Source of the DNA: a virus
Lineage: Duplodnaviria; Caudoviricetes
Virus record (IMG/VR): IMGVR_UViG_3300034151_000114
Location: 7,634-71,633 of that record
DNA: 64,000 nucleotides
Reading direction: 5' to 3' (one strand)
In this document: positions 1 to 64,000 of the stretch, in pieces
Position numbering within the stretch: position 1 is the stretch's first letter
Layout of the letters: each line of letters starts with the position of its first letter
Translations under genes and position numbers: made by a program
Notes under the pieces: generated by a model
Database searches by the model: none
Told to the model about the DNA's origin: nothing
What the model saw: the letters and a program-made list of their open reading frames with translations, nothing else

Positions 1-2
1 AG

Positions 3-245
3 GCGGCGGTGGGGTCTTCGAGCACGGCAGCGCTCGCCTACTTCCCGTCGTCGAGAACGGTGACGGTGGACACGACGATCATCTCGGGGTCAGGCAACGT
101 GCGGATCCGCTGGTATGACCCGGTGCTCGGCACGTTCTCGACGGTGACCGCGTCGGAGGCGCAACAATCGGGTCGCACCGTGTCGTACCCGTCGAATCAT
201 GCTGACGGCCAGTCCGACTACGTGCTCGTCGTAGACCTGGTGTAG
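3..245 (+). CDS. 5'-truncated protein; C-terminus resembles the collagen-binding-like domain that follows DUF4038/apiosidase-like glycoside hydrolases
   Basis: Frame is open from position 3. Pattern AYFP..RTVTVD....SG.....RWYDP..G......YP.....DYVLVV. Confidence 0.5.
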   Translation, partial: AAVGSSSTAALAYFPSSRTVTVDTTIISGSGNVRIRWYDPVLGTFSTVTASEAQQSGRTVSYPSNHADGQSDYVLVVDLV

Positions 246-248
246 ACG

Positions 249-1025
249 ATGGCGATCGCCTTCGACGCTGTCGGCCCCGCAGGCGGCGGCGGCAGCTACA
301 CCCCGAACGTCTCCGGTAGCGGCGGCACCGGCACCTGGTCCCACATCTGCACCGGGTCCGATCTTGTGCTCGTTGCAGCGATGACCCTCTCCAGGGAGGC
401 GTCCGGAGACGTGTCGGGGATCTCGGCGACCGTCACCTACAACGGTGTGGCGATGACCCCGTTCGGGGCGATCCTCGCCGCTGGGTCCAACACAGCGTGG
501 CTGCGCGGCTGGTATCTGGAGGACCCAGCGGTGGGCACTCACGATGTGGTGGTCACCTTGGCCGGTACCGCCGTGCAAGTCAGGTTCCTCGCCGGGTCGA
601 TCAGTTGGAGCGGGGCGGGCACCGTCGAGAACTACACCGTGCAGGACCCGGCGACAACGGCTACCAACTCGCCGACTTGCACTGTCGCCTCGGCGACCGA
701 CCGGCAGGTGTTCGTCGCCGCCAACCACGGTGCCGACATCACGGCTGCGGCAGGCGGGACGACGCTGCGGACGTTGAGGAACAACAGCGGCACGTCGTCG
801 GGTGACAACTTCGCTATGGGGTCCGCCGTCGGGGCGGCGTCGGTCGGACTCGGGTTCACGTCGGCGGCCGATGACCACTGGGCGCTGCTCGGTGCGTCGA
901 TCACCGCGGCTGGTGGAGTCGATTGGCCGGTCTCCCCGGTCGACAATCTCGGGCTCACCGACACCGCTGCTGCTGGGCTGCCCGAGTACCAGATCCGGTA
1001 CGACTACCAGATCAAGGCCGACTGA
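249..1025 (+). CDS. putative virion/minor tail protein
   Basis: Gly/Ala/Thr-rich beta-type domain, paralogous to the N-terminus of the next gene. Ends with one PVDNLGLTD repeat unit. Confidence 0.6.
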   Translation: MAIAFDAVGPAGGGGSYTPNVSGSGGTGTWSHICTGSDLVLVAAMTLSREASGDVSGISATVTYNGVAMTPFGAILAAGSNTAWLRGWYLEDPAVGTHDVVVTLAGTAVQVRFLAGSISWSGAGTVENYTVQDPATTATNSPTCTVASATDRQVFVAANHGADITAAAGGTTLRTLRNNSGTSSGDNFAMGSAVGAASVGLGFTSAADDHWALLGASITAAGGVDWPVSPVDNLGLTDTAAAGLPEYQIRYDYQIKAD

Positions 1026-3058
1026 TGGCGCTCGCCCACGACGTCACCACCCGCTTCCCCGCCTCGGGCACGGCGACGGTCACCGACGTCACGTCCGGTG
1101 ACCGCACCTTCGCTCATGCCGCCGCGGCAGGTGCGGACGGTGTCGTTGTCGTCGTGTTCATCGCCTCCGGCACCGCCGACTCACACACGGGGGTCGACTA
1201 CGGCGGTGTCGCGTTGGTCAAGGGGCCCGTCGCCTCCGACACGTCTGAAGCGGGCCGGGTCGTCATCTGGACGTCGCATGAGTTGATCATTCCCGGTGGC
1301 ACGCAGACCGTCACCATCCAAGGGGCCGGGACACAGCCGAAGGTGGTGCACTGTTCGACGGTGACGGCGGCGACGAACGCGATCCGGGTCAACGCCTCCA
1401 ACCAGGTCAACACGACGACGTCGTCGAACCCGACCGTCAACGTGGTCACCGCCACCAACAACACGATGCTGTACGGCGGTGTCCACGGCGGCGCATCCGC
1501 CCCCACCTCCTACGCGGTGGGCACCAACTACACGGCGATGACGGTGGTCGGCGCCGACTGGGGTGCCGCATCGGCGCAAGGGCAGCGGCGCACCAACCCG
1601 ACGGCGCCGGGCACGATCCCGTACAACTTCACGTTCGCCACCTCCGAGGACTGGTGCATCGCCGCCGTCGCCATCGAGGAGTACAGCGCCGGGGACGCCG
1701 AAGTCGCCAACCCGGTCGACACCGAAGGCCTGCTCGACTCGGTGGCTCTCGACCAGGAGAAGGGGTTCACCGACCCGATCGGGGCCACCAACTTCGCCGA
1801 CCTGGTCCTCGCCCAGGTCACCGACTTGCCTCCCGACGCCCTCGGGCTCACCGACACCGCCGACCTGGTGAACGAATCGGGCAGCGGCACCGACCGTCCG
1901 GTCAACCCGGTCGACACCGAAGGCCTGCTCGACTCGGTGGCTCTCGCCACCGATCATGTGATCCAGCCGGTCGACACGCTCGGCCTGCTCGACACGTTGG
2001 CGGCCGTGAAGAGCCTCGTCATCACGGCGACCGACAACCTCGGGCTCCTCGATACGGCATCGCTCACCTCTGCTCAGGCGCTCCAGCCGGTCGACCCGCT
2101 CGGGCTCACCGATGACGTCGACCTCGTCCTCGACAGCGTGATCGAGGGCCTGGCCGACACGCTCGGGCTCACCGATGCGGCGGTTCTCGAAAAGAGCCTC
2201 GTCATCACGGCGACCGACACGCTTGGGCTACTCGACTCGGCGGCCACTCAGTTCGACCGGGCGGTCACACCCGTCGACACCGAGGGTCTCCTGGACTCGG
2301 CGACGACCCAGTCCGACCGGGCCATCGCCCCGGTCGACACGGAGGGCTTGCTCGACAGCGCAGCGAACTCGGTCGGTCGCAACGTGGCCCCCGTCGACGC
2401 CGAGGGTCTGACCGACAGCGTCACGAACGCCGAGGCGAACGCCGTGGCACCGGTCGACACCGAGGGCCTGCTCGACTCCGCTGCGCTTGCCGTCGATCAC
2501 GTGATCCAGCCGGTGGACGCTCTCGGTCTCACCGACTCCGCTGCGGTGGAGAAGCAGGGGGCCGGGCAGGTCGCACCCGTCGACACGGAGGGTCTCACCG
2601 ACACGGCGACGCTCGCCGTCGATCACGTGATCCAGCCGGTGGACGCTCTCGGTCTCCTCGACGCGGCGGCTCCGGCGGCGGGTCACTTCATCGTCGCGAC
2701 CGACACGCTCGGTCTACTTGACTCTCTGGGGCCCAGCGTCAGTCACGTCCTCCAGTTCGTCGACACCCTCGGCATCATCGACACCGCCGTCGTGATGAAG
2801 CCGAGCGGCACCTCGATCAACCTGACCCTGATCGCCCTGTCGCCGGTCCTGCGGCACGTCGTGGGAGCCCCGGCGACCCGCTCGCGCTCGGCGGGGCCTC
2901 CGAGGACCCGTTCGCGTTCGGCGACGATCGCTCTGGTCTCCCGCTCCGCTGGTGCCGTGACCGGGGTGGTTCGCACGGCACTGTCCCCAGCCACCCGGAC
3001 CCGCACGACGACGGTGCTGACGAGGCCCCGAACAGCGGGTCCCCCGAGACTAGAGTGA
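1025..3058 (+). CDS. repeat-rich virion/tail-fibre-like protein with ~20-aa acidic repeats
   Basis: ATG at 1025 overlaps the upstream TGA. Many PVD(T/A)xGL(L/T)D(S/T) repeats and an Arg-rich C-terminus. Confidence 0.65.
   Translation: MALAHDVTTRFPASGTATVTDVTSGDRTFAHAAAAGADGVVVVVFIASGTADSHTGVDYGGVALVKGPVASDTSEAGRVVIWTSHELIIPGGTQTVTIQGAGTQPKVVHCSTVTAATNAIRVNASNQVNTTTSSNPTVNVVTATNNTMLYGGVHGGASAPTSYAVGTNYTAMTVVGADWGAASAQGQRRTNPTAPGTIPYNFTFATSEDWCIAAVAIEEYSAGDAEVANPVDTEGLLDSVALDQEKGFTDPIGATNFADLVLAQVTDLPPDALGLTDTADLVNESGSGTDRPVNPVDTEGLLDSVALATDHVIQPVDTLGLLDTLAAVKSLVITATDNLGLLDTASLTSAQALQPVDPLGLTDDVDLVLDSVIEGLADTLGLTDAAVLEKSLVITATDTLGLLDSAATQFDRAVTPVDTEGLLDSATTQSDRAIAPVDTEGLLDSAANSVGRNVAPVDAEGLTDSVTNAEANAVAPVDTEGLLDSAALAVDHVIQPVDALGLTDSAAVEKQGAGQVAPVDTEGLTDTATLAVDHVIQPVDALGLLDAAAPAAGHFIVATDTLGLLDSLGPSVSHVLQFVDTLGIIDTAVVMKPSGTSINLTLIALSPVLRHVVGAPATRSRSAGPPRTRSRSATIALVSRSAGAVTGVVRTALSPATRTRTTTVLTRPRTAGPPRLE
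1700..2790 (+). repeat. intragenic ~60-bp degenerate tandem repeats
   Basis: Recurrent ccggtcgacaccga(a/g)gg(c/t)ctgctcgactc-like units encode 20-aa repeats such as PVDTEGLLDSATTQSDRAIA. Confidence 0.85.
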
Positions 3059-3062
3059 GGCC

Positions 3063-3416
3063 ATGGCGACCAAACCACAGTTGTCGCGCGAGTACTTGTA
3101 CGTCCCGTTCACCAACATGAACTTCGATGTCGCCGATCTCATCGTGAACGGCATCGCCTTCATGGCGCAGGGAGTGGAACCGGCGGAGATCGACTGGATC
3201 GAGGCCCTCGTCGTTGACAGCCTGGACCCGCTCTACGTAGCGTCGATCGGCGAGGGGATCGCCCTGCTGGTCGGTCCGCTGCGCGGCGACGTCGGGATCA
3301 CCACCGAGGACCTCGCCCTGGGCGACTACCAGGTCTGGGTCGACGCAGCGGTCGCCGGGTCTGACGAACGGATCGTGCGGGTCGCCGGGACGCTCACCGT
3401 CAACCTGGGCGGCTGA
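3063..3416 (+). CDS. small virion-associated protein (Ig/BppU-like, tentative)
   Basis: REYLYVP...AF...EP..DW...LLVGP...L..GDYQVWV pattern, typical of small proteins after actinophage tail-fibre genes. Confidence 0.5.
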   Translation: MATKPQLSREYLYVPFTNMNFDVADLIVNGIAFMAQGVEPAEIDWIEALVVDSLDPLYVASIGEGIALLVGPLRGDVGITTEDLALGDYQVWVDAAVAGSDERIVRVAGTLTVNLGG

Positions 3417-3418
3417 GC

Positions 3419-3667
3419 GTGGAGCTGACTCGGTTGGTGAAGGCGGGGGAATGGATCCACGTCCCGGTGAAGGGGGACCCGTGGCCGGTGATGATGAGGA
3501 TCGGTGACGCCCCCAGCGAACCGGCCTTCATCGACCACGAGCTGGTCGGGTCCAAGCTGCGCACCTTTGCCTCTCGGCGCTGTCCTGATCTGCCCCCGGG
3601 GTCCTACGTAGTGTCGGTTTCGGCTACCGACTGGGAGTCCCGGGTGAAGGTGCGGGTCATCCTTTGA
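3419..3667 (+). CDS. hypothetical protein, possible degenerate paralog of the previous gene
   Basis: Coupled ORF with GEWIHVPV...LPPGSYVVSV. Confidence 0.55.
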   Translation: MELTRLVKAGEWIHVPVKGDPWPVMMRIGDAPSEPAFIDHELVGSKLRTFASRRCPDLPPGSYVVSVSATDWESRVKVRVIL

Positions 3668-3703
3668 CGCAACCGCTTGCATAGCGGTGTTATCTTGGGT
3701 GGC

Positions 3704-3889
3704 GTGCGAACGCCAGTGCGGCACGTGATCGTCAGGCTGGACGCCTTGAACGACCTGTGTGACCTGACCGAGCGCGCCCTCGAACGGCTCGACGGGCTCG
3801 AACCCAACGATCCCCTGCAGCCTGCGCTGCGCGGTGCGCTCGCCGAGGTGCGGACGCACTCCATCGTCGAGCCCGCCTGCTCGTTCTGA
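3704..3889 (+). CDS. hypothetical protein (leaderless start)
   Basis: TGT-TATCTT -10 box lies 7 nt before GTG 3704. Confidence 0.6.
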   Translation: MRTPVRHVIVRLDALNDLCDLTERALERLDGLEPNDPLQPALRGALAEVRTHSIVEPACSF

Positions 3890-3902
3890 TATCTTCGGGC
3901 GC

Positions 3903-4229
3903 ATGGCCAGGCAGTGCGGTTCGTGTGGAGGGAAGCGAGCGGCGGGGGTCACCGGGACCAGCACGGTTCAGTCGAGCCAGCTCAAGTCCGACGAGTACGG
4001 GCTGATCCCCCTGGCCTCCCAGCCGGACTGCACCCGTCACTACTACGGCCAGTTCACCGGGGCCCAGGTCTTCGTCGTGGCGCGCGGGACCCCCCACGAG
4101 AAGCTGTTCCTCAAGGGCAGGTTCAAGGATGCGATCGCCTACATGCGGTCCCACAGCGGGGCCACCGTGGATCGGGTGAGGGTCGTGGATCTGTGCCACG
4201 ACGCCGTGGTGGCTCTCCTCGGCGCCTAG
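3903..4229 (+). CDS. hypothetical protein with N-terminal CxxC
   Basis: TGA-TATCTT lies 7 nt before ATG 3903. Begins MARQCGSCGGK. Confidence 0.7.
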   Translation: MARQCGSCGGKRAAGVTGTSTVQSSQLKSDEYGLIPLASQPDCTRHYYGQFTGAQVFVVARGTPHEKLFLKGRFKDAIAYMRSHSGATVDRVRVVDLCHDAVVALLGA

Positions 4230-4471
4230 ACCCGCTGTCGCTTCAGCTCGCTGATGAGCTGGAAGCCCTCCAGGGCGTCGAGCATCCGGTGGAGCTGCTC
4301 GGGCTCCAGATGCTTCCAGGACAGGATGTCGCGGCGCAGAATCATCGAGGCCAGCTCCAGTCGATCGTCCCGGTTGAGCCCGATCTCGTGGGCGAGGACC
4401 CACAGCTTCCGGCGCTTCGCCTCGGGGGATGCGCCAGATTCTGGGACGGTGCAAGTATCATGCCCGACCAT
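4226..4471 (-). CDS. small helical protein, GemA/DUF1018-like motif (start uncertain)
   Basis: RRKLWVLAHEIGLNRDDRLELASMILRRDILSWKHLEPEQLHRMLDAL. Confidence 0.5.
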   Translation of the reverse strand: MVGHDTCTVPESGASPEAKRRKLWVLAHEIGLNRDDRLELASMILRRDILSWKHLEPEQLHRMLDALEGFQLISELKRQRV

Positions 4472-4523
4472 TCCGCGTGCAGTCTCCTTCATCGACGACA
4501 ACGTCGAGACATTCCCGCTCCAT

Positions 4524-4922
4524 GTGCGCTTGATCTTCGAGTCCGATCTTAGTTGGGCCAAGGAGGGCAAGTGTCAGACCAGCGATGGTCAGCCCAAGGC
4601 GGCGTGGACGATCCTGCCACGGGAGAAGGTCCGGCTCGGCAAAGAACTTGTAGAGGGCAAGGTCCTGATAGCGATGGCCGTCGAGGTCTGCCGGGGCTGT
4701 CCGGTGCAGTGGGACTGCGCCCGCCACGCCCTGGACTCGGCCCCCAACGGGGACTACATCTGGGGGACCTGGGGGGCGAGGATGGAGGACCTGCGCTGGG
4801 CCAAGCGGCTCGGTGCAGTGGGGGTGGAGCTGATCGAGGCGGCCCGGCTGGCGCGGGAGCCGGTCCAGGTGGTCCTGCGCGATGCCCGGGCGGCCAAGCG
4901 CAAGCGTGCCGCCGTTGCCTGA
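4524..4922 (+). CDS. WhiB-family Fe-S transcription factor (start uncertain)
   Basis: W...GKC...AVEVCRGCPVQWDCARHAL...WGTWG: four Cys plus a G[IV]WGG-like turn and a basic tail. Confidence 0.8.
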   Translation: MRLIFESDLSWAKEGKCQTSDGQPKAAWTILPREKVRLGKELVEGKVLIAMAVEVCRGCPVQWDCARHALDSAPNGDYIWGTWGARMEDLRWAKRLGAVGVELIEAARLAREPVQVVLRDARAAKRKRAAVA

Positions 4923-4923
4923 C

Positions 4924-5136
4924 GTGACCGACGACGTCCGTCCCGGAGACTTCGGCACCGCCCTCGTCATCCATGCCGGGGACGATGCGTTCTACCTCGA
5001 CGCCTCCACCTGGACCGTCCACGACCTCAACGGTTCCGACCCCGACGACGACGGCAACATCCACTACGTCGTCGACCACTTCGACGACATCACCATCGAC
5101 CACCAGGCCCGCACCGTCAGCCGTCGCCTGATGTGA
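4924..5136 (+). CDS. hypothetical protein
   Basis: Coupled GTG start, GC3-rich codons. Confidence 0.6.
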   Translation: MTDDVRPGDFGTALVIHAGDDAFYLDASTWTVHDLNGSDPDDDGNIHYVVDHFDDITIDHQARTVSRRLM

Positions 5137-5149
5137 TATCCTGCCGCCC

Positions 5150-5470
5150 ATGGCAGGACTAGAGACCCAGACCATCGACCGTGTCAAGATCATCGACGAC
5201 GAGGACGGGCACATCGTCGCCGTGCGAGGTCGGGTCGACATCAACGGCGAGACCGTGAAGATCTACGAGTGGGACACAGGGTTGGCCCGCTTCGTCCAGG
5301 TGGACCGGCTCACCGACGCCAAGGTCCGCCAGGCCCACAAGGGGTGCACGCTCGTCTCTGGGATCTCCCAGCACTACCTCCGCCAGGTGGGGACCCCCAA
5401 GACCGATGCGGCGCGCAGCTTCAAGCTGGAGCTGGGTAAGGGCTTGCCGCTCACGGACGAGCGAGCGTGA
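5150..5470 (+). CDS. hypothetical protein (leaderless start)
   Basis: TGA-TATCCT lies 7 nt before ATG. Confidence 0.7.
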   Translation: MAGLETQTIDRVKIIDDEDGHIVAVRGRVDINGETVKIYEWDTGLARFVQVDRLTDAKVRQAHKGCTLVSGISQHYLRQVGTPKTDAARSFKLELGKGLPLTDERA

Positions 5471-5805
5471 ACGAGTTCCTGCTGTTCGTCTTTCTCGGGG
5501 CGACGGCCTACACGATCGGGCGGGTGATCGCCCTGGACTCCCTGTTCGAGGAATGGCGGGACGCCTACCTGGACTGGGTCACGCTCGACACGCAGCGGAC
5601 CGACCCGGCGTGGAACGCTCTGCCCGTGTGGCGCCGCAAGGCGGCCACCGTCGTCACCTGCCCCCACTGCGTCACCGCCTACCCCTCGGCTGTCGGGGTG
5701 GTCGTGGTGGACGTCTGGTTCCAGGACCTGGCGATGCCGGTCCTGTGGTGGTTCGGGGCCTGGTCCCTAGCCCTCCTGCTCTGGGCCGCAATTGACTCAG
5801 ATTGA
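5467..5805 (+). CDS. DUF1360-like membrane protein
   Basis: Hydrophobic N-terminus, RVIALDSLF..WRD, VTCPHCVTAY, second transmembrane segment. Confidence 0.65.
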   Translation: MNEFLLFVFLGATAYTIGRVIALDSLFEEWRDAYLDWVTLDTQRTDPAWNALPVWRRKAATVVTCPHCVTAYPSAVGVVVVDVWFQDLAMPVLWWFGAWSLALLLWAAIDSD

Positions 5806-6070
5806 CCTGGACGAGTCGGCGCCCGAGTGGCGCCACTGGGGATTCTCGCGGCGGACATTCGACTCGATCTCGACCCAGGACTGGCTCGCCTTCCTGCGCT
5901 TCTACCGGGTCCTGCGGATTCGGATCCCCTACGCCGAGCCCGGATCTCCCGAACTTGACGGGAGCCGGGAGCATGGCTGCTCCTACGGACTGAGCCGCAA
6001 GGACGCCCGGGACGTGCTCTTCGAGTGGGCACGAGAGATCGACTGGCACGAATACCTCTGGTCCAAGTAG
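5792..6070 (+). CDS. hypothetical protein
   Basis: GC3-rich codons. Fills the gap before the small terminase gene. Confidence 0.55.
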   Translation: MTQIDLDESAPEWRHWGFSRRTFDSISTQDWLAFLRFYRVLRIRIPYAEPGSPELDGSREHGCSYGLSRKDARDVLFEWAREIDWHEYLWSK

Positions 6071-6083
6071 GTACCATCGGGCC

Positions 6084-6557
6084 ATGGAGACCGCCCCGCC
6101 TCTGGAGATCGAACGGTTCCTGGACCTGATCAGAGTCCACACCGAGGTCAACGAGGACGGGGAGACGTCGATCCAGCCCCCGATGATGGAGATGACGGCC
6201 GCCTTCGCCGTCGGGTGGACGCCGCGCAAGCTGCGGGCCCTGAAGAAAGACCCCGAGTTCCTTCAGCTCATCGACGAGGCCAAGACCCTACTGATCGAGT
6301 CGGTCGAGTCGATGGCGTACCGCAACGCCCTGCGAGGAAACCAGCGGGCGATCGAGCTGGTCCTGTTCTGTCACGGCCAGGACCGCGGTTGGCGTCCTCC
6401 GGCCCAGCGCCACGAGGTGCTCACCGAGGGCAAGGTCGAGGTCTCGGTGATCGCCTCGGTGAAGGAAGCGGTGAAGGCCACCCTGGCGACCGCCGACATC
6501 GGCGAGCTGCAGCGGGCCCGCATCGTTGACGCCGAGATCGTGGATGACGAGGGCTAA
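6084..6557 (+). CDS. terminase small subunit
   Basis: Helical HTH-like protein directly upstream of the large terminase. D.EF......A....IESVE...Y..A..GN..AI...L pattern. Confidence 0.75.
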   Translation: METAPPLEIERFLDLIRVHTEVNEDGETSIQPPMMEMTAAFAVGWTPRKLRALKKDPEFLQLIDEAKTLLIESVESMAYRNALRGNQRAIELVLFCHGQDRGWRPPAQRHEVLTEGKVEVSVIASVKEAVKATLATADIGELQRARIVDAEIVDDEG

Positions 6558-8160
6558 GTCAGCCGACGAACAGGCGGAGGAACTCGCCTGGCGGATCATG
6601 CTCCCGTCGCGGGTGGCGCAGCACCTCGCCCCCAGGGTGATGGGACGGCCCTACATCGTCCACCCGTGGATCGCCTACGTCGAGCGCGAGGTCATGGCGA
6701 TGTTCCAGCGGCCGGGGCGGGAAGTCCTCATCATCAACACTCCGCCGCAGGAAGGCAAGTCGACGTACTTCGGGATGTGGCTGCCGTTCTGGCTGGTCGG
6801 GATGCGGCCCGACGACCTCGGGATGCTGATCGGGTACAGCGACGACTACATGGGGACCTGGGGGGTCCGGGTCCGCGACCTGATCGCCACCTACGGCCCC
6901 GAGCTGTTCAACGTGGGGCTCAGCAAGAGCCAGGGGGGCATCAACAACTGGCGGACCGCCCGAGGGTTCGGAGGGATCCTGTCGGCCGGGATCGGGGGAG
7001 GGATCACCGGGAACCCGGGCATGTGGATCGTCCTCGACGACGTGATCAAGAACATGGAGGAGGCCGGGTCGCCCACCACCAAGCGCAAGCACCTGGAGGA
7101 GTGGGACGGGTCCATCTCGGCCCGCTTCCAGGAGGAGACCAAGGTGATCGCCTGCGTCACCCTGTGGGCCGAGGACGACCTGCCGAGTTCGATCGTGCTG
7201 CGGTCGCTGGAGCCCGACTACGAGGGGATCCCGGTCCGCCAGATCCGGATCAAGGCGATGGCCGAGCCGGACGAGGACGAAGAGCTGGAGATGACCGAGG
7301 ACGACCGGGCGCAATGGCGGGACCCGATCGGACGCCGCATCGGTGAGACCCTCCAGGGCCAGCACTCGCGCTCGTTCTTCCTGGAGAAGCGGGCCTCGAT
7401 CTCACCGTACGTGTGGTCCGCCCTCTACCAGGCGAGCCCGTCGGCTCGCAAGGGGTCGATGTTCCCGATGGAGAACTGGGGCTGGTACGACCCCGACGAC
7501 CTCCCGCCGCTCACCACGTCACGCCGCGGCTGGGACCTGGCGGCGACCGAAGGGGGCGGGGACTTCACGGTCGGAGCCCACGTTGGCAAGCACGTCCGGC
7601 CGGACAAGATGCAGAAGGTCTACATCTTGGACCTGCGCCGGTTCCAGCGGTCCACCTCGGGGGTGCGCGACGAGGTGATGCGCTGCGCTCGTGCCGACGG
7701 GATGGGCGTCAGGATCCTCATGGAGCAGGAGCTGCAGGGCTCGGGTAAGAGCGTCGTGCAGGGCTACGCAGACGATCTGCGCGGCTGGGACTTCGAGGGG
7801 GTCCGGCCGGACAAGGAGAAGGTGTCCCGCTACACGAACTACTCGGACCTCCAGCAGAGAGGCCACGTCCTGTTGCCCCGGCGCAAGGACGGGTCCACCC
7901 CGGACTGGGTCTCAGCCTTCATCGCTGAGCACAAGATGCAGATGCCCGACGGACGGGGTCCGCGCCACGACGACCAGATCGACGCCGTCGCCCTGTGCAT
8001 CAACGATATGTACGGCTCGGGCCCGATCGAGATCGTTGATCCCGGGGCCCCCAATCGCCACGCAGCGGATCAGATCAGGGACCTGGCTGCGCTTCACGGG
8101 GTGAGGATGCAGCCACCGATTCCCGATCGCCTGGCAAAGCTCCTCGGTCGGCAAATCTGA
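6544..8160 (+). CDS. terminase large subunit (Terminase_6 / Terminase_6C type)
   Basis: Walker A-like PPQEGKS, GIGGGITGNPG, Walker B VLDDVIKN, WAEDD, LYQ..P, nuclease GWDLA...GDFTVG and HDDQIDA. Confidence 0.93.
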   Translation: MTRAKSADEQAEELAWRIMLPSRVAQHLAPRVMGRPYIVHPWIAYVEREVMAMFQRPGREVLIINTPPQEGKSTYFGMWLPFWLVGMRPDDLGMLIGYSDDYMGTWGVRVRDLIATYGPELFNVGLSKSQGGINNWRTARGFGGILSAGIGGGITGNPGMWIVLDDVIKNMEEAGSPTTKRKHLEEWDGSISARFQEETKVIACVTLWAEDDLPSSIVLRSLEPDYEGIPVRQIRIKAMAEPDEDEELEMTEDDRAQWRDPIGRRIGETLQGQHSRSFFLEKRASISPYVWSALYQASPSARKGSMFPMENWGWYDPDDLPPLTTSRRGWDLAATEGGGDFTVGAHVGKHVRPDKMQKVYILDLRRFQRSTSGVRDEVMRCARADGMGVRILMEQELQGSGKSVVQGYADDLRGWDFEGVRPDKEKVSRYTNYSDLQQRGHVLLPRRKDGSTPDWVSAFIAEHKMQMPDGRGPRHDDQIDAVALCINDMYGSGPIEIVDPGAPNRHAADQIRDLAALHGVRMQPPIPDRLAKLLGRQI

Positions 8161-8674
8161 GATGCTCCTCCAGGTCGAGGACGCTGCATGAGGCGTGGCC
8201 CAGCGGTATGACGAGCTGGGCCTCCCACAGCGTGAACCCGCCGTCCCGGTACGGGATCAGGTGCATGAACTGGGCCCCGACGATCGGGAAGATGTCGTAG
8301 AGCCGACCCGGCTTCTCCACCCCCGGCGCCTCCCACACGGGGAACGCATCGGTGTGATACCCGGGCAACCCGACCCCGAACAGGGCCGGGTGCGCAGCGT
8401 AGGTGGACAGCGCCTCGGCGATGCGGTTCCGGGCGCTCACGGCTGGGCCTCTCGTCCCCTGGCGGTTCCCGCCGAGCGGCCCGACGGTGAGCTGTACGAG
8501 ACAGTTCATCGAGCGCAGCCAGCCGATCGCTGGCATCTGACATTCGTAGGTGTCGGTGTGCCCGTAGGACAGGCCTGGCTCCGCCAGCCAGTGCTCCCGC
8601 GCCCAGCCGAGCCCGAACTCGTCGAGGGCGGCCCTGGTGGCCGCCAGTTGCTTCGTCGTGAGGTGGACGATCAC
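8075..8674 (-). CDS. hypothetical protein
   Basis: Coupled GTG start. The 3' end overlaps the terminase end convergently. Confidence 0.55.
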   Translation of the reverse strand: MIVHLTTKQLAATRAALDEFGLGWAREHWLAEPGLSYGHTDTYECQMPAIGWLRSMNCLVQLTVGPLGGNRQGTRGPAVSARNRIAEALSTYAAHPALFGVGLPGYHTDAFPVWEAPGVEKPGRLYDIFPIVGAQFMHLIPYRDGGFTLWEAQLVIPLGHASCSVLDLEEHLRFADRGALPGDRESVAASSPREAQPGP

Positions 8675-8931
8675 GGGGCCTCCTTGATGAGGTCGGCTTC
8701 CCGCAGGGCCCGGACGACCGCCCTGGCGTAGTCCCACGGGTTGCTCGACCGCATCCGCATCATCTGCTGGCCCGCAGCGTCGAGAGCGATGTCCAGCACC
8801 ACGTCGTCGTCCGCGCGCGGGGCCAGTGATCGGCCAGCGTCCGCCGACGGTCTACCGCCGGACGGATGGTCTTGATGTGGCCCCACGCGCGATCCGTAGT
8901 CGCCATGCGGGCGAAGCTGGTAGTCGCTCAT
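8671..8931 (-). CDS. hypothetical protein
   Basis: Start/stop overlaps with both neighbours. Confidence 0.55.
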   Translation of the reverse strand: MSDYQLRPHGDYGSRVGPHQDHPSGGRPSADAGRSLAPRADDDVVLDIALDAAGQQMMRMRSSNPWDYARAVVRALREADLIKEAP

Positions 8932-9167
8932 GACGGCTTGCCCCGGCCCACCGAGCGGGTCTGCTCCAAGGGGATCTGCTCGGTCATGTCCCGCAGGGCG
9001 TCAACGACGGCGACGAACCCTTCGGGGTCCTGGCGGGCGAAGTCCGCCGGGCTGTCGAAGCCCCGCTGACTACAGGCCGACGTGATCCCCATCTTGACGT
9101 ACTCGTCGTGGCGGCTGGTCGTGCGAACCCAGTTGGCGCACTCCAGCACGGTCAGGTCGTCGATCAT
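8928..9167 (-). CDS. hypothetical protein
   Basis: Coupled ORF. Confidence 0.6.
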   Translation of the reverse strand: MIDDLTVLECANWVRTTSRHDEYVKMGITSACSQRGFDSPADFARQDPEGFVAVVDALRDMTEQIPLEQTRSVGRGKPS

Positions 9168-9415
9168 GCGTTCTCCTCGATCAACTTCAGCGCTGCTTCG
9201 CTGAGGCGCAGGCCGCGCCCCACCACCTTGCCTCCGATCCGGGGCCTCACGATCAGGCCCTCGGTCTCCATCTGGTCGATGATCTGGTAGGCCCGAGCCC
9301 GGCTCACCTTGATCTTCGCTGCGATCTCGTCGCCCGTGGGGGCGAACCCGTTCCGCTCCTCGTACCCGTCGATGAAGCGCAACACCTGGGCGCTCCGCTT
9401 GGTGTACCGCCTCAT
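9164..9415 (-). CDS. LexA-type winged-HTH DNA-binding protein (no peptidase domain)
   Basis: TKRSAQVLRFI...EERNGFAPT..EIA......RA.AY..I..ME..GLI.R. Confidence 0.8.
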   Translation of the reverse strand: MRRYTKRSAQVLRFIDGYEERNGFAPTGDEIAAKIKVSRARAYQIIDQMETEGLIVRPRIGGKVVGRGLRLSEAALKLIEENA

Positions 9416-9816
9416 GTCAGCTCCAGTCGTAGTCGCATGTTCATCTGTCGGCAGCGCGTGACCGTGAACGTCGGGTCTCGCAGCTCGATCCAGTCGGTCG
9501 AATCGTCGACGAAGATCCCAGCCATCACCAGCCCGTCGATGAACCACTTGCACACCGTCGAGCTGTAGTTGTGCCCGTCCCGTCTGCGGTAGGACTTCAT
9601 GTCGAAGTCGAATTGCAGGATCGCCCTGCGCTCAAGGGGGGTCGAGATCCCGCTGCGGCCCAGGACCCACTTGAGTCCACCAGCGTGCCAGAACCCGGCG
9701 TCCCTCCACGGGCTACGGATCCGGGCGACGCTCATCGGGTGCACGCCGGAGATCTCGTTGATCGACCAGACCTTGGCCGGTTGAGGGAGGGCGACCACCT
9801 GCACCACCGCGTTCAC
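9412..9816 (-). CDS. rusA: RusA-like Holliday junction resolvase
   Basis: RRRDGHNY...CKWFIDGLVMAGIFVDDS matches the RusA D..N..K...D.L...G...DD motif. Confidence 0.75.
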   Translation of the reverse strand: MNAVVQVVALPQPAKVWSINEISGVHPMSVARIRSPWRDAGFWHAGGLKWVLGRSGISTPLERRAILQFDFDMKSYRRRDGHNYSSTVCKWFIDGLVMAGIFVDDSTDWIELRDPTFTVTRCRQMNMRLRLELT

Positions 9817-10208
9817 AGCGGGTCCCTCATCACGTCGTCGGGCAGGAGCCCACGCGCCGACGCCTCCCACAGGTGCACCTCGGGAAGGTCGGGCTTCAAG
9901 AGCGCCAGCGCTGCGTACCCGGCCTCACAGCCGAACCAGGTCACAGCGTCCGGCTCGGCTCCGTACCCGACCAGGAACTGCATGTGGGTGTCGGTGACGG
10001 CCACCGTGCGCCCGGCGATCGGCCCGATGTGGAACTTCAACCACCAGGCGCACGCCTCGGCGAGGGTCTCGAACACGTGGAGTGCGAAGGGTTCCCTCGT
10101 GTCGGTGGCGACGGCGAGCACGGCGTAGGGCCCGACCGGGTCATAGCCCCACGGCGGCTGGGCAGGCTTCTGGATGGCCGGGTCGAACTTGGGCTCACGT
10201 CTTCGCAT
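9813..10208 (-). CDS. hypothetical protein
   Basis: Coupled ORF. Confidence 0.6.
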   Translation of the reverse strand: MRRREPKFDPAIQKPAQPPWGYDPVGPYAVLAVATDTREPFALHVFETLAEACAWWLKFHIGPIAGRTVAVTDTHMQFLVGYGAEPDAVTWFGCEAGYAALALLKPDLPEVHLWEASARGLLPDDVMRDPL

Positions 10209-10707
10209 CGCTCGCCTCCACGTCGTACACGTTCACCGTGCGCCCGGTGGCCACTTCGGTCACCAGGTTCTCCGCCTCGGGGTCACCGACCCCGAGGACC
10301 TTGCGCAGCATGGACACCTTGGCCTCGGACGAATCGGAGAGGTAGATCTGGATGAACTGGTGCAGCGCGCCCGCCACGGCCTCGTCGACCGTGCGGATCT
10401 CGCCGGTCGTCCGGTCCACCTTCGCCTGGTCGGCGACCATCTTGGCGATCCGGTAGTGACCCCAGCGCTTGGCGTACTTGGTGGCCGGGACGTAGCGGCG
10501 TTCCCCGACGATCGTCGGCTGCTCCAGCAGGTTGAGGACCTGGGTGTCGATCATCGACTGGGCCCGCTTCAGTGCCGAGGCGAGCAGAGAGAGCGTCTCG
10601 CGCATCTGGATCGCTCGTTCCAAGGGGAGCGTGTCGCTCTCCTCGGTCAGCTCGTCGATCAGGTCCATCGTCAGGAGAAGGTCTCCCACCGTGACTTCGC
10701 GGTTCAT
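10195..10707 (-). CDS. hypothetical protein
   Basis: ATG 10707 overlaps the upstream stop. Contains D..TGE. Confidence 0.65.
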   Translation of the reverse strand: MNREVTVGDLLLTMDLIDELTEESDTLPLERAIQMRETLSLLASALKRAQSMIDTQVLNLLEQPTIVGERRYVPATKYAKRWGHYRIAKMVADQAKVDRTTGEIRTVDEAVAGALHQFIQIYLSDSSEAKVSMLRKVLGVGDPEAENLVTEVATGRTVNVYDVEASDAKT

Positions 10708-10970
10708 GCGAACCTCGCAATCTCTTCGGGGGCGAAGCGGAGCCTGCGGCGGCACCGGCCGCACTCCTCGACGCACCCGTCGATCGACGGGTGCGGGTTC
10801 AGGCAGTCGCACAGCCACGGGGCGTTTCTGATCTTCTCGATCCGGGTCGGCCACTCCTCCAGCTCGCCGTGCTGTATCGCCTGGTTGTAGCAGGCGGTGC
10901 ACAGGCCCCGTCCGTGGATCTTCCGCCACTTGATGCACCCGGCACACCAGGTGGTGGTGGTGGTGCCCAT
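10704..10970 (-). CDS. Cys-rich zinc-binding protein
   Basis: CAGC...GRGLCTACY...CDC...CGRC. Confidence 0.6.
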   Translation of the reverse strand: MGTTTTTWCAGCIKWRKIHGRGLCTACYNQAIQHGELEEWPTRIEKIRNAPWLCDCLNPHPSIDGCVEECGRCRRRLRFAPEEIARFA

Positions 10971-11296
10971 CAGCCCACGCTCCAGGTCTGGTCCGGGTGC
11001 ATGATGACGGTCCGTCCCGTGTTCGCAGGCGAGTTGGCGTTGGTCCACAAGCCGCGTTCGCCGTCGGTCCCGGTCTGGAGATGGAACTCGTAGAGGATCA
11101 GGTCGTTCTCCAGGACCGGAGGGTCGGCCGGGAGCAGCCCGGCGACGATGCCGAGGGCCAACGAGATCTCGGTCGGCTGCCCGTTCTCGATTCCCAGGAT
11201 GTTCTGGGTTCCGACCGCCGTGACGAGGATCGAGCGGGTCCCGGCGGCGTTCCAGAACCGGTCCCCCACCTGGGGGCTGGTTGGGTCAGACGCCAT
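10970..11296 (-). CDS. hypothetical protein
   Basis: Coupled ORF. Confidence 0.6.
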   Translation of the reverse strand: MASDPTSPQVGDRFWNAAGTRSILVTAVGTQNILGIENGQPTEISLALGIVAGLLPADPPVLENDLILYEFHLQTGTDGERGLWTNANSPANTGRTVIMHPDQTWSVG

Positions 11297-11302
11297 GGTG
11301 CC

Positions 11303-11965
11303 TCACAGGGTGGGAGGCAGCCCGGGCGAAGTCGATCGCGGCCCGGACGAGGGCGGCGAGGTACTGGGCGGCGTTGGCGTCGTGGCGGGCACTGTCGACG
11401 TCGTGCTCGTGGATGGTCCAGGGACCGCGGTCGAGGTTGGCGTAGTCGAGGGCGGCACGCTTGAGGTCGTCGTCGGCCCGGTGGAGGGCGGCGGCGTGAC
11501 GCTCGTGCTCGTGGTACTCACAGAGCCAGGCGTCGTGGTCTCGGGCACGGTCGTCTCGATGGCCGTCGTAGTCGGGTTGGTGGTCTCTACGACCGTAGAA
11601 GGCGGGGTGGTTGTCTGCGGTGTCGATGTCGTCACCTCCGTAGTTGGGTTGCACGGCTCCTGGAACCCAGAGACCGTGTTGGGGTTGATGTCAGGATTCG
11701 TCGTCGAGACCGTCCAGGCGTGCCCTGCGCTGGATGACCAGGGGAATGACTGCGAGCCGTTCCCGGTCGCTGCGATGTTGGTCGTGGAGCTGTCGATGGT
11801 GACGGCGATGTTCTCGGGGCTCTGCCCGAAGTCGGTCCAGGCGACCGACAGGCCGTCGCATCCCGGATCGATGCTCCAGTTGTGAGCCTCGGCCGAGAAG
11901 GACCATAGGAACGACGCCACCGCTGCGGTGACGAGGGCTCCGATGACGACCATTGCACGCTTCAT
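11303..11965 (-). CDS. exported Ser/Thr/Pro-rich protein
   Basis: Signal peptide MKRAMVVIGALVTAAVASFLWSFSAEA, a small two-Cys domain, a mucin-like stalk, and the end GLPPTL. Confidence 0.75.
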   Translation of the reverse strand: MKRAMVVIGALVTAAVASFLWSFSAEAHNWSIDPGCDGLSVAWTDFGQSPENIAVTIDSSTTNIAATGNGSQSFPWSSSAGHAWTVSTTNPDINPNTVSGFQEPCNPTTEVTTSTPQTTTPPSTVVETTNPTTTAIETTVPETTTPGSVSTTSTSVTPPPSTGPTTTSSVPPSTTPTSTAVPGPSTSTTSTVPATTPTPPSTSPPSSGPRSTSPGLPPTL

Positions 11966-12062
11966 GTTTCTCCCTCTGGGTTTGGGTTGGACAGCAGTCT
12001 AGACATGGTTGCTGTTCGAGTGTGGGGGGTACGAATAGAATCGGCCACCGAAAGGAGCAGCC

Positions 12063-12278
12063 ATGAGCGATGATCTGACCAAGGACGAGCTGAAGGAGCA
12101 GGCCCGCGAAGCCGGACTCCCCATCTCGGGGACCAAGGACGAGCTGAAGGAACGCCTGGCCGAGGCGGACGCCCCGGAGGCCCCGGCGATCGGCACGGCC
12201 GTCAAGTCCCCCGCCTCGATCGAGGCCGAGCGGATGGGGCGGGAGGTCTACGAGAACGGCCCGATCCAGTACAGCTAG
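12063..12278 (+). CDS. SAP-domain protein
   Basis: LTKDELKEQAREAGLPISGTKDELKERL. SD aaaggag upstream. Confidence 0.8.
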   Translation: MSDDLTKDELKEQAREAGLPISGTKDELKERLAEADAPEAPAIGTAVKSPASIEAERMGREVYENGPIQYS

Positions 12279-12466
12279 TCATCTGGTGCCTGACTCGTAA
12301 TATGCCAATCGGCGCAGAAGGGGCACTGGTAGGCCCGCACCGGTAGCTTGTCCCGCTCGCTGGTGCGGTTGAACTCGACGATCACCCGCTTCGCCGAGGT
12401 CTCGTCGTGGAAGCGCGTCTTGCCGGTCCGGCAGGTCCGCTTCGAGACGGCAATAAAGCGTCGCAT
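12275..12466 (-). CDS. small zinc-binding phage protein
   Basis: CRTGK.RF...A......PVRAYQCPFCADWHITS. Confidence 0.65.
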   Translation of the reverse strand: MRRFIAVSKRTCRTGKTRFHDETSAKRVIVEFNRTSERDKLPVRAYQCPFCADWHITSQAPDD

Positions 12467-12467
12467 C

Positions 12468-12800
12468 TCACGGCCGGTCCAGCACGGCCTGGGGCTCGGA
12501 GACCACCAGCAGCCAGCCGCCGTAGATGGCGTTGTAGGCGGTGATCTTGACCCCGAGCTTCTCGGTCAACTGGTCCGCCATCGCGTAGGCCCGGTCGGCC
12601 TTCGCCTGCCGAGCCTCGTCCGCCGCCCGTGACTCAGAGCGGCGCTTCTCCCGCTTGGCCTGGATCTTGGAGGGGGCGTGGAGGTGGCACCACCACCTGT
12701 CCTCCTCGAAGAACTTGGCGTTGTTCTGGCAGCGGTAGCCGAGTATCGACCGGCCGCCACTCCAGACGGTGGCGGCGCAGTCGTGTTGTTCGACGGGCAT
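12468..12800 (-). CDS. hypothetical protein
   Basis: Coupled to the ssb stop. C...C...WCHLH. Confidence 0.6.
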   Translation of the reverse strand: MPVEQHDCAATVWSGGRSILGYRCQNNAKFFEEDRWWCHLHAPSKIQAKREKRRSESRAADEARQAKADRAYAMADQLTEKLGVKITAYNAIYGGWLLVVSEPQAVLDRP

Positions 12801-13222
12801 CAGAACGGCTCCTCGTCTCCGTAGGCCGGGGGCGCAGCAGCGGCCTCAGTGCGGGTCGGCGCCTTCTCGCGCTCGGTCTTGGCGATCGTGGCCTGGGCCC
12901 AGCGCAGAGACGGCCCGATCTCGTCGGCGACGATCTCCACGACCGACCGCTTCTCGCCCTCGTTCGTCTCCCATGAGCGCTGTTCGAGCCTGCCGGTCAC
13001 GATCACCCGGTCCCCCTTGTTGAGGGAGGCTGCGATGTTCTCGCCCAGGTCGGCCCAGGCGGTCACGTTGAAGAACGACGTGGCCTCCTGCCACTCGTCG
13101 TTCTGGCCCTTCCACCGCCGGTTCACGGCGATGCCGAAGGTGGAGACGGCCCGACCTCCCGACGTGTACTTCAGCTCGGGGTCTCTGGTCAGGTTGCCCA
13201 CGCAAGTGACAGTGCTATCCAT
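12800..13222 (-). CDS. ssb: single-stranded DNA-binding protein
   Basis: VGNLTRDPELKYT..G.AV..F.IAVNRRW...TSFFNV.AW...EN...SL.KGDRVIV.GRL.QRSWET..GEKRS.VE..ADEIGPSL, acidic EEPF tail. Confidence 0.97.
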   Translation of the reverse strand: MDSTVTCVGNLTRDPELKYTSGGRAVSTFGIAVNRRWKGQNDEWQEATSFFNVTAWADLGENIAASLNKGDRVIVTGRLEQRSWETNEGEKRSVVEIVADEIGPSLRWAQATIAKTEREKAPTRTEAAAAPPAYGDEEPF

Positions 13223-13658
13223 GTTGGTCCTCCTGGACTACTCGGTGAAGGTTGATTGAGATCCCCGGCCTGTCCTCATGGCCCGGGGTGATCAGGACGG
13301 CGACGACGCCGCCCTGCCAGCGGGCCCCGGCGTCAAGCTCGGGGGCGAGGCGCGCCGCCATCGCTGTGGGCAGCCAGCCGACCATCGCCGACTCCCCGAG
13401 AGCCGGGACGTGGATCTCGCAGGCGTTCGGGTCCATCTCATTGTCGGGGTTGCGGACGACGATCACCGACAGGGGCTCATCGAGTGAGGCCGCCTGCTCG
13501 GCGGAGAAGTGCAGCATCATGAGGTTCTGCGGGTAGGTCGGCGTGTGGGTCACCCCGACCACCTTCACCTCGAACGGCGAGACGAGCGGCGTGACGCCCA
13601 GACGTGATATCCGGTCCAGTTCGTTGCGTCGCGTGCGTTGAGAGGGAAGCTCGCTCAT
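13215..13658 (-). CDS. stand-alone HIRAN-domain protein
   Basis: KVVGVTH...VVRNPDNEMDPNACEIH...VGWLP..MAARLAP.LDAG. Confidence 0.8.
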   Translation of the reverse strand: MSELPSQRTRRNELDRISRLGVTPLVSPFEVKVVGVTHTPTYPQNLMMLHFSAEQAASLDEPLSVIVVRNPDNEMDPNACEIHVPALGESAMVGWLPTAMAARLAPELDAGARWQGGVVAVLITPGHEDRPGISINLHRVVQEDQHG

Positions 13659-13676
13659 GACTCCGGCTCCCAGCCC

Positions 13677-13958
13677 TCAGGAGTTCCCCTCCAGTAGCTG
13701 GTGCTCCTCGATCCGTTTCAGGTCGATGTGGTTGGACCACCCGACATGGCCGCAGGAGCACTTGTACTCGCGCGCCACAGTGTCCGAGCGGATCCCGAGC
13801 GCCGTCCCTTTCGACGGTCTGTACCGGCGCTTACGCCCGGTCAAGGTGATCCTGTGGTAGTTGCGAACCCGCGGCAGGTAGTCGTACGTCCCCGGGCTGT
13901 GTCGTAGCCGGTAGCACATGAACCAGACCGGCGAACCCGGGCCAGCGGACCAGCTCAT
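13677..13958 (-). CDS. hypothetical protein
   Basis: TGATG coupling. CSCGH motif. Confidence 0.55.
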   Translation of the reverse strand: MSWSAGPGSPVWFMCYRLRHSPGTYDYLPRVRNYHRITLTGRKRRYRPSKGTALGIRSDTVAREYKCSCGHVGWSNHIDLKRIEEHQLLEGNS

Positions 13959-14707
13959 CAGAAGGACCACTCTGCCGTGAAGGTGAGTACGGCATCGCGG
14001 TTCTCGGGGGTGGGGGGCCACAGCTTGGCTGCAGCGAGGTCCCGCACCAGGGCGACCTTGGTCTTGTTGTCCCAGTCCTTGGTCGCCTCGTTGAAGGCGT
14101 CCATCTCGGGACGCGAGATGCCCCCGGGGCCAGCGGGCGGGCTGGACCCCGGGGGCCGGGGAGCCGACGAGGGGGATCGTGGCTCACCCGCTTCACCACC
14201 AGAGGGGGACTGCGGTGGCGAAGAGGTCTTGCGGTCCGGAAGGACCTCGAAGTGCATGAGTACGGCAGCTTGGCGCCCGGCGTTCTCGCCAGAGCGGATC
14301 TCCTCGAACGCCTTCCAGCAGAGCAGGGTACTGCCCGGCGCCACCTGGGCCAGGCGCTCGTGGATCAGCTTGCCCGGTGGGGTGTCGGTGCGCTCGGTGC
14401 GCAGCCGCTGGATCCCGTCCGGGTGGTCCTTGTCCCGGGGGTGCTCCAGCTTCACGACCAGGCGTGTGCTCGACTCCTCCAGTTCGTTGCCGAAGTAGAC
14501 GGCGGTGAACACGACGGCGTCGACCATGGCGAGAGCCCGGCGCATCTGGTTCGAGCGGGCTCCGAACATCGCCCCCACCTCGGGGATCAAGACGTTCACC
14601 CGTCCCCGCCAAGCGACGCTCGAATCCATCTTCCCGGCTGCGGCGACAGCCGCCGCCAGGATCAGGCGAGCCTCGCTCAGTCGGTCGGCTGTCGGTTCCT
14701 CAGCCAT
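13958..14707 (-). CDS. hypothetical protein with Pro/Ser linker
   Basis: 249-aa ORF, coupled to its neighbours. Confidence 0.7.
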   Translation of the reverse strand: MAEEPTADRLSEARLILAAAVAAAGKMDSSVAWRGRVNVLIPEVGAMFGARSNQMRRALAMVDAVVFTAVYFGNELEESSTRLVVKLEHPRDKDHPDGIQRLRTERTDTPPGKLIHERLAQVAPGSTLLCWKAFEEIRSGENAGRQAAVLMHFEVLPDRKTSSPPQSPSGGEAGEPRSPSSAPRPPGSSPPAGPGGISRPEMDAFNEATKDWDNKTKVALVRDLAAAKLWPPTPENRDAVLTFTAEWSF

Positions 14708-15017
14708 AGAGCGCCTCGTTCCAGACTTCTTGGAGTGCTGCCGGGTCCGTCAGGATCAGCCCGAACATCGGGTGGTGGTGGTGTATCTCGACGAGGTCGT
14801 CGTCGGGACGGAACCGCAGCTCGATCTCGCCGCGGGCAGCCAGCTCCCGGAGCTGCTGGACGGTGACCGTCTCCCAGACCCGGGGCTTCAGCGCCTCGGC
14901 CATCTCCTGGTTGCAGATCCAGGCCATCAAGGCGTCGTCGGTGGCCCGCTCGATGGTCCAGCCCTTGAGTTCGAGCTGCTTCATCAGCCGCTCGTACATC
15001 GGGTGGTCTTCGTTCAT
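14700..15017 (-). CDS. hypothetical protein
   Basis: ATG overlaps the upstream TGA. Confidence 0.6.
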   Translation of the reverse strand: MNEDHPMYERLMKQLELKGWTIERATDDALMAWICNQEMAEALKPRVWETVTVQQLRELAARGEIELRFRPDDDLVEIHHHHPMFGLILTDPAALQEVWNEALYG

Positions 15018-15358
15018 TCGCTCCACTCCCTCCACAGCTCGACACACAAGGTGGTCCACCCGGCGTCGAGCGTCCAGATCATCGGGGCCTCGTCCGAGGA
15101 GTTGATCCAGTCACCCAACGCCACTGAGTTGAGGTCCTCGATCAGCTTGCCGAGCCTGTCTAGCCCGGCCTGGTCGAACTTGGTCAGGTGCGTCTGGCTC
15201 TTGCGCAGCCACTTGATGGCATGCTTCTGCGCTGCCAGCCCCGGCTCTTTCACGGCCCCCTTGACGGGGTACTTCGGGTCCTTGGCGACGAAGGACGTCG
15301 CCGGGTACGCCCCGATCGAGCCGGGCGTCCCGCAGCGGACCATGTACTTCCAGGTCAT
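15014..15358 (-). CDS. hypothetical protein
   Basis: Coupled ATG. Confidence 0.6.
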   Translation of the reverse strand: MTWKYMVRCGTPGSIGAYPATSFVAKDPKYPVKGAVKEPGLAAQKHAIKWLRKSQTHLTKFDQAGLDRLGKLIEDLNSVALGDWINSSDEAPMIWTLDAGWTTLCVELWREWSE

Positions 15359-15603
15359 GTCTCGCTCCGGCGGGCGAGTTCCGCCTCGGCCGCGAGTGCT
15401 CGTCGGCGGTAGTTGTCGAGAACCAACTCGGTCAGGGCGCAGTCGCGTCCCTTGTCGTGGGACATTAGCTCGTAGGCGTCGAGGACTATCGACAGCTCGC
15501 TCGTCTCGACGGTGACGAAGCGGCACCCGGTGACCCGTCCGGACAGGGCGGTCATCCGCAGGTGCTCGATCGCCATGTCGAGGGGGCGAGGGTCACTGGG
15601 CAT
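15355..15603 (-). CDS. hypothetical protein
   Basis: Coupled ORF. Confidence 0.5.
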   Translation of the reverse strand: MPSDPRPLDMAIEHLRMTALSGRVTGCRFVTVETSELSIVLDAYELMSHDKGRDCALTELVLDNYRRRALAAEAELARRSET

Positions 15604-16177
15604 CGGCGGGCACCTCCACGACGATCGGGAGCCCGTGCTCGTCGACGGCCTCAAGGGCTGCCTGAGTGGGCGTCCAGACTATGGCGTTGCGCCCGCTCGA
15701 CGTCTTGCGGCGCTCGCCCGAATCAACCAGCCACCCCGTGTCGCGCAGCTCGTTCACCCGCGGTGAGATCGACTGGTGCTTGCGCTCCAGCGCCTCTTCG
15801 ACCTCCTCGGTGGTGAGCCCGTCGTTCTCGACCGGGTAGTTGGTGCCGCGGTACACGTTCATGCGCTCTTGCAGACGGCGGCTGCGCCGCCAGGCGAAGT
15901 AGATCTTGGCGAACACGGCCCCGGCGTCGGTGAGGGCGAACTGCTTCATGTACTCACCGGCCTCGTGGCTCGTGTCCGGGGCGTGGATCGACGTCCGGGT
16001 CTTGGACGGAGCGGCCAGCCCGTGCTTGGCGTACTCGTCAACCGCTATGGCGAGCTGAGAGCGGGCCACCACCATCGACCCGACGCCGTTCTGCGCTCTC
16101 CGGAACTCGACGATGTACCGCACGGCGGCGTCGATGACCGCCATCTCTAGGTCGCGTCGCTTGGATCGTTCGCTCAC
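15593..16177 (-). CDS. winged-HTH DNA-binding protein
   Basis: GLTTEEVEEAL....QSISPRVNELRDTGWLVDSGERRKTSSGRNAIVW. Confidence 0.75.
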   Translation of the reverse strand: MSERSKRRDLEMAVIDAAVRYIVEFRRAQNGVGSMVVARSQLAIAVDEYAKHGLAAPSKTRTSIHAPDTSHEAGEYMKQFALTDAGAVFAKIYFAWRRSRRLQERMNVYRGTNYPVENDGLTTEEVEEALERKHQSISPRVNELRDTGWLVDSGERRKTSSGRNAIVWTPTQAALEAVDEHGLPIVVEVPADAQ

Positions 16178-16341
16178 TTCTTCTCCTTCTTCGAGCCGCC
16201 GTGTTTGCGGCCGGGGTTCGGTCGGTCGGGGTTCTCGCGGCGGAGCTGCTTGACTTGGGCCAGCGTGACCCGCTGGCTGGGTGTGGCGACCTTGCCGCCG
16301 CACTTCTCGCACGTGTAGCTGGTGGCGGTCTTGAGACCCAT
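16174..16341 (-). CDS. 55-aa basic CxxC protein (not in the ORF track)
   Basis: MGLKTATSYTCEKCGG...KKEKK. Overlaps both neighbours by coupling. Confidence 0.6.
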   Translation of the reverse strand: MGLKTATSYTCEKCGGKVATPSQRVTLAQVKQLRRENPDRPNPGRKHGGSKKEKK

Positions 16342-16451
16342 TATCGGTAGCCCCGCTTCCCTGCTCGGTATCCGTTGCGTTCACCGTGGGTGTAGGCAAC
16401 AAGGATGGTGGTCAACCATGCGACCACTAACGAGATGATGGGCAGGACCAT
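16341..16451 (-). CDS. 36-aa single-transmembrane peptide (not in the ORF track)
   Basis: MVLPIISLVVAWLTTILVAYTHGERNGYRAGKRGYR. SD gaaggagg upstream and TAATG coupling downstream. Confidence 0.6.
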   Translation of the reverse strand: MVLPIISLVVAWLTTILVAYTHGERNGYRAGKRGYR

Positions 16452-16490
16452 GGTTTATTCCTCCTTCCGCCGCGCCGGGCGGTCGTAGAT

Positions 16491-16499
16491 ATCATATCA
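16491..16499 (-). promoter_or_regulatory. extended -10 promoter (TGA-TATGAT) for the leftward 16.45-8.1 kb operon
   Basis: TGnTAnnnT match upstream of a strong SD, just downstream of a terminator-like hairpin. Confidence 0.55.
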
Positions 16500-16526
16500 T
16501 GCTGGACAAGCGTCCAGCCGAGGGGT

Positions 16527-16562
16527 GCGGCGGAGAGGGCCACGCACTACCCCCTCCGCCGC
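16527..16562 (-). terminator. hairpin after the DUF932 gene
   Basis: Inverted repeat gcggcggag...ctccgccgc immediately after the stop. Confidence 0.55.
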
Positions 16563-16566
16563 GGTC

Positions 16567-17739
16567 TCAGCCTGCGTAGGCTGACGGCCGGGCCGCCAGC
16601 GTCCACAGGGAATTCTCCAGCTCGTTCTGCCGGTCCGAATCCTCCGCCTGCTGAGCGATCGCTGTGATCGCCTGGCCGAGGCCGAAGACCGACGTGTCGC
16701 CCGAGCGCATGAAGGCTGTGAGCGCAAGCTCGACCTCGGACTCGGTGAGCCCGATGTCGGACTTGACCTTCTCGAACGCCTGGGTGACGTTGTTGACCTC
16801 GACGCCCTTGGAGGCACGAAGCTCGTCGACCAAGCGCTGCAGGTACTCGACCGAGCAGAAGGTTCGCGTGGCGTCTGCGATCTTGGACTGGAGCAGCTCG
16901 ACCGCCTTGCGCTGCGTCGTTGCAGACCAGGCGATAGCCCCCTCCTCCAGACGCGAGCCGACGTGGATCGCCCTGACGGCGTCCACGTTGCGGGTCAGCC
17001 CGTTACGGCAGATCAGCACGGTCCCCCGAGGGACGATCGACGCTGCTCCGTTGCCGGTCTCCGAATTGGAGACCTCCAGCCCGGCCCACACGACCGGAGG
17101 CACGTTGATCCCGTTGTGGGGAGCGTGCATCGGATCGTTCGGGTCCATGCTGAACGGCGACCTGTAGTCGCCGAGCAGGTCCGGGATGGCCAGCTCGATC
17201 TGCGGGACGGCGATGCGGAGACGGAACCGGTCGTCAGACCAGTCCGCTTCCACGTGGCAACCCTGCAGACCGATGTCGGCCTCCTGCATGCCGCGCGCTA
17301 CAGCGACGATGACGTCGAGGTTGTCGATCGCCTGGAAGCCGTCCGAGAGAACGGCCCGCAGACGCCAACCCTCGTCCGGCAGCTTGAGCAGTCGGAACAG
17401 GGTCGGCTTGCCGACGTGCCCGGCCCGCTCGTTGAAGTTGCGGACCGCCAGGTCCCCCTGGCCCTCGCTGCAGAGCTGGTCCAGGTACTTGACCGGGATG
17501 CTCAGCCGCTCGGCGTGCTGACGGAACGCAGTGCGGTTCAGCTCGACGCCGAACTCGCCCCACACTCCGTCTTCGGTGATGACGCCGCCCGGGACCCGCA
17601 GGGTCCCTCGTGGGCACTCGGTCATCTCCAGCGTCGACGCATGGCCGACCACGTCATGGGCGGCGTCGGCGATCACCTTGAGGTGACCGACGACCTTGCC
17701 CGAGTCGCGTTCGTGGCGCATGTTGGTGATGGTGTTCAT
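16567..17739 (-). CDS. DUF932-like protein
   Basis: RAVLSDGFQAIDN.D and GLEVSNSETGNG...I.P....LICRNGL. Confidence 0.7.
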   Translation of the reverse strand: MNTITNMRHERDSGKVVGHLKVIADAAHDVVGHASTLEMTECPRGTLRVPGGVITEDGVWGEFGVELNRTAFRQHAERLSIPVKYLDQLCSEGQGDLAVRNFNERAGHVGKPTLFRLLKLPDEGWRLRAVLSDGFQAIDNLDVIVAVARGMQEADIGLQGCHVEADWSDDRFRLRIAVPQIELAIPDLLGDYRSPFSMDPNDPMHAPHNGINVPPVVWAGLEVSNSETGNGAASIVPRGTVLICRNGLTRNVDAVRAIHVGSRLEEGAIAWSATTQRKAVELLQSKIADATRTFCSVEYLQRLVDELRASKGVEVNNVTQAFEKVKSDIGLTESEVELALTAFMRSGDTSVFGLGQAITAIAQQAEDSDRQNELENSLWTLAARPSAYAG

Positions 17740-17745
17740 GTTGTT

Positions 17746-18027
17746 TCACCTCCCCTCGCGTGTGTTGATGATGAGAATCTCGTTGTCCAGCGGCATGAGC
17801 ACGTAGTCGCTCACCGGCTGGGGGTCGGACGGGTCCTTGTAGCAGCCAACGATCAGATGGCCGCCCGTGGGGTCCCCGCCGAGCCGGATGTGGAAGACGC
17901 GCTCCCCTTCGACCAGCAGGACGTGGAACCCGTCGCGACTGTCAGGCTCGGTGGCCTCGAACACGACGACGTCGCTGTCGATGAGCCCGAGGGTCGTCAC
18001 CAGGTCGACCTGTTCGTCTTCGGTCAT
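17746..18027 (-). CDS. hypothetical protein
   Basis: Coupled ATG. Confidence 0.55.
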   Translation of the reverse strand: MTEDEQVDLVTTLGLIDSDVVVFEATEPDSRDGFHVLLVEGERVFHIRLGGDPTGGHLIVGCYKDPSDPQPVSDYVLMPLDNEILIINTREGR

Positions 18028-18368
18028 CAGGAGCCTCCCATCTTCTCGACCCACGTCCTCGCCAGGCCCGGCGAGATGTCGAACTTTCGGCCCGCCTCGA
18101 AGTGGGAGTGTCCCTGCTCGATGTAGGCGAGGACTTCCAGCTTGAACTCGTCGCTGTGCACCCGACGTTCACGCTGGGGGCGCCTCCGCGGCTCGGACTC
18201 CCGTGTCGCCGCGTAGCGTTCCTTCGCCAGCGTTAGCAGGCACCGGTTCGAGCAGATGTCGATCCCGGAGTTGTCCTTGTCGGCGTAGCTCGCCAGTCGG
18301 ACCCAGTCCGACTGGGTACTGCTGAAGTCCTTACAGACGTCGCACTCGTATCCAGTTACTCGTGCCAT
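18027..18368 (-). CDS. zinc-finger plus HTH protein
   Basis: CDVC...ICSNRC, then RRVHSDEFKLEVL......S..EAGRKFDISPGLARTW. Confidence 0.7.
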   Translation of the reverse strand: MARVTGYECDVCKDFSSTQSDWVRLASYADKDNSGIDICSNRCLLTLAKERYAATRESEPRRRPQRERRVHSDEFKLEVLAYIEQGHSHFEAGRKFDISPGLARTWVEKMGGS

Positions 18369-18369
18369 G

Positions 18370-18546
18370 TCATTTCACCTCTTCCACTTCGATCACTTCG
18401 GGGTTGAGGTCCCAGAACCCCAGATCGGCCACGGCGCGTTTCGCCGCCGCCTCCGGTGAGCGGGCCTTGGCCTTGCGGTACCGCGTGACGCGGATCGTGA
18501 CCACGTAGTCGCGCAGCGTCTTCTTGCCGTTCTTGTCGAGCGTCAC
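18370..18546 (-). CDS. hypothetical protein
   Basis: SD gggagggg before GTG. Confidence 0.6.
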   Translation of the reverse strand: MTLDKNGKKTLRDYVVTIRVTRYRKAKARSPEAAAKRAVADLGFWDLNPEVIEVEEVK

Positions 18547-18568
18547 GAGTCCCCTCCCATGGGATATC

Positions 18569-18597
18569 ACACTAGCACAGTAGTAGACATATGTCTA
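18569..18597 (-). promoter_or_regulatory. sigma70-type promoter with a palindrome over the -35 box
   Basis: Minus strand TAGACA-17nt-TAGTGT with TG extension. Perfect palindrome TAGACATATGTCTA at 18584-18597. Confidence 0.65.
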
Positions 18598-18606
18598 ATC
18601 GAGGTC

Positions 18607-18660
18607 TCGGGTGGGAGTCGCCCCCACCCGAAAGGAAACACGCACTCTCTCGGGTGGGGG
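18607..18660 (-). terminator. terminator- or attenuator-like alternative hairpins
   Basis: cccccacccga (18621-18631) is complementary to tcgggtggggg (18650-18660) and to tcgggtggg (18607-18615). Confidence 0.5.
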
Positions 18661-18717
18661 ACGCTGCCTCCTTGGGGTAAGGATGAATAGGAACCCCCAG
18701 GCTTCTCCCTGGCAGCG

Positions 18718-18867
18718 TTACGCCTTGGGCCGCTCCTGCCGAAGGTTGTAGCCGAGACGGTACCGGGCCTCCTCGTAGGAGTACCCGGCCATCATCAGCT
18801 CGTCGATGTCGCGCAGGATCTCGCCGACCTCGTCGTCGTGCTCGGCCTCGGTCATCTCGTCCGTCAT
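18718..18867 (-). CDS. small acidic hypothetical protein
   Basis: MTDEMTEAEHDDEVGEILRDIDEL..., coupled. Confidence 0.55.
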   Translation of the reverse strand: MTDEMTEAEHDDEVGEILRDIDELMMAGYSYEEARYRLGYNLRQERPKA

Positions 18868-19259
18868 GCTCCCATCGCCCTCTCTGCCCGGTAGGTCGCT
18901 TCCGTGTCGGCCCAGTCGTTGATCCACTCCTGCACCTCGGGCCGGTTCTCGGCCTCGTCGGTCAGCTCGCGGACTTTGCCCGTGCCGCCACAGTCCTCGC
19001 ACGGCCTGCGGTGGTTCATGTAGTCCTCGTAGAAGTCCGGGTCCTCGGCGAAGTCGTCCCACGTGTAGACGCCGGGGTACCCCCCGAGCGTCCCGTCGCC
19101 CTCGCAACGGCTGCAGATCGCCCAGCGCAGGTCCCGCTCTGCGAGCACCGGCTCGTGGACCTGCTCGGACTCGGGGTCCTCGCTGTCCTCGCACGGCCAG
19201 CCGCCGCCGCAGACGACGCAGATCGTGCGCAGCTCGTCGAGCATTTCCTCGTAGGTCAT
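18864..19259 (-). CDS. DnaJ-type CxxCxGxG zinc-finger protein
   Basis: CSRCEGDG and CEDCGGTG. Strong SD. Confidence 0.7.
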   Translation of the reverse strand: MTYEEMLDELRTICVVCGGGWPCEDSEDPESEQVHEPVLAERDLRWAICSRCEGDGTLGGYPGVYTWDDFAEDPDFYEDYMNHRRPCEDCGGTGKVRELTDEAENRPEVQEWINDWADTEATYRAERAMGA

Positions 19260-19277
19260 CGTCTCACCTCCTTCCGG

Positions 19278-19784
19278 TCAGTCACTGCTGTCGCGCATGA
19301 ACTTGTGGCCGCATCGCTTGCACAGGCCCTTGTGGTACCCGCGCTGGTGGTTCGACCCGGCATCGCTGTAGTCGTGGTTGCACCCGATCTCGATCAGGAC
19401 CCCGTCGTGGTACGAGTACTTCCCGTCGGCGCCGCGCGCCCCGTAGTTGGTCCTCGGCTCGGTCACGGCCAGGATGTTGCGCCTCGTCGAATCGTCCTCC
19501 TGCCCCCTGGCTCCGGCCAGGGTGAAGTGGACGTAGACCAGGCTCTGCTCGCTGTCGTTCCAGCCCGTTGCCTTCAACAGCGGCTGCACCTCGGCCGGGA
19601 ACTCGAAGAACCGGACCTGCCGGAACTCGTGCGGTCGAGCGCACAGACCGCCGTAGCGGAACGCCTCCTTCGGATCGGAGAGGTCCACCTCGGTCACCCG
19701 GACCAACTCCAGCTTGTCCGGCCAGCCGTTCCACTTGTGCTCGTTCGTGGTGGCAGCGTCGATGCGCTCTCTCAGGTTGCTCAT
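19278..19784 (-). CDS. hypothetical protein with C-terminal zinc ribbon
   Basis: GCNHDY...CKRCGH. Strong SD. Confidence 0.7.
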   Translation of the reverse strand: MSNLRERIDAATTNEHKWNGWPDKLELVRVTEVDLSDPKEAFRYGGLCARPHEFRQVRFFEFPAEVQPLLKATGWNDSEQSLVYVHFTLAGARGQEDDSTRRNILAVTEPRTNYGARGADGKYSYHDGVLIEIGCNHDYSDAGSNHQRGYHKGLCKRCGHKFMRDSSD

Positions 19785-19802
19785 TTGCTCACCTCCTCTC
19801 GC

Positions 19803-20003
19803 TCATTCGTCCAACTTCCATGATCCCGAGTCGGTGCAATCCAACTCGTTCTCCCACTCGTCCAGGATCTTCAGGTCCCAGGGCTCGATGTCGGCCTCGT
19901 CCCCGACCACGGTCTCCGGGTCGAAGTCATCCTCGACCTCGACTCGAAGGAAGTGCTCGTTGACGGTCGCCCGCCAGCGCTTGAACTCCAAGACCTTCAT
20001 CAC
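19803..20003 (-). CDS. acidic hypothetical protein
   Basis: Coupled ORF. Confidence 0.55.
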   Translation of the reverse strand: MMKVLEFKRWRATVNEHFLRVEVEDDFDPETVVGDEADIEPWDLKILDEWENELDCTDSGSWKLDE

Positions 20004-20308
20004 TCCAGCCAGGCATCGACGTAGACGTAGCCGCCCGTGCGGCGCATCCAGCAGTGGAACGCCCCCTCGGACAGTGAGTTCACGTCCACGTCACGGGCGA
20101 TTGCCGTGACGTGCATGGGGTCATGCTTCTGCAGACGCTCGATCAGAGCGTCGCGCTCGGCCGGGTCGTCGTAGGCGAATCCCTGCCGGTCCGGCACGAC
20201 GTCGAACCACGACCCGTTGTCGATCCAGCGCGCCCCGTAGGCGGCTCGATACGTCTCGGGTAGATGGTTCGCCAGCGAACCGGTTCCCCACCGGTTGTCA
20301 ACTTTCAT
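20000..20308 (-). CDS. hypothetical protein
   Basis: SD aggaggtgaaac. Confidence 0.7.
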   Translation of the reverse strand: MKVDNRWGTGSLANHLPETYRAAYGARWIDNGSWFDVVPDRQGFAYDDPAERDALIERLQKHDPMHVTAIARDVDVNSLSEGAFHCWMRRTGGYVYVDAWLE

Positions 20309-20510
20309 GTTTCACCTCCTCTCGGTCCAGGTCGATCACGATCTCGTGACGGCTCTTGGCCCTGTAGCTCGGAGCGTGCCAGTAGCGGACCACCGTGAAC
20401 ACGTTCGCCGTGCTCCGCGGGTCACGCTGGATGGCGAGTGCCTTGCGAGCAGCCTCGTAAGCCGAGTCGGCGTCGAGGTCGATCTCCCATCGAACGGTGT
20501 ACTCAGGCAT
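20298..20510 (-). CDS. hypothetical protein
   Basis: YTVRWEID.DADS..EAARKAL.IQRDP.S.A.VF.V. Confidence 0.7.
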   Translation of the reverse strand: MPEYTVRWEIDLDADSAYEAARKALAIQRDPRSTANVFTVVRYWHAPSYRAKSRHEIVIDLDREEVKHES

Positions 20511-21186
20511 ATGCCTGTCCCTTCCTCGTCGGCCCCTGCCTGCGGGGCAGGCCCTTGCAGTGCGGCGTAGCGAACTCGATTCGCTTCGCCTCCATCCACG
20601 TGATGGCCTGCACCTGCACGGCGGTCATCCACGGGTACGTGCGGCGCAGCTCGCGGGCAGCGTCCTCGGTGACGATCTCGTAGCTCTCGTAGCGGGTGCC
20701 CGACCCGCCCCGGTCGATCCCCCGCTTCAGCTTCCACGGGCGCATCTCGTTGGCGATCACGTCGGCGAACCGCCCGTCGATCGTCACGTGCTCGCGCAGG
20801 CTCGGCCCGTAGATGTTCCAGAAGAACGCCCACGTCTTGGGCCCGGTCCTCGGGTTGAGCACCTCGGTCGGGTCGCACTCCAGGCAGGCCCGAGCCTTCG
20901 CACGTTGCCTGCCCGTCACGTGCAACGTGTCAGTCCCGTCGACGATGTGGGTCGCTCTAGCGAAGTTGTCGTCGGCGTCCAGGTTCGGCGAGATCGCCGC
21001 CAGGACGCCCGCAGCGTTACGCGTGCTGACCCCGAGCAGCGCCCCGATGGCGACGGCGCTGTTGTGCGCCCGCTCGTACCAGTACCGGCCCTGAGAGAAC
21101 GTCGGTTCAGGCGTCTCCAGGACCATCGTCACCAGCCGGTCCACGACCTTGTCGTGGTTGTCCGGCGTTATGTCGAAGTGGTTCAT
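20503..21186 (-). CDS. DUF7178-like protein (tentatively HhH-glycosylase-like fold)
   Basis: G.YWY..A...A......S...AAGVLAAISP...N...A, GPKT.AF..NI, VTIDG, Y......AA...VQAITW. Confidence 0.55.
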   Translation of the reverse strand: MNHFDITPDNHDKVVDRLVTMVLETPEPTFSQGRYWYERAHNSAVAIGALLGVSTRNAAGVLAAISPNLDADDNFARATHIVDGTDTLHVTGRQRAKARACLECDPTEVLNPRTGPKTWAFFWNIYGPSLREHVTIDGRFADVIANEMRPWKLKRGIDRGGSGTRYESYEIVTEDAARELRRTYPWMTAVQVQAITWMEAKRIEFATPHCKGLPRRQGPTRKGQAYA

Positions 21187-21380
21187 TGCTCCTCCGCTGG
21201 GAAGAACTTGGTGACCTCGCGGTCCCGCTCGTCGGCGGTGGCTTCGCTTACGAACTCCAGCCGCGACTCCGGGTCATCGAAGGCGTCGAGGATCGAGTAT
21301 TCGTCGGCTTCTTCCGGAGCGTCGACGTACCAGGTCTCATGGATGACGGCCGTGCACGTCGTGTGCACTTCGTACCTCAT
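21183..21380 (-). CDS. hypothetical protein
   Basis: Strong SD. Confidence 0.65.
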   Translation of the reverse strand: MRYEVHTTCTAVIHETWYVDAPEEADEYSILDAFDDPESRLEFVSEATADERDREVTKFFPAEEQ

Positions 21381-21393
21381 GTTCCACCTCCTC

Positions 21394-21726
21394 TCAGAGA
21401 TCAGGCCACCAGCGCCAGTCGCCGCACTTGGATGCGGCGTCGCTGGCGTAGGCGGCTGCACTGGACCATGCGGACTCTCCGACGAACGTCTTGGTCCGCA
21501 TGTCCGGGACGTTCTTGAGCCGGACTCGGAAGCTGCCCCCGGCGTAGCGGGTGTTCAGCTTCGTGTCGATCATGTCGGCCTGCTCGACGACGATGGATGC
21601 GGGCTCGGCCTGCACCTCACCACCACCGAGATAGCGGTCGCCTTGGTAGTGGCGCTCCTCGCGGAGCCGCCACTCACCGATCGGCTTGCTGCGGGCTGTC
21701 GGGCAGCCCTTGCGTGTTCGTGTCAC
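21394..21726 (-). CDS. hypothetical protein
   Basis: SD gggaggtg before GTG. Confidence 0.6.
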   Translation of the reverse strand: MTRTRKGCPTARSKPIGEWRLREERHYQGDRYLGGGEVQAEPASIVVEQADMIDTKLNTRYAGGSFRVRLKNVPDMRTKTFVGESAWSSAAAYASDAASKCGDWRWWPDL

Positions 21727-21730
21727 GTTG

Positions 21731-22108
21731 TCACACCTCCCTTCGGAGGTATCGCTGCCACTGATCGGAGACGGACCCGAGGAACGATGTCTCGCCCCCG
21801 TAGTACGCCTTCGCCTCGTCGGTGGCCCAGATGGCAAAGGCCGATTCGCTGACGTCCGGGTAGTCGCCTTCGTCAACGCGGCCCGCTGCGTAGAAGTACG
21901 CAGCGGCCTGGCGTCGTTCGATGTCTCGGCTGCGGGCCAAGGCCGCCCGCTCGGTGTCCTCCATCACATCCTCTCCGGTGAGGGGTCCTAGGTCTCGGTA
22001 CAGGGTTCGTGCTTCGTCTTCAGTGAGATGCACAGTCACCATCTTCTTTCCGAGGGGGTAGGTGACGTCGATGGTGCTGAGTACGGGGTTGCGTTGTGCG
22101 CTGGCCAT
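21731..22108 (-). CDS. hypothetical protein (alternative start 22042)
   Basis: GC3-rich ORF. Confidence 0.55.
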   Translation of the reverse strand: MASAQRNPVLSTIDVTYPLGKKMVTVHLTEDEARTLYRDLGPLTGEDVMEDTERAALARSRDIERRQAAAYFYAAGRVDEGDYPDVSESAFAIWATDEAKAYYGGETSFLGSVSDQWQRYLRREV

Positions 22109-22127
22109 CAGATATCCCCCTTGTAGC

Positions 22128-22283
22128 TCATAGCGACTCCCGGATTTCCTTCCGCAGGTCCTCGACGACTCCGGCCCAATACTTCAGGCCATGGAAGTCG
22201 ACGCTGCCGTCGGGGTGGTCAAGGAGCCATTGCACGTTGCGCTTGGCCTTGTCGAGCCCTTCGATCTTCTCTTGTGTGGTCAT
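22128..22283 (-). CDS. 51-aa hypothetical protein (not in the ORF track)
   Basis: MTTQEKIEGLDKAKRNVQWLLDHPDG.... SD gggagagg. Confidence 0.6.
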   Translation of the reverse strand: MTTQEKIEGLDKAKRNVQWLLDHPDGSVDFHGLKYWAGVVEDLRKEIRESL

Positions 22284-22301
22284 CGCTTCTCCTCTCCCAT
22301 G

Positions 22302-22436
22302 TCAGTGCTCCCTTGAAGTGCTCACGAGCCAGAGGAACAGCTCGAACGCCATGGCGCAGAACACACCGGCGGCGAACGCCGAGCCGGTGGCGACCCAGAC
22401 CATGAGCGCCCAGAAGGCAACCCCTAGCTGGATCAT
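22302..22436 (-). CDS. 44-aa membrane peptide (not in the ORF track)
   Basis: MIQLGVAFWALMVWVATGSAFAAGVFCAMAFELFLWLV. SD ggaggag. Confidence 0.6.
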   Translation of the reverse strand: MIQLGVAFWALMVWVATGSAFAAGVFCAMAFELFLWLVSTSREH

Positions 22437-22654
22437 GGCTCCTCCTCCAGTTCCAGGAACCCGTCGAGGTGGAGCCCTTCGACGATCTCTCCGACCGTCA
22501 GGGTCACCCCGTTGGGCATTGTGATCTCGGCGTCCCAGTCCTCACCGTTCGCCAGGTCGATCGCCCGTAGTGCGCTTGCGTCGAACATCGGGTCGATCGG
22601 CGGGAAGTGGTTGTACCCGAGGTGATGGCGAACCATCATTTCGCGCGCGTACAT
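22433..22654 (-). CDS. hypothetical protein
   Basis: SD ggaggtga. Confidence 0.65.
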   Translation of the reverse strand: MYAREMMVRHHLGYNHFPPIDPMFDASALRAIDLANGEDWDAEITMPNGVTLTVGEIVEGLHLDGFLELEEEP

Positions 22655-22705
22655 CGGTTTCACCTCCAATCGGGATGATGATGATGTGCTCGTCGAGGAA
22701 GTCGC

Positions 22706-23062
22706 TCATACCGTGATCGCCTCCCTGGCGACGCGGCGCACCCAGCGCCGGTCCCTGTCGGACAGGTCGAGGGTCTCGCCCTCGTCATCGACTCCGCCAA
22801 CGACGACGGCGCTACCGGCGATCCAGTCGCCAGCGGGCACGCACCGGTAGCAGTCGTACCGGATCCACACGTCCATGGCGAGCCGGTTCACCGGCAGGCC
22901 GAGGAGCTTGCCCTCCTCGTTGACGTAGATCGTCACGTTCTCGGTCGTGGGGATCGGTTCGATCCAGCCCCCGACCTCCGCTTGTAGTGCGGCCAGTCCG
23001 CCGTCGAACTCGGAGAGCTTGTAGTGCCCCTCGTCGTCGACGGTGATGGTCAGTCCTTTCAT
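22706..23062 (-). CDS. DUF3846-family protein
   Basis: L.ALQ..VGGWIE.I...YVNEEGKL.GLPVN..A...I.G..VV.G..D.EGE...L. Confidence 0.8.
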   Translation of the reverse strand: MKGLTITVDDEGHYKLSEFDGGLAALQAEVGGWIEPIPTTENVTIYVNEEGKLLGLPVNRLAMDVWIRYDCYRCVPAGDWIAGSAVVVGGVDDEGETLDLSDRDRRWVRRVAREAITV

Positions 23063-23074
23063 GATTTCACCTCC

Positions 23075-23272
23075 TCACGTGGTGGTCATCTTCCACTTGC
23101 CGATCGTGTTCCCGTTGACGTCGCGCAGGCGCCCGCCGGTCTGCCCGTCGTGCACCTTGCGGGCGACGTCGTGGATGACGGGGGAGATCGCATTGTCGAT
23201 CAGCTCCCCGTCGTCGTCGTAGAAGGCGTCGTTGTCGATGTCGAACGACATCGACAGTCTCACGGTGCTCAT
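23075..23272 (-). CDS. hypothetical protein
   Basis: IDNDAF...LRDVNGNTIG.W. Strong SD. Confidence 0.7.
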   Translation of the reverse strand: MSTVRLSMSFDIDNDAFYDDDGELIDNAISPVIHDVARKVHDGQTGGRLRDVNGNTIGKWKMTTT

Positions 23273-23508
23273 TTGTCACCTCCCTCTGGTTCGAGTAGCT
23301 CGATCGTGGTCACCTGGCGTGCCAGGTGCATCGGCCATCCGCAGAAGCTGCAGACGACTGGCGTCACGTCCGTGACGGCCCAGTAGTCGCCGCGCTCGGC
23401 GCTGTAGAGCGCCAGGAAGGCGTCGCAGTCCTCGTTGGTGCAGCACATCTGCGGCTGCGGTTGACGAGTGCCGATGGTGTCGGGCAGTTGCCCGTAGGCG
23501 AGGGTCAT
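23269..23508 (-). CDS. zinc-ribbon protein
   Basis: CTNEDC...YSA.RGDYW...CSFCG. Strong SD. Confidence 0.7.
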   Translation of the reverse strand: MTLAYGQLPDTIGTRQPQPQMCCTNEDCDAFLALYSAERGDYWAVTDVTPVVCSFCGWPMHLARQVTTIELLEPEGGDK

Positions 23509-23522
23509 GTTTCACCTCCTCT

Positions 23523-24017
23523 CTAATCCATCCGGCTGCCCGGGTAGGCGTTGATACTGGCTTCACGAAGGACGTTGGCGTACGCCCGTGCGTAGGCCTC
23601 CTTGCGGGCCATCGACTGGCCGAATCCGGAGACCCAGTGCTCGACGCCCCCGTAGTACGCCTTACGGAACCCGGCGTGCTTCTTGGCCCAGATGGCGAAC
23701 GAGCTGTTGCCCGGTCGCACCGTGACCCAAGCGAACCCGCAGGCTCCCTCCGAGACGTACCAGGCGTTGGTGACCGGCGACGTGTCGTCGAGCGGGTGGG
23801 CCCGCCCGACGACGACCATCGGCTCGGGCAGGGCCTCGTTGCCCGCCTTCATCCCGGCCTCGTGAGCACGAGCGACCAGTTCGGAGAACTTGGCGTCGCG
23901 CTCACCGCGCTCGATGCCAGCAGCCTTGATCTTGTGCTTGAACGAGCAGTAGTCGTACTCGCCTTCGGCAGGCAGATCGCAACCGGGCAGGGCGCATGTG
24001 CGTGTCATGGTGTGCAT
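23523..24017 (-). CDS. conserved phage hypothetical protein
   Basis: EGACGFAWVTV.PGNS.FA.W...QSM.RKEAYA.AYA.VL..A.I.AY..SRMD. Confidence 0.75.
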   Translation of the reverse strand: MHTMTRTCALPGCDLPAEGEYDYCSFKHKIKAAGIERGERDAKFSELVARAHEAGMKAGNEALPEPMVVVGRAHPLDDTSPVTNAWYVSEGACGFAWVTVRPGNSSFAIWAKKHAGFRKAYYGGVEHWVSGFGQSMARKEAYARAYANVLREASINAYPGSRMD

Positions 24018-24052
24018 GTTTCACCCCCTCTCGATTTCCTTGGGCCGGGTCG

Positions 24053-24412
24053 TCACTCGGCGAGTGCGGCCTCCAGCTTCTCGGCCTTGGTCTGCACCTC
24101 CAGCTCGACTACGACCTGACGGAGCAGGGCGATCTTCTCCTGGTCGATCGTCAGGTCCAGACCGAACAGCTCGGCCAGCGGGCGCAGGCCCTCCAGCTTC
24201 TCCACGGCGCCAACGGCGTTGGTGACCGTGTACTTGGACAGCTTCTCCGGCTCTCCTGCCTCCCTGGCCTCGGGCGAGCGGTACGCGACGTACGACTCCC
24301 GGGCGCCGTAGAGGTTGTAGCTGGTGCTGGTCCAGGCCTCCCTGACCATGTCGAGCAGTTGGTTGTACTGCGCAACCTCCAGGTCCATCTTGACGGAAAC
24401 GGTGTTGCTCAT
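24053..24412 (-). CDS. hypothetical coiled-coil protein
   Basis: SD ggggtgaaac. Confidence 0.7.
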   Translation of the reverse strand: MSNTVSVKMDLEVAQYNQLLDMVREAWTSTSYNLYGARESYVAYRSPEAREAGEPEKLSKYTVTNAVGAVEKLEGLRPLAELFGLDLTIDQEKIALLRQVVVELEVQTKAEKLEAALAE

Positions 24413-24415
24413 GTT

Positions 24416-24637
24416 TCACCCCCTCTCGGGTGGTGGTAGCGGATGATTGAGGGCGTCGATCAGGGCGGTCTGGTGCTCTACGCACAGGACCATCCAGACG
24501 CCGTCGAGGTTGACCCGGACCTCGCCGGGTCTGCCATCTCCGAGGAAGCAGCGCCCGCTGTCGTGGTCGTCCGGCATGAGCCGGACGCCGAGAGTGCGGT
24601 GTGCTCTGGAGATGACGTTCTCCATCGACACGTTCAT
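24416..24637 (-). CDS. hypothetical protein
   Basis: SD gaggaggag, coupled. Confidence 0.6.
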   Translation of the reverse strand: MNVSMENVISRAHRTLGVRLMPDDHDSGRCFLGDGRPGEVRVNLDGVWMVLCVEHQTALIDALNHPLPPPERG

Positions 24638-24960
24638 TGGCTCCTCCTCGGTGGCTTGAGTTGGTCGGTCCTTTCCCAAACCCACCGGGTCAACCCGGTG
24701 GCGGTCTTGGCGTTGTACGGGACGGCCTCCAGCGAGCCGATGGCGATCTCGTAGAACTGGCGTAGCTCGCTCATCTCCCGGACGATCCGACGCTTGCGGT
24801 TCGCCCGTTGGATCCGGTGCATCTCGGCGACGGAGATCCCGTCCTCGCACCAGCCGCACAGGATGTCCGCCCCGTAGGGCGAGCCGATGTAGTTCCCGTG
24901 CTCGCAGTAGTGGTCGGGGATGCCGTCAGGATGCTGGTGGTACCCCATCTCGATGCTCAT
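24634..24960 (-). CDS. hypothetical protein
   Basis: CEHG...D.LCG.CEDG. Strong SD. Confidence 0.65.
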   Translation of the reverse strand: MSIEMGYHQHPDGIPDHYCEHGNYIGSPYGADILCGWCEDGISVAEMHRIQRANRKRRIVREMSELRQFYEIAIGSLEAVPYNAKTATGLTRWVWERTDQLKPPRRSQ

Positions 24961-25138
24961 GTGTCACCTCCCCGTAGGGGGTCTCGATGTAGCGGTCCCC
25001 GGACAGCGTGCAGTTGCAGCACACGTGCAGAACGGCGCCCTTGCGCTCGACGATGAAGCTGGGGGAGCCCGGGCAGCGTCCGGCCGAATGGTCGAGGGAC
25101 ACGTCCGGGCATTCGCAGAGTTCGGTTGTCTTGGTCAT
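24926..25138 (-). CDS. Cys-rich hypothetical protein
   Basis: CECP...H..GRC...VCCNC. Confidence 0.5.
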   Translation of the reverse strand: MTKTTELCECPDVSLDHSAGRCPGSPSFIVERKGAVLHVCCNCTLSGDRYIETPYGEVTHEHRDGVPPAS

Positions 25139-25305
25139 CGCGCTCTCCCGACGATGTCGTTTCTGGGGACGAACAGCTCTTTAGGCTTGCCGCCCTTGGT
25201 CGTGAAAGCGACCTTGACCCGCGTCGGTGTGACGTGGGTGATGGTGGCGGGGTACAGGTCTCCGTACTTGAGCACGTAGACCCGGTCGCCGACGTGAAGG
25301 TCCAT
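25135..25305 (-). CDS. 56-aa SH3/KOW-like protein (not in the ORF track)
   Basis: MDLHVGDRVYVLKYGDLYPATITHVTPTRVKVAF. SD aggagg. Confidence 0.65.
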   Translation of the reverse strand: MDLHVGDRVYVLKYGDLYPATITHVTPTRVKVAFTTKGGKPKELFVPRNDIVGRAR

Positions 25306-25313
25306 TGGTCCTC

Positions 25314-25622
25314 CTATGGGCAGTGCCGCTCGATCAGCTCGCTGATCGTGGAGCGCTGGTCGTCGGTGAGACTCGCGTCGTAGACCTGGGCGAAGTCCAG
25401 GGAGTTGGAGATGAAGTCCTCACGGGCCGGGTCTCCGGTGCGAGGGATCCCCTCGCAGATGGTGGCCTCGTTCTCCTCCCACAGGCGGAGCAGCGTGGCG
25501 TCATCGACCCCGAACGATGCGCCCGAGACCGGTGCGGTCGCGGGCGTCGGGTCCGAGTGGCCGCCTCCGCTACAGGCCAGTAGGCCGAGCGGGAGGGCGG
25601 CGATCAACAGGTGGCGTTTCAT
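25314..25622 (-). CDS. lipoprotein (possible superinfection-exclusion role)
   Basis: MKRHLLIAALPLGLLAC lipobox followed by a Pro/Thr linker. Confidence 0.75.
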   Translation of the reverse strand: MKRHLLIAALPLGLLACSGGGHSDPTPATAPVSGASFGVDDATLLRLWEENEATICEGIPRTGDPAREDFISNSLDFAQVYDASLTDDQRSTISELIERHCP

Positions 25623-25689
25623 GGTTCACCTCCCTCCAGGAGTAGGCACTCATCCTGGCGGATGGATGCCCACTCCAGGGGGGAGGGAC

Positions 25690-25905
25690 CTAATCGGGCC
25701 AGTCGGCCGCCATCACGATCTGGTTGATCGTGAACCGGGCCATGGAGACGGTGAGGCCCTCACGGCGCAGGGTCCGGTAGGTCCAGCGCAGGACGCGCCG
25801 CGGGTCGCGGGAGAACGTGGAGAAGTCCACGCCGTTCTGGCGATCGATCGGGACGCCCGTCCGGAAAGCGATGTGATGCCGGATCGAGTAATGAGTGGTG
25901 CTCAT
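25690..25905 (-). CDS. hypothetical protein
   Basis: Strong SD. Confidence 0.6.
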   Translation of the reverse strand: MSTTHYSIRHHIAFRTGVPIDRQNGVDFSTFSRDPRRVLRWTYRTLRREGLTVSMARFTINQIVMAADWPD

Positions 25906-26015
25906 GTCTCACCTCCTTCCTGGAGGAGGCACCGGCTGGCGTAGGCCGTCCGAGTCGTCAACTACTCGGGTCCTTCGGTTGACCTTGCCGGTGCCCCCTC
26001 CGGGGGGGAGGGGGG

Positions 26016-26222
26016 CTAGATGGTCGAGCGCTCTACGGCCCGCTCTCCGGCCAGGAGAGCCGTGTAGAGCACCTGGGGGTCGACGCCCTCGCTCAGGAGC
26101 GAGGCGCACATCCCGGCGGCCATGCGATTGGTCTCGGCATTCCAGCCGTCAGGATCGGCGGCCAGGTTGCGGACGATGCTCTCGCGTCGCCTCAGTGTCA
26201 CGTCAGGTGTCAGGCAGGTCAT
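26016..26222 (-). CDS. hypothetical protein, first gene of the leftward early block
   Basis: SD aggaggtgaga before ATG 26222. Confidence 0.65.
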   Translation of the reverse strand: MTCLTPDVTLRRRESIVRNLAADPDGWNAETNRMAAGMCASLLSEGVDPQVLYTALLAGERAVERSTI

Positions 26223-26352
26223 TCTCACCTCCTCGCTTCCCTTTCACCTCTCACCCTGTCAGAGGATGGGAGAGCAGGTCACTGCACATTGGGCAGGGCT
26301 CTGCCAGCCATGGTTGGGCAGAGTCCTCCCCATCATGCAGCCGACCCCGGTA

Positions 26353-26394
26353 GGGGGTACCCCCCCGGGGGGGAGGGGGGGGAGGGGTGGGGGG
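26353..26394 (+). repeat. G-tract cluster (G-quadruplex-capable)
   Basis: GGGGG-TACCCCCCC-G7-A-G8-A-G4-T-G6. The 16-mer ccgggggggagggggg also occurs at 26000-26015. Confidence 0.75.
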
Positions 26395-26443
26395 CTCGCC
26401 GACGACCAGGCCCGGGACCTTCGGTCCCGACGCCTCGCGCCGG

Positions 26444-26535
26444 TCGACGCCGGTCGACGCCGCTCGACGCCGCTCGACGCCGTGGCGCTCGACGCCGTGG
26501 TCGACGCCGTGCGCCCCGTGCGCCCCGTGCGCTCC
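26444..26535 (+). repeat. iteron-like short tandem repeats
   Basis: Six TCGACGCCG copies (four at 10-bp period) followed by three GTGCGC(C/T)CC copies at 9-bp period. Confidence 0.85.
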
Positions 26536-26638
26536 TCGCACCCCTCACCCTGTCAGCGGATCGGGACCCCGTGACATCCGTTGCGCGCGCAAGGTTCGTC
26601 ACGGTCCCTAGGTCCGGCCGAGGTCGGGACCTTCTCCC

Positions 26639-26668
26639 TTGACCTAGACACCTGTCTAGGCGCACTCT
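26639..26668 (+). promoter_or_regulatory. putative rightward promoter with a TAGACA-CC-TGTCTA palindrome
   Basis: TTGACC at 26639, 8-bp inverted repeat cctagaca/tgtctagg, and CACTCT 18 nt after the -35. Confidence 0.5.
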
Positions 26669-26707
26669 TGACCTGAGGGGGCCGACCGGTCCCCCGGAAA
26701 GGCAACG

Positions 26708-27979
26708 ATGGCAGAACAGGCAAGGTCGGAGAGAGAGCGCTTGGCGCGCATGGTCGCGCTCGACGATCCCACGACTCCGGCAGAGCAGACGAAGAGCGAG
26801 CACATGCGCTCGACCTCCTCCCGCGTCGGGTCCCTGGCACGGTCCCGCGGAATCGGTCGGTCCTGGTCGACGGACCTCGGCCGGACGATGCAGTCCCCTC
26901 TGACGTCGACCTACGTCGACGCTACGGGGTTCACGTCGGACCACCAGGGCGAAGCGCTCGGCCGGGCGGTCGACTACACCCGACCGAGTGGCGCAACCAA
27001 GACAGTGGGACTCTCGGCCGAGAGGGAAGCTGCCGGACACGTCCCCACGATTCCGACTCGGTCGCGCAAGGGCCGTACTAGCTTCCGTACAGCGGGCAGG
27101 ACGAGGGTCCAGCCGCGGCCGGTCACCAGTGAACGGTCCGGTCTCGACGGACTGGACGCCCTGGCACTGATCGATCTGGCGGACGCCATGCTCCGACGCT
27201 CCGACACTCACGATGGGTTCTACCGTGACCGGATCTCAGGGTCCGGCCGTACGGGGTACCTGATCGGTACCGAAGCGCGACCGATGGCGTGGGCACAGCT
27301 CACGCCATCCCTGGACGTCACGACCAGGACCGGTGCCAAGCGCATCCGGGACCGGTACTACGTCTCCGGCATCCGGCCGACGGTCGAGGGGATCGCCCAA
27401 CACACGGCGGACGTCGCGGGGTACCTCGGTCACACGTCGGCCCTGGACATGTTGCGTGCACTGGACACGAAGCGCGACTACGTCCACGACGTCAAGCGCC
27501 GCCCGATCAGGATGCGAGTGCACGGCCGGGTCAGGAACGCCGAGCGCGAGGGATGGGAGACTCTGGCGCTCATCCCCCAACAGGCGACGCAGTACGTCCG
27601 TCGGCACCGTGCGACGAAGCATGGTTACGGCGCCCTCGTGCCAGCAGGGCCGACCGAGTGCCTCGGCTGGCACGTGGATTCTGGCAAGGTCTGGCATGGT
27701 CACCGTCTCGTCACCAGGACGCCCGTCAAGCGGTCGACCGGACGTACGGCCGTGGTCTCCATGGCGCATGCGGACCGGTCGAAGTACGCGGACCTCGGTA
27801 GCGACATCGCTAGCGGTCTCGCTGAGGGCCGGACCACTTTCGACACCCCCCGCGGGGTGCTCACCGTGACGAAGGGCCAGAGCGGGCGGCACTCTTGCAC
27901 GCTCGTCGTGGGTGGCAAGGTTGCGGCCCGTTGGCAGGCACGGGCGGTGGGTGCGATCGCCGCACGTTGCGCCGCGTAG
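26708..27979 (+). CDS. orphan 423-aa basic protein, stand-alone transcription unit
   Basis: Long ORF with SD-like aaagg, flanked by non-coding DNA and followed by a terminator. Confidence 0.7.
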   Translation: MAEQARSERERLARMVALDDPTTPAEQTKSEHMRSTSSRVGSLARSRGIGRSWSTDLGRTMQSPLTSTYVDATGFTSDHQGEALGRAVDYTRPSGATKTVGLSAEREAAGHVPTIPTRSRKGRTSFRTAGRTRVQPRPVTSERSGLDGLDALALIDLADAMLRRSDTHDGFYRDRISGSGRTGYLIGTEARPMAWAQLTPSLDVTTRTGAKRIRDRYYVSGIRPTVEGIAQHTADVAGYLGHTSALDMLRALDTKRDYVHDVKRRPIRMRVHGRVRNAEREGWETLALIPQQATQYVRRHRATKHGYGALVPAGPTECLGWHVDSGKVWHGHRLVTRTPVKRSTGRTAVVSMAHADRSKYADLGSDIASGLAEGRTTFDTPRGVLTVTKGQSGRHSCTLVVGGKVAARWQARAVGAIAARCAA

Positions 27980-27990
27980 TTCACGCCTAG

Positions 27991-28027
27991 CAAGGTCCCC
28001 CGGTCTCAAGTAGGCCGGGGGACCTTG
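27991..28027 (+). terminator. strong hairpin terminator
   Basis: caaggtcccccgg...ccgggggaccttg, a 13-bp perfect inverted repeat. Confidence 0.75.
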
Positions 28028-28410
28028 CGCGTCCGGGGCCAGATGGCCGCCAGATCGTCCACGTTGCGCCCAGTGCTCCGCCCGGCAGGTGAGCGCTAGG
28101 AGCACCCCGCACGACCGGCGGAGCCCGTTAGGGAGCTACTGAGACACCGCTAGGCGACACTGTCCACGGATGCCAGACACCAGACGCCGGACGCTTGAAA
28201 GCGCGTGCGCCAGCTCGACCGTTCACAAGCGCACAATCTGATCTCAGACTGAATCCGTCCTGGTCAGGGATTCCGGCGGGGCACGTCCCGGAACCTGGGA
28301 GCCACCCTCTGAGATATCACATTGATGGCGACCTGAGAACTCTGTGAGGGGCCCTCCGGCCCCGAAATAGCTGTTGCGGTATGCGCTAAGTACGTGATAC
28401 CGTATCGGAT

Positions 28411-28782
28411 ATGCCACGACCGAGAACGCGGGGCCCGAACGTCCAGTTCCGGCTCCCGCTCCACCTCCACGAGGTCCTCGTCCAGCGCTCCGAGGCTCGC
28501 GGCGAGACCCCTTCGGAATACGTCGAGCGGAACGTCGTCAGAGCGCTCCTCGACGAGCACAAGGACCTCGTCGCTGGCAAGCTCTCGGGGGCGGGTGAAT
28601 CGACACCGCCTGACGAGGCGAGCGACGCCCGTGTGTCTAGCCGGACGTCGACGCCCCCGGGACATCTCGAACCTGGTGCCTGCGCCCACGCATCGACCCG
28701 CTTCGACGACGCTGCGGGGGCCAGGGTGTGCAAGCGCTGCGGAGCCCATCTCCGCCCCGACGGAACCTGGAGGGTCCCGTGA
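28411..28782 (+). CDS. ribbon-helix-helix-like DNA-binding protein with C-terminal zinc ribbon (leaderless start)
   Basis: NVQFRLPLHLHEVLVQRSEARGETPSEYVERNV. TGA-TACCGT lies 7 nt before ATG. Confidence 0.7.
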   Translation: MPRPRTRGPNVQFRLPLHLHEVLVQRSEARGETPSEYVERNVVRALLDEHKDLVAGKLSGAGESTPPDEASDARVSSRTSTPPGHLEPGACAHASTRFDDAAGARVCKRCGAHLRPDGTWRVP

Positions 28783-29009
28783 CTGAGCCCCGACCGTTCT
28801 CCGAGCTGCGCGACACCGGGCTGCTGTGGCTGATCAACACGACCGTCTTCCATCCCCGCGGCTACGCCCTCGCCGTCCACTACGCCGACGGCACCGACTC
28901 CGAGATGATCGGATGGTCGCTGGTGGGTGACGGGACCGAGGTGTGGGCCTTCGGCACCGACGCCGACATCGACTCCTGTTTCCGGGCCGTCAAAGAGGTG
29001 ATGCCGTGA
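28779..29009 (+). CDS. conserved phage hypothetical protein
   Basis: ELRDTGLLWLIN.TVFHPRGYALA...GW.L.GDG.E.WAF. Confidence 0.75.
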   Translation: MTEPRPFSELRDTGLLWLINTTVFHPRGYALAVHYADGTDSEMIGWSLVGDGTEVWAFGTDADIDSCFRAVKEVMP

Positions 29010-29158
29010 ACCTCACCGAGCTGATCGACCGGATCGCCGACCTGCCCGACAAGTCTCTCGACACGCCGGTCCTGATATGGACCTCTGACTGGCAGACCGT
29101 CCGGTCCGTCGTCTTCGACGAGAACCGGGTGATCCTGCACCTGGAGAAGTTCGAGTGA
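29006..29158 (+). CDS. hypothetical protein
   Basis: GTGA coupling. Confidence 0.55.
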   Translation: MNLTELIDRIADLPDKSLDTPVLIWTSDWQTVRSVVFDENRVILHLEKFE

Positions 29159-29409
29159 GCATGGAGCAACAACATATGAGCGGACAGATCTGGATCGACC
29201 GCTGGCTGTCGGGAGGGACACCCGAGTCCCGGTTCAACGTCCCGGTGCGGGCCCGAACCGCATGCCCGGGGTTCCACTGGATCGGGCAGACCTGGGAGCA
29301 CTGCGACGAGTGCGGTCGTCCGTGGCACGAGCACGAGGGCATGCTCCGGCCCAAGCCGGGCTCCGGCATCTTCGACAACGAGTGGGAGGTGGTCCCGTGG
29401 GGGGCGTGA
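29155..29409 (+). CDS. hypothetical protein
   Basis: CPGF.WIGQ...CDECG.P.WEH. Confidence 0.6.
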   Translation: MSMEQQHMSGQIWIDRWLSGGTPESRFNVPVRARTACPGFHWIGQTWEHCDECGRPWHEHEGMLRPKPGSGIFDNEWEVVPWGA

Positions 29410-29807
29410 AACGGCTCCTCGCCGGTGCCGCCCTCGCCGCCGCTGTCACCTTCGGCCCGTCAATCGTCAACGCCGAATCGCTGCCGCCGGTCGCCAACGA
29501 CTGTCACGGCAACTACTACCTACAGGACGGCGGCGAGTACGACCGGGTGACCACCGCCTGCCGTGACCTGCAAGCACCGGCGCCCGGGTTCATGCAACGG
29601 GCGTGCGCCTGGCTGGCCGGACCGCCTACCGGCACGATGCAATGGGCGTGCGGCAACTGGGTGGACTGCAACTGGCTGCCCACCACCCCGAACAAGCGGC
29701 TGTCGACCGTGTCATGGCTGGTCACCTCGTCGAGCAAGTGGGCGTGGACCGTCGATTCCTGGTTGAAGGTTCAGGTTGCCACCGACACGAAAGACCCGGG
29801 CTGCTGA
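29406..29807 (+). CDS. secreted Cys-rich protein
   Basis: Signal peptide MKRLLAGAALAAAVTFGPSIVNA. Six Cys in the mature part. Confidence 0.7.
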   Translation: MKRLLAGAALAAAVTFGPSIVNAESLPPVANDCHGNYYLQDGGEYDRVTTACRDLQAPAPGFMQRACAWLAGPPTGTMQWACGNWVDCNWLPTTPNKRLSTVSWLVTSSSKWAWTVDSWLKVQVATDTKDPGC

Positions 29808-30022
29808 TGGACGAGCGGACCGTGCTCGACGTGCTCGAGATGGTGGCCGCGGCGCAACTGCTGAAGCATTGCGACGTCGATCCGGGCATGCCGTTCGACC
29901 AGTTCACCCGGTGGCTGCGCTACGGCCAGAAGGCCGACGAGATCAAACCACTTTCCGGCTACCACGACGACATCAAGAAGGGCTGGGACGCCTGCCGGGA
30001 TGCGATTCGAGGTGGCGGCTGA
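29807..30022 (+). CDS. hypothetical protein
   Basis: TGATG coupling. Confidence 0.6.
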   Translation: MDERTVLDVLEMVAAAQLLKHCDVDPGMPFDQFTRWLRYGQKADEIKPLSGYHDDIKKGWDACRDAIRGGG

Positions 30023-30423
30023 TGCGCTGGCTCGTGGTCGTCGCCATCACTGTCGCCGTCGGCGTGCAAATCGCCCTGGCCGCCATGTGGGGGTGGCTGT
30101 GCCGCTCCCCCCGTGGCGTACGGGCCGATGAAGACGCCGACGCCGTGTTCAAACAGGCCGTCTATCAACAGTGGTCACGACACCACTACTGCCCGGACTG
30201 TGGCAACGCCGTCTGCGTCTGCGACACCCGCACCGTGCTCACCCCTGAAGCGCAGGCAGCGCTCGACGCCCTCATCGAGTGGGCCGGAGAAGGACCGAAC
30301 CTGCCGGTGTCGTCCCGTGACATCGTCCTCGCCCACTACGCCGACATCTACCGGTGCTCGCTCAAAGAGCAGGATGCGGATGAACGAGAACCTGGTCGCC
30401 ATCCGCCAGGCGCTCTGCGATGA
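30022..30423 (+). CDS. membrane-anchored hypothetical protein
   Basis: N-terminal transmembrane segment and CPDCG. Confidence 0.55.
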   Translation: MRWLVVVAITVAVGVQIALAAMWGWLCRSPRGVRADEDADAVFKQAVYQQWSRHHYCPDCGNAVCVCDTRTVLTPEAQAALDALIEWAGEGPNLPVSSRDIVLAHYADIYRCSLKEQDADEREPGRHPPGALR

Positions 30424-31058
30424 GCCTGACCCAACCCCCTCCGCTGCACCCGGCCGAGTTCAGCCCCGAGGTGCTCGACGTGTTCGAGCGGGTCCTCGCT
30501 GGCGTGAGCCACGTGCACGATCCGTGGGCCGGGAGAGGGGTGCGGCTCGGCTCGTTGTGCGACCGCCTCGGGGTCGCCTTCACCGGGACCGACATCGAGC
30601 GCTACAAAGACATGGACCCCCGGGTCGGTCTCGGGGACTCCTCGAAGTGGTGGTCCTACCCGTCGGGCAACTTCACGGTGGTGACCTCGCCCGTGTACCT
30701 GAACCGGATCTCCACCGACTACGTGAACGGCCCGTTGCCGACCACCAAGGTGGAGGGGAGACGGGCCTACGGGATCAGCCTGGGGAGAGCCCTGGATCGC
30801 GAGAACCTGGCCCGCACCTGTCGGAGCGAAGGTGACTACTACTGGGCCCACGGCAACGCCGTGCAGTGGTGGAGGTACCAGGCGATCGTGAACGTGGACC
30901 TGCCGATGCTGATCGGCTGGCGCAAGCTGTTGACCGAGAGCGGGTTCCGGATCAGCGACGAGATCTGCGTGGAGACCCGCCGCTACAGAGGGCCAGCGAA
31001 CTCGGACAAGCGGGCCCCGTGCGAAGTCGTGATCGTCGCCAAGCGACCACCGATGTGA
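30420..31058 (+). CDS. solitary SAM-dependent (probably DNA amino-) methyltransferase
   Basis: Motif I HDPWAGRG, GTDIE, and motif IV-like VTSPVY. Confidence 0.7.
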   Translation: MSLTQPPPLHPAEFSPEVLDVFERVLAGVSHVHDPWAGRGVRLGSLCDRLGVAFTGTDIERYKDMDPRVGLGDSSKWWSYPSGNFTVVTSPVYLNRISTDYVNGPLPTTKVEGRRAYGISLGRALDRENLARTCRSEGDYYWAHGNAVQWWRYQAIVNVDLPMLIGWRKLLTESGFRISDEICVETRRYRGPANSDKRAPCEVVIVAKRPPM

Positions 31059-31070
31059 TATCTTGGTCTC

Positions 31071-31358
31071 ATGCCAGCAGAGAATCTCCAGACGTCCGAT
31101 GAGGCGCAGATGACCGTCGCAGCGCAGTCCGAGACGGACCCGTTGCTCACCCGCACGGGCGCCCTCAGCAACCTCAAGGGGACGCCCCTGGCGGACCTGC
31201 GCGAGACCCTGCTCGAACGCCAGGCCGACATCGACATGCACATCGAGGGGTACCGCAAGCTGCGGGCCGAGGCCAACGACAAGATCCGCGAGCTGCAGGC
31301 CGAGAAGGCGCAGAACGCCCGGCTCCTCAACGCCTTCAAGAGCCGCACCCGCAAGTGA
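31071..31358 (+). CDS. coiled-coil protein (leaderless start)
   Basis: TGA-TATCTT lies 6 nt before ATG. Confidence 0.7.
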   Translation: MPAENLQTSDEAQMTVAAQSETDPLLTRTGALSNLKGTPLADLRETLLERQADIDMHIEGYRKLRAEANDKIRELQAEKAQNARLLNAFKSRTRK

Positions 31359-31410
31359 CCGTCCCCGAGGATCGGGCGCTGGTAGCACTCGACGGTGCGG
31401 ACGACGGCGC

Positions 31411-31677
31411 TCACTCGGCCACCTGGCGCACGGCCGCCTCGATGGCGGCGAAGATGGTCGGGCCCCCGAACTGCGCAGTGCTGCCCTGGTTCCAGAAGGT
31501 GACAAGATACGAGGGGCCCTCGGCGACCCACATGGCGTCGAAGAGTTCGTGGCCCTGGCTCAGCAACCACGCCAGCAGGTCGTCGACGTCGTACCCGCAT
31601 CCAGCGAACGGGATGCCTTCCTTGTCGAGGTACTGCTTCGACCACCCGATGATCTCGGCAACGCTGCGTTCGTTCAT
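31411..31677 (-). CDS. hypothetical protein
   Basis: GC3-rich ORF at the end of the leftward mini-gene operon. Confidence 0.55.
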   Translation of the reverse strand: MNERSVAEIIGWSKQYLDKEGIPFAGCGYDVDDLLAWLLSQGHELFDAMWVAEGPSYLVTFWNQGSTAQFGGPTIFAAIEAAVRQVAE

Positions 31678-31742
31678 GCCGCCATCAGGTGTCCTCGTCG
31701 ACGAACTCGGTCATCAACGCTTCCCGTGCTCGCCGCCGGGCG

Positions 31743-31856
31743 CTACTCATGGTGATGCCCTTTCCGATCGTCGAGCCATTTGGCGTTTGAGTCCCGGATC
31801 CAGAAGCCGAGGGCGAGCCCGGCGACGATCATCAGCGACGGGATGAGATACCTCAC
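31743..31856 (-). CDS. 37-aa transmembrane peptide
   Basis: MRYLIPSLMIVAGLALGFWIRDSNAK... Confidence 0.45.
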   Translation of the reverse strand: MRYLIPSLMIVAGLALGFWIRDSNAKWLDDRKGHHHE

Positions 31857-31916
31857 GGCTCGCCTTTGCGATATCCCGCCGGGGCAGAAGAGGGAGGACC
31901 TCCCCGTCGGGTCAGG

Positions 31917-32150
31917 TCAGACGGCATGACGGACCACCAGTTCTCGCCCATCGTGGAGGATGATGTTGCCGTCGCAGCGGCCATGCCCACAGCATGACGA
32001 TGCGGTGAGAACGCCCGCGGTGTTGAGTGCGTCCACGATGAGAGCTAGACATCGATCGACCGACTTGCTGGCCCATCGCATCTCACCCGTGTAGGAGAGA
32101 TTCGCTGGGATGGGGACGGCCAGGATCACTGTGTCACCGTCGTCACACAT
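31917..32150 (-). CDS. SCCGH-motif protein
   Basis: VDRCLALIVDALN.AGVLT.SSCCGHG. Confidence 0.7.
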   Translation of the reverse strand: MCDDGDTVILAVPIPANLSYTGEMRWASKSVDRCLALIVDALNTAGVLTASSCCGHGRCDGNIILHDGRELVVRHAV

Positions 32151-32370
32151 CTAGGGCCGTCCGCTGTGTAGGGTCGGGGTTCTTACCGGTTTCGGGGGTG
32201 TGCTCTCGGACCTGGGGCGTGTCCCGGTCGATTGGCCGGGACACGTTCGCGTCGGACGTGTCGCCTCCATGCCAGTGCCCGCAACATTTGTGATAGTGGC
32301 GGCGATCCAGTCCGCAACCGTGCAGATGGTCGCAGCAAGGATCGTTCAGCGGTTCGGTCAGGTCACTCAT
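32143..32370 (-). CDS. Cys/His-rich mini-protein starting with the junction module
   Basis: MSDLTEPLNDPCCDHLHGCG... Confidence 0.55.
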   Translation of the reverse strand: MSDLTEPLNDPCCDHLHGCGLDRRHYHKCCGHWHGGDTSDANVSRPIDRDTPQVREHTPETGKNPDPTQRTALDV

Positions 32371-32480
32371 CGCTCGATCCGCTCCAACCTGCCACCACAG
32401 TTCTCGCACGGCTTGTCGGCGACCTCAGCTAGCGGGAACACCCATCCGCAGTCGGAGCACACCCACTCGGAATCACTCAC
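32367..32480 (-). CDS. 37-aa rubredoxin-like zinc ribbon
   Basis: MSDSEWVCSDCGW...KPCENCGGRLERIER, coupled on both sides. Confidence 0.6.
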   Translation of the reverse strand: MSDSEWVCSDCGWVFPLAEVADKPCENCGGRLERIER

Positions 32481-32647
32481 GGCGACCCCCACGGTTGGTC
32501 GTCCCAGTGCCGGTGTGCCCCTTCGGGGTTGGTCCAGTCATCGGCACCGCACAGTCCGGCGCAATGTTCGAGGCAGTCGCGTTCGCAGTCGTAGGCGAGG
32601 AATCGACCGGTCACGGGATGGCGTGCCGGTTCGGTCGGGTCACTCAT
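32477..32647 (-). CDS. 56-aa Cys-containing mini-protein with the junction module
   Basis: MSDPTEPARHP...CERDCLEHCAGLCG. Confidence 0.55.
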   Translation of the reverse strand: MSDPTEPARHPVTGRFLAYDCERDCLEHCAGLCGADDWTNPEGAHRHWDDQPWGSP

Positions 32648-32819
32648 CGCTGGCTTCTTCGGCATGGTCGTGCCACCCCCGGTGGAGCGCGACCGCGTCG
32701 AACGAATCGCGAGGATCGATCAGGATTGCGCCCCCACACGTTCGGCAGGTGACGAATCCCACCCGCGCTCCGAGCAGGTTCACGAAATCGTTCAGCGGTT
32801 CGATGCGGTTCTCAGGCAT
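32640..32819 (-). CDS. 59-aa CxxC mini-protein with the junction module
   Basis: MPENRIEPLNDF...TCRTCGGAIL...ALHRGWH. Confidence 0.6.
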   Translation of the reverse strand: MPENRIEPLNDFVNLLGARVGFVTCRTCGGAILIDPRDSFDAVALHRGWHDHAEEASDE

Positions 32820-33315
32820 GGACGATTCTCTCGATCCCCGCTCCGCTGATGAGCACCGCGCACCCGTGGCACGGTTCGCCCGTCACGTAGATGGTGCGAC
32901 CCCGCGTTTCCCTTCCGGCCCGCATGATCGCGTTCGCTTCGGCGTGGATCGCATCGCACCGACCGCGACCCTCGCTGTACGGCGCACACGACGGAAGCTC
33001 CGCCTTCGTGAGCAGACCACGCGGGCAGTCCCCGTCGAGGCATGACCCGGCCTTCGAGGCGAGTCCGTTGTAGCCGAGCGAGATGATGTCCTTCGTCGCC
33101 TCATCGAAGATGAGCGCGGCGTGCCGGGACCGGCGACAGTCGGCGCGGCAGTCGGCCAACAGTCGGCACATGGCGAGCAGGGTGTCATCCCACGACTTCC
33201 GTCCGCGATTGAACAGCGGTTCGATTCGCTCACTCGCCCATCCGCAGTTTCGGCATCGTCCGTTCTCGATGCGCCCGACCATCGTGCAGCGCGGACACTT
33301 CGCCGGGGAAGTCAT
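32812..33315 (-). CDS. dCMP deaminase with a fused N-terminal zinc ribbon
   Basis: I.S.GYNG, HAEANAI, YVTGEPCHGCA.LI..AGI.RIV. N-terminus CPRC...CRNC. Confidence 0.92.
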   Translation of the reverse strand: MTSPAKCPRCTMVGRIENGRCRNCGWASERIEPLFNRGRKSWDDTLLAMCRLLADCRADCRRSRHAALIFDEATKDIISLGYNGLASKAGSCLDGDCPRGLLTKAELPSCAPYSEGRGRCDAIHAEANAIMRAGRETRGRTIYVTGEPCHGCAVLISGAGIERIVHA

Positions 33316-33428
33316 CGCAGGATCAATCCGGCAGCGAGGATCACGAAGTAGGCAACGACCGCCCACTTGGGCGGGAAGGCGTCACGCAGGCGGGAATTGA
33401 ACAGCGGTTCGATTGGTTCACTCGGCAT
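33312..33428 (-). CDS. 38-aa transmembrane mini-protein with the junction module
   Basis: MPSEPIEPLFNSRLRDAFPPKWAVVAYFVILAAGLILR. Confidence 0.55.
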   Translation of the reverse strand: MPSEPIEPLFNSRLRDAFPPKWAVVAYFVILAAGLILR

Positions 33429-33585
33429 ACGGGTCGCCAGCCTCTCGCCGTAGCTCGGACCACCACGGTTCCCACTGGCCGCGGTAGTACCAGCGCCCGT
33501 AGCACGCGCCGCGGTTCGAGCACAACGCTTCGCCGGGGTGTCGGCAGACGGAACAGATCATCGGTTCGGTCCGCTCACTCGGCAT
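33418..33585 (-). CDS. 55-aa Cys-rich mini-protein with the junction module
   Basis: MPSERTEPMICSVCRHPGEALCSNRGACYG... Confidence 0.55.
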   Translation of the reverse strand: MPSERTEPMICSVCRHPGEALCSNRGACYGRWYYRGQWEPWWSELRREAGDPYAE

Positions 33586-33754
33586 GGTCTTGTCCGTACG
33601 CGACGAGGTCGTCCACGATCCCCCACAAGGTCGCTGCTTCGGGGAGTTCGAGGTCTGCTAATCGTTGCGCGACGGCATCGACGCGGTAGGCGATGGCCCC
33701 GAGTGGAGTCACGGTCTCGGGTGCGTTGACCAGCGGTTCAGATTCAGATGACAT
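33575..33754 (-). CDS. 59-aa mini-protein with the junction module
   Basis: MSSESEPLVNAPETVTPLGAIAYRVDAVAQRL... Confidence 0.55.
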   Translation of the reverse strand: MSSESEPLVNAPETVTPLGAIAYRVDAVAQRLADLELPEAATLWGIVDDLVAYGQDHAE

Positions 33755-34067
33755 GCTTGATCATCCGCCGCAGCCTGAAACCGTCGGGGCACCACACGAC
33801 GCTGGCGTCGACCCCGGGCTTGGCGAGGTTCCCGATGATCCGGTCGACGATCCCGAGGTCCCCGATCCAGCGGATGCAGACCCCCTCGGTCCAGTAGAGC
33901 GACTTCCCCGAATCGCAGTAGATGTACCCCCAGTGCCGCTCCCTGTAGCGGGTGCAGTCGTAGGCCGCAGCCTCGGCGGGCCGGTGCTGCGGCAGCGCCA
34001 CCACGGCCGTGCCGACGCTCGCTGCGACTACGGCGATCGCTGCGAGCCATGCCCTCAGCTTGTTCAT
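33744..34067 (-). CDS. secreted four-Cys protein
   Basis: MNKLRAWLAAIAVVAASVGTAVVALPQHRPAEA signal, then C...C...C...C. Confidence 0.7.
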   Translation of the reverse strand: MNKLRAWLAAIAVVAASVGTAVVALPQHRPAEAAAYDCTRYRERHWGYIYCDSGKSLYWTEGVCIRWIGDLGIVDRIIGNLAKPGVDASVVWCPDGFRLRRMIKHVI

Positions 34068-34273
34068 CTCGGTCCCTCCCATGCTTCCAGTGCCGCCGCT
34101 ATCTGTTCCCGGAACGACGAGCGGGCCAACACGTTTGCCATCGTCGGGCACAGTGGACAGTGCCCGACGATGTACCGCTCGTGGAAGTCGTCCGGCCGGG
34201 TCTCGTGCAGCATCCGGTCCACGGCGCGGTCCGTCGCAAGGGCGCAGTGGCCGAACAGCTCGTTGCGGTCCAC
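34064..34273 (-). CDS. hypothetical protein
   Basis: Coupled GTG. HCPLC. Confidence 0.55.
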   Translation of the reverse strand: MDRNELFGHCALATDRAVDRMLHETRPDDFHERYIVGHCPLCPTMANVLARSSFREQIAAALEAWEGPR

Positions 34274-34455
34274 TAAGGCCTTTCTCTCCAATACTGGTAC
34301 CGGTTCAGCACACCAGGGGACAGCTCGCCCTCCTGCTTGAGGACGTGGTGCTCGTAGCCCAACCGTTCCAGGGCCGTGCGGGCCTCCTCGAAGTTGCACT
34401 CGATCGCATTGTCGATCTCGCCGTCGACCAGGCTCACCACGAAGTAGGTCGTCAC
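34273..34455 (-). CDS. hypothetical protein
   Basis: Coupled GTG. Confidence 0.55.
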   Translation of the reverse strand: MTTYFVVSLVDGEIDNAIECNFEEARTALERLGYEHHVLKQEGELSPGVLNRYQYWRERP

Positions 34456-34637
34456 AGCACCCCCCAGAACGCAGCAGCCTCTTCGTAGCCTTCCAGGATC
34501 CGGTTCATGTCGCCCGAGCGGTAGTTGGACCAGATCCGCGAGCGCAGCTCGCGCGGGAGCGAGAACCAGTGGACCCGGCAGGCGAACATCGAGGACTGGA
34601 CCCTGATCTCGCATTCGGGGTGTGGGCATGTCTCCAT
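34452..34637 (-). CDS. conserved Cys/His protein (leaderless start)
   Basis: CP.P.C...V...MFACR.HWFSLP.ELRS.IW..YR.G. TGA-TATCCT lies 7 nt before ATG. Confidence 0.75.
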   Translation of the reverse strand: METCPHPECEIRVQSSMFACRVHWFSLPRELRSRIWSNYRSGDMNRILEGYEEAAAFWGVL

Positions 34638-34699
34638 CTCCGACAGGATATCACACCATGAGCCGGACGATGTGATATCCGATCGTCTATCATGCGCCA

Positions 34700-34954
34700 A
34701 TGGCCATCTATGGACGACGCCAACCGATCAACGGGCGAGCCGGGATCTACATGAGTGTGTGGATGAACACCGAGGACCTCGCTGCCCTCGACAGCCTCTC
34801 GCGCTACTGGGGGCTCAACCGGTCCCAGACGATGAAGCGCGCTGTGGCCGACATGAACGCCGAGAACATCCGGTTCAAGCGCGGACCCAGGCAGGCGACC
34901 CACAAGAAGGGGACCCACCGCCAGCCGCGGCGGATGAAGCGCCTCGAAGGTTAG
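34700..34954 (+). CDS. CopG/RHH-like DNA-binding protein (leaderless start)
   Basis: YMSVWMNTEDLAALDSLSRYWGLNRSQTMKRAV. TATCAT lies 6 nt before ATG. Confidence 0.7.
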   Translation: MAIYGRRQPINGRAGIYMSVWMNTEDLAALDSLSRYWGLNRSQTMKRAVADMNAENIRFKRGPRQATHKKGTHRQPRRMKRLEG

Positions 34955-35029
34955 AAGCCCGGGCCCCCCGGTCAAGTCAAGCGGGCGGCAATCCTTGACG
35001 CTGGGGGGGCCAACGGGCTTCAATGGAAG

Positions 35030-35500
35030 TTGCCCACCTCCGGTTCAGAGACTAGCCGGAGTCCCCCCGGAAAGGAAGTCTCTTTGAGCCCCTCCTCCTG
35101 CGGCCACCCCGCTGGCGACCGAGCCAACTGGGGCACGGCCACCCTCTGCGCCCGGTGCCTGTGCGACCGCAAACAGGCGATCCGCGAGCACCTCGGAATG
35201 CCCCCTTTGTCGATCGGGAGGCCCGGATTGGGCCGCCCCGAGTACGGACCCGAGGTCTTCAACCTGATCTGCGAGGCCTGCGGGGCCGGATGGTGCGGCC
35301 GACCCGGCGAAGAGTGCCATTATTGCGCGATCAGCCTCGAACTGACGATCGAAGAGCAGCGCAGGCTGCTCTTGACGCCCGAACAGGGCCAGAACCTCCA
35401 ATCGTGGGTCGAAAGGCTCGCCCGGGGGGTCGAATCCGGGCTCATCACCCAATGGGAGGCCCGAAACGCGGCCAAACGGGCCAAAGGCCGCCAACTGTGA
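35030..35500 (+). CDS. Cys-rich hypothetical protein (start uncertain)
   Basis: CGH...CARC.C and CEACG...CHYC, coupled to the helicase. Confidence 0.5.
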   Translation: MPTSGSETSRSPPGKEVSLSPSSCGHPAGDRANWGTATLCARCLCDRKQAIREHLGMPPLSIGRPGLGRPEYGPEVFNLICEACGAGWCGRPGEECHYCAISLELTIEEQRRLLLTPEQGQNLQSWVERLARGVESGLITQWEARNAAKRAKGRQL

Positions 35501-36336
35501 GCCATATCGACAACTTCGACCCTCAAGTAGAGCTTGAGGCCCTTCTCAACCCCCCTTCGAGGCGCCAGGTGCGCCTCACGCCCGCTTCGGCGATCAAACC
35601 GAGGCGCCAGCCGTGGTTGTGGGCCGGAAAGCTGCCTCTGGGCGAGCTGGCGCTCACCGTGGGCCGCGGAGCGGTCGGAAAGTCGTGTTTCCACGCCCGG
35701 GTCATCTCCGACATCACCCACGGGCGGCTCCAGGGCGACCTGTTCGGCACCCCGCGCGCCTGCGCCATCGCTTCGACCGAGGATTCGTGGGAGCACACGA
35801 TCGTGCCCCGTCTGATCGTCTCGGGGGCCAATCTGGACATGGTGTACCGGCTCTCCACGGTCACCGAGGAGGGTGTGGACGTCTCGATCAGCCTCCCGGC
35901 CGACCTTCCGTCGCTGGAGAGCGTGATCTTCGAGCACCGCATCGCCCTGGTCTCGGTCGACCCCCTCCTGGGCGTCGTGGGCGACTCGATCGACTCCCAC
36001 AAGGACGCCGAGGTCCGTCGTGCCCTGCAGCCGCTCGTGGACGTCGCCCACACGACCGGGTGCTCGATCCTGGGCAACGCCCACTTCACCAAGTCCTCGG
36101 CGGGGACCGTCGACGGGATCATGGGCTCCGCCGCCTTCGGGAACGTCCCCCGCTCGGTACTTGCATTCGTCAAGGATGTCGAGGCCGGGCATTGCACGAT
36201 GACCCAGATCAAGAACAACCTCGGCCCCGAAGACGCGGCGGGGTGGAACTACCTGATCATCGCTGGCTACTACGACACCGACGAGGGCGAAACGCTCGCC
36301 ACCGGCCAGTTCGCCTGGCTGAGCAAAGGACACTGA
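35497..36336 (+). CDS. AAA_25 / RepA-like replicative helicase
   Basis: WLW.GKLPLG.L....GRGAVGKS, Walker B LVSVDP, H.TK...GS.AF..VPR.V, IKNNLG. Confidence 0.85.
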   Translation: MSHIDNFDPQVELEALLNPPSRRQVRLTPASAIKPRRQPWLWAGKLPLGELALTVGRGAVGKSCFHARVISDITHGRLQGDLFGTPRACAIASTEDSWEHTIVPRLIVSGANLDMVYRLSTVTEEGVDVSISLPADLPSLESVIFEHRIALVSVDPLLGVVGDSIDSHKDAEVRRALQPLVDVAHTTGCSILGNAHFTKSSAGTVDGIMGSAAFGNVPRSVLAFVKDVEAGHCTMTQIKNNLGPEDAAGWNYLIIAGYYDTDEGETLATGQFAWLSKGH

Positions 36337-36760
36337 AATGAGCAGAGCCCCCTTCCCGGAGAAAGGAGGCTCGACCCGGACGTTTAGAGGCGTTTCGCGG
36401 TCCCCACTGTAGCGCACAGCTCTGACAGACACCAGCCGGATGGCCCGGGGAGAGGTGGGTTCACCCATTATCGGAAACCTGGGACGAACGTCGGGGAAAG
36501 ACCGCTCAGTCGCCTCCCTTCCAGAGGCCGCTCAGTGACCGGGCCCCCGATCCGGGATTTGATCCCGGCAGGCGCGTGCTCCGCGACAAGGAGAGCGGGT
36601 GCCCGCCCCCGAGAGGGGGCGGGTGGTCCCGAGGCCTACCCGGTGGACCGAGAGTCCAGAGACAAGATCTCGTTGGTTACATCCCACGCTTGGACCCGGG
36701 GAGGAAGCCCCCCAGGCGAAGGGGTGGGCCAGCGCGCACCAACTTCGTAAGGTGGCCGAT

Positions 36761-37312
36761 GTGACATCCGAACCAGCACCCGGGCTCTGCCCGGGGTGCG
36801 GGCACCCGGAGAACACGCTCATGCACGTTCTCGGCCATCGCGGCAACGAGAGCTGGTCCGTCTCGTTCCGCACGGACATTTCCACCTTCGAGGCCAACGA
36901 GAGTGAGATCATCAAAGCCGTGGCCAGAGAGGCCGAGCGTGCGTACCTCGGGTACGTCCTGTGCGAGGAGTGCGGGACACAGACCCTCCAGGAGGTGGCG
37001 CGGGTCACGGGCGGGCTGTGCGGAGACTGCGCCCGCAAGCTCTCGGGCCCCAGGGTCCGCGAGGCCGAGGTCCTCATCGAGGGGGCCCGGGTAACCGTCC
37101 CTCTGAGCGGGCCGAGGAAGCGCTACGGCAGCCGGGGGAACCCGAAGACGCGCCGCAAGGTCGAACGGGCCAAGCGCCACGCCCTCCGTCGCCTGCGCTG
37201 GCTGTACCCGGGCGAATACGACGTTCTGCTCGCCGAGGAGCGGCGCAAGGCCGGGCTCGACCCGTACCCGACGGATCGCGTGGTCAGGACCTTGACGGAC
37301 CCACCCACCTAG
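36761..37312 (+). CDS. zinc-finger protein (leaderless start)
   Basis: CPGCGH and CEECG...CGDC. TAAGGT lies 7 nt before GTG. Confidence 0.65.
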   Translation: MTSEPAPGLCPGCGHPENTLMHVLGHRGNESWSVSFRTDISTFEANESEIIKAVAREAERAYLGYVLCEECGTQTLQEVARVTGGLCGDCARKLSGPRVREAEVLIEGARVTVPLSGPRKRYGSRGNPKTRRKVERAKRHALRRLRWLYPGEYDVLLAEERRKAGLDPYPTDRVVRTLTDPPT

Positions 37313-37322
37313 GCTGCGGGCT

Positions 37323-38903
37323 ATGTCACTGCGCACGGCCACGCGCCACGTGCATCGCCCGGGCCGTAACGGCGACGGGGAAGCACACGTCGAGGTCGTC
37401 GCCGCTGCCGACTTCCGCTGGACCCGTCCCTCTGACCGCAAGTGGCTTGCGGCCAACATCGCCCGCTCCCAGATGACCGGGCGGCGGCCATGGCTCGACT
37501 ACGAGCGCATCGGCGAGGTCCGCAAGGCCATCTCGCGCGCTGCCCGCATCGCCGGGTACGCCAAGCTCCGCTGCGTCGAGGTGAACCCTGACGGCACCGA
37601 CGGCAAGACCATCGAGACCGGGGACGCCGCCGAGATCGTCCAGGGCATCTACGCCCCCTACGGAGGGGTGCGCGGACTCGTCGACCGGTTCTTCGCCTGC
37701 ATGAAGGTCCCCGGCGACTCGATCCTGCTGCGCTACCTCGCCGACGACGGCGAGTACGACGGGTACCACTTCGCCTCCGCCGACGAGATCCAGTGGGCCT
37801 CGGTGGGCGAGGCCAGCTTCGCCAACACACCCACCGACGACCTCAAGTGGATCACCCTTCCGGCCGGAGGGGGAGGGGCCGGGTCCGAGGCCCTCACCCG
37901 CCCGGTGAGGGGCCGGGACGTGCTCGGGCGGGTGTGGCTCCCGGGCCGACGATGGATCGACATCCCGGACTCTCCCCTCGCCGCCCTGGAGACCGAGTGC
38001 GAGGTCCTGTGGGGCCTCACTGAGGCGATGAAGGCGAACATCTATCAACGGTTCATCCTGGGCGGGATGATGGCGTTCCCCTCCGAAGTGCAGACCGTGC
38101 GCGTCGCCGGGATCGCCCAGGGCCCGAACCAGAGCCTCCTCGAATACGTCGAGCAGGCGATGCTGCGCAACGTCGAGGACCTCTCCACGGCCGAGTCGCG
38201 GATCCCGATCCTGATCTCCTGCCAGGGCGAGCACATCGACCAGATCAAGGTGATCCACGTCGACCGGGAGATCTTCGAGACCGACCTGCGGCTGCGGGCC
38301 GAGCTGATCGAGCGGATCCTGTTCGGGCTCGACATCCAGGTTCAGGCGACCAAGGGGAACGAGGATGCGAATCACTTCACGTCCTGGGTCCAGTCCGACG
38401 AAGAGGTCCGCATCGCCGTCCAGCCGGACCTGGACACGATGTGCTGGGCGCTGACCCGTCTGGTCTTGCACAAGCAGCTCTCCGAGGAGCGCGGCTGGTC
38501 CGACGGCAGGATCATGGGCCTCAAGATCGCCTGGGACATGAGCGAGTCCTCGACCCGCACCAACAGGCAGGAGGACGCCCGTCAGCTCTGGGACCGCGCC
38601 ACGCTCGGCAACGCCCCAATGATGCGAGTCTCCGGATTCTCGCCCACCGACGACCAGATGTCCGAGGCCGAGCTGATCCGCTGGGCCGGGATCAAGCACG
38701 ACAATGCGTACCTGACCCTGTGCGGGCTCGACAAGATCGACGATCTCGATTGGGAGCAGGTCGAGAAGTTCGCCAAGATCAAGCCGGGGCCCTCCGCCGA
38801 CGGCGAGGGGGAGGACCCGTCGGCAGGACCCGGCGTGGGCGAGCCGGGGAGCCCGTCAGAGACCGAGCGCGGCCGGACCGGCCGCACGTCGAAGAATCCT
38901 TAG
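37323..38903 (+). CDS. portal protein
   Basis: 526 aa, first gene of the head module. GRVW.P.......DSP..AL...L...GG....P.E and NH.TSW motifs resemble actinophage portals. Confidence 0.75.
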   Translation: MSLRTATRHVHRPGRNGDGEAHVEVVAAADFRWTRPSDRKWLAANIARSQMTGRRPWLDYERIGEVRKAISRAARIAGYAKLRCVEVNPDGTDGKTIETGDAAEIVQGIYAPYGGVRGLVDRFFACMKVPGDSILLRYLADDGEYDGYHFASADEIQWASVGEASFANTPTDDLKWITLPAGGGGAGSEALTRPVRGRDVLGRVWLPGRRWIDIPDSPLAALETECEVLWGLTEAMKANIYQRFILGGMMAFPSEVQTVRVAGIAQGPNQSLLEYVEQAMLRNVEDLSTAESRIPILISCQGEHIDQIKVIHVDREIFETDLRLRAELIERILFGLDIQVQATKGNEDANHFTSWVQSDEEVRIAVQPDLDTMCWALTRLVLHKQLSEERGWSDGRIMGLKIAWDMSESSTRTNRQEDARQLWDRATLGNAPMMRVSGFSPTDDQMSEAELIRWAGIKHDNAYLTLCGLDKIDDLDWEQVEKFAKIKPGPSADGEGEDPSAGPGVGEPGSPSETERGRTGRTSKNP

Positions 38904-38943
38904 CAGGAGGTTGCAAGTGCAACGATCATTCGGAACCAGGAGC

Positions 38944-40245
38944 ATGACCAAGCCCGAGGGGATGCTGCGCGAAGCGCACTGGCCCTCGATGGCCAAGATG
39001 GACAGCCGGACCGGCGACGGTCGACTGTTGATGTCGGGCGGGGGCGGGACGCGCGAGCTGCCCCAGACGTTCAGCTTTCAGTTCCACACGGACATGGGGC
39101 ACCTGGGAGCAGTCCCGGTCGGGCGCGTCGACCAGCTCATCTTCGACGACGACGGGAACATCGAGGGGTGGGGCTGGTTCATCGACAGCGACGAGGGGCG
39201 CAAGGCGGTCCTCGCCGTGGCGACCCAGATGCAGCGCGGGAACTCGATCGAGCTGGCCGAGATCAAGGTCGACATCGACTTCGACGAGGACTGGAACCTC
39301 CTCATCGACTTCGTCGAGTGGAACTTCGCCGGAACGGTCGGGGTCGCCCGCCCGGCGTTCAAGGACGCCGAGATCGAGTTGACCGACGAGCTGACGGCGG
39401 CCATCTTCGCCGACGAGACGCCGCTGGAGATGGTGAGCGACTTCGAGATCGCCTTCGAGCTGAAGGTCCCCGAGACGACGGCCTCGATGGACTCGACGGT
39501 CCCGTGGGACGACTTCCACATCCCCGAGTCGGAGCACCCGCACAAGATCGTCGTCGACGCCGAAGGCCGGGTGTACGGGAACCTCGCCGTGTGGGACGAG
39601 CCGCACCGCGGGCTCGCCCAGATCGGGCAGCTCCGCACGGCCCCCCGTCCGCGTCAGGGCTACACCGAGTTCAACCACCCGGGCCCTCTCACCGAGAAGG
39701 GTCAGGTCGGCACGGGCCCGGTCTTCGCCCTCGGCGGGCACCCCAAGACCTCGATGATCGGCAAGACCCAGACCGAGATCCACCAGGCGTACGGCGGGAT
39801 CGAGAACGCCTGGGCCGACGTGCGGGTCTCCGAAGGCCGGTTCGGCCCATGGGTCAGTGGCCGGGTCCGCCCGGGCCTCGACGACGAGACGCTCTACGCC
39901 GTGCGCGCCTCGCACATCTCGGGGCACTGGATCGGCGATGACCTGGTTGCCATCGTCTCGTGCAACGTCCCCGGGTTCAAGCCCGGCGCAGGCTTCGCCT
40001 CGGTCACCGACGGGCGGGTGGTGGAGCTGGTCGCCTCGTTCCCGGCCCAGCCCGACGCCCCGTCCGCGATCCACGTGCCGTCGGCGATGCCCGCCGCAGG
40101 CATGTCGTGGCCGGGCATGCTGACCTTCACGCCGACCACCCTCTCAGTGACGCACAACTTCGAGGCAGTGGTCGAAGAGACCGTCGAGCCCGTCGACGAC
40201 CTGGCTGTCGCCAGGGCCAAGGCGCTGCTCGATCTGGACGAGTAG
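38944..40245 (+). CDS. capsid maturation protease
   Basis: DGRLL...R.LP, G..PVGRVD, GRVYG.LA.W..PH.G, G.WVSG..RP, SG.W...LVA..S.NVPGF. Lies between portal and capsid. Confidence 0.75.
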   Translation: MTKPEGMLREAHWPSMAKMDSRTGDGRLLMSGGGGTRELPQTFSFQFHTDMGHLGAVPVGRVDQLIFDDDGNIEGWGWFIDSDEGRKAVLAVATQMQRGNSIELAEIKVDIDFDEDWNLLIDFVEWNFAGTVGVARPAFKDAEIELTDELTAAIFADETPLEMVSDFEIAFELKVPETTASMDSTVPWDDFHIPESEHPHKIVVDAEGRVYGNLAVWDEPHRGLAQIGQLRTAPRPRQGYTEFNHPGPLTEKGQVGTGPVFALGGHPKTSMIGKTQTEIHQAYGGIENAWADVRVSEGRFGPWVSGRVRPGLDDETLYAVRASHISGHWIGDDLVAIVSCNVPGFKPGAGFASVTDGRVVELVASFPAQPDAPSAIHVPSAMPAAGMSWPGMLTFTPTTLSVTHNFEAVVEETVEPVDDLAVARAKALLDLDE

Positions 40246-40280
40246 CACCGAGACAATCGGGCCGCCGGTTCGCAAAGATG
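40242..40280 (+). promoter_or_regulatory. 39-bp element upstream of the major capsid gene
   Basis: 34/39 identical to 48337-48375. Confidence 0.75.
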
Positions 40281-40319
40281 AGGCGAAACCGCTAGCTATC
40301 GCCCACAGGGAGGCGGCTC

Positions 40320-41969
40320 ATGTACCCACAGGTTCCGGAGCGCTTGGAGGCGCTGAGCGTCGCCGAACTGGACACGCTCGCCGCCGAGATCAGAGCAGCG
40401 TGTCTCGCCGCTCTCGCCGACCCCGAGCTGACGGCCGAGGGTCTCGCCACGGAGGAGGAGTTCCGTGCCAAGCGGACCGAGATCCTCGCCCTGGCGGCGA
40501 CCAAGCGGGCGGCCGAAGGCGACCTCGCCGAAGAGCCCGAGCCCGAGCCCGTCGTCGAGGCCGCCGACGAGACCGACGACGACGAGGATGAGGGCGGCGA
40601 GCCCGAGGCCTCCGAGGACGAAGAGAACGAGCCGGTCGCGGTCGCTCATTCGAGCCGGGCCGTGCGCACGACCACCTCGGTCAGTGCCAGCCCGGACGCC
40701 TCGGTGACGGCGGCGCCGCAGATGGCGCTCGACCAGTTGATCGCCTACGAGTCGGCCCCCGGGGCCAAGGCCGGTGAACCGTTCAACTCGTGGAGCCACT
40801 TCGCCGAGTCGATCCAGGAGAAGGCCAAGCTCGTCGACGTCTCGGCCGGACAGAAGTTCGTCGTCGGCCAGGCCCGCGGCCACTTCGACGAGGACCACAA
40901 GCTCGGCACCAACATGCTGACCAACCTGGCCCTGTTCGAGAAGAGCCAGGAGATGGTCGCAGCGATGTGCGCCCCGGCGATCCCGACCTACAACCTCGGG
41001 TGCGCCAACACGGCGCGGCGTCCGGCCCGTGGGAGCCTCGCCGCCTTCCAGCCCGCTCAGCGAGGCAAGGTCACGGTCTACCCGAGCCCGACCCTGGAGG
41101 ACATCACGACGGGCGTCGGTCTGTGGACCGAGGCCGACGATGCGAATAGCTCGGCCGTCAAGTCGGCCTGTGCCACGATCGAGTGCGCCACGCCGGTCGA
41201 GTACGTGATCTACGGCATCTACCGGTGCATCACGATCAAGAACCTGCTCCAGATGACCTTCCCGGAGCTGGTCGAGGCGTACCTGAACCGGCTCTCCGCC
41301 GCCTGGGCTCGCCTCGCCGAGGTGACCCTCCTCAACGCCATGGGCACGGCCGCCGACAGCGTCGACGTGACCGGGACCGGCTGGGGTGGCACCGTCTCGA
41401 TCCTGCGAGGCGTCCTCCAGTACCTCAACGCCTACCAGGAGCTGCAGCGCTGGGACGTCGGGCAGCTCGACGGCTGGGCCCACCGGGGCCTGCTCAACGC
41501 CATCAAGGCCGACATCATGTCGCGCAGGCGCACCGACGGCGGCGTGACCCAGGCTCCCTCGGACGCCCAGATCAACGCTGCGTTCCGCGACGTCGGGGTC
41601 AACATGACCTGGTTCATCGACCGCCCGACCTGGATGACGGCGCTCACCCCGTTCCAGGGGGCCGGTAACCAGTTGGCCGCCTTCCCGACCTCGGGCGAGA
41701 TCATCGTCGCCCCCGCTGGCAAGTTCGCCGTGATGGACCGCGGCGAGCTGAACATCGGGGTCACCGGGAACGGCCTGTACCGGGACAACACGTCCAACAG
41801 CCGCAACGAGTTCACGTTCTTCTTCGAGTCCTTCGAGGGGCTCGTCGACACGGACTCCTGCCCGGCTCACATCCTGCAGTACGACAACCTGTGCTTCAAC
41901 GGCCGCCAGCTCGCCGACATCCTCGTCGGTTGCTCCGGCGAGTCCACCACGGCTTCCGGCGCACTCTGA
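40320..41969 (+). CDS. major capsid protein with an acidic N-terminal scaffolding-like extension
   Basis: 549 aa, SD ggagg, CAP..P.Y.LG...RP.R..L..F...RG.V, followed by a terminator. Confidence 0.85.
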   Translation: MYPQVPERLEALSVAELDTLAAEIRAACLAALADPELTAEGLATEEEFRAKRTEILALAATKRAAEGDLAEEPEPEPVVEAADETDDDEDEGGEPEASEDEENEPVAVAHSSRAVRTTTSVSASPDASVTAAPQMALDQLIAYESAPGAKAGEPFNSWSHFAESIQEKAKLVDVSAGQKFVVGQARGHFDEDHKLGTNMLTNLALFEKSQEMVAAMCAPAIPTYNLGCANTARRPARGSLAAFQPAQRGKVTVYPSPTLEDITTGVGLWTEADDANSSAVKSACATIECATPVEYVIYGIYRCITIKNLLQMTFPELVEAYLNRLSAAWARLAEVTLLNAMGTAADSVDVTGTGWGGTVSILRGVLQYLNAYQELQRWDVGQLDGWAHRGLLNAIKADIMSRRRTDGGVTQAPSDAQINAAFRDVGVNMTWFIDRPTWMTALTPFQGAGNQLAAFPTSGEIIVAPAGKFAVMDRGELNIGVTGNGLYRDNTSNSRNEFTFFFESFEGLVDTDSCPAHILQYDNLCFNGRQLADILVGCSGESTTASGAL

Positions 41970-41983
41970 TTCCACCTGCTTCG

Positions 41984-42013
41984 GGGCCCACCGTCTCTCG
42001 GGACGGTGGGCCC
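41984..42013 (+). terminator. hairpin after the major capsid gene
   Basis: gggcccaccgtc/gacggtgggccc. Confidence 0.75.
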
Positions 42014-42035
42014 TGGCGCGTGCGAGGATTGAGCC

Positions 42036-42881
42036 ATGTCAGTACAGATCGACCCGCCGCCCCGCAGCTCCCGGCCGTACGGCACGGCGGTCACGAGCTA
42101 CTACCAGCTCGACACCGGCCCGTTCGAGCCGAACCCGAACCGGTGGGCTTTCGACGGCGTCACCTTCGTGCCGTACGGCTGCGACACGCTCCCCCAGGAG
42201 CTGGGCGTCGATCCCTGCGACGATGCGGACAGCGACGAGGCCGGGGACGCCCCGAACCCCGAGGCGGTCGTCACGTTCCCCCCGTTCCGGTTCAAGGCGC
42301 GCGTCCGCTGCACCGACCTGTCGATGACGCCCGAGGAGCTGAGCAAGTACCTCGACGTCCAGTGGGAATCCGAGGTCTCGCCGATCATCGCCGAGCAGGT
42401 GATGGCCGGGGTCTGGAACTCCGCAGCGCCGACCCTGATCTCCGAGGCTGTCGACGTGTCCCAGGCGAACATGGCCCAGCCGATGGAGGCCGTCGGGGCC
42501 GTCGAGGACGGGCTCGCCGACGCCTGGCGCGGCTCGGTCGGCATGATTCACATGCCCCCGAGCGTCCTGTTCCAGGTGCGGTCCGTGCTGACCTTCCAGG
42601 ACGGCCGCTACTACACGCCTTCGGGCCACGTCGTGGTCGCCGACGCCGGGTACCAGGCCGGTTCACCGGCCTCGGGTGTCGTGACGACCAACACGGCGTG
42701 GATCTACGGCTCCTCGCCGGTCCACTTCCTCTACCAGACGCCGAACTGGAGCGGGTTCGACTGGGAGAACATCGACTTCACCCGCAACGAGATCACCATG
42801 CGGGTCGACGGGATCGCGATCGCCGTGTTCGAACCCTGCTCCGTGGTGGCTAGTTTGGTCAACTACGCCGAGATCATGTGA
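42036..42881 (+). CDS. second capsid-like protein (putative pentamer or minor capsid)
   Basis: Position after the major capsid gene. W..GV.F.P.GC, PF......C...S, TP.G..VV...GY and W.Y.S.PV pattern. Confidence 0.55.
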   Translation: MSVQIDPPPRSSRPYGTAVTSYYQLDTGPFEPNPNRWAFDGVTFVPYGCDTLPQELGVDPCDDADSDEAGDAPNPEAVVTFPPFRFKARVRCTDLSMTPEELSKYLDVQWESEVSPIIAEQVMAGVWNSAAPTLISEAVDVSQANMAQPMEAVGAVEDGLADAWRGSVGMIHMPPSVLFQVRSVLTFQDGRYYTPSGHVVVADAGYQAGSPASGVVTTNTAWIYGSSPVHFLYQTPNWSGFDWENIDFTRNEITMRVDGIAIAVFEPCSVVASLVNYAEIM

Positions 42882-42893
42882 TCGTCCTCGCCG

Positions 42894-42974
42894 TCAGAAC
42901 ACCTTGACGGCGAGGACGATGGCGATGATGAGGGCGGCGATGGCGATGAGGGCCACGAGGCTGATGTTGTTCAC
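42894..42974 (-). CDS. 26-aa antisense single-transmembrane peptide
   Basis: MNNISLVALIAIAALIIAIVLAVKVF. TAGGCT -10 lies 6 nt before GTG. Fills an otherwise empty gap. Confidence 0.6.
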   Translation of the reverse strand: MNNISLVALIAIAALIIAIVLAVKVF

Positions 42975-43039
42975 GAGCCGAGCCTAATCGAGGCTCAGGG
43001 AGCGCCGATTCACAGCCCCGATGTGATATCTTCGCCGCC

Positions 43040-44041
43040 GTGGCACTCCGGATCGCCATCATCGCCAACTTCCAGGTCGCCTGGTCGACCGGGAACGACC
43101 TCTCCGACACTCTTCAGCGCATGGGGGTGGTCGTCGAGGGGATCCATGAGGCCGACGAGGACGCCTGGAGCTGTCTGATCGCCCGGATGAGAGGCTCGGA
43201 GGCCCCCGATGCCGTGATCTGGAACCGCACACCCGCCTACGCCCGCCAGATCGGGCGCGAGATGCAGTTCCTGATGCTCAAAACGGCCCGCGACGCCGAG
43301 ATCCCGACCATCGCGTACCACCTGGACCGGTTCTGGGGCCTCAATCGGGAGAACGAGGTCAGCGAGGAGCCCTTCTTCCGCTGTGACTACTGTTTCACGG
43401 CCGATGGGCACGACCCCGAGCGCTGGAAGGACCTCGGGATCAACCATTTCTGGCTCCCACCGGCCATCGCCCCCCGCCACGCCTTCATCGGGCTCCCCGA
43501 GCCCCGATTTCGGGCCTCGGTGGCCTTCATCGGGACCCAATGGGGCTACCACGGCGAATGGGGGCACCGGGTCGAGCTGATCCGCTGGCTCAGGCGCTAT
43601 TTCGGGCGCGAAGTGCTGTTCCTGCCGAACCGGAACATGGGGACGCGCCGCGGCCTGCAGCTCAACAACGTCGTCGCTGGCGTGAAGGTGATCGTCGGGG
43701 ACTCCTGCCTCGTCGAAGTCGACGGCAAGCCCTACGAGAGGTACTGCTCGGACCGGGTCTTCGAGATCCCCGGGCGGGGAGGGTTCCTCGTGCACCCGTA
43801 CGTCGAGGGGGTCATCCCCCGCAGCGGGCCGGGAGACGAGTGGGGCATGATCCCCGGCAAGCATCTCGAAGCGTTCGAGCTGGGCGACTTCAAGAGGATG
43901 CGCGACGTCGTCCAGCACTACCTCGACCACGATGACGAGCGGACCACGATCGCCAAACAGGGGTTCGAGCACGTCATCGAGAACCATTCGTACGCGAACA
44001 GGTTGCGCCAGGCGTTCGACATCGCCGGGCTCCCGCTGTAG
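43040..44041 (+). CDS. glycosyltransferase (CgeB / Glyco_trans_1_2-like)
   Basis: YHLD.FWG, F...D..FTADG, WLPPA, VAF.G, SDRVFE..G.GGFL..P. Leaderless promoter. Confidence 0.85.
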   Translation: MALRIAIIANFQVAWSTGNDLSDTLQRMGVVVEGIHEADEDAWSCLIARMRGSEAPDAVIWNRTPAYARQIGREMQFLMLKTARDAEIPTIAYHLDRFWGLNRENEVSEEPFFRCDYCFTADGHDPERWKDLGINHFWLPPAIAPRHAFIGLPEPRFRASVAFIGTQWGYHGEWGHRVELIRWLRRYFGREVLFLPNRNMGTRRGLQLNNVVAGVKVIVGDSCLVEVDGKPYERYCSDRVFEIPGRGGFLVHPYVEGVIPRSGPGDEWGMIPGKHLEAFELGDFKRMRDVVQHYLDHDDERTTIAKQGFEHVIENHSYANRLRQAFDIAGLPL

Positions 44042-44050
44042 AGGAGAACC

Positions 44051-44887
44051 ATGCAGGAAATAGAGAGCACGGTCGTCGAGATCCATCTCGGCGGGCCGAC
44101 CGCCTACACCGACTACCCGGACATCCCCGAGCGGTTCGCCCGCGACTTCAAGATCCACGTCTACGCCGACCGTCTGGAGAAGCCGGGGCTGCTGCACTCC
44201 AGCATCGATGCGGACCCGGCCGATGGCGAGTTGGTCTCCAACGCCATCCGCGACCTCGGCGTGTGGGAGGTGGTCGAGAGCATCACCATGATGTCCGCCT
44301 TCGCCGGGGCGCCCGAGGGGACCAGGTTCATCGACTTCGGGTGTCACGTCGGCTGGTTCAGTCTCCTCGCCCTCAGCTTCGGGATCGAGACGATCGCCAT
44401 CGACGGGGACCCGCGGATGCTTGAACTGCTCTCGCGGTCCCGCATCGAGAACGGCTTCAAGATGGCGCCCGCCAAGGGCGGCCTGCACCTCCGCCACGCC
44501 GTGATCGACGAGAACTGGAAGGGGCTCCAGACCAAGGCCGACAACCTGATCGTCAAGATGGACATCGAAGGGGCCGAGCTGCACGCCTACGCCAAGATGG
44601 CCCAATACTTCGCCGAGCGGAAGGTGAGCCACTGCCTGATGGAGGTGAGCCCGTGCTTCGAGGACTACTACCCGAAGCTGGTCGGCGAGATCATCGACCA
44701 CGGGTACGAGGCGTTCGTGATGCCCGAGAAGCGCTCGGTCCCGCGGACCTGGATGGAGACCAAGAGGTTCCTACGGGTCAACTGCCGACCGCTCCACACG
44801 CTGTGGCGCCCAGACGTGGAGCACTGGATCTCTCAGCAGCACCAGATCGACGTCATCTTCGTCCGGCCCGGGGCAGCGTGGGGATGA
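44051..44887 (+). CDS. FkbM-family methyltransferase
   Basis: GVWE..E, FIDFGCHVGWFSLLA, VKMDIEGAE. Confidence 0.85.
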   Translation: MQEIESTVVEIHLGGPTAYTDYPDIPERFARDFKIHVYADRLEKPGLLHSSIDADPADGELVSNAIRDLGVWEVVESITMMSAFAGAPEGTRFIDFGCHVGWFSLLALSFGIETIAIDGDPRMLELLSRSRIENGFKMAPAKGGLHLRHAVIDENWKGLQTKADNLIVKMDIEGAELHAYAKMAQYFAERKVSHCLMEVSPCFEDYYPKLVGEIIDHGYEAFVMPEKRSVPRTWMETKRFLRVNCRPLHTLWRPDVEHWISQQHQIDVIFVRPGAAWG

Positions 44888-45894
44888 AGCGTGTCGGCCT
44901 GATCGCCCGCTGCACGTCGTCTGGCTTAGGGCATCTGTCCAAGAGCCTCTACGACAACTACCCGATCTTCAGCGTCCTGTGCATCACCGACGCTGACCCC
45001 CGGTACAAGGACCACATCGACTGGTTCCCCGATGCCACCTTCGTGCGGTGGGCCGACATGCCCAACTTCCCGTTCGCCCGGTTCCTGAGCGAGATCGACG
45101 TCCTGTTCTGCTACGAGATCTTCTACGACCGCAAGCTCCTCGACACGGCGCGACGGATGGGGGTCAGAACGGTGCTCATGGGGATGCCCGAGCTGACCCG
45201 GCGCAAAGGGCACCAAGGGTTCATCGGCGACCCCGACGAGTACGTCTGGCCGACCATGTGGCTCAAGCCCGAGGGCGAGCGGCGGCTGCCGGTCCCGGTG
45301 CAGACGATCGAGGATGTCTCGGTGCCGTCCGGCGAGGGACCCCTGCGGATCGTCCATGTCGCAGGGGCCCCCGCCATCGGCGATCGTAACGGGACCCGGA
45401 TCTTCATGGAAGCACTCAAGCTCGTGAGATCCGAGGTGCACGTGCGGGTCTGCGTCAACGGCCCGTACGAGCCGATCCTGGCCGGGATCCCGCCCAACGT
45501 GGAGATCGAGGTCCGGCGCGACGTCTCGGAGCCGTTCTGGTTGTACGCCGACGCTCACGTGCTGATGATGCCCCGCCGCTACGGCGGGCTGTGTCTCCCG
45601 GCGCACGAGGCGATGGGGTACGGGCTCGTCGTCTACATGACCGACTACGTGATCGGGACCGGAGACTACGACGCTGCCCTGATGCTCGAATCCGAGCCCT
45701 GGGGAAGACAGAACACCCCGATCGGGTCGGTCCGGACCCACATCGTCGCTCCCGAGACGGTGGCCGACACGATCGACCTGTTCGCCCCGAGGCAGCACCT
45801 TCTGAAGCGAGCGAAGGATGGGGCGCTCGCCTGGGCTCAGGAACACTCCTGGGCGAACCTCAAGCCACGGTACGACGAAGTGCTCCAGGCGTGA
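44884..45894 (+). CDS. GT-B glycosyltransferase (GT4-like)
   Basis: SGLG.LS, IDVLFCYE, LY.DA.VL.MPRRYGGLCLPA.EAM..G..V.MTD. Confidence 0.85.
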   Translation: MKRVGLIARCTSSGLGHLSKSLYDNYPIFSVLCITDADPRYKDHIDWFPDATFVRWADMPNFPFARFLSEIDVLFCYEIFYDRKLLDTARRMGVRTVLMGMPELTRRKGHQGFIGDPDEYVWPTMWLKPEGERRLPVPVQTIEDVSVPSGEGPLRIVHVAGAPAIGDRNGTRIFMEALKLVRSEVHVRVCVNGPYEPILAGIPPNVEIEVRRDVSEPFWLYADAHVLMMPRRYGGLCLPAHEAMGYGLVVYMTDYVIGTGDYDAALMLESEPWGRQNTPIGSVRTHIVAPETVADTIDLFAPRQHLLKRAKDGALAWAQEHSWANLKPRYDEVLQA

Positions 45895-46328
45895 TCCACG
45901 CCATCTACAGCCAGCCCAACGTCTGGGACCGGTTCTGGGCGAAGGTTGAGGTCGGTCTGTGCTGGGAGTGGACCGCTGCGACCAACGGATGCGGCTATGG
46001 CTGGTTCCGCTTCGAGGGCCGCGGTCGCTTGGCCCATCGGCTCGCCTGGGAGATACTGGTCGGTCCGATCCCCGAGGGGTACGACATCGACCACCTCTGC
46101 CGCAACACGCTGTGTGTCAACCCGGATCACCTGGAGCCCGTTACCCGTTCGGAGAATCTGAAGCGCGGGCATCTGCCAGGTGGTAGCGCCAACAAGGCGA
46201 AGGCCCATTGCTTGCGTGGTCACCCATTCGATGCCGCCAACACGTACGTCCATCGGGGTAAGCGTCACTGCAAGGCATGTCAACGTCGCAGGAATCAGGA
46301 GATTCGTGCGAGGAAGGGAGGATCATGA
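45891..46328 (+). CDS. HNH endonuclease
   Basis: RFW.KV...CWEW.A...GYG.F...LAHR.AWE...GPIP.G..IDHLC.N..CVNP.HLE.VT..EN, then HC.RGH. Confidence 0.93.
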   Translation: MIHAIYSQPNVWDRFWAKVEVGLCWEWTAATNGCGYGWFRFEGRGRLAHRLAWEILVGPIPEGYDIDHLCRNTLCVNPDHLEPVTRSENLKRGHLPGGSANKAKAHCLRGHPFDAANTYVHRGKRHCKACQRRRNQEIRARKGGS

Positions 46329-47243
46329 AGCTGCACGCCCTGTCGTCGCAGCCCCAGTTTCTGGAGACACGTCCGGCCGATCTTCGAGGCGCTCCCCGAT
46401 GACCTCCGTGGGGAGCGCCTCGAACCCCCCTGTAGGGTCCGGCGCTACCCGCCCGAGGACGTCTTCCTGGTCGGCGGGTACGGCAACATCGTCACCGCCG
46501 GGGCTCACCGCGTGATCTACGTGGAGCACGGGGCCGGTCAGACCTACAAGATGGTCAAGCCCCGCATCGCCGCCCACTACCCCGGGGGCCCGCACCCGGA
46601 CAACGTGATCGGCTACATCTGCCCGAACGAGATCGTGGCCAAGTCCTGGGACCGTCCAGCGGTCGCCGTCGGATGCCCAGCCCTGGACGGGGCCGAGCCA
46701 GGGGTCGGCAGGCACGTCGTGATCACGTTCCACTGGGACGCCCCGGCCGTCTGTCCCGAGGCCCGCTCGGCTCGTCCGCACTACATCGAGGATCTCCACT
46801 GTCTGATCCCCTGGGTGAACGACGCTGGCCTTGAGCTGCTCGGGCACGCCCACCCGCGCGACACCGTCGCCAAAGGGATCTGGCGCAAACTGGGGGTCCC
46901 CTTCGAGCCCGACCCTGACGTGGCGCTGCACAAGGCCTCACTGGTGATCGCCGACAACACCAGCTTCGCCTACGAGGCGGCGAACCTGGAGATCCCCAAC
47001 GTCGCTCTCAACGCCCCGTGGTACCGCCGCGACGTGGAGCACGGGCTGCGGTTCTGGGAGCATCCGCCGGGGCTGATGGTCGACGACATCTGGGGCATCC
47101 TCGCTCATGACGTCGACCACTTCCTGTGGGACTCCGAGAACCGCTGGGTCCGTGAGGCTGCGGCCGAGCGGGCCTACAGCCACCGTCCCGACACGGGAGG
47201 GACGGATCTGGCGGTCGAGTTCGTCATGGACCTCGTGCGGTAA
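46325..47243 (+). pseudogene. GT-B/TagF-like glycosyltransferase with an apparent +1 frameshift near codon 10-14
   Basis: The ATG 46325 frame stops at about 46402. The +1 frame is open from 46329 with HVRPIFEALP...VIYVEHGAGQTY...HPR...DNTSFAYEAA and has no start codon until 46512. Confidence 0.6.
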
Positions 47244-47252
47244 CGTTCGAGC

Positions 47253-47990
47253 GTGGTCTTGAACTTCGCCTGCACGCCAGCGTTGACCGAGGCCGAGGTC
47301 GACCTGTCCGAGTGCGAATGCGAGGTGACCAGCCTCACCGTCGACATCGCCGATCTCATCGGCGCAGCCTCCGACGCCCTGTACGTCCTGACCGGCGGGC
47401 TCGCCTCGGGCCTGTGCTCGTTCACGGTCCGCCCGTGCTGGGACGGGCCCTGGTGCGTCTGCGGGCGCGGGCGGGGCTGTCGGTCGTGCGCGATCCCGGG
47501 GATCCCTCTCAAGGGGATCCGCCCGGTGGTGACCCAGGTCAAGATCGACGGCGTCGTCGTCCCGGCGACCGACTATGTCTTGATCGACGGGTACAAGCTG
47601 GTCCGCGTCGATGGGACCGGTTGGCCCGCCTCCAAGAACGCACTCCTGCCCGACACCGAGGACGACACGTTCTCGGTCACCATCACGCACGGGCTCGACT
47701 GGGACTTCCTCGCCAAGATGGCGGCCAACGAGCTGGTCTGCGAGATGGTTCTCGTCCTCACCGGATCCGAGACGCGCCTGCCCAAGGGGGCCGTCTCCTA
47801 CACGGCTGACGGGGTCCAGATCGTCGTCGGGCGCCTGCCCGGTCAGGAGGAGATCCAGGCGGTCGGGCTGACCTGGCTCGGCAAGTTCCTGGCCCTGTAC
47901 GGCAACGCCGTCATGTCGCAGTTGCTCAGCCCCGAGCTGCGCGAGGGCTGGACTCTCCACCACGTCGAGTTCTACCCGGTCGTCCCGTGA
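47253..47990 (+). CDS. head-to-tail adaptor
   Basis: AAS..LY.LTG...C..TVRPC, V..VKIDG, ELVCE...LP...VS....GV. Confidence 0.75.
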   Translation: MVLNFACTPALTEAEVDLSECECEVTSLTVDIADLIGAASDALYVLTGGLASGLCSFTVRPCWDGPWCVCGRGRGCRSCAIPGIPLKGIRPVVTQVKIDGVVVPATDYVLIDGYKLVRVDGTGWPASKNALLPDTEDDTFSVTITHGLDWDFLAKMAANELVCEMVLVLTGSETRLPKGAVSYTADGVQIVVGRLPGQEEIQAVGLTWLGKFLALYGNAVMSQLLSPELREGWTLHHVEFYPVVP

Positions 47991-48340
47991 CGGGTCTGCA
48001 ACGCACGACACCTCTCGTTCGCAAGACCCCGCTCAAGACCCGCAAGATCACCCCTGAGCAGAGGCGGGCGTGGAATGATCCTCCGCCTCCGAACAGGAAG
48101 CGGGCCAAGAAGACGCCGGGGGTGCGAGCCATCGTCCGGCGCCGCTCGCAAGGAGTCTGCGAGCGGTGCCGGGCGGCCGAGGCCACCCAGTTCCATCACC
48201 GCAAGATGCGGTCCCAGGGCGGCCCGGACACCGAGATCAACCTGGCCCACCTCTGTTGGTCGTGCCACCACTGGGCCCATCACGCTGGCGAAGAGGCGTA
48301 CGAGAGCGGCTGGCTGGTCAGGAGCTACGAGGAGCCGTAG
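47987..48340 (+). CDS. HNH endonuclease
   Basis: V.RRSQG.CERC...AT..HHR..RSQGG.D...NL..LC..CH.W.H. Confidence 0.9.
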   Translation: MTGLQRTTPLVRKTPLKTRKITPEQRRAWNDPPPPNRKRAKKTPGVRAIVRRRSQGVCERCRAAEATQFHHRKMRSQGGPDTEINLAHLCWSCHHWAHHAGEEAYESGWLVRSYEEP

Positions 48341-48375
48341 CACCGAGACAATCAGCGGCCCGGTTCGCAAAGATG
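48337..48375 (+). promoter_or_regulatory. 39-bp element upstream of the major tail gene
   Basis: 34/39 identical to 40242-40280. Confidence 0.75.
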
Positions 48376-48409
48376 GCCCCCAGTAGGTCATAGCGAAAGG
48401 ACCACTCAC

Positions 48410-49126
48410 ATGGCTCTTCCAGGCGACGTTTGCATCGGTCAACGGAACGTCTGTCTCTTCCGGGCGGCCCTGCTCGACACGGACTGCTCCCCTCTCGGTG
48501 GCGCCGACTCGGGCATCGTGACCGTCGGTCTCGTCACCATGACCGCATCGCCGGAGGTCGAGGAAGGGACCGTCGCCGAACCCAAGAACGGGTGCGGCAC
48601 CATCCTCTATACGGTCTCGGACCCCGACGTCATCAAGCGGTACAACCTGACCGGCGAGTTCGCTCTCCACGACCTAGAGATGGAGTACATCCTCTTCGGT
48701 GGGACCGTCGTCGAAGGCAAGACCGCTGGGCCCAACGACGGAGAGACGATCGGCTGGGCCTCCCCCGGTCCCGACAGCACGCCCAACGACGGCGTGTACC
48801 TGGAGGTCATCGTCCAGAACGTCGGGCAGGGGTTCGGCGACTGCGGCGGCGGCGCTGGCGGGTTCCTGCCCTACACCGGGTTCGTCTTCGGCAAGACCAA
48901 GCTGACCCCTGGGGACCGGACCTTCGAGAACGACGTGGCCAACGTCGCCTTCACCGGCAAGGCCTTCCAGAACCCGTCCCTGTACAACGGTCCGTGGAAC
49001 GACTGGCCGGGCCAGGGATACATCCCGACCTCGCCGAAGGTCGAGATCCAGTACACCCAGGCCCAGTACGACGCCATGCTCGCCGTCGCCGGATGTGGCT
49101 GGCAAACTTTGCCAGCGGGCTCGTGA
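48410..49126 (+). CDS. major tail protein
   Basis: R...LD..C.P, GLV...SPE.EEG....KNGCG, followed by a terminator. Position before the chaperone and tape measure genes. Confidence 0.8.
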   Translation: MALPGDVCIGQRNVCLFRAALLDTDCSPLGGADSGIVTVGLVTMTASPEVEEGTVAEPKNGCGTILYTVSDPDVIKRYNLTGEFALHDLEMEYILFGGTVVEGKTAGPNDGETIGWASPGPDSTPNDGVYLEVIVQNVGQGFGDCGGGAGGFLPYTGFVFGKTKLTPGDRTFENDVANVAFTGKAFQNPSLYNGPWNDWPGQGYIPTSPKVEIQYTQAQYDAMLAVAGCGWQTLPAGS

Positions 49127-49146
49127 CCTGATCGACACACCCTGAG

Positions 49147-49180
49147 AACCGCCCCCGGGACCCACCTCCCGGGGGCGGTT
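49147..49180 (+). terminator. hairpin after the major tail gene
   Basis: aaccgcccccggga/tcccgggggcggtt. Confidence 0.8.
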
Positions 49181-49205
49181 GCGCGTCATGGCGTAGGCTG
49201 CGGGC

Positions 49206-49751
49206 GTGCTGCCGGTCTTCTGTGTAGGTGTCGACACGCCCGAGCCGTGCTGCGACAGCCTGTACACAGCGGCCGACGCCCTCCTCACCGTCGCCTACGC
49301 CGCTCTCGTGGAATGCGCCGGGGAAGAGCTGTGCTCGACCGTGCAGAGCTTCGTGGCGGCAGCAGACCCGCACCTGGCGATGCAGGACTACGTCGCCGTG
49401 TGGTACACCGAGGCGACCCTCTCCCCCCGTTCGAACCGCACCGACCAGCTCAAGACGCTGCTGGTGCAGCAGCCGGAGGTCACGTTCACCGTCAAGGTCT
49501 CCGAGAGCGGGTACCCGACCGGCGAGCAGGTCGGGACCGAGATCGGCGAGCCGAGCGCCGACGAGCTGGACTGGGCGGGCAAGCACGCCCTCGGACACGC
49601 CGAATCCGTCTACCGGGCCGTGCTCGACTCCGTGCGGGGTTCCCACGTCTGCGGCACCCTCAAGGCGATCGGGCCCCTGCGCCCGATCGGGCCCTCGGGG
49701 GGCGTGATCGGGTTCGCCTTCGCCATCACCACAGAGATCGCCTGGACCTGA
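49206..49751 (+). CDS. putative tail terminator/neck protein
   Basis: Synteny, P.GP.GG..G motif, and TAGGCT 6 nt before GTG. Confidence 0.6.
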   Translation: MLPVFCVGVDTPEPCCDSLYTAADALLTVAYAALVECAGEELCSTVQSFVAAADPHLAMQDYVAVWYTEATLSPRSNRTDQLKTLLVQQPEVTFTVKVSESGYPTGEQVGTEIGEPSADELDWAGKHALGHAESVYRAVLDSVRGSHVCGTLKAIGPLRPIGPSGGVIGFAFAITTEIAWT

Positions 49752-50194
49752 TGCCCGTCCTGACGGCGACAGCGCGCCTGGACATGCGCGACATGGCCCG
49801 GATGATCGAACGGCGCACGGCACCCCGGATCGCTCTGCGGGCTCAGCTCCTCGGGGTCCAGATGGAGAAGATCATCGCCCAGATGATCGACGGAGAGCTG
49901 GGACCAAGCTCGGGGCGGGCCGGGAAGCGGGGGATGGTCCCGATGCGCTCGATCAACTGGACCCACAAGGTCGACAACCCCGGGCACCTCCCGATCAGCG
50001 TGACCATGTTCTCCACCGACCTCGACGGTCCGACCGGGGCCAAGTTCGGTGCCCTCAACTACGGCTGGCAGCACACCCACACCGGGCGTCCGCTGCGTCC
50101 GGGCGAGACCCGTACCGGCGGGTACGGCGGCAGGCAGTGGCTCAAGCGCACCGCCGTCGTGGCCCGCGGCCGCGCCGGGGCGCGATTTATCTAG
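49751..50194 (+). CDS. putative neck (HK97 gp10-like) protein
   Basis: Basic protein, synteny, TGATG coupling. Confidence 0.5.
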   Translation: MPVLTATARLDMRDMARMIERRTAPRIALRAQLLGVQMEKIIAQMIDGELGPSSGRAGKRGMVPMRSINWTHKVDNPGHLPISVTMFSTDLDGPTGAKFGALNYGWQHTHTGRPLRPGETRTGGYGGRQWLKRTAVVARGRAGARFI

Positions 50195-50216
50195 CGCTCT
50201 GTGATATCTTGACGCC

Positions 50217-50597
50217 ATGCCGCCAGCGAAGAAAGCCGAAGTCACCCTCTATGAGGAAGACGAGGGCCAAGAGTTCGTCGAGGTCAAACTGACCAAGCTG
50301 GGGAACGAGAAGTTCCTCGTGCACAAGTCGACGAATATGTTCAACCTCCTCGGGGTCTTCGACGAGGAGTCCCCGGCGAACCTGCCGAGGTACCTCATCA
50401 ACGTGACGGCCGCGCGCGACCGGGTCCGGCTGAAGACGGCGCTCGCCCAACAGGGCGAGCTGACCATCGACGACCTGTTCCTGATCTTCGGTGAGATCAC
50501 GGAGGCGCAAGCAGACGGGCGCCCTACGGTGTCGTTGTCCGCATCGCCCAATGGCTCTCCCAAGAGAGCGGCCTCTACGCGTTCCGCGGGTACCTGA
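50217..50597 (+). CDS. tail assembly chaperone (G)
   Basis: Upstream of the tape measure gene. Ends GRPT..S.S..G...ST.SA.T. Confidence 0.75.
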   Translation: MPPAKKAEVTLYEEDEGQEFVEVKLTKLGNEKFLVHKSTNMFNLLGVFDEESPANLPRYLINVTAARDRVRLKTALAQQGELTIDDLFLIFGEITEAQADGRPTVSLSASPNGSPKRAASTRSAGT

Positions 50598-50896
50598 TCG
50601 CCCGGGGCATCGACCCCGATCGCATCTCGGTTGCCGACTGGGTCGACGTCGCCTGGGCGCACATGCTCGACCAGATGCCGATGATGGCCGAGCCCGGCCG
50701 CTGGCGCACGATGCTGTACGAAGTCTTCTGGCTCGGCAAGGAACCGACCCTCACGGCCGAGGAGCGCAAGGCGGCAGCGCAGCGCAAGACCGAGGAGACC
50801 CGCAAGATGATCGGGACCCCGCTGAAGCGCTCCGAACTGGACGCCATGCAGGCGATGATCCAGAGAGCCCAGGAGTTGAGGGGGGAGAAGAACTAG
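50522..50896 (+). CDS. tail assembly chaperone extension (T), probably reached by a -1 frameshift
   Basis: The -1 frame is open 50495-50896 (PYGVVVRIAQW...GYLIARGIDP) and has no start codon until 50663. Confidence 0.65.
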   Translation, partial: PYGVVVRIAQWLSQESGLYAFRGYLIARGIDPDRISVADWVDVAWAHMLDQMPMMAEPGRWRTMLYEVFWLGKEPTLTAEERKAAAQRKTEETRKMIGTPLKRSELDAMQAMIQRAQELRGEKN

Positions 50897-50906
50897 CCTT
50901 CGCCGC

Positions 50907-53900
50907 GTGAGCGATACCGGTGGCTCGATCTTCATCGAGTTCGAGGGCAACCCGGAACAGCTCGCGAGTGAACTGGCCAAGGTCCTGGAGAGCGCTCTCG
51001 GCAAGGCGATCGGTGAGATCCAGAGGGACTTCGCCAAGATCTTCTCGTCCGGCAAGGCCGCTTCCGGCCTCAAGAACGTCACCAAGGTCACCACCACTCT
51101 CCGCAAGGGCTGGGACGCGGTGGACACTGCGACCAAGCAGGCGGCCAGCTCGGCGAAGTTGTACTCCAAGGTGATGGCCGGGATCCGGACCCCTGACGAG
51201 CAGTTCAAGGACGTCCTCCGGTTCACCGATCGGGCCGAGAAGGGCCTCAACGAGATGAAGGCGGCCGAGGACCGCATCGCCAAGGACCCGTCGCTCGGGG
51301 TCCACTTCCGGGCCCTCGTGTCCGGGGCCGAACGGCTGGCGCGAGAGGCTGGGCTCAACTACCGGAACCTGTCCGACGCCCAGCAACTGGCGTTCCGCAA
51401 GATGGCGGAGTCCGAGAGGGTCGCCGACCAGGGGATGACAACGCGGTTCAAGGCCGAGGCGAACGAGCGGATCGTCGCCGCCCAGTTGGAAGGGTCCCGG
51501 ATCGTCGCCGAGACCCGCTCTTCGGGGGCTCGGCGGGTCGCCATCATCCAGGCCGTCACCGGGCAGATCCGGGCCCTGGAGCGCGGCCTCGCCTCGGTGT
51601 TCCGCACCTCGGCGCAAGCCTTTGGTGCTCTCGTGCGCGGGGCAGGTTCGGCCGTGAGCCGCCTCGCCGGGATCTTCCGCCGCGGTGACGCCAGTCTCGA
51701 CAACACGATCGGACCGGCGATGAACCGCCGGTCCGGGATCCTGCGCGCCGGGCTCACCCGCCAGGAGGCGATCGTCGCCGGATCGGTCGCCCGCCAGTCG
51801 TTGCAGATTCAACGACTGGAGCGTCGGATGTCGACCGGCGTGCTGGGGGCCGCCACCGGCCGCTCGCAACTAGGGACGCTGCTCGGTGGCGGGCTCGCCA
51901 TCGGTGGCGGGTTCGCCCTGATCTCGGGGCTGCGCAGCCTCGCCACGGCCGGGGCCGACTTCGCCCAGACCCTCGCCGTCCTCGACGCCTCGCTGCAGCT
52001 CACCGACAAGCAGATGGCGGCCGTCCGTCAGACGGCGCTCGACCTCGGTAACGACATCACCCTGCCCGGCGTCTCGGCCAAGGACGCCGCCGAGGGGATC
52101 CAGATCCTCGTCAAGCAGTTCGGGGCCCTGGGTGACATGGCGGTCCCGGCGGCGTTGGCTGCTGCCAAGGGGACCCTGCAGCTCTCGCGCGCAGCGAACA
52201 CGACCGCCGACGAGGCGGCGCGCGTCGTCGGCGCTGCGATCAACGTGTTCGGGATCCAGGCGAGCAAGGCCGTACAGGTGGCCGACCTGGTCGCCGGGGC
52301 GCTGACCAAGGCGGCCGGTACCAGCTTCAGCGACTTCGCTCTCGCCTTCCGGCAGGCCTCGACGACCTTCGTCACCTTCCAGAAGCCGGTCCTGGGGGCC
52401 CGGGGGGCTCTGGTCGAGTTCAACACGGCCCTCGCCGTCCTGGCCAAGGGCGGCCTCGTCGGCACGGCCGCAGGTACAGCGCTCAAGCAGTTCTTCCTCC
52501 AGGCCAACAAGGGGACCAAGGACACGGTCACGGCCCTCAACCTGCTCACCAAGCGGGCCGGGGAGACCGGGTCGGTCTTCTTCGATGCCGCTGGGAAGTC
52601 CCGGTCACTGACCGACGCCCTGGCGATCTTGCGCAAGGGCCTCAAGGGCATGACCGACGAGGAGAAGGCGTCCACCCTCCAGACGATCTTCGGGTCCCGG
52701 GCGTTCCAGGCGGCGAAGATCCTCGTCGACGAGTCCACCCAGTCCTACCGGAACATCCGCAGGGCGATCCAGCGCCAGGGCCTGGCCGCCGAGATCGCTG
52801 CGGCGCAGAACCACGGGCTGCGTGGAGCGATGGACGCCCTCGGCTCGGTGATCGAGACCCAGGGGATCCTGGTCTACGAGAAGCTGGAGGTCGTGCTCGG
52901 GAACGTCGTCGTCAACTTCGCCGACTTCCTGAACAAGCTCCTGTCCGCCGAAGGGGCGTTCGCCGTCGCCCGCCGGGCCCTCCTCGGCATGGCGGCAGGT
53001 CTCGCCGCCCTCCTCGCCTTCAAGGCGGCGGGAGAGGTACTCAAGCTGTTCGCCGTCGCTGCGCGCGGGTTGCTCACTCCCTTCGGGCTCCTCGCCCTGG
53101 CCTTCGCCGGGATCGGCGCAGCGATCTCGGTGATGATGGACCGGTCCGTGCCGTTCCGGCGGGCGATCGAGACGGTGGTGGGGGTCCTGGGTGATCTGGC
53201 CCGCTCCGGGCTCGACTTCGCCCGCGAGAAGCTGGCCCAGTTCGGCGACTTCATCGTCGAGAAGGTCCTCCCGCCGGTCTCCCGGTTCATCCAGTTCATC
53301 GCCGAGAACGCGATCAGCGGCCTGCGGTCCTTCGCCCAGTTCGTCGCCCGCACCGTGATCCCGCCGCTCGCCAACTTCGTCAACTTCATCGCCGCCGAGG
53401 TCGTCCCGGCGGTCCGCGACCTCCTGGGCCGGGCCTTCGAGGCCGCCGGGGACGCCATCCGCGGGTTCTGGAGGGTCGCTGCGCCGATTCTCCGGCCAGC
53501 CGTCGATGCGCTGCAGACGTTCACCGAGGCCGTCGCTGGCCTGTTCAAGCTAAAGCCGTCGGCAGGGATCCTGGCGCTCGGCGGCGTCCTCGCCGGGATC
53601 GTCGGAGGGTTCGCCCTCGGCGGACCGGCGGGAGCTGCGATCGGCGGGCTCGGGGCCGGTGTTGCCGCCCTGTTCGCCACCGGGCTCGCCGACAATCTGG
53701 GCAGCGCCCTCGCCGGGGTCGGAGGTGTCATCGTCGACGCCCTCAAGGGCCCGTTCGAGAGGGTCACCTCGTTCATCTCCGGCCTCTTCACGGGGGACCG
53801 TCTGGAAGGGTTCGCCCGCGGGTTCCTCGACATCGTCGAACGGGTCGGGTTCATCATCGCCAACATCGCCACCGACCCCCGGGTCCTCGCAGCGATCGCC

Positions 53901-56900
53901 GCGATCGCCGCTGCGGGGGCCCTCATGGCGGCTCGCTTCGCCGAGGGGTTCGCCCGGGGCCTCATCGACAACCTGGCCAAGGTCTTCGACACGATCGTCA
54001 ACGCCGTCGGGTTCGGGGGGGACTTCACCGGTCTCGGGCGCAAGCTCGGGACGGCGCTGGCTGTGGGACTGGGGGCAGCGTTCATCGGAGGCCAACTGCT
54101 CGGGCGCCTGCGCACCGCAGCGACCGCTCTCGGGCTGTCGACAGGCCAGGCGCTCGGTCAGGCGGTCCAGAAGGGGACGTCCACGGCTCTCACCGTGGGC
54201 GCCGCCGGGATGGGTGGTGGACCCAAGGGGTTGCTCCAGGGGATCCTCGGCGGACCAGCAGCGATCGCTGGGGCGACCAAGGACGCAGGACGGATCTCGG
54301 GCGCCCTGACCAAGGAGTTCCAGCGGAACCTGTTCCTCGTCCAGGCGACCGGCCGGTCCACCTTCTCGGCGATCGGCGTGGCGGCGGAGAAGGGGATGGC
54401 GGCGGGGGTGCAGGCCTCGCGGACTCTCAAGAACCAGGCCGTAGCCGACTTCGGTGCGGCGCGCGTCGCCGGGCTCGGGGTCAACACGGCCGTGAAGGAC
54501 ATCGGGCAGTCCATCAAGACACTCAACTTCCGGGGGGTCACCACCGGCTTCGCTAATCTGCGTGGCTCTCTCGTCGGGCAGGGGCAGAACATCGGGATGG
54601 CGGCCGGGACCACCATCGCCGCCTCGGTCGGCGCTGCCTTCGGTGCCCAGATGCTCGTCGAGGCCAAGACGGGTGGGGGTGTCGCCCTCGGGCTCGCCTC
54701 CATCTTCGGCTCCGTCGCCACGGCGGGAGCCGTGGGGGGCGCTCCTGCTGCCGGGATCGTGGCGGCGGTCGGAGGGATCGCTCTCGCCATCCAGGCGCTG
54801 ACAGCGGACACCAATGTTGCCAAGGACGCCGTGGACGGGCTGGCCCGCGCCATCTCCGATGCCGGGGAACAGGGTGAGTTCGATGTCCTGATCGGGCGGG
54901 TCCGAGACTTCGTCGGCGAGTTCAAGGAGGGCGCCATCATCGACGAACTTGCCAAGGTCGGGTTCTCGATCGACGACATGGTGTCAGCCATCATGGAAGG
55001 CGAGACGGCCACCTCGGACTTCTTCACGCGTCTGCGAGCCGACTTCGACCGTGCCGGGTTCGGCGGCGACACGACGAAGCTCATCGTCGGGAACCTGGAG
55101 ATCCTGGCGCAGCAGCTCCAGGACGAGCGGTTGAAGGGAGCGAACCTCACCGTGCTGGGCGGGAACGTCAACGACGTCGGGAAGGAGGTCGTGACCACTA
55201 CGGGCCTGTGGGCCAAGATGTGGGAGCCGCCCGCCGATCACCTCACCCCGAAGATCGCCGACGTGAAGGTCCAGTTGATCGACGGGCAGGAGCTGGCCGA
55301 CAAGGCGAAGGAGGCCATCGACCGGCTGTTCGGCCGGGCCCTGCCGTCGACACTCCGGCAGGGGATGGACGACCTGTTGATCAGCCTCAAGGACTTCCCC
55401 GAGCAGCTCAAGGGGATCAGGGTCGGGACCGTGATCGGCCAGGCCGAGGTGCGCGACGCTGCGGACGCCAAGGCCACCGAGTTCCTGGACATCATGAGCG
55501 AGGCGATCCGCAACGGCGAGATCACGTCAGTGCCCCAGGTGAGGACGAACCGCAAGCTCTTCCTGGAGGAGCTGAAGGCGTCCCTGGAGAAGGGCGGGAT
55601 GACCGAGGCCGAGGCGCGGGTCCTGTGGCGGGTCACGTCGACCATCAACGCTGCGACGACGAAGCGGAGCTTCCGCAACTCATTGCAGGACGTGAGGATC
55701 GGCAAGTTGATCAAGCAGGTCCCGGTCGAGCTGCGCCCGGCCTTCGAGGGGCTCACCCCCAGGGAGCTGCAGAGGGCGATCACGGCGCAGATCGCCGCCA
55801 CGTCACCGACCGGCGGGGGCGGAGTCGGGATCCACGGGGTGATGGCCCGCGGGATCCCCAAGCAGTCGGTGGACGTCCCGATCAGCATCAACCCCCAGAT
55901 CACCGTCGAGGAGTCGGCCGGAGGGGACCTGGCCAAGACCGGGCAGAGGCTGGCCCTGGCCCTCGCCGTCGGGGTCGCCACGGGCGCCCCGGCGGTCGCT
56001 GCTGCGCTCAACGCCGCTCTGTCGGCCGCCTTCAAGTCGGGGGCTCAGACGGCGGCAGGACTCCAAGCTGTCGGAGCCTCGCTCTCGGCGGCGCTGGCGC
56101 GCGGGATCGCCTCCCAGACCGGCATGGTCGTCGCCGTGGCCGCCGTCACAGCGGCTGGGGCCGCCCAGGGTGCGGCCTCCCAGAGTGGGGCGATGGTCGG
56201 GTCCGGCGTCCAGATCGGCAACTCGTTCGCCGTTGGCGTTCTGGCCACCGCCGGGTCCGCTTACGGCGCCGGGTACACGCTCGGGGTCTCCGCTGCCGTG
56301 GGGGCGAGTGGGTTCAGCCTCTACAGCGCCGGGCTCAACCTCGCCTACTCGCTGGCGTCGGGGATCTCGTCCGGGGCGAGCGCCGTGATCAACGCAGCGA
56401 TCAACATCGCTTCCGCCGCCGTCAACGCCGCCCGCGCCACCCTCGGGATCCGCTCCCCCTCGACGATCTTCCGGGGGATCGGACACGAGATCGGCCGCGG
56501 CCTCGCCGAAGGGATCAAGGACTCGGAGCAGACCATCTCGTCCGCCGTCGATGAGGCCGTACAGACGGCGATCGAGGCGGCCCGTCGCGCCGTCCCGGGC
56601 CAGGGGGTCGCTCGGGCCCAGGTTGCGGGTCGCCTCTTCGAGGAGCTGCAGCCCCGGGCCCTGCCCGGCGGCGTGACCGCCGACGAGGTGTCCCGCTCGG
56701 TGGACAACGTCTTCGATGCGATCGGCGTCCTGGTCAACATCCAGCGGGACGTGAGGGAGCAGAACGAGGACATCAAGGAGGCGAACAAGGGGGTCCGCGA
56801 GCAGGTCAAGCAGATGAGGATCCAGCTCGGCGCGGACCTGCGGGCGATCAAGGAGAGCTTCGGCACCCGGGTCATGGACGCCTTCTCCCGGCGCCAGGAG

Positions 56901-57839
56901 GGGGCCGACATCCGGCGCCAGCGGATCGAGTTTCAGGGCCTGCGGGCCACGCTGCGGTCGGCTCTGAAGGAGTCCGGCACGGTGAGGGGCACCGGCCCGA
57001 ACGCCAAGGACAGGTTCCGGCCGACCCTGACTCGGGGGACGGTGCGGGGGCAGGCCAACATCGCCACGATCCTGGACTTCGGGCAGCAGATCCGCGACTT
57101 CGCCGCCCAGCTCCTGGAGTCCGGAGCGAGCGCCCGCAGGGTGACCCGGGAGGTGGGCCGCCTGCGTGACCAGATGGTCCGCACGGCCGTCTCGATGGGG
57201 TTCAACCGGGGCCAGGTGAACCGGCTGGTTCAGTCCCTCGGGTTGAGCAACCGTCAGCTCCGGGACTTCGTGAACAACGTGGGCCGGATCGGCGACTCTG
57301 TTCGCCAGCAGCTCAGGCGAGCCCGAGAGAACGCCCGCGTCGAGGTCGCCGACACGCTCGACGACCTTCAGAGACGGGCCCGCATCTCCACGAGCCTCGG
57401 GCGCGGTACCGAAGCCGGGCGGGAGAACCGCGGACTCATCTCTGACGCCCTCCAGTCGATCCGCGAGTTCGGGCAGGCGGCCCTGGAGGCCGGGACGCCG
57501 GTCGCCACCGTCGTGGAACGGATGCGCGAGATGCGGAACCAGCTCGTCCAACAGGCCGTCTCGATGGGGTTCAACCGGCAGCAGATCCAACAGCTCGTGG
57601 AGCTGATGGGCCTGTCCAACTCGCAGCTCACTGAGTTCATCAAGCACCTGGCCGAACTCAACGAGGAGATCACGAACCCACCCGTCGCCCCGCCGCAGCC
57701 AGGGCTCACCATCGGCCCCGGCGGGGAGTTGCCGGTCGGATTCCGCGAGCTTCACGTCCATGTTCCATTCGGCGACCCCGAGGCCGTGGCCGCAGCGGTG
57801 AACAACCGCTTGGCCTTCGAGCTGAGCACGGCCAGCTAG
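50907..57839 (+). CDS. tape measure protein
   Basis: 2310 aa, Ala/Gly-rich and helical, with a TP901-type core (F...A......A.AL.LG...P..SA.DAA.GI..L.K). Confidence 0.95.
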   Translation: MSDTGGSIFIEFEGNPEQLASELAKVLESALGKAIGEIQRDFAKIFSSGKAASGLKNVTKVTTTLRKGWDAVDTATKQAASSAKLYSKVMAGIRTPDEQFKDVLRFTDRAEKGLNEMKAAEDRIAKDPSLGVHFRALVSGAERLAREAGLNYRNLSDAQQLAFRKMAESERVADQGMTTRFKAEANERIVAAQLEGSRIVAETRSSGARRVAIIQAVTGQIRALERGLASVFRTSAQAFGALVRGAGSAVSRLAGIFRRGDASLDNTIGPAMNRRSGILRAGLTRQEAIVAGSVARQSLQIQRLERRMSTGVLGAATGRSQLGTLLGGGLAIGGGFALISGLRSLATAGADFAQTLAVLDASLQLTDKQMAAVRQTALDLGNDITLPGVSAKDAAEGIQILVKQFGALGDMAVPAALAAAKGTLQLSRAANTTADEAARVVGAAINVFGIQASKAVQVADLVAGALTKAAGTSFSDFALAFRQASTTFVTFQKPVLGARGALVEFNTALAVLAKGGLVGTAAGTALKQFFLQANKGTKDTVTALNLLTKRAGETGSVFFDAAGKSRSLTDALAILRKGLKGMTDEEKASTLQTIFGSRAFQAAKILVDESTQSYRNIRRAIQRQGLAAEIAAAQNHGLRGAMDALGSVIETQGILVYEKLEVVLGNVVVNFADFLNKLLSAEGAFAVARRALLGMAAGLAALLAFKAAGEVLKLFAVAARGLLTPFGLLALAFAGIGAAISVMMDRSVPFRRAIETVVGVLGDLARSGLDFAREKLAQFGDFIVEKVLPPVSRFIQFIAENAISGLRSFAQFVARTVIPPLANFVNFIAAEVVPAVRDLLGRAFEAAGDAIRGFWRVAAPILRPAVDALQTFTEAVAGLFKLKPSAGILALGGVLAGIVGGFALGGPAGAAIGGLGAGVAALFATGLADNLGSALAGVGGVIVDALKGPFERVTSFISGLFTGDRLEGFARGFLDIVERVGFIIANIATDPRVLAAIAAIAAAGALMAARFAEGFARGLIDNLAKVFDTIVNAVGFGGDFTGLGRKLGTALAVGLGAAFIGGQLLGRLRTAATALGLSTGQALGQAVQKGTSTALTVGAAGMGGGPKGLLQGILGGPAAIAGATKDAGRISGALTKEFQRNLFLVQATGRSTFSAIGVAAEKGMAAGVQASRTLKNQAVADFGAARVAGLGVNTAVKDIGQSIKTLNFRGVTTGFANLRGSLVGQGQNIGMAAGTTIAASVGAAFGAQMLVEAKTGGGVALGLASIFGSVATAGAVGGAPAAGIVAAVGGIALAIQALTADTNVAKDAVDGLARAISDAGEQGEFDVLIGRVRDFVGEFKEGAIIDELAKVGFSIDDMVSAIMEGETATSDFFTRLRADFDRAGFGGDTTKLIVGNLEILAQQLQDERLKGANLTVLGGNVNDVGKEVVTTTGLWAKMWEPPADHLTPKIADVKVQLIDGQELADKAKEAIDRLFGRALPSTLRQGMDDLLISLKDFPEQLKGIRVGTVIGQAEVRDAADAKATEFLDIMSEAIRNGEITSVPQVRTNRKLFLEELKASLEKGGMTEAEARVLWRVTSTINAATTKRSFRNSLQDVRIGKLIKQVPVELRPAFEGLTPRELQRAITAQIAATSPTGGGGVGIHGVMARGIPKQSVDVPISINPQITVEESAGGDLAKTGQRLALALAVGVATGAPAVAAALNAALSAAFKSGAQTAAGLQAVGASLSAALARGIASQTGMVVAVAAVTAAGAAQGAASQSGAMVGSGVQIGNSFAVGVLATAGSAYGAGYTLGVSAAVGASGFSLYSAGLNLAYSLASGISSGASAVINAAINIASAAVNAARATLGIRSPSTIFRGIGHEIGRGLAEGIKDSEQTISSAVDEAVQTAIEAARRAVPGQGVARAQVAGRLFEELQPRALPGGVTADEVSRSVDNVFDAIGVLVNIQRDVREQNEDIKEANKGVREQVKQMRIQLGADLRAIKESFGTRVMDAFSRRQEGADIRRQRIEFQGLRATLRSALKESGTVRGTGPNAKDRFRPTLTRGTVRGQANIATILDFGQQIRDFAAQLLESGASARRVTREVGRLRDQMVRTAVSMGFNRGQVNRLVQSLGLSNRQLRDFVNNVGRIGDSVRQQLRRARENARVEVADTLDDLQRRARISTSLGRGTEAGRENRGLISDALQSIREFGQAALEAGTPVATVVERMREMRNQLVQQAVSMGFNRQQIQQLVELMGLSNSQLTEFIKHLAELNEEITNPPVAPPQPGLTIGPGGELPVGFRELHVHVPFGDPEAVAAAVNNRLAFELSTAS

Positions 57840-57870
57840 GGTGTGATCTGATATGTCTGGGCCCTGGCAC

Positions 57871-58509
57871 TCAGCGTCGAGCCCGTCGGGTCTTCTCCTT
57901 GCGGAGCCGTCGGCATTCGCGGCACACGCGTGTTGTCCCGGTAGCGCTGCGCTCGATGATGAGGTTGTTGCCAGCGAAGGGATGACCGCGGATGCAGTGG
58001 GTCTTGCGGGCGTTGACCCCGGCGGGCGAGTTGCTGTGGGCGGCGAGCCCGTTCTCCCCCTGGGTCACGCATCGCAGGTGGTCGAGCCGGATGCAGGCGC
58101 TTTGATTGCAGAGGTGATCGATGACCATGTCGTCCGGGATCGGGCCGTGAGCTTCTTGCCACACCCATCGGTGCGGTCGCCAGAACTCATTGCCCAGTCG
58201 GAGCCACCCGTACCCGTTCACGAGGAGGCCCGTGTACAGGACGCAGCCGTTCGGTCCAGGGGCCTGGCGCCAGGCGATCACGTCGGCGATGGTGTCGGCG
58301 TGATGCTCTGGACGGACGCACAGGCGGTTGCCGCACAACGAGACCATTCTGCGAATGAGCGGCTTGCGCTCGTTCGCTATCTCGAAAGCCACACGGGCAG
58401 GGGATGTGCCCCGCCAGAGCGGAGAACCTTGATGGACGAACCCGGTCCACTCGTCGCAGTCTCCTGCGCTCCGGACCTGGTCGCTGAACTCGTGGTAAGG
58501 TGAAGTCAT
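57871..58509 (-). CDS. antisense HNH endonuclease (degenerate plus intact HNH, HCxxGH tail)
   Basis: C..YTG...NGYG...RPHRWVW...HGPIP....IDHLC....CIR.DHLR.VT..EN and KTHC.RGH. Confidence 0.85.
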   Translation of the reverse strand: MTSPYHEFSDQVRSAGDCDEWTGFVHQGSPLWRGTSPARVAFEIANERKPLIRRMVSLCGNRLCVRPEHHADTIADVIAWRQAPGPNGCVLYTGLLVNGYGWLRLGNEFWRPHRWVWQEAHGPIPDDMVIDHLCNQSACIRLDHLRCVTQGENGLAAHSNSPAGVNARKTHCIRGHPFAGNNLIIERSATGTTRVCRECRRLRKEKTRRARR

Positions 58510-59806
58510 GCCGGGACCTTATCACGGGTGGCTCTACCAGCAAGGGCCCGACGGAACCGCCTACGAGATCATCAACCACGCCCGCACGCTCGCCTACCTG
58601 CGCAACGTCGGGCTCCCGGGCGGGATCCTCGTCTGCGACATCAACGACGAGGAGTGCGCCACGTACGCGTACCAGCCGCCCTGCGGCCAGGATGCGCCGG
58701 ACTGGGAGCCGTTGGCCTTCGTCGACCCCGAGACCGACGACGCCCCGTGGTACAGCGTCGACTTCCCCGAGTCGGCGGACGCCCTCGGGTTCATCATCCA
58801 GGACTGGACCGGCCTCGGCAACGGGCACGTGTCGCGCTCGGTCTCACCCAAAGGCGGGCTCGGGGGCGGCGGCCAGCTCGGTGTGATATCTAACTCGGAA
58901 CGGACGATGTCCTTCGACGTCCTGTTGCACGGGCGGAGCGAAGAGGCGGTCCAGTACCTCTTCGACTGGCTGGCTTCAACCCTCTCGGGGGCCTGCGCCA
59001 CCTGCGCGACCGACAGCTACCTGATCCGCCGGAGCTGCGGATCGGTCAACGACCTGTGGGCCGGGGTGGCGAAGCTGAACCAGGTCGGCCTCATCGCCGG
59101 GCCCGACTGGGAAGTCGAGATCATCAACTTCAAGAAGTGCTATCTGCGTAGGGCCACGTTCGTCCTCGCCGCCGGGGACCCCTGCATGTACCTCCAGGGG
59201 ACCGACGTGACCCAGGATGACTCGGCGACCGTGGCGACCTGCCTCGCCTCGCTCGATCTCGGCCTGGAGCGCAACCCGTGCCGACCGACCTGCCTGGAGA
59301 TCACGGCAGGCACGGACTGCCGTGACTCGTACTTCTACGACGTCCCGGCCGGGGCGGTGAACGTGGCCCCGGTCCTCACGTTCACCAACACCGAGACCGA
59401 GTACACGATCCCGTGCCGGGCGATCTGCTACTACGACCCGCTCGGGGTGGAAGCGTCCCCCGGCGTCTCGGACCCCTGCGGGCTCCAGATCCTCGGTGAG
59501 CTGTACGTCCGGTCGTTGCGCTCCGGCTCGACGCTCGTGTGGGATGTCGCAGCGCGCGACGTCTTGTACCACGACTACACGACCGGCGGGTTCGCCCCCG
59601 GCTGGGCCTACGTGGACCCGAACGACCCGCCCGAGCGGAGGTGGTTCGCCCTCCCTTGCGGGCAGATCATCATCGTGATCGAACCGGCGACGCTCTGCCT
59701 GGACAGCCTCGGAGGTGGCCTGTACACCGACGGGGTCCTGTTCTTCGACGCCCCGCACTTCCCGGCCTCAACGCTGGAGATCGTGCCCCGCGTGGGCTGT
59801 GCCTGA
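58508..59806 (+). CDS. distal tail (Dit-like) minor tail protein
   Basis: First gene after the tape measure gene. YEI.N.ART..Y, D.APWY....PES..ALG. SD aaggtga. Confidence 0.75.
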   Translation: MPGPYHGWLYQQGPDGTAYEIINHARTLAYLRNVGLPGGILVCDINDEECATYAYQPPCGQDAPDWEPLAFVDPETDDAPWYSVDFPESADALGFIIQDWTGLGNGHVSRSVSPKGGLGGGGQLGVISNSERTMSFDVLLHGRSEEAVQYLFDWLASTLSGACATCATDSYLIRRSCGSVNDLWAGVAKLNQVGLIAGPDWEVEIINFKKCYLRRATFVLAAGDPCMYLQGTDVTQDDSATVATCLASLDLGLERNPCRPTCLEITAGTDCRDSYFYDVPAGAVNVAPVLTFTNTETEYTIPCRAICYYDPLGVEASPGVSDPCGLQILGELYVRSLRSGSTLVWDVAARDVLYHDYTTGGFAPGWAYVDPNDPPERRWFALPCGQIIIVIEPATLCLDSLGGGLYTDGVLFFDAPHFPASTLEIVPRVGCA

Positions 59807-61683
59807 TGGCAGCGAAGATCCGCTATCTGGCCAACCCCCAGTCCACGACCGGTGACTCGATAGCGATCGAGATTCCGGCCTGCGAGCCGGGGGACCACCT
59901 CTACGTCGGCGTGGTCACCTACGCCCCGTTCGCCGAGACCCTGGCGGCATGCGTGGACTTCCCGACGCCCGACGGATGGGACGAGCCGCTCACCATTCCG
60001 ATCTCCGAGTCGGCCACTGTGGTCGGCCGGTTCTCCGTGTTCTGCCGGGTCGTTCCGCCCGAGGGGCTCTCCGGTGACTTCACCGTGACGGTCCCGACGA
60101 GCGCCACCCAGAAGTTCACCTTCTCCGTGGGGGCGAGCATCATGGATGTTGGCGGGACCCCCGGCATTGACATCTTCTTCAGTGGGCCGCACAACACCGA
60201 CGATGCTCCGACCTCGGCGATCCCGGTGCACCAGGACGACACGGTGGTCGTGCAGCTCGGGGCCTCCGTCGGGCAGTTCCCCTCCTTCGCCCTTCCGCCC
60301 CCCTACATCGTCGGGGCGCCTCAGCGAACGAACCTGCTCTACGGCGGTGAGGTGCGGCTCGCCATCACGGCTCCGCTCGATGCCGACGTGGCAGCGTTGG
60401 GGACTTCCATCGAGGCGCCCCAGCTCCTCACTGGCGGGACCGGGTGGTACGTCCTGGGCGGCATCGCCCTCATCCCGACCACCGGGACCGTGGGGTTGCC
60501 GTCCACGGCGGAGTTCCGGCGGTTGCAGCTCGGTTGCGCCGATGACTACAGGGTCTTCATCACCAGCTCCGACTACCAGACGGTGATCGACGGGGTCGGC
60601 TGGAGCGACATCGAATGGAACCTCGCCCTCGACGAGTCGGCCACTGCTGAGGTGACCGTGCCGTCCAGGTTCGGCGGGGTCAAGTGCTGCGCTCATCTCG
60701 GGGGCCTGCGCCCGTGGAGGTACGGGCTGCGCATCGAGCGCAACGATGTCGAGGTCTGGTCCGGTCCGGTCACGTCGATCAACCGGGTCTCCAACGGGGT
60801 CAGGGTCGGAGCCTCTGATGTCATGGCCCGATTCCAGAAGCGGCTGACCACGCGCGACACGGACCTGCACTTCAGCAACGCCGACGCCGGGGTCGCCTTC
60901 GCTGCGGTCGTTCTCGCAGCCCAGATCGCCGGAGAGCAGTGGTCGCTCGAACCACCCGAGGTCACCGTCGGTAAGCCGTTGACGCGCACGGTCCAGGTCG
61001 CCGACTTCGAGATGGCCTTCGACGTGATCCAGGACCTTGCCGACTCCAGCATCGACTTCTGGGTCCGCAAGAACGTCCTGTACGTCTTCTCGCCCGGCGT
61101 CGGTTGGATGTACTGGGACGGGATCCACACGGTTCTGCTCGAAGGGCCGTACAACGCCGGGAAGGAGCTGGTCTACGGGACTTTCACGGAGAGGAACTTC
61201 GTCGAGTTCCCGATGTGGTCGCTGAACGGCTGGGCGCAGGGGAACGAGATCTGGATCCCCGGCGCCGACACCGGGGAGGACGGGTCCCGACGCCTGTGGA
61301 CCGCTTCGGACCCCGGCTCGATCCCGTACGACGGGGTGCTCGACTTCGTCGAGACCGGAACGCTCTACCGGCCCGAGGACGAGGACTCCATCACCGACGA
61401 CATGATGCAGCACTTCGCCGACACGGCGCTCGCCCAGAGGGCTCAGGCCCCCGCCATCGTCGAAGGGGTGGCCTTGGCGGACAACGCCCCCGTCGATGTC
61501 GAGAACCTCCGGCCCGGTTCGCTGTGGCAGCTCGACATCTTCGACGACTGCTACGGGCAGCTCCTCCAGACGACCCGCTTGAAGCGGGTCAAGGTGTCGG
61601 CGTCCAAGTCCCAGGAGGGCCAAGTGACTGAGCGCGTCGAGCCGACCCTGTTCCCGGTCGGGTTCACCAATGAGGAGGCCTGA
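59806..61683 (+). CDS. minor tail protein (baseplate hub / Gp37-like C-terminal half)
   Basis: TGATG coupling. W...LD....A.V, PW...L.I.R....VW.GPV. Confidence 0.75.
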   Translation: MAAKIRYLANPQSTTGDSIAIEIPACEPGDHLYVGVVTYAPFAETLAACVDFPTPDGWDEPLTIPISESATVVGRFSVFCRVVPPEGLSGDFTVTVPTSATQKFTFSVGASIMDVGGTPGIDIFFSGPHNTDDAPTSAIPVHQDDTVVVQLGASVGQFPSFALPPPYIVGAPQRTNLLYGGEVRLAITAPLDADVAALGTSIEAPQLLTGGTGWYVLGGIALIPTTGTVGLPSTAEFRRLQLGCADDYRVFITSSDYQTVIDGVGWSDIEWNLALDESATAEVTVPSRFGGVKCCAHLGGLRPWRYGLRIERNDVEVWSGPVTSINRVSNGVRVGASDVMARFQKRLTTRDTDLHFSNADAGVAFAAVVLAAQIAGEQWSLEPPEVTVGKPLTRTVQVADFEMAFDVIQDLADSSIDFWVRKNVLYVFSPGVGWMYWDGIHTVLLEGPYNAGKELVYGTFTERNFVEFPMWSLNGWAQGNEIWIPGADTGEDGSRRLWTASDPGSIPYDGVLDFVETGTLYRPEDEDSITDDMMQHFADTALAQRAQAPAIVEGVALADNAPVDVENLRPGSLWQLDIFDDCYGQLLQTTRLKRVKVSASKSQEGQVTERVEPTLFPVGFTNEEA

Positions 61684-62173
61684 CATCCCGTACCGTTACC
61701 TACCCGAGCGCAACCTGGCCCGTCAGCAGAGGGACCTCAGCGTCGAGCGGCGCCTGCGGTTCCTGTCCCGCCGGGTCCGTTACCCGAGCGCCACTCGCAC
61801 GGCCGAGCTGGACCTGGCGAACACGACGACCGGGGTCTCGGCCGTCTACCTTTCGATCGTCGTCGATCCGGGGATGTGGTTCGTCGCCGCTGCCGGGAAC
61901 GTGAACTTCGAGAGCGGGACCAACGGGGAGGAGTCGGGGACCCTGACGGTGACGGCGTACTCGGCGCTCACCGGGGCCTCCCTGGGGGTGGTCATGCAGC
62001 CCCAGTCCAGGCGCGACGGCGGGATCACCGATGTCAGGATGGCCCTGGCGTCGTTCGACGTTCTCCATGCCGACGAGCGGGTCCGCCTCGACCTGACGGT
62101 TTCGTCGGGCACCGTTGGCGCCGCCAAGGCCGTGCAGCTCGCCAACCTACGGATCTACGCGATCCCGCTGTGA
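61670..62173 (+). CDS. minor tail protein
   Basis: Synteny. NLARQQ.DL..ERR. Confidence 0.6.
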   Translation: MRRPDIPYRYLPERNLARQQRDLSVERRLRFLSRRVRYPSATRTAELDLANTTTGVSAVYLSIVVDPGMWFVAAAGNVNFESGTNGEESGTLTVTAYSALTGASLGVVMQPQSRRDGGITDVRMALASFDVLHADERVRLDLTVSSGTVGAAKAVQLANLRIYAIPL

Positions 62174-62177
62174 GAGG

Positions 62178-62954
62178 ATGACCGGCGTGGGACTCTGTGG
62201 ATCCGCCTCTTGTGGGTGCGCCTTCACGGGCGATGGGACCACGATCGACATCACCGGGTCCGGCGAGCCGGGTGATCCCTTTGTGATATCCGGTTCCCCG
62301 GTAGCGAACCCGGTCGCCCGCGTGTACCTGGCCGACGCTAGCTGGGTGAAGCCGTCCGGGGTCAAGTACGTGCTCGTCGAGTGCATCGGCGGAGGCGGTG
62401 GCAGCGGCGGGGGAGCCGCCACTGGTGCCAGCCAGGCCTCTGCTGGGGGCGGGGGCGGGGGCGGGGGGTACACGCGCAAGCTTGTCCTCGCTGCGGCCCT
62501 GGGGGCATCCGAGACCGTCACTGTGGGTGCTGGAGGCTCTGCTGGGGCCGCCGGGAACAACGCCGGGGGTGCTGGATCGGGCAGCTCGTTCGGGGCCCAC
62601 TGCGTAGCGAACGCCGGAACCGCCGGGGCCGGGAGCGGCGTCATCGCCTACGGGGGCGGGTTCTGTGCCAACGGTGGTGCGGGTGGGGCCTCGCACGCTT
62701 CGGGTGATCTGAGCATTCCCGGGAGCAACGGAGTCCCCGTTGCCTCCTTCAACCGGATGATTCGCAGCCCTGGCGGAGCGTCCGCCCTCACCCCCGGGAT
62801 CACTGGGGCCGTGACGACAACGACCCTCACCGGGGTCGCCGGGTTCGTTCCCGGCGGGGGAGCGGCCGGTGGGGTCAACACGGCGTCCCAATCGGCCGTG
62901 GCTGGGGCCGTAGGAGGAGCTGGCGCCGTGATCGTCTACGAGTTCTACGGGTAG
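62178..62954 (+). CDS. glycine-rich tail protein (alternative start 62187)
   Basis: GLCGSASCGC N-terminus, W.KP.G...V.VE.IGGGGG, GAGG.G.VIVYE.Y. Confidence 0.75.
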   Translation: MTGVGLCGSASCGCAFTGDGTTIDITGSGEPGDPFVISGSPVANPVARVYLADASWVKPSGVKYVLVECIGGGGGSGGGAATGASQASAGGGGGGGGYTRKLVLAAALGASETVTVGAGGSAGAAGNNAGGAGSGSSFGAHCVANAGTAGAGSGVIAYGGGFCANGGAGGASHASGDLSIPGSNGVPVASFNRMIRSPGGASALTPGITGAVTTTTLTGVAGFVPGGGAAGGVNTASQSAVAGAVGGAGAVIVYEFYG

Positions 62955-62962
62955 GTCTGAAC

Positions 62963-63727
62963 GTGGGTCTCTGCGGATCACAGAACTGCGGCTGCGCCAT
63001 ACAGTCCGACTCGCTCACGATCACCGGCTCGGGAACCGGCCCGAGTCCGTGGCAGATCGAGCTGGCCGGGGTGGTGCAGACGAGCGTCGTCAACGTGTAC
63101 ACGACCAACGACACGTGGACCAAGCCAGCAGGGCTCGCCTTCATCGTCGTCGAGCTGGTGGGTGGAGGTGGCGGAGCGAGCGGGGCGGACGCCACGGGAG
63201 CGGGCCAGATCGCCATCGGAGGCGCAGGCGGGGGAGGCGGCTATTCCCGCAAGACGATCCTGGCCGCCTCCCTCGGGGCGAGCGTGGCGGTGACGGTCGG
63301 GGCGGGGGGCACCTCCAGCGGGACCGGGACCGGCACAGGAGGCACCGGGGGCTCCTCCAGCTTCGGGGCCCACTGTTCGGCAACCGGCGGAGCGGGGGGC
63401 GCCGGGGGGGCGTCGCTGACCGCCCCCACCGTCTGCTCAGGTAGTGCTGCGGGCGGGTCCGGCACCGGGGGTGACGTCAACATCGACGGCAGCCGAGGGG
63501 TGGCCGCACATGGGACGGCACCCCGGATCGCCAGAGGCGCCGGGGGGGCGTCGATGTTGGGCCCCACCATAGCGGCCTCCGCCGTCACCGCGTCCGGGGC
63601 CGGTGTCGCCGGGAGGCCGTACGGTGGCGGGGCGCTGGGCGGGGCGAACGTCCAGAGCGATGGGACGGCGCGCGCCGGAGCGGCCGGGAGCGCCGGGGTC
63701 GTGATCGTCACCGAATATCTGACCTGA
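62963..63727 (+). CDS. glycine-rich tail protein, paralog of the previous gene
   Basis: GLCGSQNCGC, WTKPAG...I.VELVGGGGG, G..GVVIVTEY. Confidence 0.75.
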   Translation: MGLCGSQNCGCAIQSDSLTITGSGTGPSPWQIELAGVVQTSVVNVYTTNDTWTKPAGLAFIVVELVGGGGGASGADATGAGQIAIGGAGGGGGYSRKTILAASLGASVAVTVGAGGTSSGTGTGTGGTGGSSSFGAHCSATGGAGGAGGASLTAPTVCSGSAAGGSGTGGDVNIDGSRGVAAHGTAPRIARGAGGASMLGPTIAASAVTASGAGVAGRPYGGGALGGANVQSDGTARAGAAGSAGVVIVTEYLT

Positions 63728-63765
63728 TCCCCCGCCGTCGCAGCCCGGTCTGATATCTTGCGGCC

Positions 63766-63906
63766 ATGGCTGGCGAGACCACCGTCGACTGTTCCCACGA
63801 ATCGTACGACGTCTCGGACCACGGACCGGTGCCCCCCGTCGACCCCGATACCGAGCGCAGGCTGCGTGAAGAAACGGCGAAAGAGGCCAAGGACAAGGGG
63901 TTCTGA
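63766..63906 (+). CDS. 46-aa hypothetical protein (leaderless start)
   Basis: TGA-TATCTT lies 6 nt before ATG. Confidence 0.6.
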   Translation: MAGETTVDCSHESYDVSDHGPVPPVDPDTERRLREETAKEAKDKGF

Positions 63907-63909
63907 CCC

Positions 63910-64000
63910 TTGGGTGAGTTCTGGATGTCTCGGACGACCAGGGACATCCTGCACTACTTCGACAGGCGAAAGATCGTCTACGTCGAGGTCGACACGGTCG
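63910..64000 (+). CDS. 3'-truncated ORF, possibly an endolysin N-terminus
   Basis: MGEFWMSRTTRDILHYFDRRKIVYVEVDTV loosely resembles the W...DVL...G..VVEV start of actinophage amidases. Confidence 0.3.
   Translation, partial: MGEFWMSRTTRDILHYFDRRKIVYVEVDTV

Follow-up and report, generated by a model that had tools for sequence, protein, structure and literature searches.

A candidate frame-locked boundary sequence in hypervariable mini-gene arrays of uncultured high-GC phages

Introduction

What holds a short sequence in place near the starts of small phage genes whose bodies are unrelated to one another? The question is raised by the genome of an uncultured high-GC phage, in which overlapping mini-genes form one run (34151-32143, minus strand) of the 64,000-nucleotide window, that is, the whole stretch of DNA analysed. 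The original prediction read the repeated module as a recombination junction, a shared targeting peptide or a repressor site, and these readings found partial support: the cassette-junction reading gains from the comparisons below, and the repressor-site reading is not supported. It has long been debated whether phage mosaicism arises from homologous exchange at short linkers or from random illegitimate joins followed by selection, and in the case of actinobacteriophages the latter view is the prevailing one, since no linkers are found in most cases (PMC3029335). We propose, with a probability of roughly 0.6, that the repeated element acts as a frame-locked boundary sequence between the early accessory mini-genes of a hypervariable array, at which cassettes would be gained, lost and shuffled.

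Results and discussion

Organization of the array

The gene starts predicted at 33754, 33585, 33428, 32819, 32647 and 32370 on the minus strand were recovered with the N-termini described for them (Table 1). The module was said to span the upstream stop and the downstream start, and it is indeed dual-coding at each junction: the upstream ORF ends in (D/H)-A-(E)-stop, the next ORF begins in another frame with M-(P)-S-D/E, its start codon overlaps the stop of the upstream gene, and the core follows 3-6 codons past the start codon. GAACCG occurs in seven mini-genes of the array, five of which read GAACCGCTG (Glu-Pro-Leu). The partial copy predicted at 32480 has the GTG-AGTGA start and lacks the core, and a partial GAACCGC copy (32805-32811) stands immediately past the upstream TGA, before the core of mini-gene 5. 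Among the mini-gene bodies are a dCMP deaminase, a membrane peptide, helical acidic proteins, and several small Cys-rich proteins.

Table 1. Features of the mini-gene array, in window positions.
Feature	Position	Strand	Product	Start or junction	Core
Gene upstream of first junction	33744..34151	minus	at most 135 aa from GTG 34151; hydrophobic segment	stop overlaps start at 33754	
Mini-gene 1	33575..33754	minus	59 aa	N-terminus MSSESEPLVN	GAACCGCTG, 33731-33739
Mini-gene 2	33418..33585	minus	55 aa, Cys-rich	start/stop overlap ATGCCGAGTGA	degenerate, GAACCGATG, 33559-33567
Mini-gene 3	33312..33428	minus	38 aa, hydrophobic (membrane-type) peptide		33402-33410
Fused ORF	32812..33315	minus	167 aa; zinc ribbon, internal junction, dCMP deaminase domain	internal junction without usable in-frame ATG or stop	33214-33222
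Mini-gene 5	32640..32819	minus	59 aa; zinc-ribbon/HxxWH family		32793-32801
Mini-gene 6	32477..32647	minus	56 aa	N-terminus MSDPTEP	degenerate, GAACCGGCA, 32624-32632
Mini-gene 7	32367..32483	minus	about 38 aa, zinc ribbon	GTG-AGTGA start	none
Mini-gene 8	32143..32370	minus	75 aa, Cys/His-rich	N-terminus MSDLTEPLND	32347-32355 (final core of array)

The copy near 33240, predicted to be internal, proved to be so, the ORF from 33315 running through it into the dCMP deaminase domain (Pfam PF00383, residues 41-165, E 1e-14). Its junction, ATG-GGC-GAGTGA, is one base longer than ATG-CCG-AGTGA. A one-base insertion is not a full explanation of the fused ORF; since a one-base deletion restores no in-frame stop, all that is said of the unit here is that stop and start are missing. 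Programmed +1 frameshifting at GAG-TGA was judged from the sequence alone and rejected, the P-site codon being unable to pair again after a +1 shift.

Statistics and nucleotide-level constraint of the motif

The pattern AGTGA-N6-CGAACCG occurs five times in the window against 0.5 expected, always on the minus strand at 32350-33579, and none of 100 shuffles of the window held at least five copies; CGAACCGCTG occurs four times against 0.34 expected. No more copies of the motif were found outside the array in the whole 71.6-kb record. The copies are, as predicted, non-random in position, forming one cluster in the genome above chance expectation. The first half of the predicted consensus, ATG(CCN)AGTGA, is the start/stop overlap and is also present in the cultured Gordonia phage CheeseTouch; the distinctive portion of the module is the core GAACCGCYG.

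Glu-Pro was claimed to be encoded always by GAA CCG, which is the case in all seven pairs, against a GAA:GAG ratio of 61:368 in the long genes. This genome-wide contrast overstates the effect, because the array genes are GAA-richer (GAA:GAG 26:30, motif included) and have a lower GC3 (0.67-0.80 versus 0.85-0.92). The contrast inside the array genes themselves is still decisive. In core copies outside the search seeds the codons are GAA in 25/26, CCG in 23/26, and CTG in 13/14, while the bodies of the same array genes hold 50 GAA and 100 GAG codons for Glu, about 2:1 in favour of GAG. Since the third positions of the core are invariant and the bodies prefer GAG, the constraint acts on nucleotides, which bears out the DNA-level conservation first suggested for the Glu-Pro codons.

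The core in other contigs and phage groups

Arrays of 3-12 copies of the core GAACCGC[C/T]G were found in about 20 more viral and metagenome contigs, always on the coding strand and always in the same frame. The array-bearing genomes fall into four or more groups, between which 0-4 protein families are common, and no gene family occurs in at least four of six array-bearing genomes. The 9-mer keeps to one strand and to one or two clusters in five more whole records (forward/reverse counts of 7/0, 0/5, 1/12, 0/9, and 5/0; reversed-pattern control 0-5). The third codon is uniform per genome, being CCG in 12/12 copies of G003 and CTG in 9/9 copies of G004 and 8/8 of L303. Of 111 copies, 11 (about 10%) are internal, with no start codon; elsewhere the core follows the start codon by 1-11 codons. 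All data are metagenome assemblies, analysed at the level of assembled contigs. The core is invariant in nucleotides, specific in strand and frame, and clustered. Two lower-GC contigs (L437 and L446) with 84-bp tandem repeats and the same 12-mer were left out as unrelated to the arrays.

Such a core might be conserved for its peptide, x-E-P-L/P-F/N-D/N-S being a common N-terminal or inter-domain tag on unrelated small early proteins that serves in docking to a host or phage factor, in protease processing, or as a degradation or targeting signal, with recombination incidental. The core always stands in one frame, near the N-terminus or between domains, and D/Q/V-P-L/P-F is kept in degenerate copies. 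Where Ser follows the core, it is encoded by both the TCC and the AGC codon families, which hints at some peptide selection, or is replaced by Cys. Against a tag, the third positions of Glu, Pro, and Leu are fixed although the same genes favour GAG; the flanking residues are also unconserved (I/T/N/D/S/A/M before the core, F/S/N/I/D after it). The copies without a start codon speak against a tag as well, as does the protein family of one cassette, in which 147 of the 150 top members, including the homolog in a cultured Gordonia phage, lack the motif. The choice between L and P is constant within a genome and varies from one genome to the next, a pattern not called for by a common host receptor. 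As for a shared targeting peptide, the genes lie in an early-type operon; in T4 internal proteins a shared N-terminal peptide targets the protein for packaging and is removed by the prohead protease, and capsid targeting of this type is argued against by the internal copies and the operon context. We regard conservation for the peptide as unlikely.

The array might also be functionless, left by tandem duplication of one gene whose initiation region was conserved while the bodies diverged beyond recognition. The tandem layout, the alike start/stop overlaps, and the several small, Cys-rich bodies are what duplication would leave, but the deaminase, the membrane peptide, and the helical acidic proteins are not. 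Leader and body are uncoupled, most relatives of the same body family lack the motif, and the identical core occurs in phage groups without common proteins. A neutral relic would drift synonymously, and no such drift was seen. Tandem duplication is already disfavoured, and we consider it highly improbable.

Shuffling of cassettes between relatives

Shuffling is seen most clearly in one cluster of related contigs that come from sister samples; the remaining cases are more diverged (70-83%). L022 and L196 have three units of about 155-170 bp, core to core, in common at 97.5-99.4% identity; the units end on cores and are ordered A-B-C in L022 and B-A-D-C in L196, and outside the array the sole nucleotide similarity of the two contigs is 103 bp at 76%. 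L303 and L451 have two units in common, with their order swapped. The flanks of L022 and L303 are 65-79% identical over kilobases, and in the arrays the modules alone are common. G000 and G003 are collinear, with 26 common protein families and arrays at the same position, and have no cassette in common. Cassette content compared between relatives, as the original prediction had proposed, is thus wholly different on a syntenic backbone. The body of mini-gene 5 of the window was found again at 82% DNA identity in a cassette of L310, in another context with different surroundings, and the homology ends close to the core and where stop and start overlap.

Matches between unrelated units cover the modules only (25-47 bp at 83-100% identity). 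Of 16 junction pairs that match at 26/30 positions or more on one side of the core, 13 reach no more than 17/30 on the other; the exact identity that a junction pair shows usually extends over 9-15 nt, with a maximum of about 35 nt. A population variant, L439, whose flanks are 100% identical to those of L022, carries an in-frame chimera at a 4-nt microhomology. These alignments place the recombination breakpoints at the core and indicate that the array content turns over while the backbone stays, near-identical cassettes having moved between backbones exactly at the core. The reordered near-identical units, the replaced array content and the one-sided junction pairs support the predicted role of the module in cassette gain and loss.

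In the boundary-sequence explanation, the invariant portion is GAACCGC[C/T]G, translated as Glu-Pro-Leu/Pro and positioned 1-13 nt past the upstream stop codon and a few codons past the overlapping start. The exchange unit would extend from core to core, taking in the core, the gene body, the overlapping stop and start, and the opening codons of the following gene. Because all cores share one frame, a crossover at any point in this sequence, whether between copies in one genome or between co-infecting phages, would always rejoin two open reading frames, and cassettes could be gained, lost, reordered, or fused without breakage. The 9-15 nt of identity at the junctions suggest that exchange proceeds by recombination at short homology or microhomology, with no dedicated enzyme, and the core may stay invariant as cassettes that keep it go on spreading, or as some factor recognises it. 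Against this explanation, 9-15 nt is short for efficient homologous recombination, and the core could be maintained for some other reason, with recombination there a side effect. Profiles of the recombinases RecT, ERF, and YqaJ gave no match in the genome.

It is distinctly doubtful that the arrays are a dedicated phage cassette-exchange system, in which a candidate nuclease or recombinase, or a host hotspot activity, would recognise the strand-specific 9-nt core. Such a system would mean high-frequency in-frame capture, loss, and horizontal transfer of cassettes of about 150 bp among unrelated phages, and would parallel the integron in a translated, phase-locked form. A Chi-like hotspot was considered and set aside, as the 9-mer is not over-represented against a reversed control in five arbitrary actinobacterial genomes, a weak test.

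The arrays offer a concrete linker case for mosaicism, with an explicit 9-nt in-frame core at the gene boundaries of a hypervariable locus, common to phage groups without other detectable similarity. With the core sequence made explicit, the mosaicism question becomes testable. The core also provides a sequence handle for the fast-evolving accessory-gene loci of uncultured high-GC phages, whose array genes may act in host takeover or counter-defence, and it may show the origin of in-frame fusions such as the zinc-ribbon-deaminase ORF.

Regulatory readings of the core

Alternatively, the core might be a DNA or RNA site of a regulator, namely the host LexA, a stoperator-like phage repressor, or a RegA/RegB-like translational repressor or RNase acting at the 5' ends of cistrons. 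The nucleotide-level invariance and strict strand specificity would suit such a site. GAAC-N4-GTTC is the geometry of the actinobacterial SOS box; it is present in 76/111 copies, a count inflated because many arrays were fetched with GTTC-containing patterns, and 68/111 match TCGAAC-N4-GTTCGA at no fewer than 10/12 positions. The core has a fixed left half-site and spacer and a variable right half-site, the reverse of an SOS box, in which both half-sites are conserved around a free spacer at a promoter, and the full cores are palindromic in 2/5 copies of the window, 0/3 of L014, and 1/5 of G005. No other GAAC-N4-GTTC was found near a promoter in the window, and 31300-35200 holds no promoter-like site. 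The spacing of 1-11 codons from the start codon also argues against a regulator site, as does the lack of a common RNA fold: the folds of seven junctions differ (z from +0.9 to -2.6), and Rfam gave no match, which likewise led us to reject a tRNA-like T-arm or a common RNA/DNA hairpin. The breakpoints at the core would be left unexplained. The predicted repressor site finds no support, the copies lying in one locus, within coding sequence and in one frame, with no nearby promoter and a variable right half of the palindrome, and we judge a regulator site to be very unlikely. L5-type stoperators are asymmetric sites spread genome-wide, in one orientation to transcription and mostly in short intergenic gaps; the likeness originally drawn to them extends to the uniform orientation but breaks down at the location, the sites here lying in one or two clusters per genome and inside ORFs. 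Pairing with the 3' end of 16S rRNA was also dismissed, no complementarity being seen on inspection of a 3'-end sequence.

Genome context

The hosts are probably high-GC Actinobacteria. The portal protein has about 24-28% identity to the portals of Gordonia, Mycobacterium, and Streptomyces phages. When the 1.8-kb region was compared at the nucleotide level with 50,697 cultured phage records, in near and distant mode, no match was found, and the 59-aa cassette recovered only itself in a word-indexed protein search. In bacterial and archaeal genomes, the two-core pattern gave essentially noise, in the form of proline-rich repeats, and no prophage array among the at least 120 matches listed. Pfam and PHROGs searches of 30 neighbouring or early ORFs yielded AAA_25, DUF7178, three PHROGs of unknown function, and otherwise almost nothing.

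Likeness to known systems

One comparison in the original prediction was to the T4-type PeSL (promoter-early stem-loop) cassettes (Arbiol et al., 2010, PMC2839356; PMC4122927). In both, short repeated motifs flank small ORFs (non-essential in PeSL cassettes) in hyperplastic regions, and copy-to-copy recombination inserts, deletes, and reorders ORFs among related phages, a shuffling that is found in the arrays. The likeness lies in this effect and not in the anatomy. PeSL is an intergenic regulatory unit with a sigma-70 promoter and a terminator hairpin, whereas the array motif is coding and frame-locked, its invariant portion is only 9 nt, and its hosts are probably high-GC Actinobacteria. Neither a sigma-70-type early promoter in the region scanned for promoters nor a terminator-like stem-loop at any junction was found, and the seven junctions have no hairpin in common.

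Short boundary (linker) sequences have been proposed for the mosaicism of lambdoid phages and discussed for mycobacteriophages (PMC3029335). Like them, the core is a short conserved gene-boundary sequence amid unrelated DNA that would act as a crossover point, and mosaic breakpoints fall on it with the one-sided similarity described above. Unlike them, it is explicit, repeated 5-12 times per array, translated, and common to unrelated phage groups.

A further parallel is found in the start-associated sequences (SAS/ESAS) of Cluster K mycobacteriophages (PMC3203893). They too are repeated, orientation-specific motifs at the starts of some actinophage genes. The Cluster K SAS is reportedly a 13-bp motif that precedes the start codon by a few bp, takes in the ribosome-binding site, and recurs at scattered places in the genome, whereas the core is downstream of the start, translated, and clustered, and has no GGAGG. 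We know of no link between SAS and recombination.

Integron cassettes and the arrays are both tandem, promoterless, and in one orientation, each cassette being bounded by a recombination site, with rapid turnover of content. The attC sites of integrons are imperfect palindromes of 57-141 bp that fold and are recombined by the adjacent IntI integrase. The array site is instead coding and in-frame; no foldable inverted repeat of the attC type was seen at the junctions, and no integrase was found among the Pfam matches of the neighbouring ORFs.

VENN and PxxxxDPxGL motifs demarcate swappable C-terminal modules of CdiA and Rhs toxins, and like the core they are short coding motifs that serve as in-frame exchange points for variable modules. 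The toxins have single junctions in very large bacterial proteins, whereas the arrays have many junctions between separate phage mini-genes.

Array genes and their junctions

The window makes up the greater part of an IMG/VR viral record of 71.6 kb and 67% GC, and a chain of overlapping small ORFs runs along its minus strand from 34151 to 32143. The ORF starts and near-identical N-termini of the original prediction proved correct on re-examination. Each junction between these mini-genes has two parts, a start/stop overlap followed by a core based on GAACCG. The overlap takes the form of ATGCCGAGTGA, ATGCCTGA, ATGAGTGA or ATGA, with the upstream ORF end, (D/H)-A-(E)-stop, and the next ORF start, M-(P)-S/E-D/E, read in different frames. 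The core lies 3–6 codons past the start, is read as Glu-Pro-Leu, and in five of seven window copies reads GAACCGCTG rather than GAACCG alone. A partial second core, GAACCGC, at 32801–32811 (minus), right after the upstream TGA and just ahead of the full core, suggests that the junction underwent a small duplication in tandem. Beyond the array, an AAA_25 (RepA/DnaB-like) ATPase (35155–36336, plus) lies about 450 bp past the point where the array operon starts, with transcription heading away from that operon, a DUF7178 protein (20503–21186, minus) is located within a long leftward block, and most other early ORFs of this genome have no Pfam or PHROGs annotation.

Array genes of the window and arrays in other contigs and whole records
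Sequence	Feature	Position	Strand
Window	Protein with hydrophobic segment, up to 135 aa, first ORF of the chain	from 34151	minus
Window	Acidic helical protein, 59 aa	start 33754	minus
Window	Cys-rich protein, 55 aa	start 33585	minus
Window	Hydrophobic peptide, 38 aa	start 33428	minus
Window	167-aa ORF, zinc ribbon then dCMP deaminase domain (PF00383, residues 41–165, E 1e-14)	start 33315	minus
Window	Zinc-ribbon/HxxWH protein, 59 aa	start 32819	minus
Window	56-aa protein	start 32647	minus
Window	Zinc ribbon, ~38 aa	start 32483	minus
Window	Cys/His-rich protein, 75 aa	start 32370	minus
G003	Two arrays of 6 copies	21353–22328 and 46707–47556	minus
G004	Two arrays, 4 and 5 copies	14280–14748 and 19855–21252	
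L022/G001	Array, 7 copies		
L303	Array, 8 copies		
L309	Array, 7 copies		
L010/G005	Array, 5 copies		
L447, L455	Further array examples		

The consensus first proposed for the module, spanning overlap and core, is distinctive only in its GAACCG half. The cultured Gordonia phage CheeseTouch carries ATGAGTGA and ATGCCCAGTGA overlaps of 8 and 11 bases (L295, 39283–42381), giving MSD/MPSD N-termini and GSD-type C-termini, so that the overlap half is not peculiar to the phage of the window. When the family of the 59-aa cassette was searched by profile, 338 representatives were recovered among 1.84 billion proteins; among the best 150 of these, the motif was present only in the three query sequences, and it is likewise missing from the CheeseTouch homolog. 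The motif does not belong to the protein families in which it occurs. Eleven of 111 copies lack a start codon and separate two domains within a fused ORF; these include copies in the window's zinc-ribbon–deaminase ORF, in two contigs (L010 and L196) and in the record G003. Such internal copies argue against a translation-initiation element, as does a spacing to the start that ranges from 1 to 11 codons.

Occurrence of the core in other phages

In the window, AGTGA-N6-CGAACCG was observed five times against 0.5 expected and CGAACCGCTG four times against 0.34 expected, all within 32347–33579 on the minus strand, and the same motif was not found in the remainder of the 71.6-kb genome. When viral and metagenome contigs were scanned with patterns, and matches kept only where the copy follows a start codon, tandem arrays were detected in about 20 more contigs, whereas reversed-sequence controls gave at most three such copies, in one of 289 loci. 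These arrays comprise 3–12 mini-genes with N-termini of the form M-x(0-9)-E-P-L/P-F/S/N-D/N/I-S/C. In whole records, GAACCGCYG is located on the coding strand in one or two clusters (forward/reverse 7/0, 0/5, 1/12, 0/9, and 5/0), and the reversed pattern gave 0–5 matches in the same records. The array of unrelated mini-genes joined by a repeated module is thereby confirmed and reaches well past the window's genome. Two metagenome contigs of 46–52% GC, L437 and L446, were discarded as unrelated to the phage arrays, their 84-bp tandem repeats containing GAACCGCTGTTC by chance.

At least four groups, with 0–4 protein families in common between them (BLASTP 1e-4), can be distinguished among six complete or near-complete array-bearing records, so hardly any protein of these phages matches the core in conservation; no family common to all groups was found among the six records at this threshold. 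By the same comparison, the window's genome (G000) and G003 have 26 families in common, and G002 and G005 have 14. Though collinear with G003, the window's genome lacks a second array at the corresponding position (~8700–10200 in the window).

Conservation at the nucleotide and peptide levels

Codon usage was examined in copies matched by a peptide-level pattern only, which accepts any synonymous codon, after exclusion of all copies matching the search patterns. In these unseeded copies, Glu was encoded by GAA in 25 of 26, Pro by CCG in 23 of 26, and Leu by CTG in 13 of 14, compared with 50 GAA to 100 GAG in the array gene bodies of six genomes and GAA:GAG ratios of ~1:1.7 to 1:5 in the long genes of the five genomes besides the window's. 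The codons preceding (I, T, N, D, S, A, M) and following (F, S, N, I, D) the core are variable, and the information profile of the module is a sharp 9-nt block. This pattern reflects nucleotide-level selection or very rapid spread. Part of the signal remains at the peptide level, as two codons further past the core Ser is encoded by TCC or AGC or replaced by Cys, and rare degenerate copies read D/Q/V-P-L/P-F.

A nucleotide-level signal could also be a repressor site, as the original prediction proposed among other readings, and GAAC-N4-GTTC is the geometry of the actinobacterial SOS box bound by LexA. This geometry is matched by 76 of 111 copies, but several facts argue against a LexA box: the count is inflated by search patterns containing GTTC, the right half varies whereas the spacer does not, of the window's five full cores in the count only two are palindromes, and no GAAC-N4-GTTC site occurs at a promoter in the window. 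The core was also not over-represented, as a Chi-like hotspot might be, in five arbitrary actinobacterial genomes, a weak test since these may not include the host.

In all six genomes, array bodies have a lower GC3 than long genes (0.67–0.82 versus 0.82–0.92) and GAA is commoner in them, as would be expected of cassettes from a shared pool or of weakly adapted codons. Measured over the bodies and long genes of the six genomes, GC3 is 0.74–0.82 and 0.82–0.89, respectively; the low GC3 of the bodies fits an origin from a shared pool rather than a long stay in one genome.

Probable exchange of cassettes at the core

The arrays were compared all-against-all by BLASTN. Two contigs of one metagenome, L022 and L196, have three segments of 154–170 bp in common at 97.5–99.4% identity, and their only other nucleotide similarity is 103 bp at 76%. 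These segments start at one core, stop 9–17 nt inside the next, and are ordered A-B-C in L022 and B-A-D-C in L196. The exchanged unit spans core to core and comprises a gene body, the overlap of its stop with the following start, and the leader codons of that following gene; leaders therefore move with the upstream body. The leader MPEPGM stands ahead of two different bodies, and the body that begins NSDRDALAKLY is found behind two different leaders. In G004, one body is present in both arrays with different leaders. Two units common to L303 and L451 are in reversed order, and L010 and L436 have one unit in common. The flanks of L022 and L303 are 65–79% identical over several kilobases, whereas their arrays match at modules only; likewise, the collinear G000 and G003 both carry the array upstream of the small-terminase/portal block, with zero cassettes in common. 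The window's 32819 cassette has an 82% identical DNA match adjoining a terminase gene in L310, where homology breaks off close to the core at one end and at the CATGCCGA overlap at the other. In this homolog (L310, 2460–2650), which has a 25-nt insertion, leader and core are one base out of frame with the body, either as a decaying copy or through an assembly error.

When 104 array junctions were compared, 16 pairs reached 26/30 identity or more on one flank of the core, and 13 of these have at most 17/30 on the other. Two junctions typically share 9–15 nt of exact identity across the core (maximum 19–35 nt within a genome). As for a recombinase, RecT, ERF and YqaJ are absent from the window's genome. 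One core variant, CCG or CTG, prevails per genome (12/12 in G003, 9/9 in G004, 8/8 in L303), which fits concerted evolution via exchange among copies. In L439, from a sister sample of L022, units A and C are fused into an in-frame chimera (806–1055) joined at a 4-nt microhomology (GAGG); the flanking units of L439 are 100% identical to those of L022, and the recombinant is therefore very recent. Illegitimate exchange is thus active in the arrays, with the core as the commonest crossover point.

Of the readings originally proposed, a recombination junction is the best supported, by units reordered between contigs, arrays replaced on a kept backbone, and the one-sided junction pairs; the suggested comparison of relatives revealed differences in both cassette content and order. 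The core would act as a frame-locked boundary sequence between early accessory mini-genes, at which cassettes may be exchanged, reordered, duplicated, lost or fused. This best-supported interpretation, like all conclusions here, is drawn from assembled metagenomes. Candidate causes of the core's invariance are selection for cassette mobility, a factor recognising the sequence, or an additional function for the Glu-Pro-Leu/Pro peptide. In effect, the core resembles the PeSL of T4-type phages, which shuffle cassettes (PMC2839356), and works similarly to the short, conserved boundary sequences that have long been proposed for phage mosaicism (PMC3029335), but it belongs to neither anatomical class, being translated, phase-locked, 9 nt long, and without promoter or hairpin. 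PeSL-like promoter/terminator cassettes were rejected, with no promoter-like site or terminator at the window junctions, as were attC-like hairpin sites or an RNA element, the seven junctions folding differently (z +0.9 to -2.6) with no Rfam match.

Hosts of the array-bearing phages

No DNA-level similarity to the 1.8-kb array region was found in cultured phages. The portal protein shares 24–28% identity with portals of Gordonia, Mycobacterium, and Streptomyces phages, which makes an actinobacterial host likely. Transglycosylase motifs of the resuscitation-promoting-factor (Rpf-like) type, recognised by eye in translation, adjoin the arrays in L305 (6376–6714), whose whole record is G003, and L260 (9–323) and would be consistent with actinobacterial hosts.
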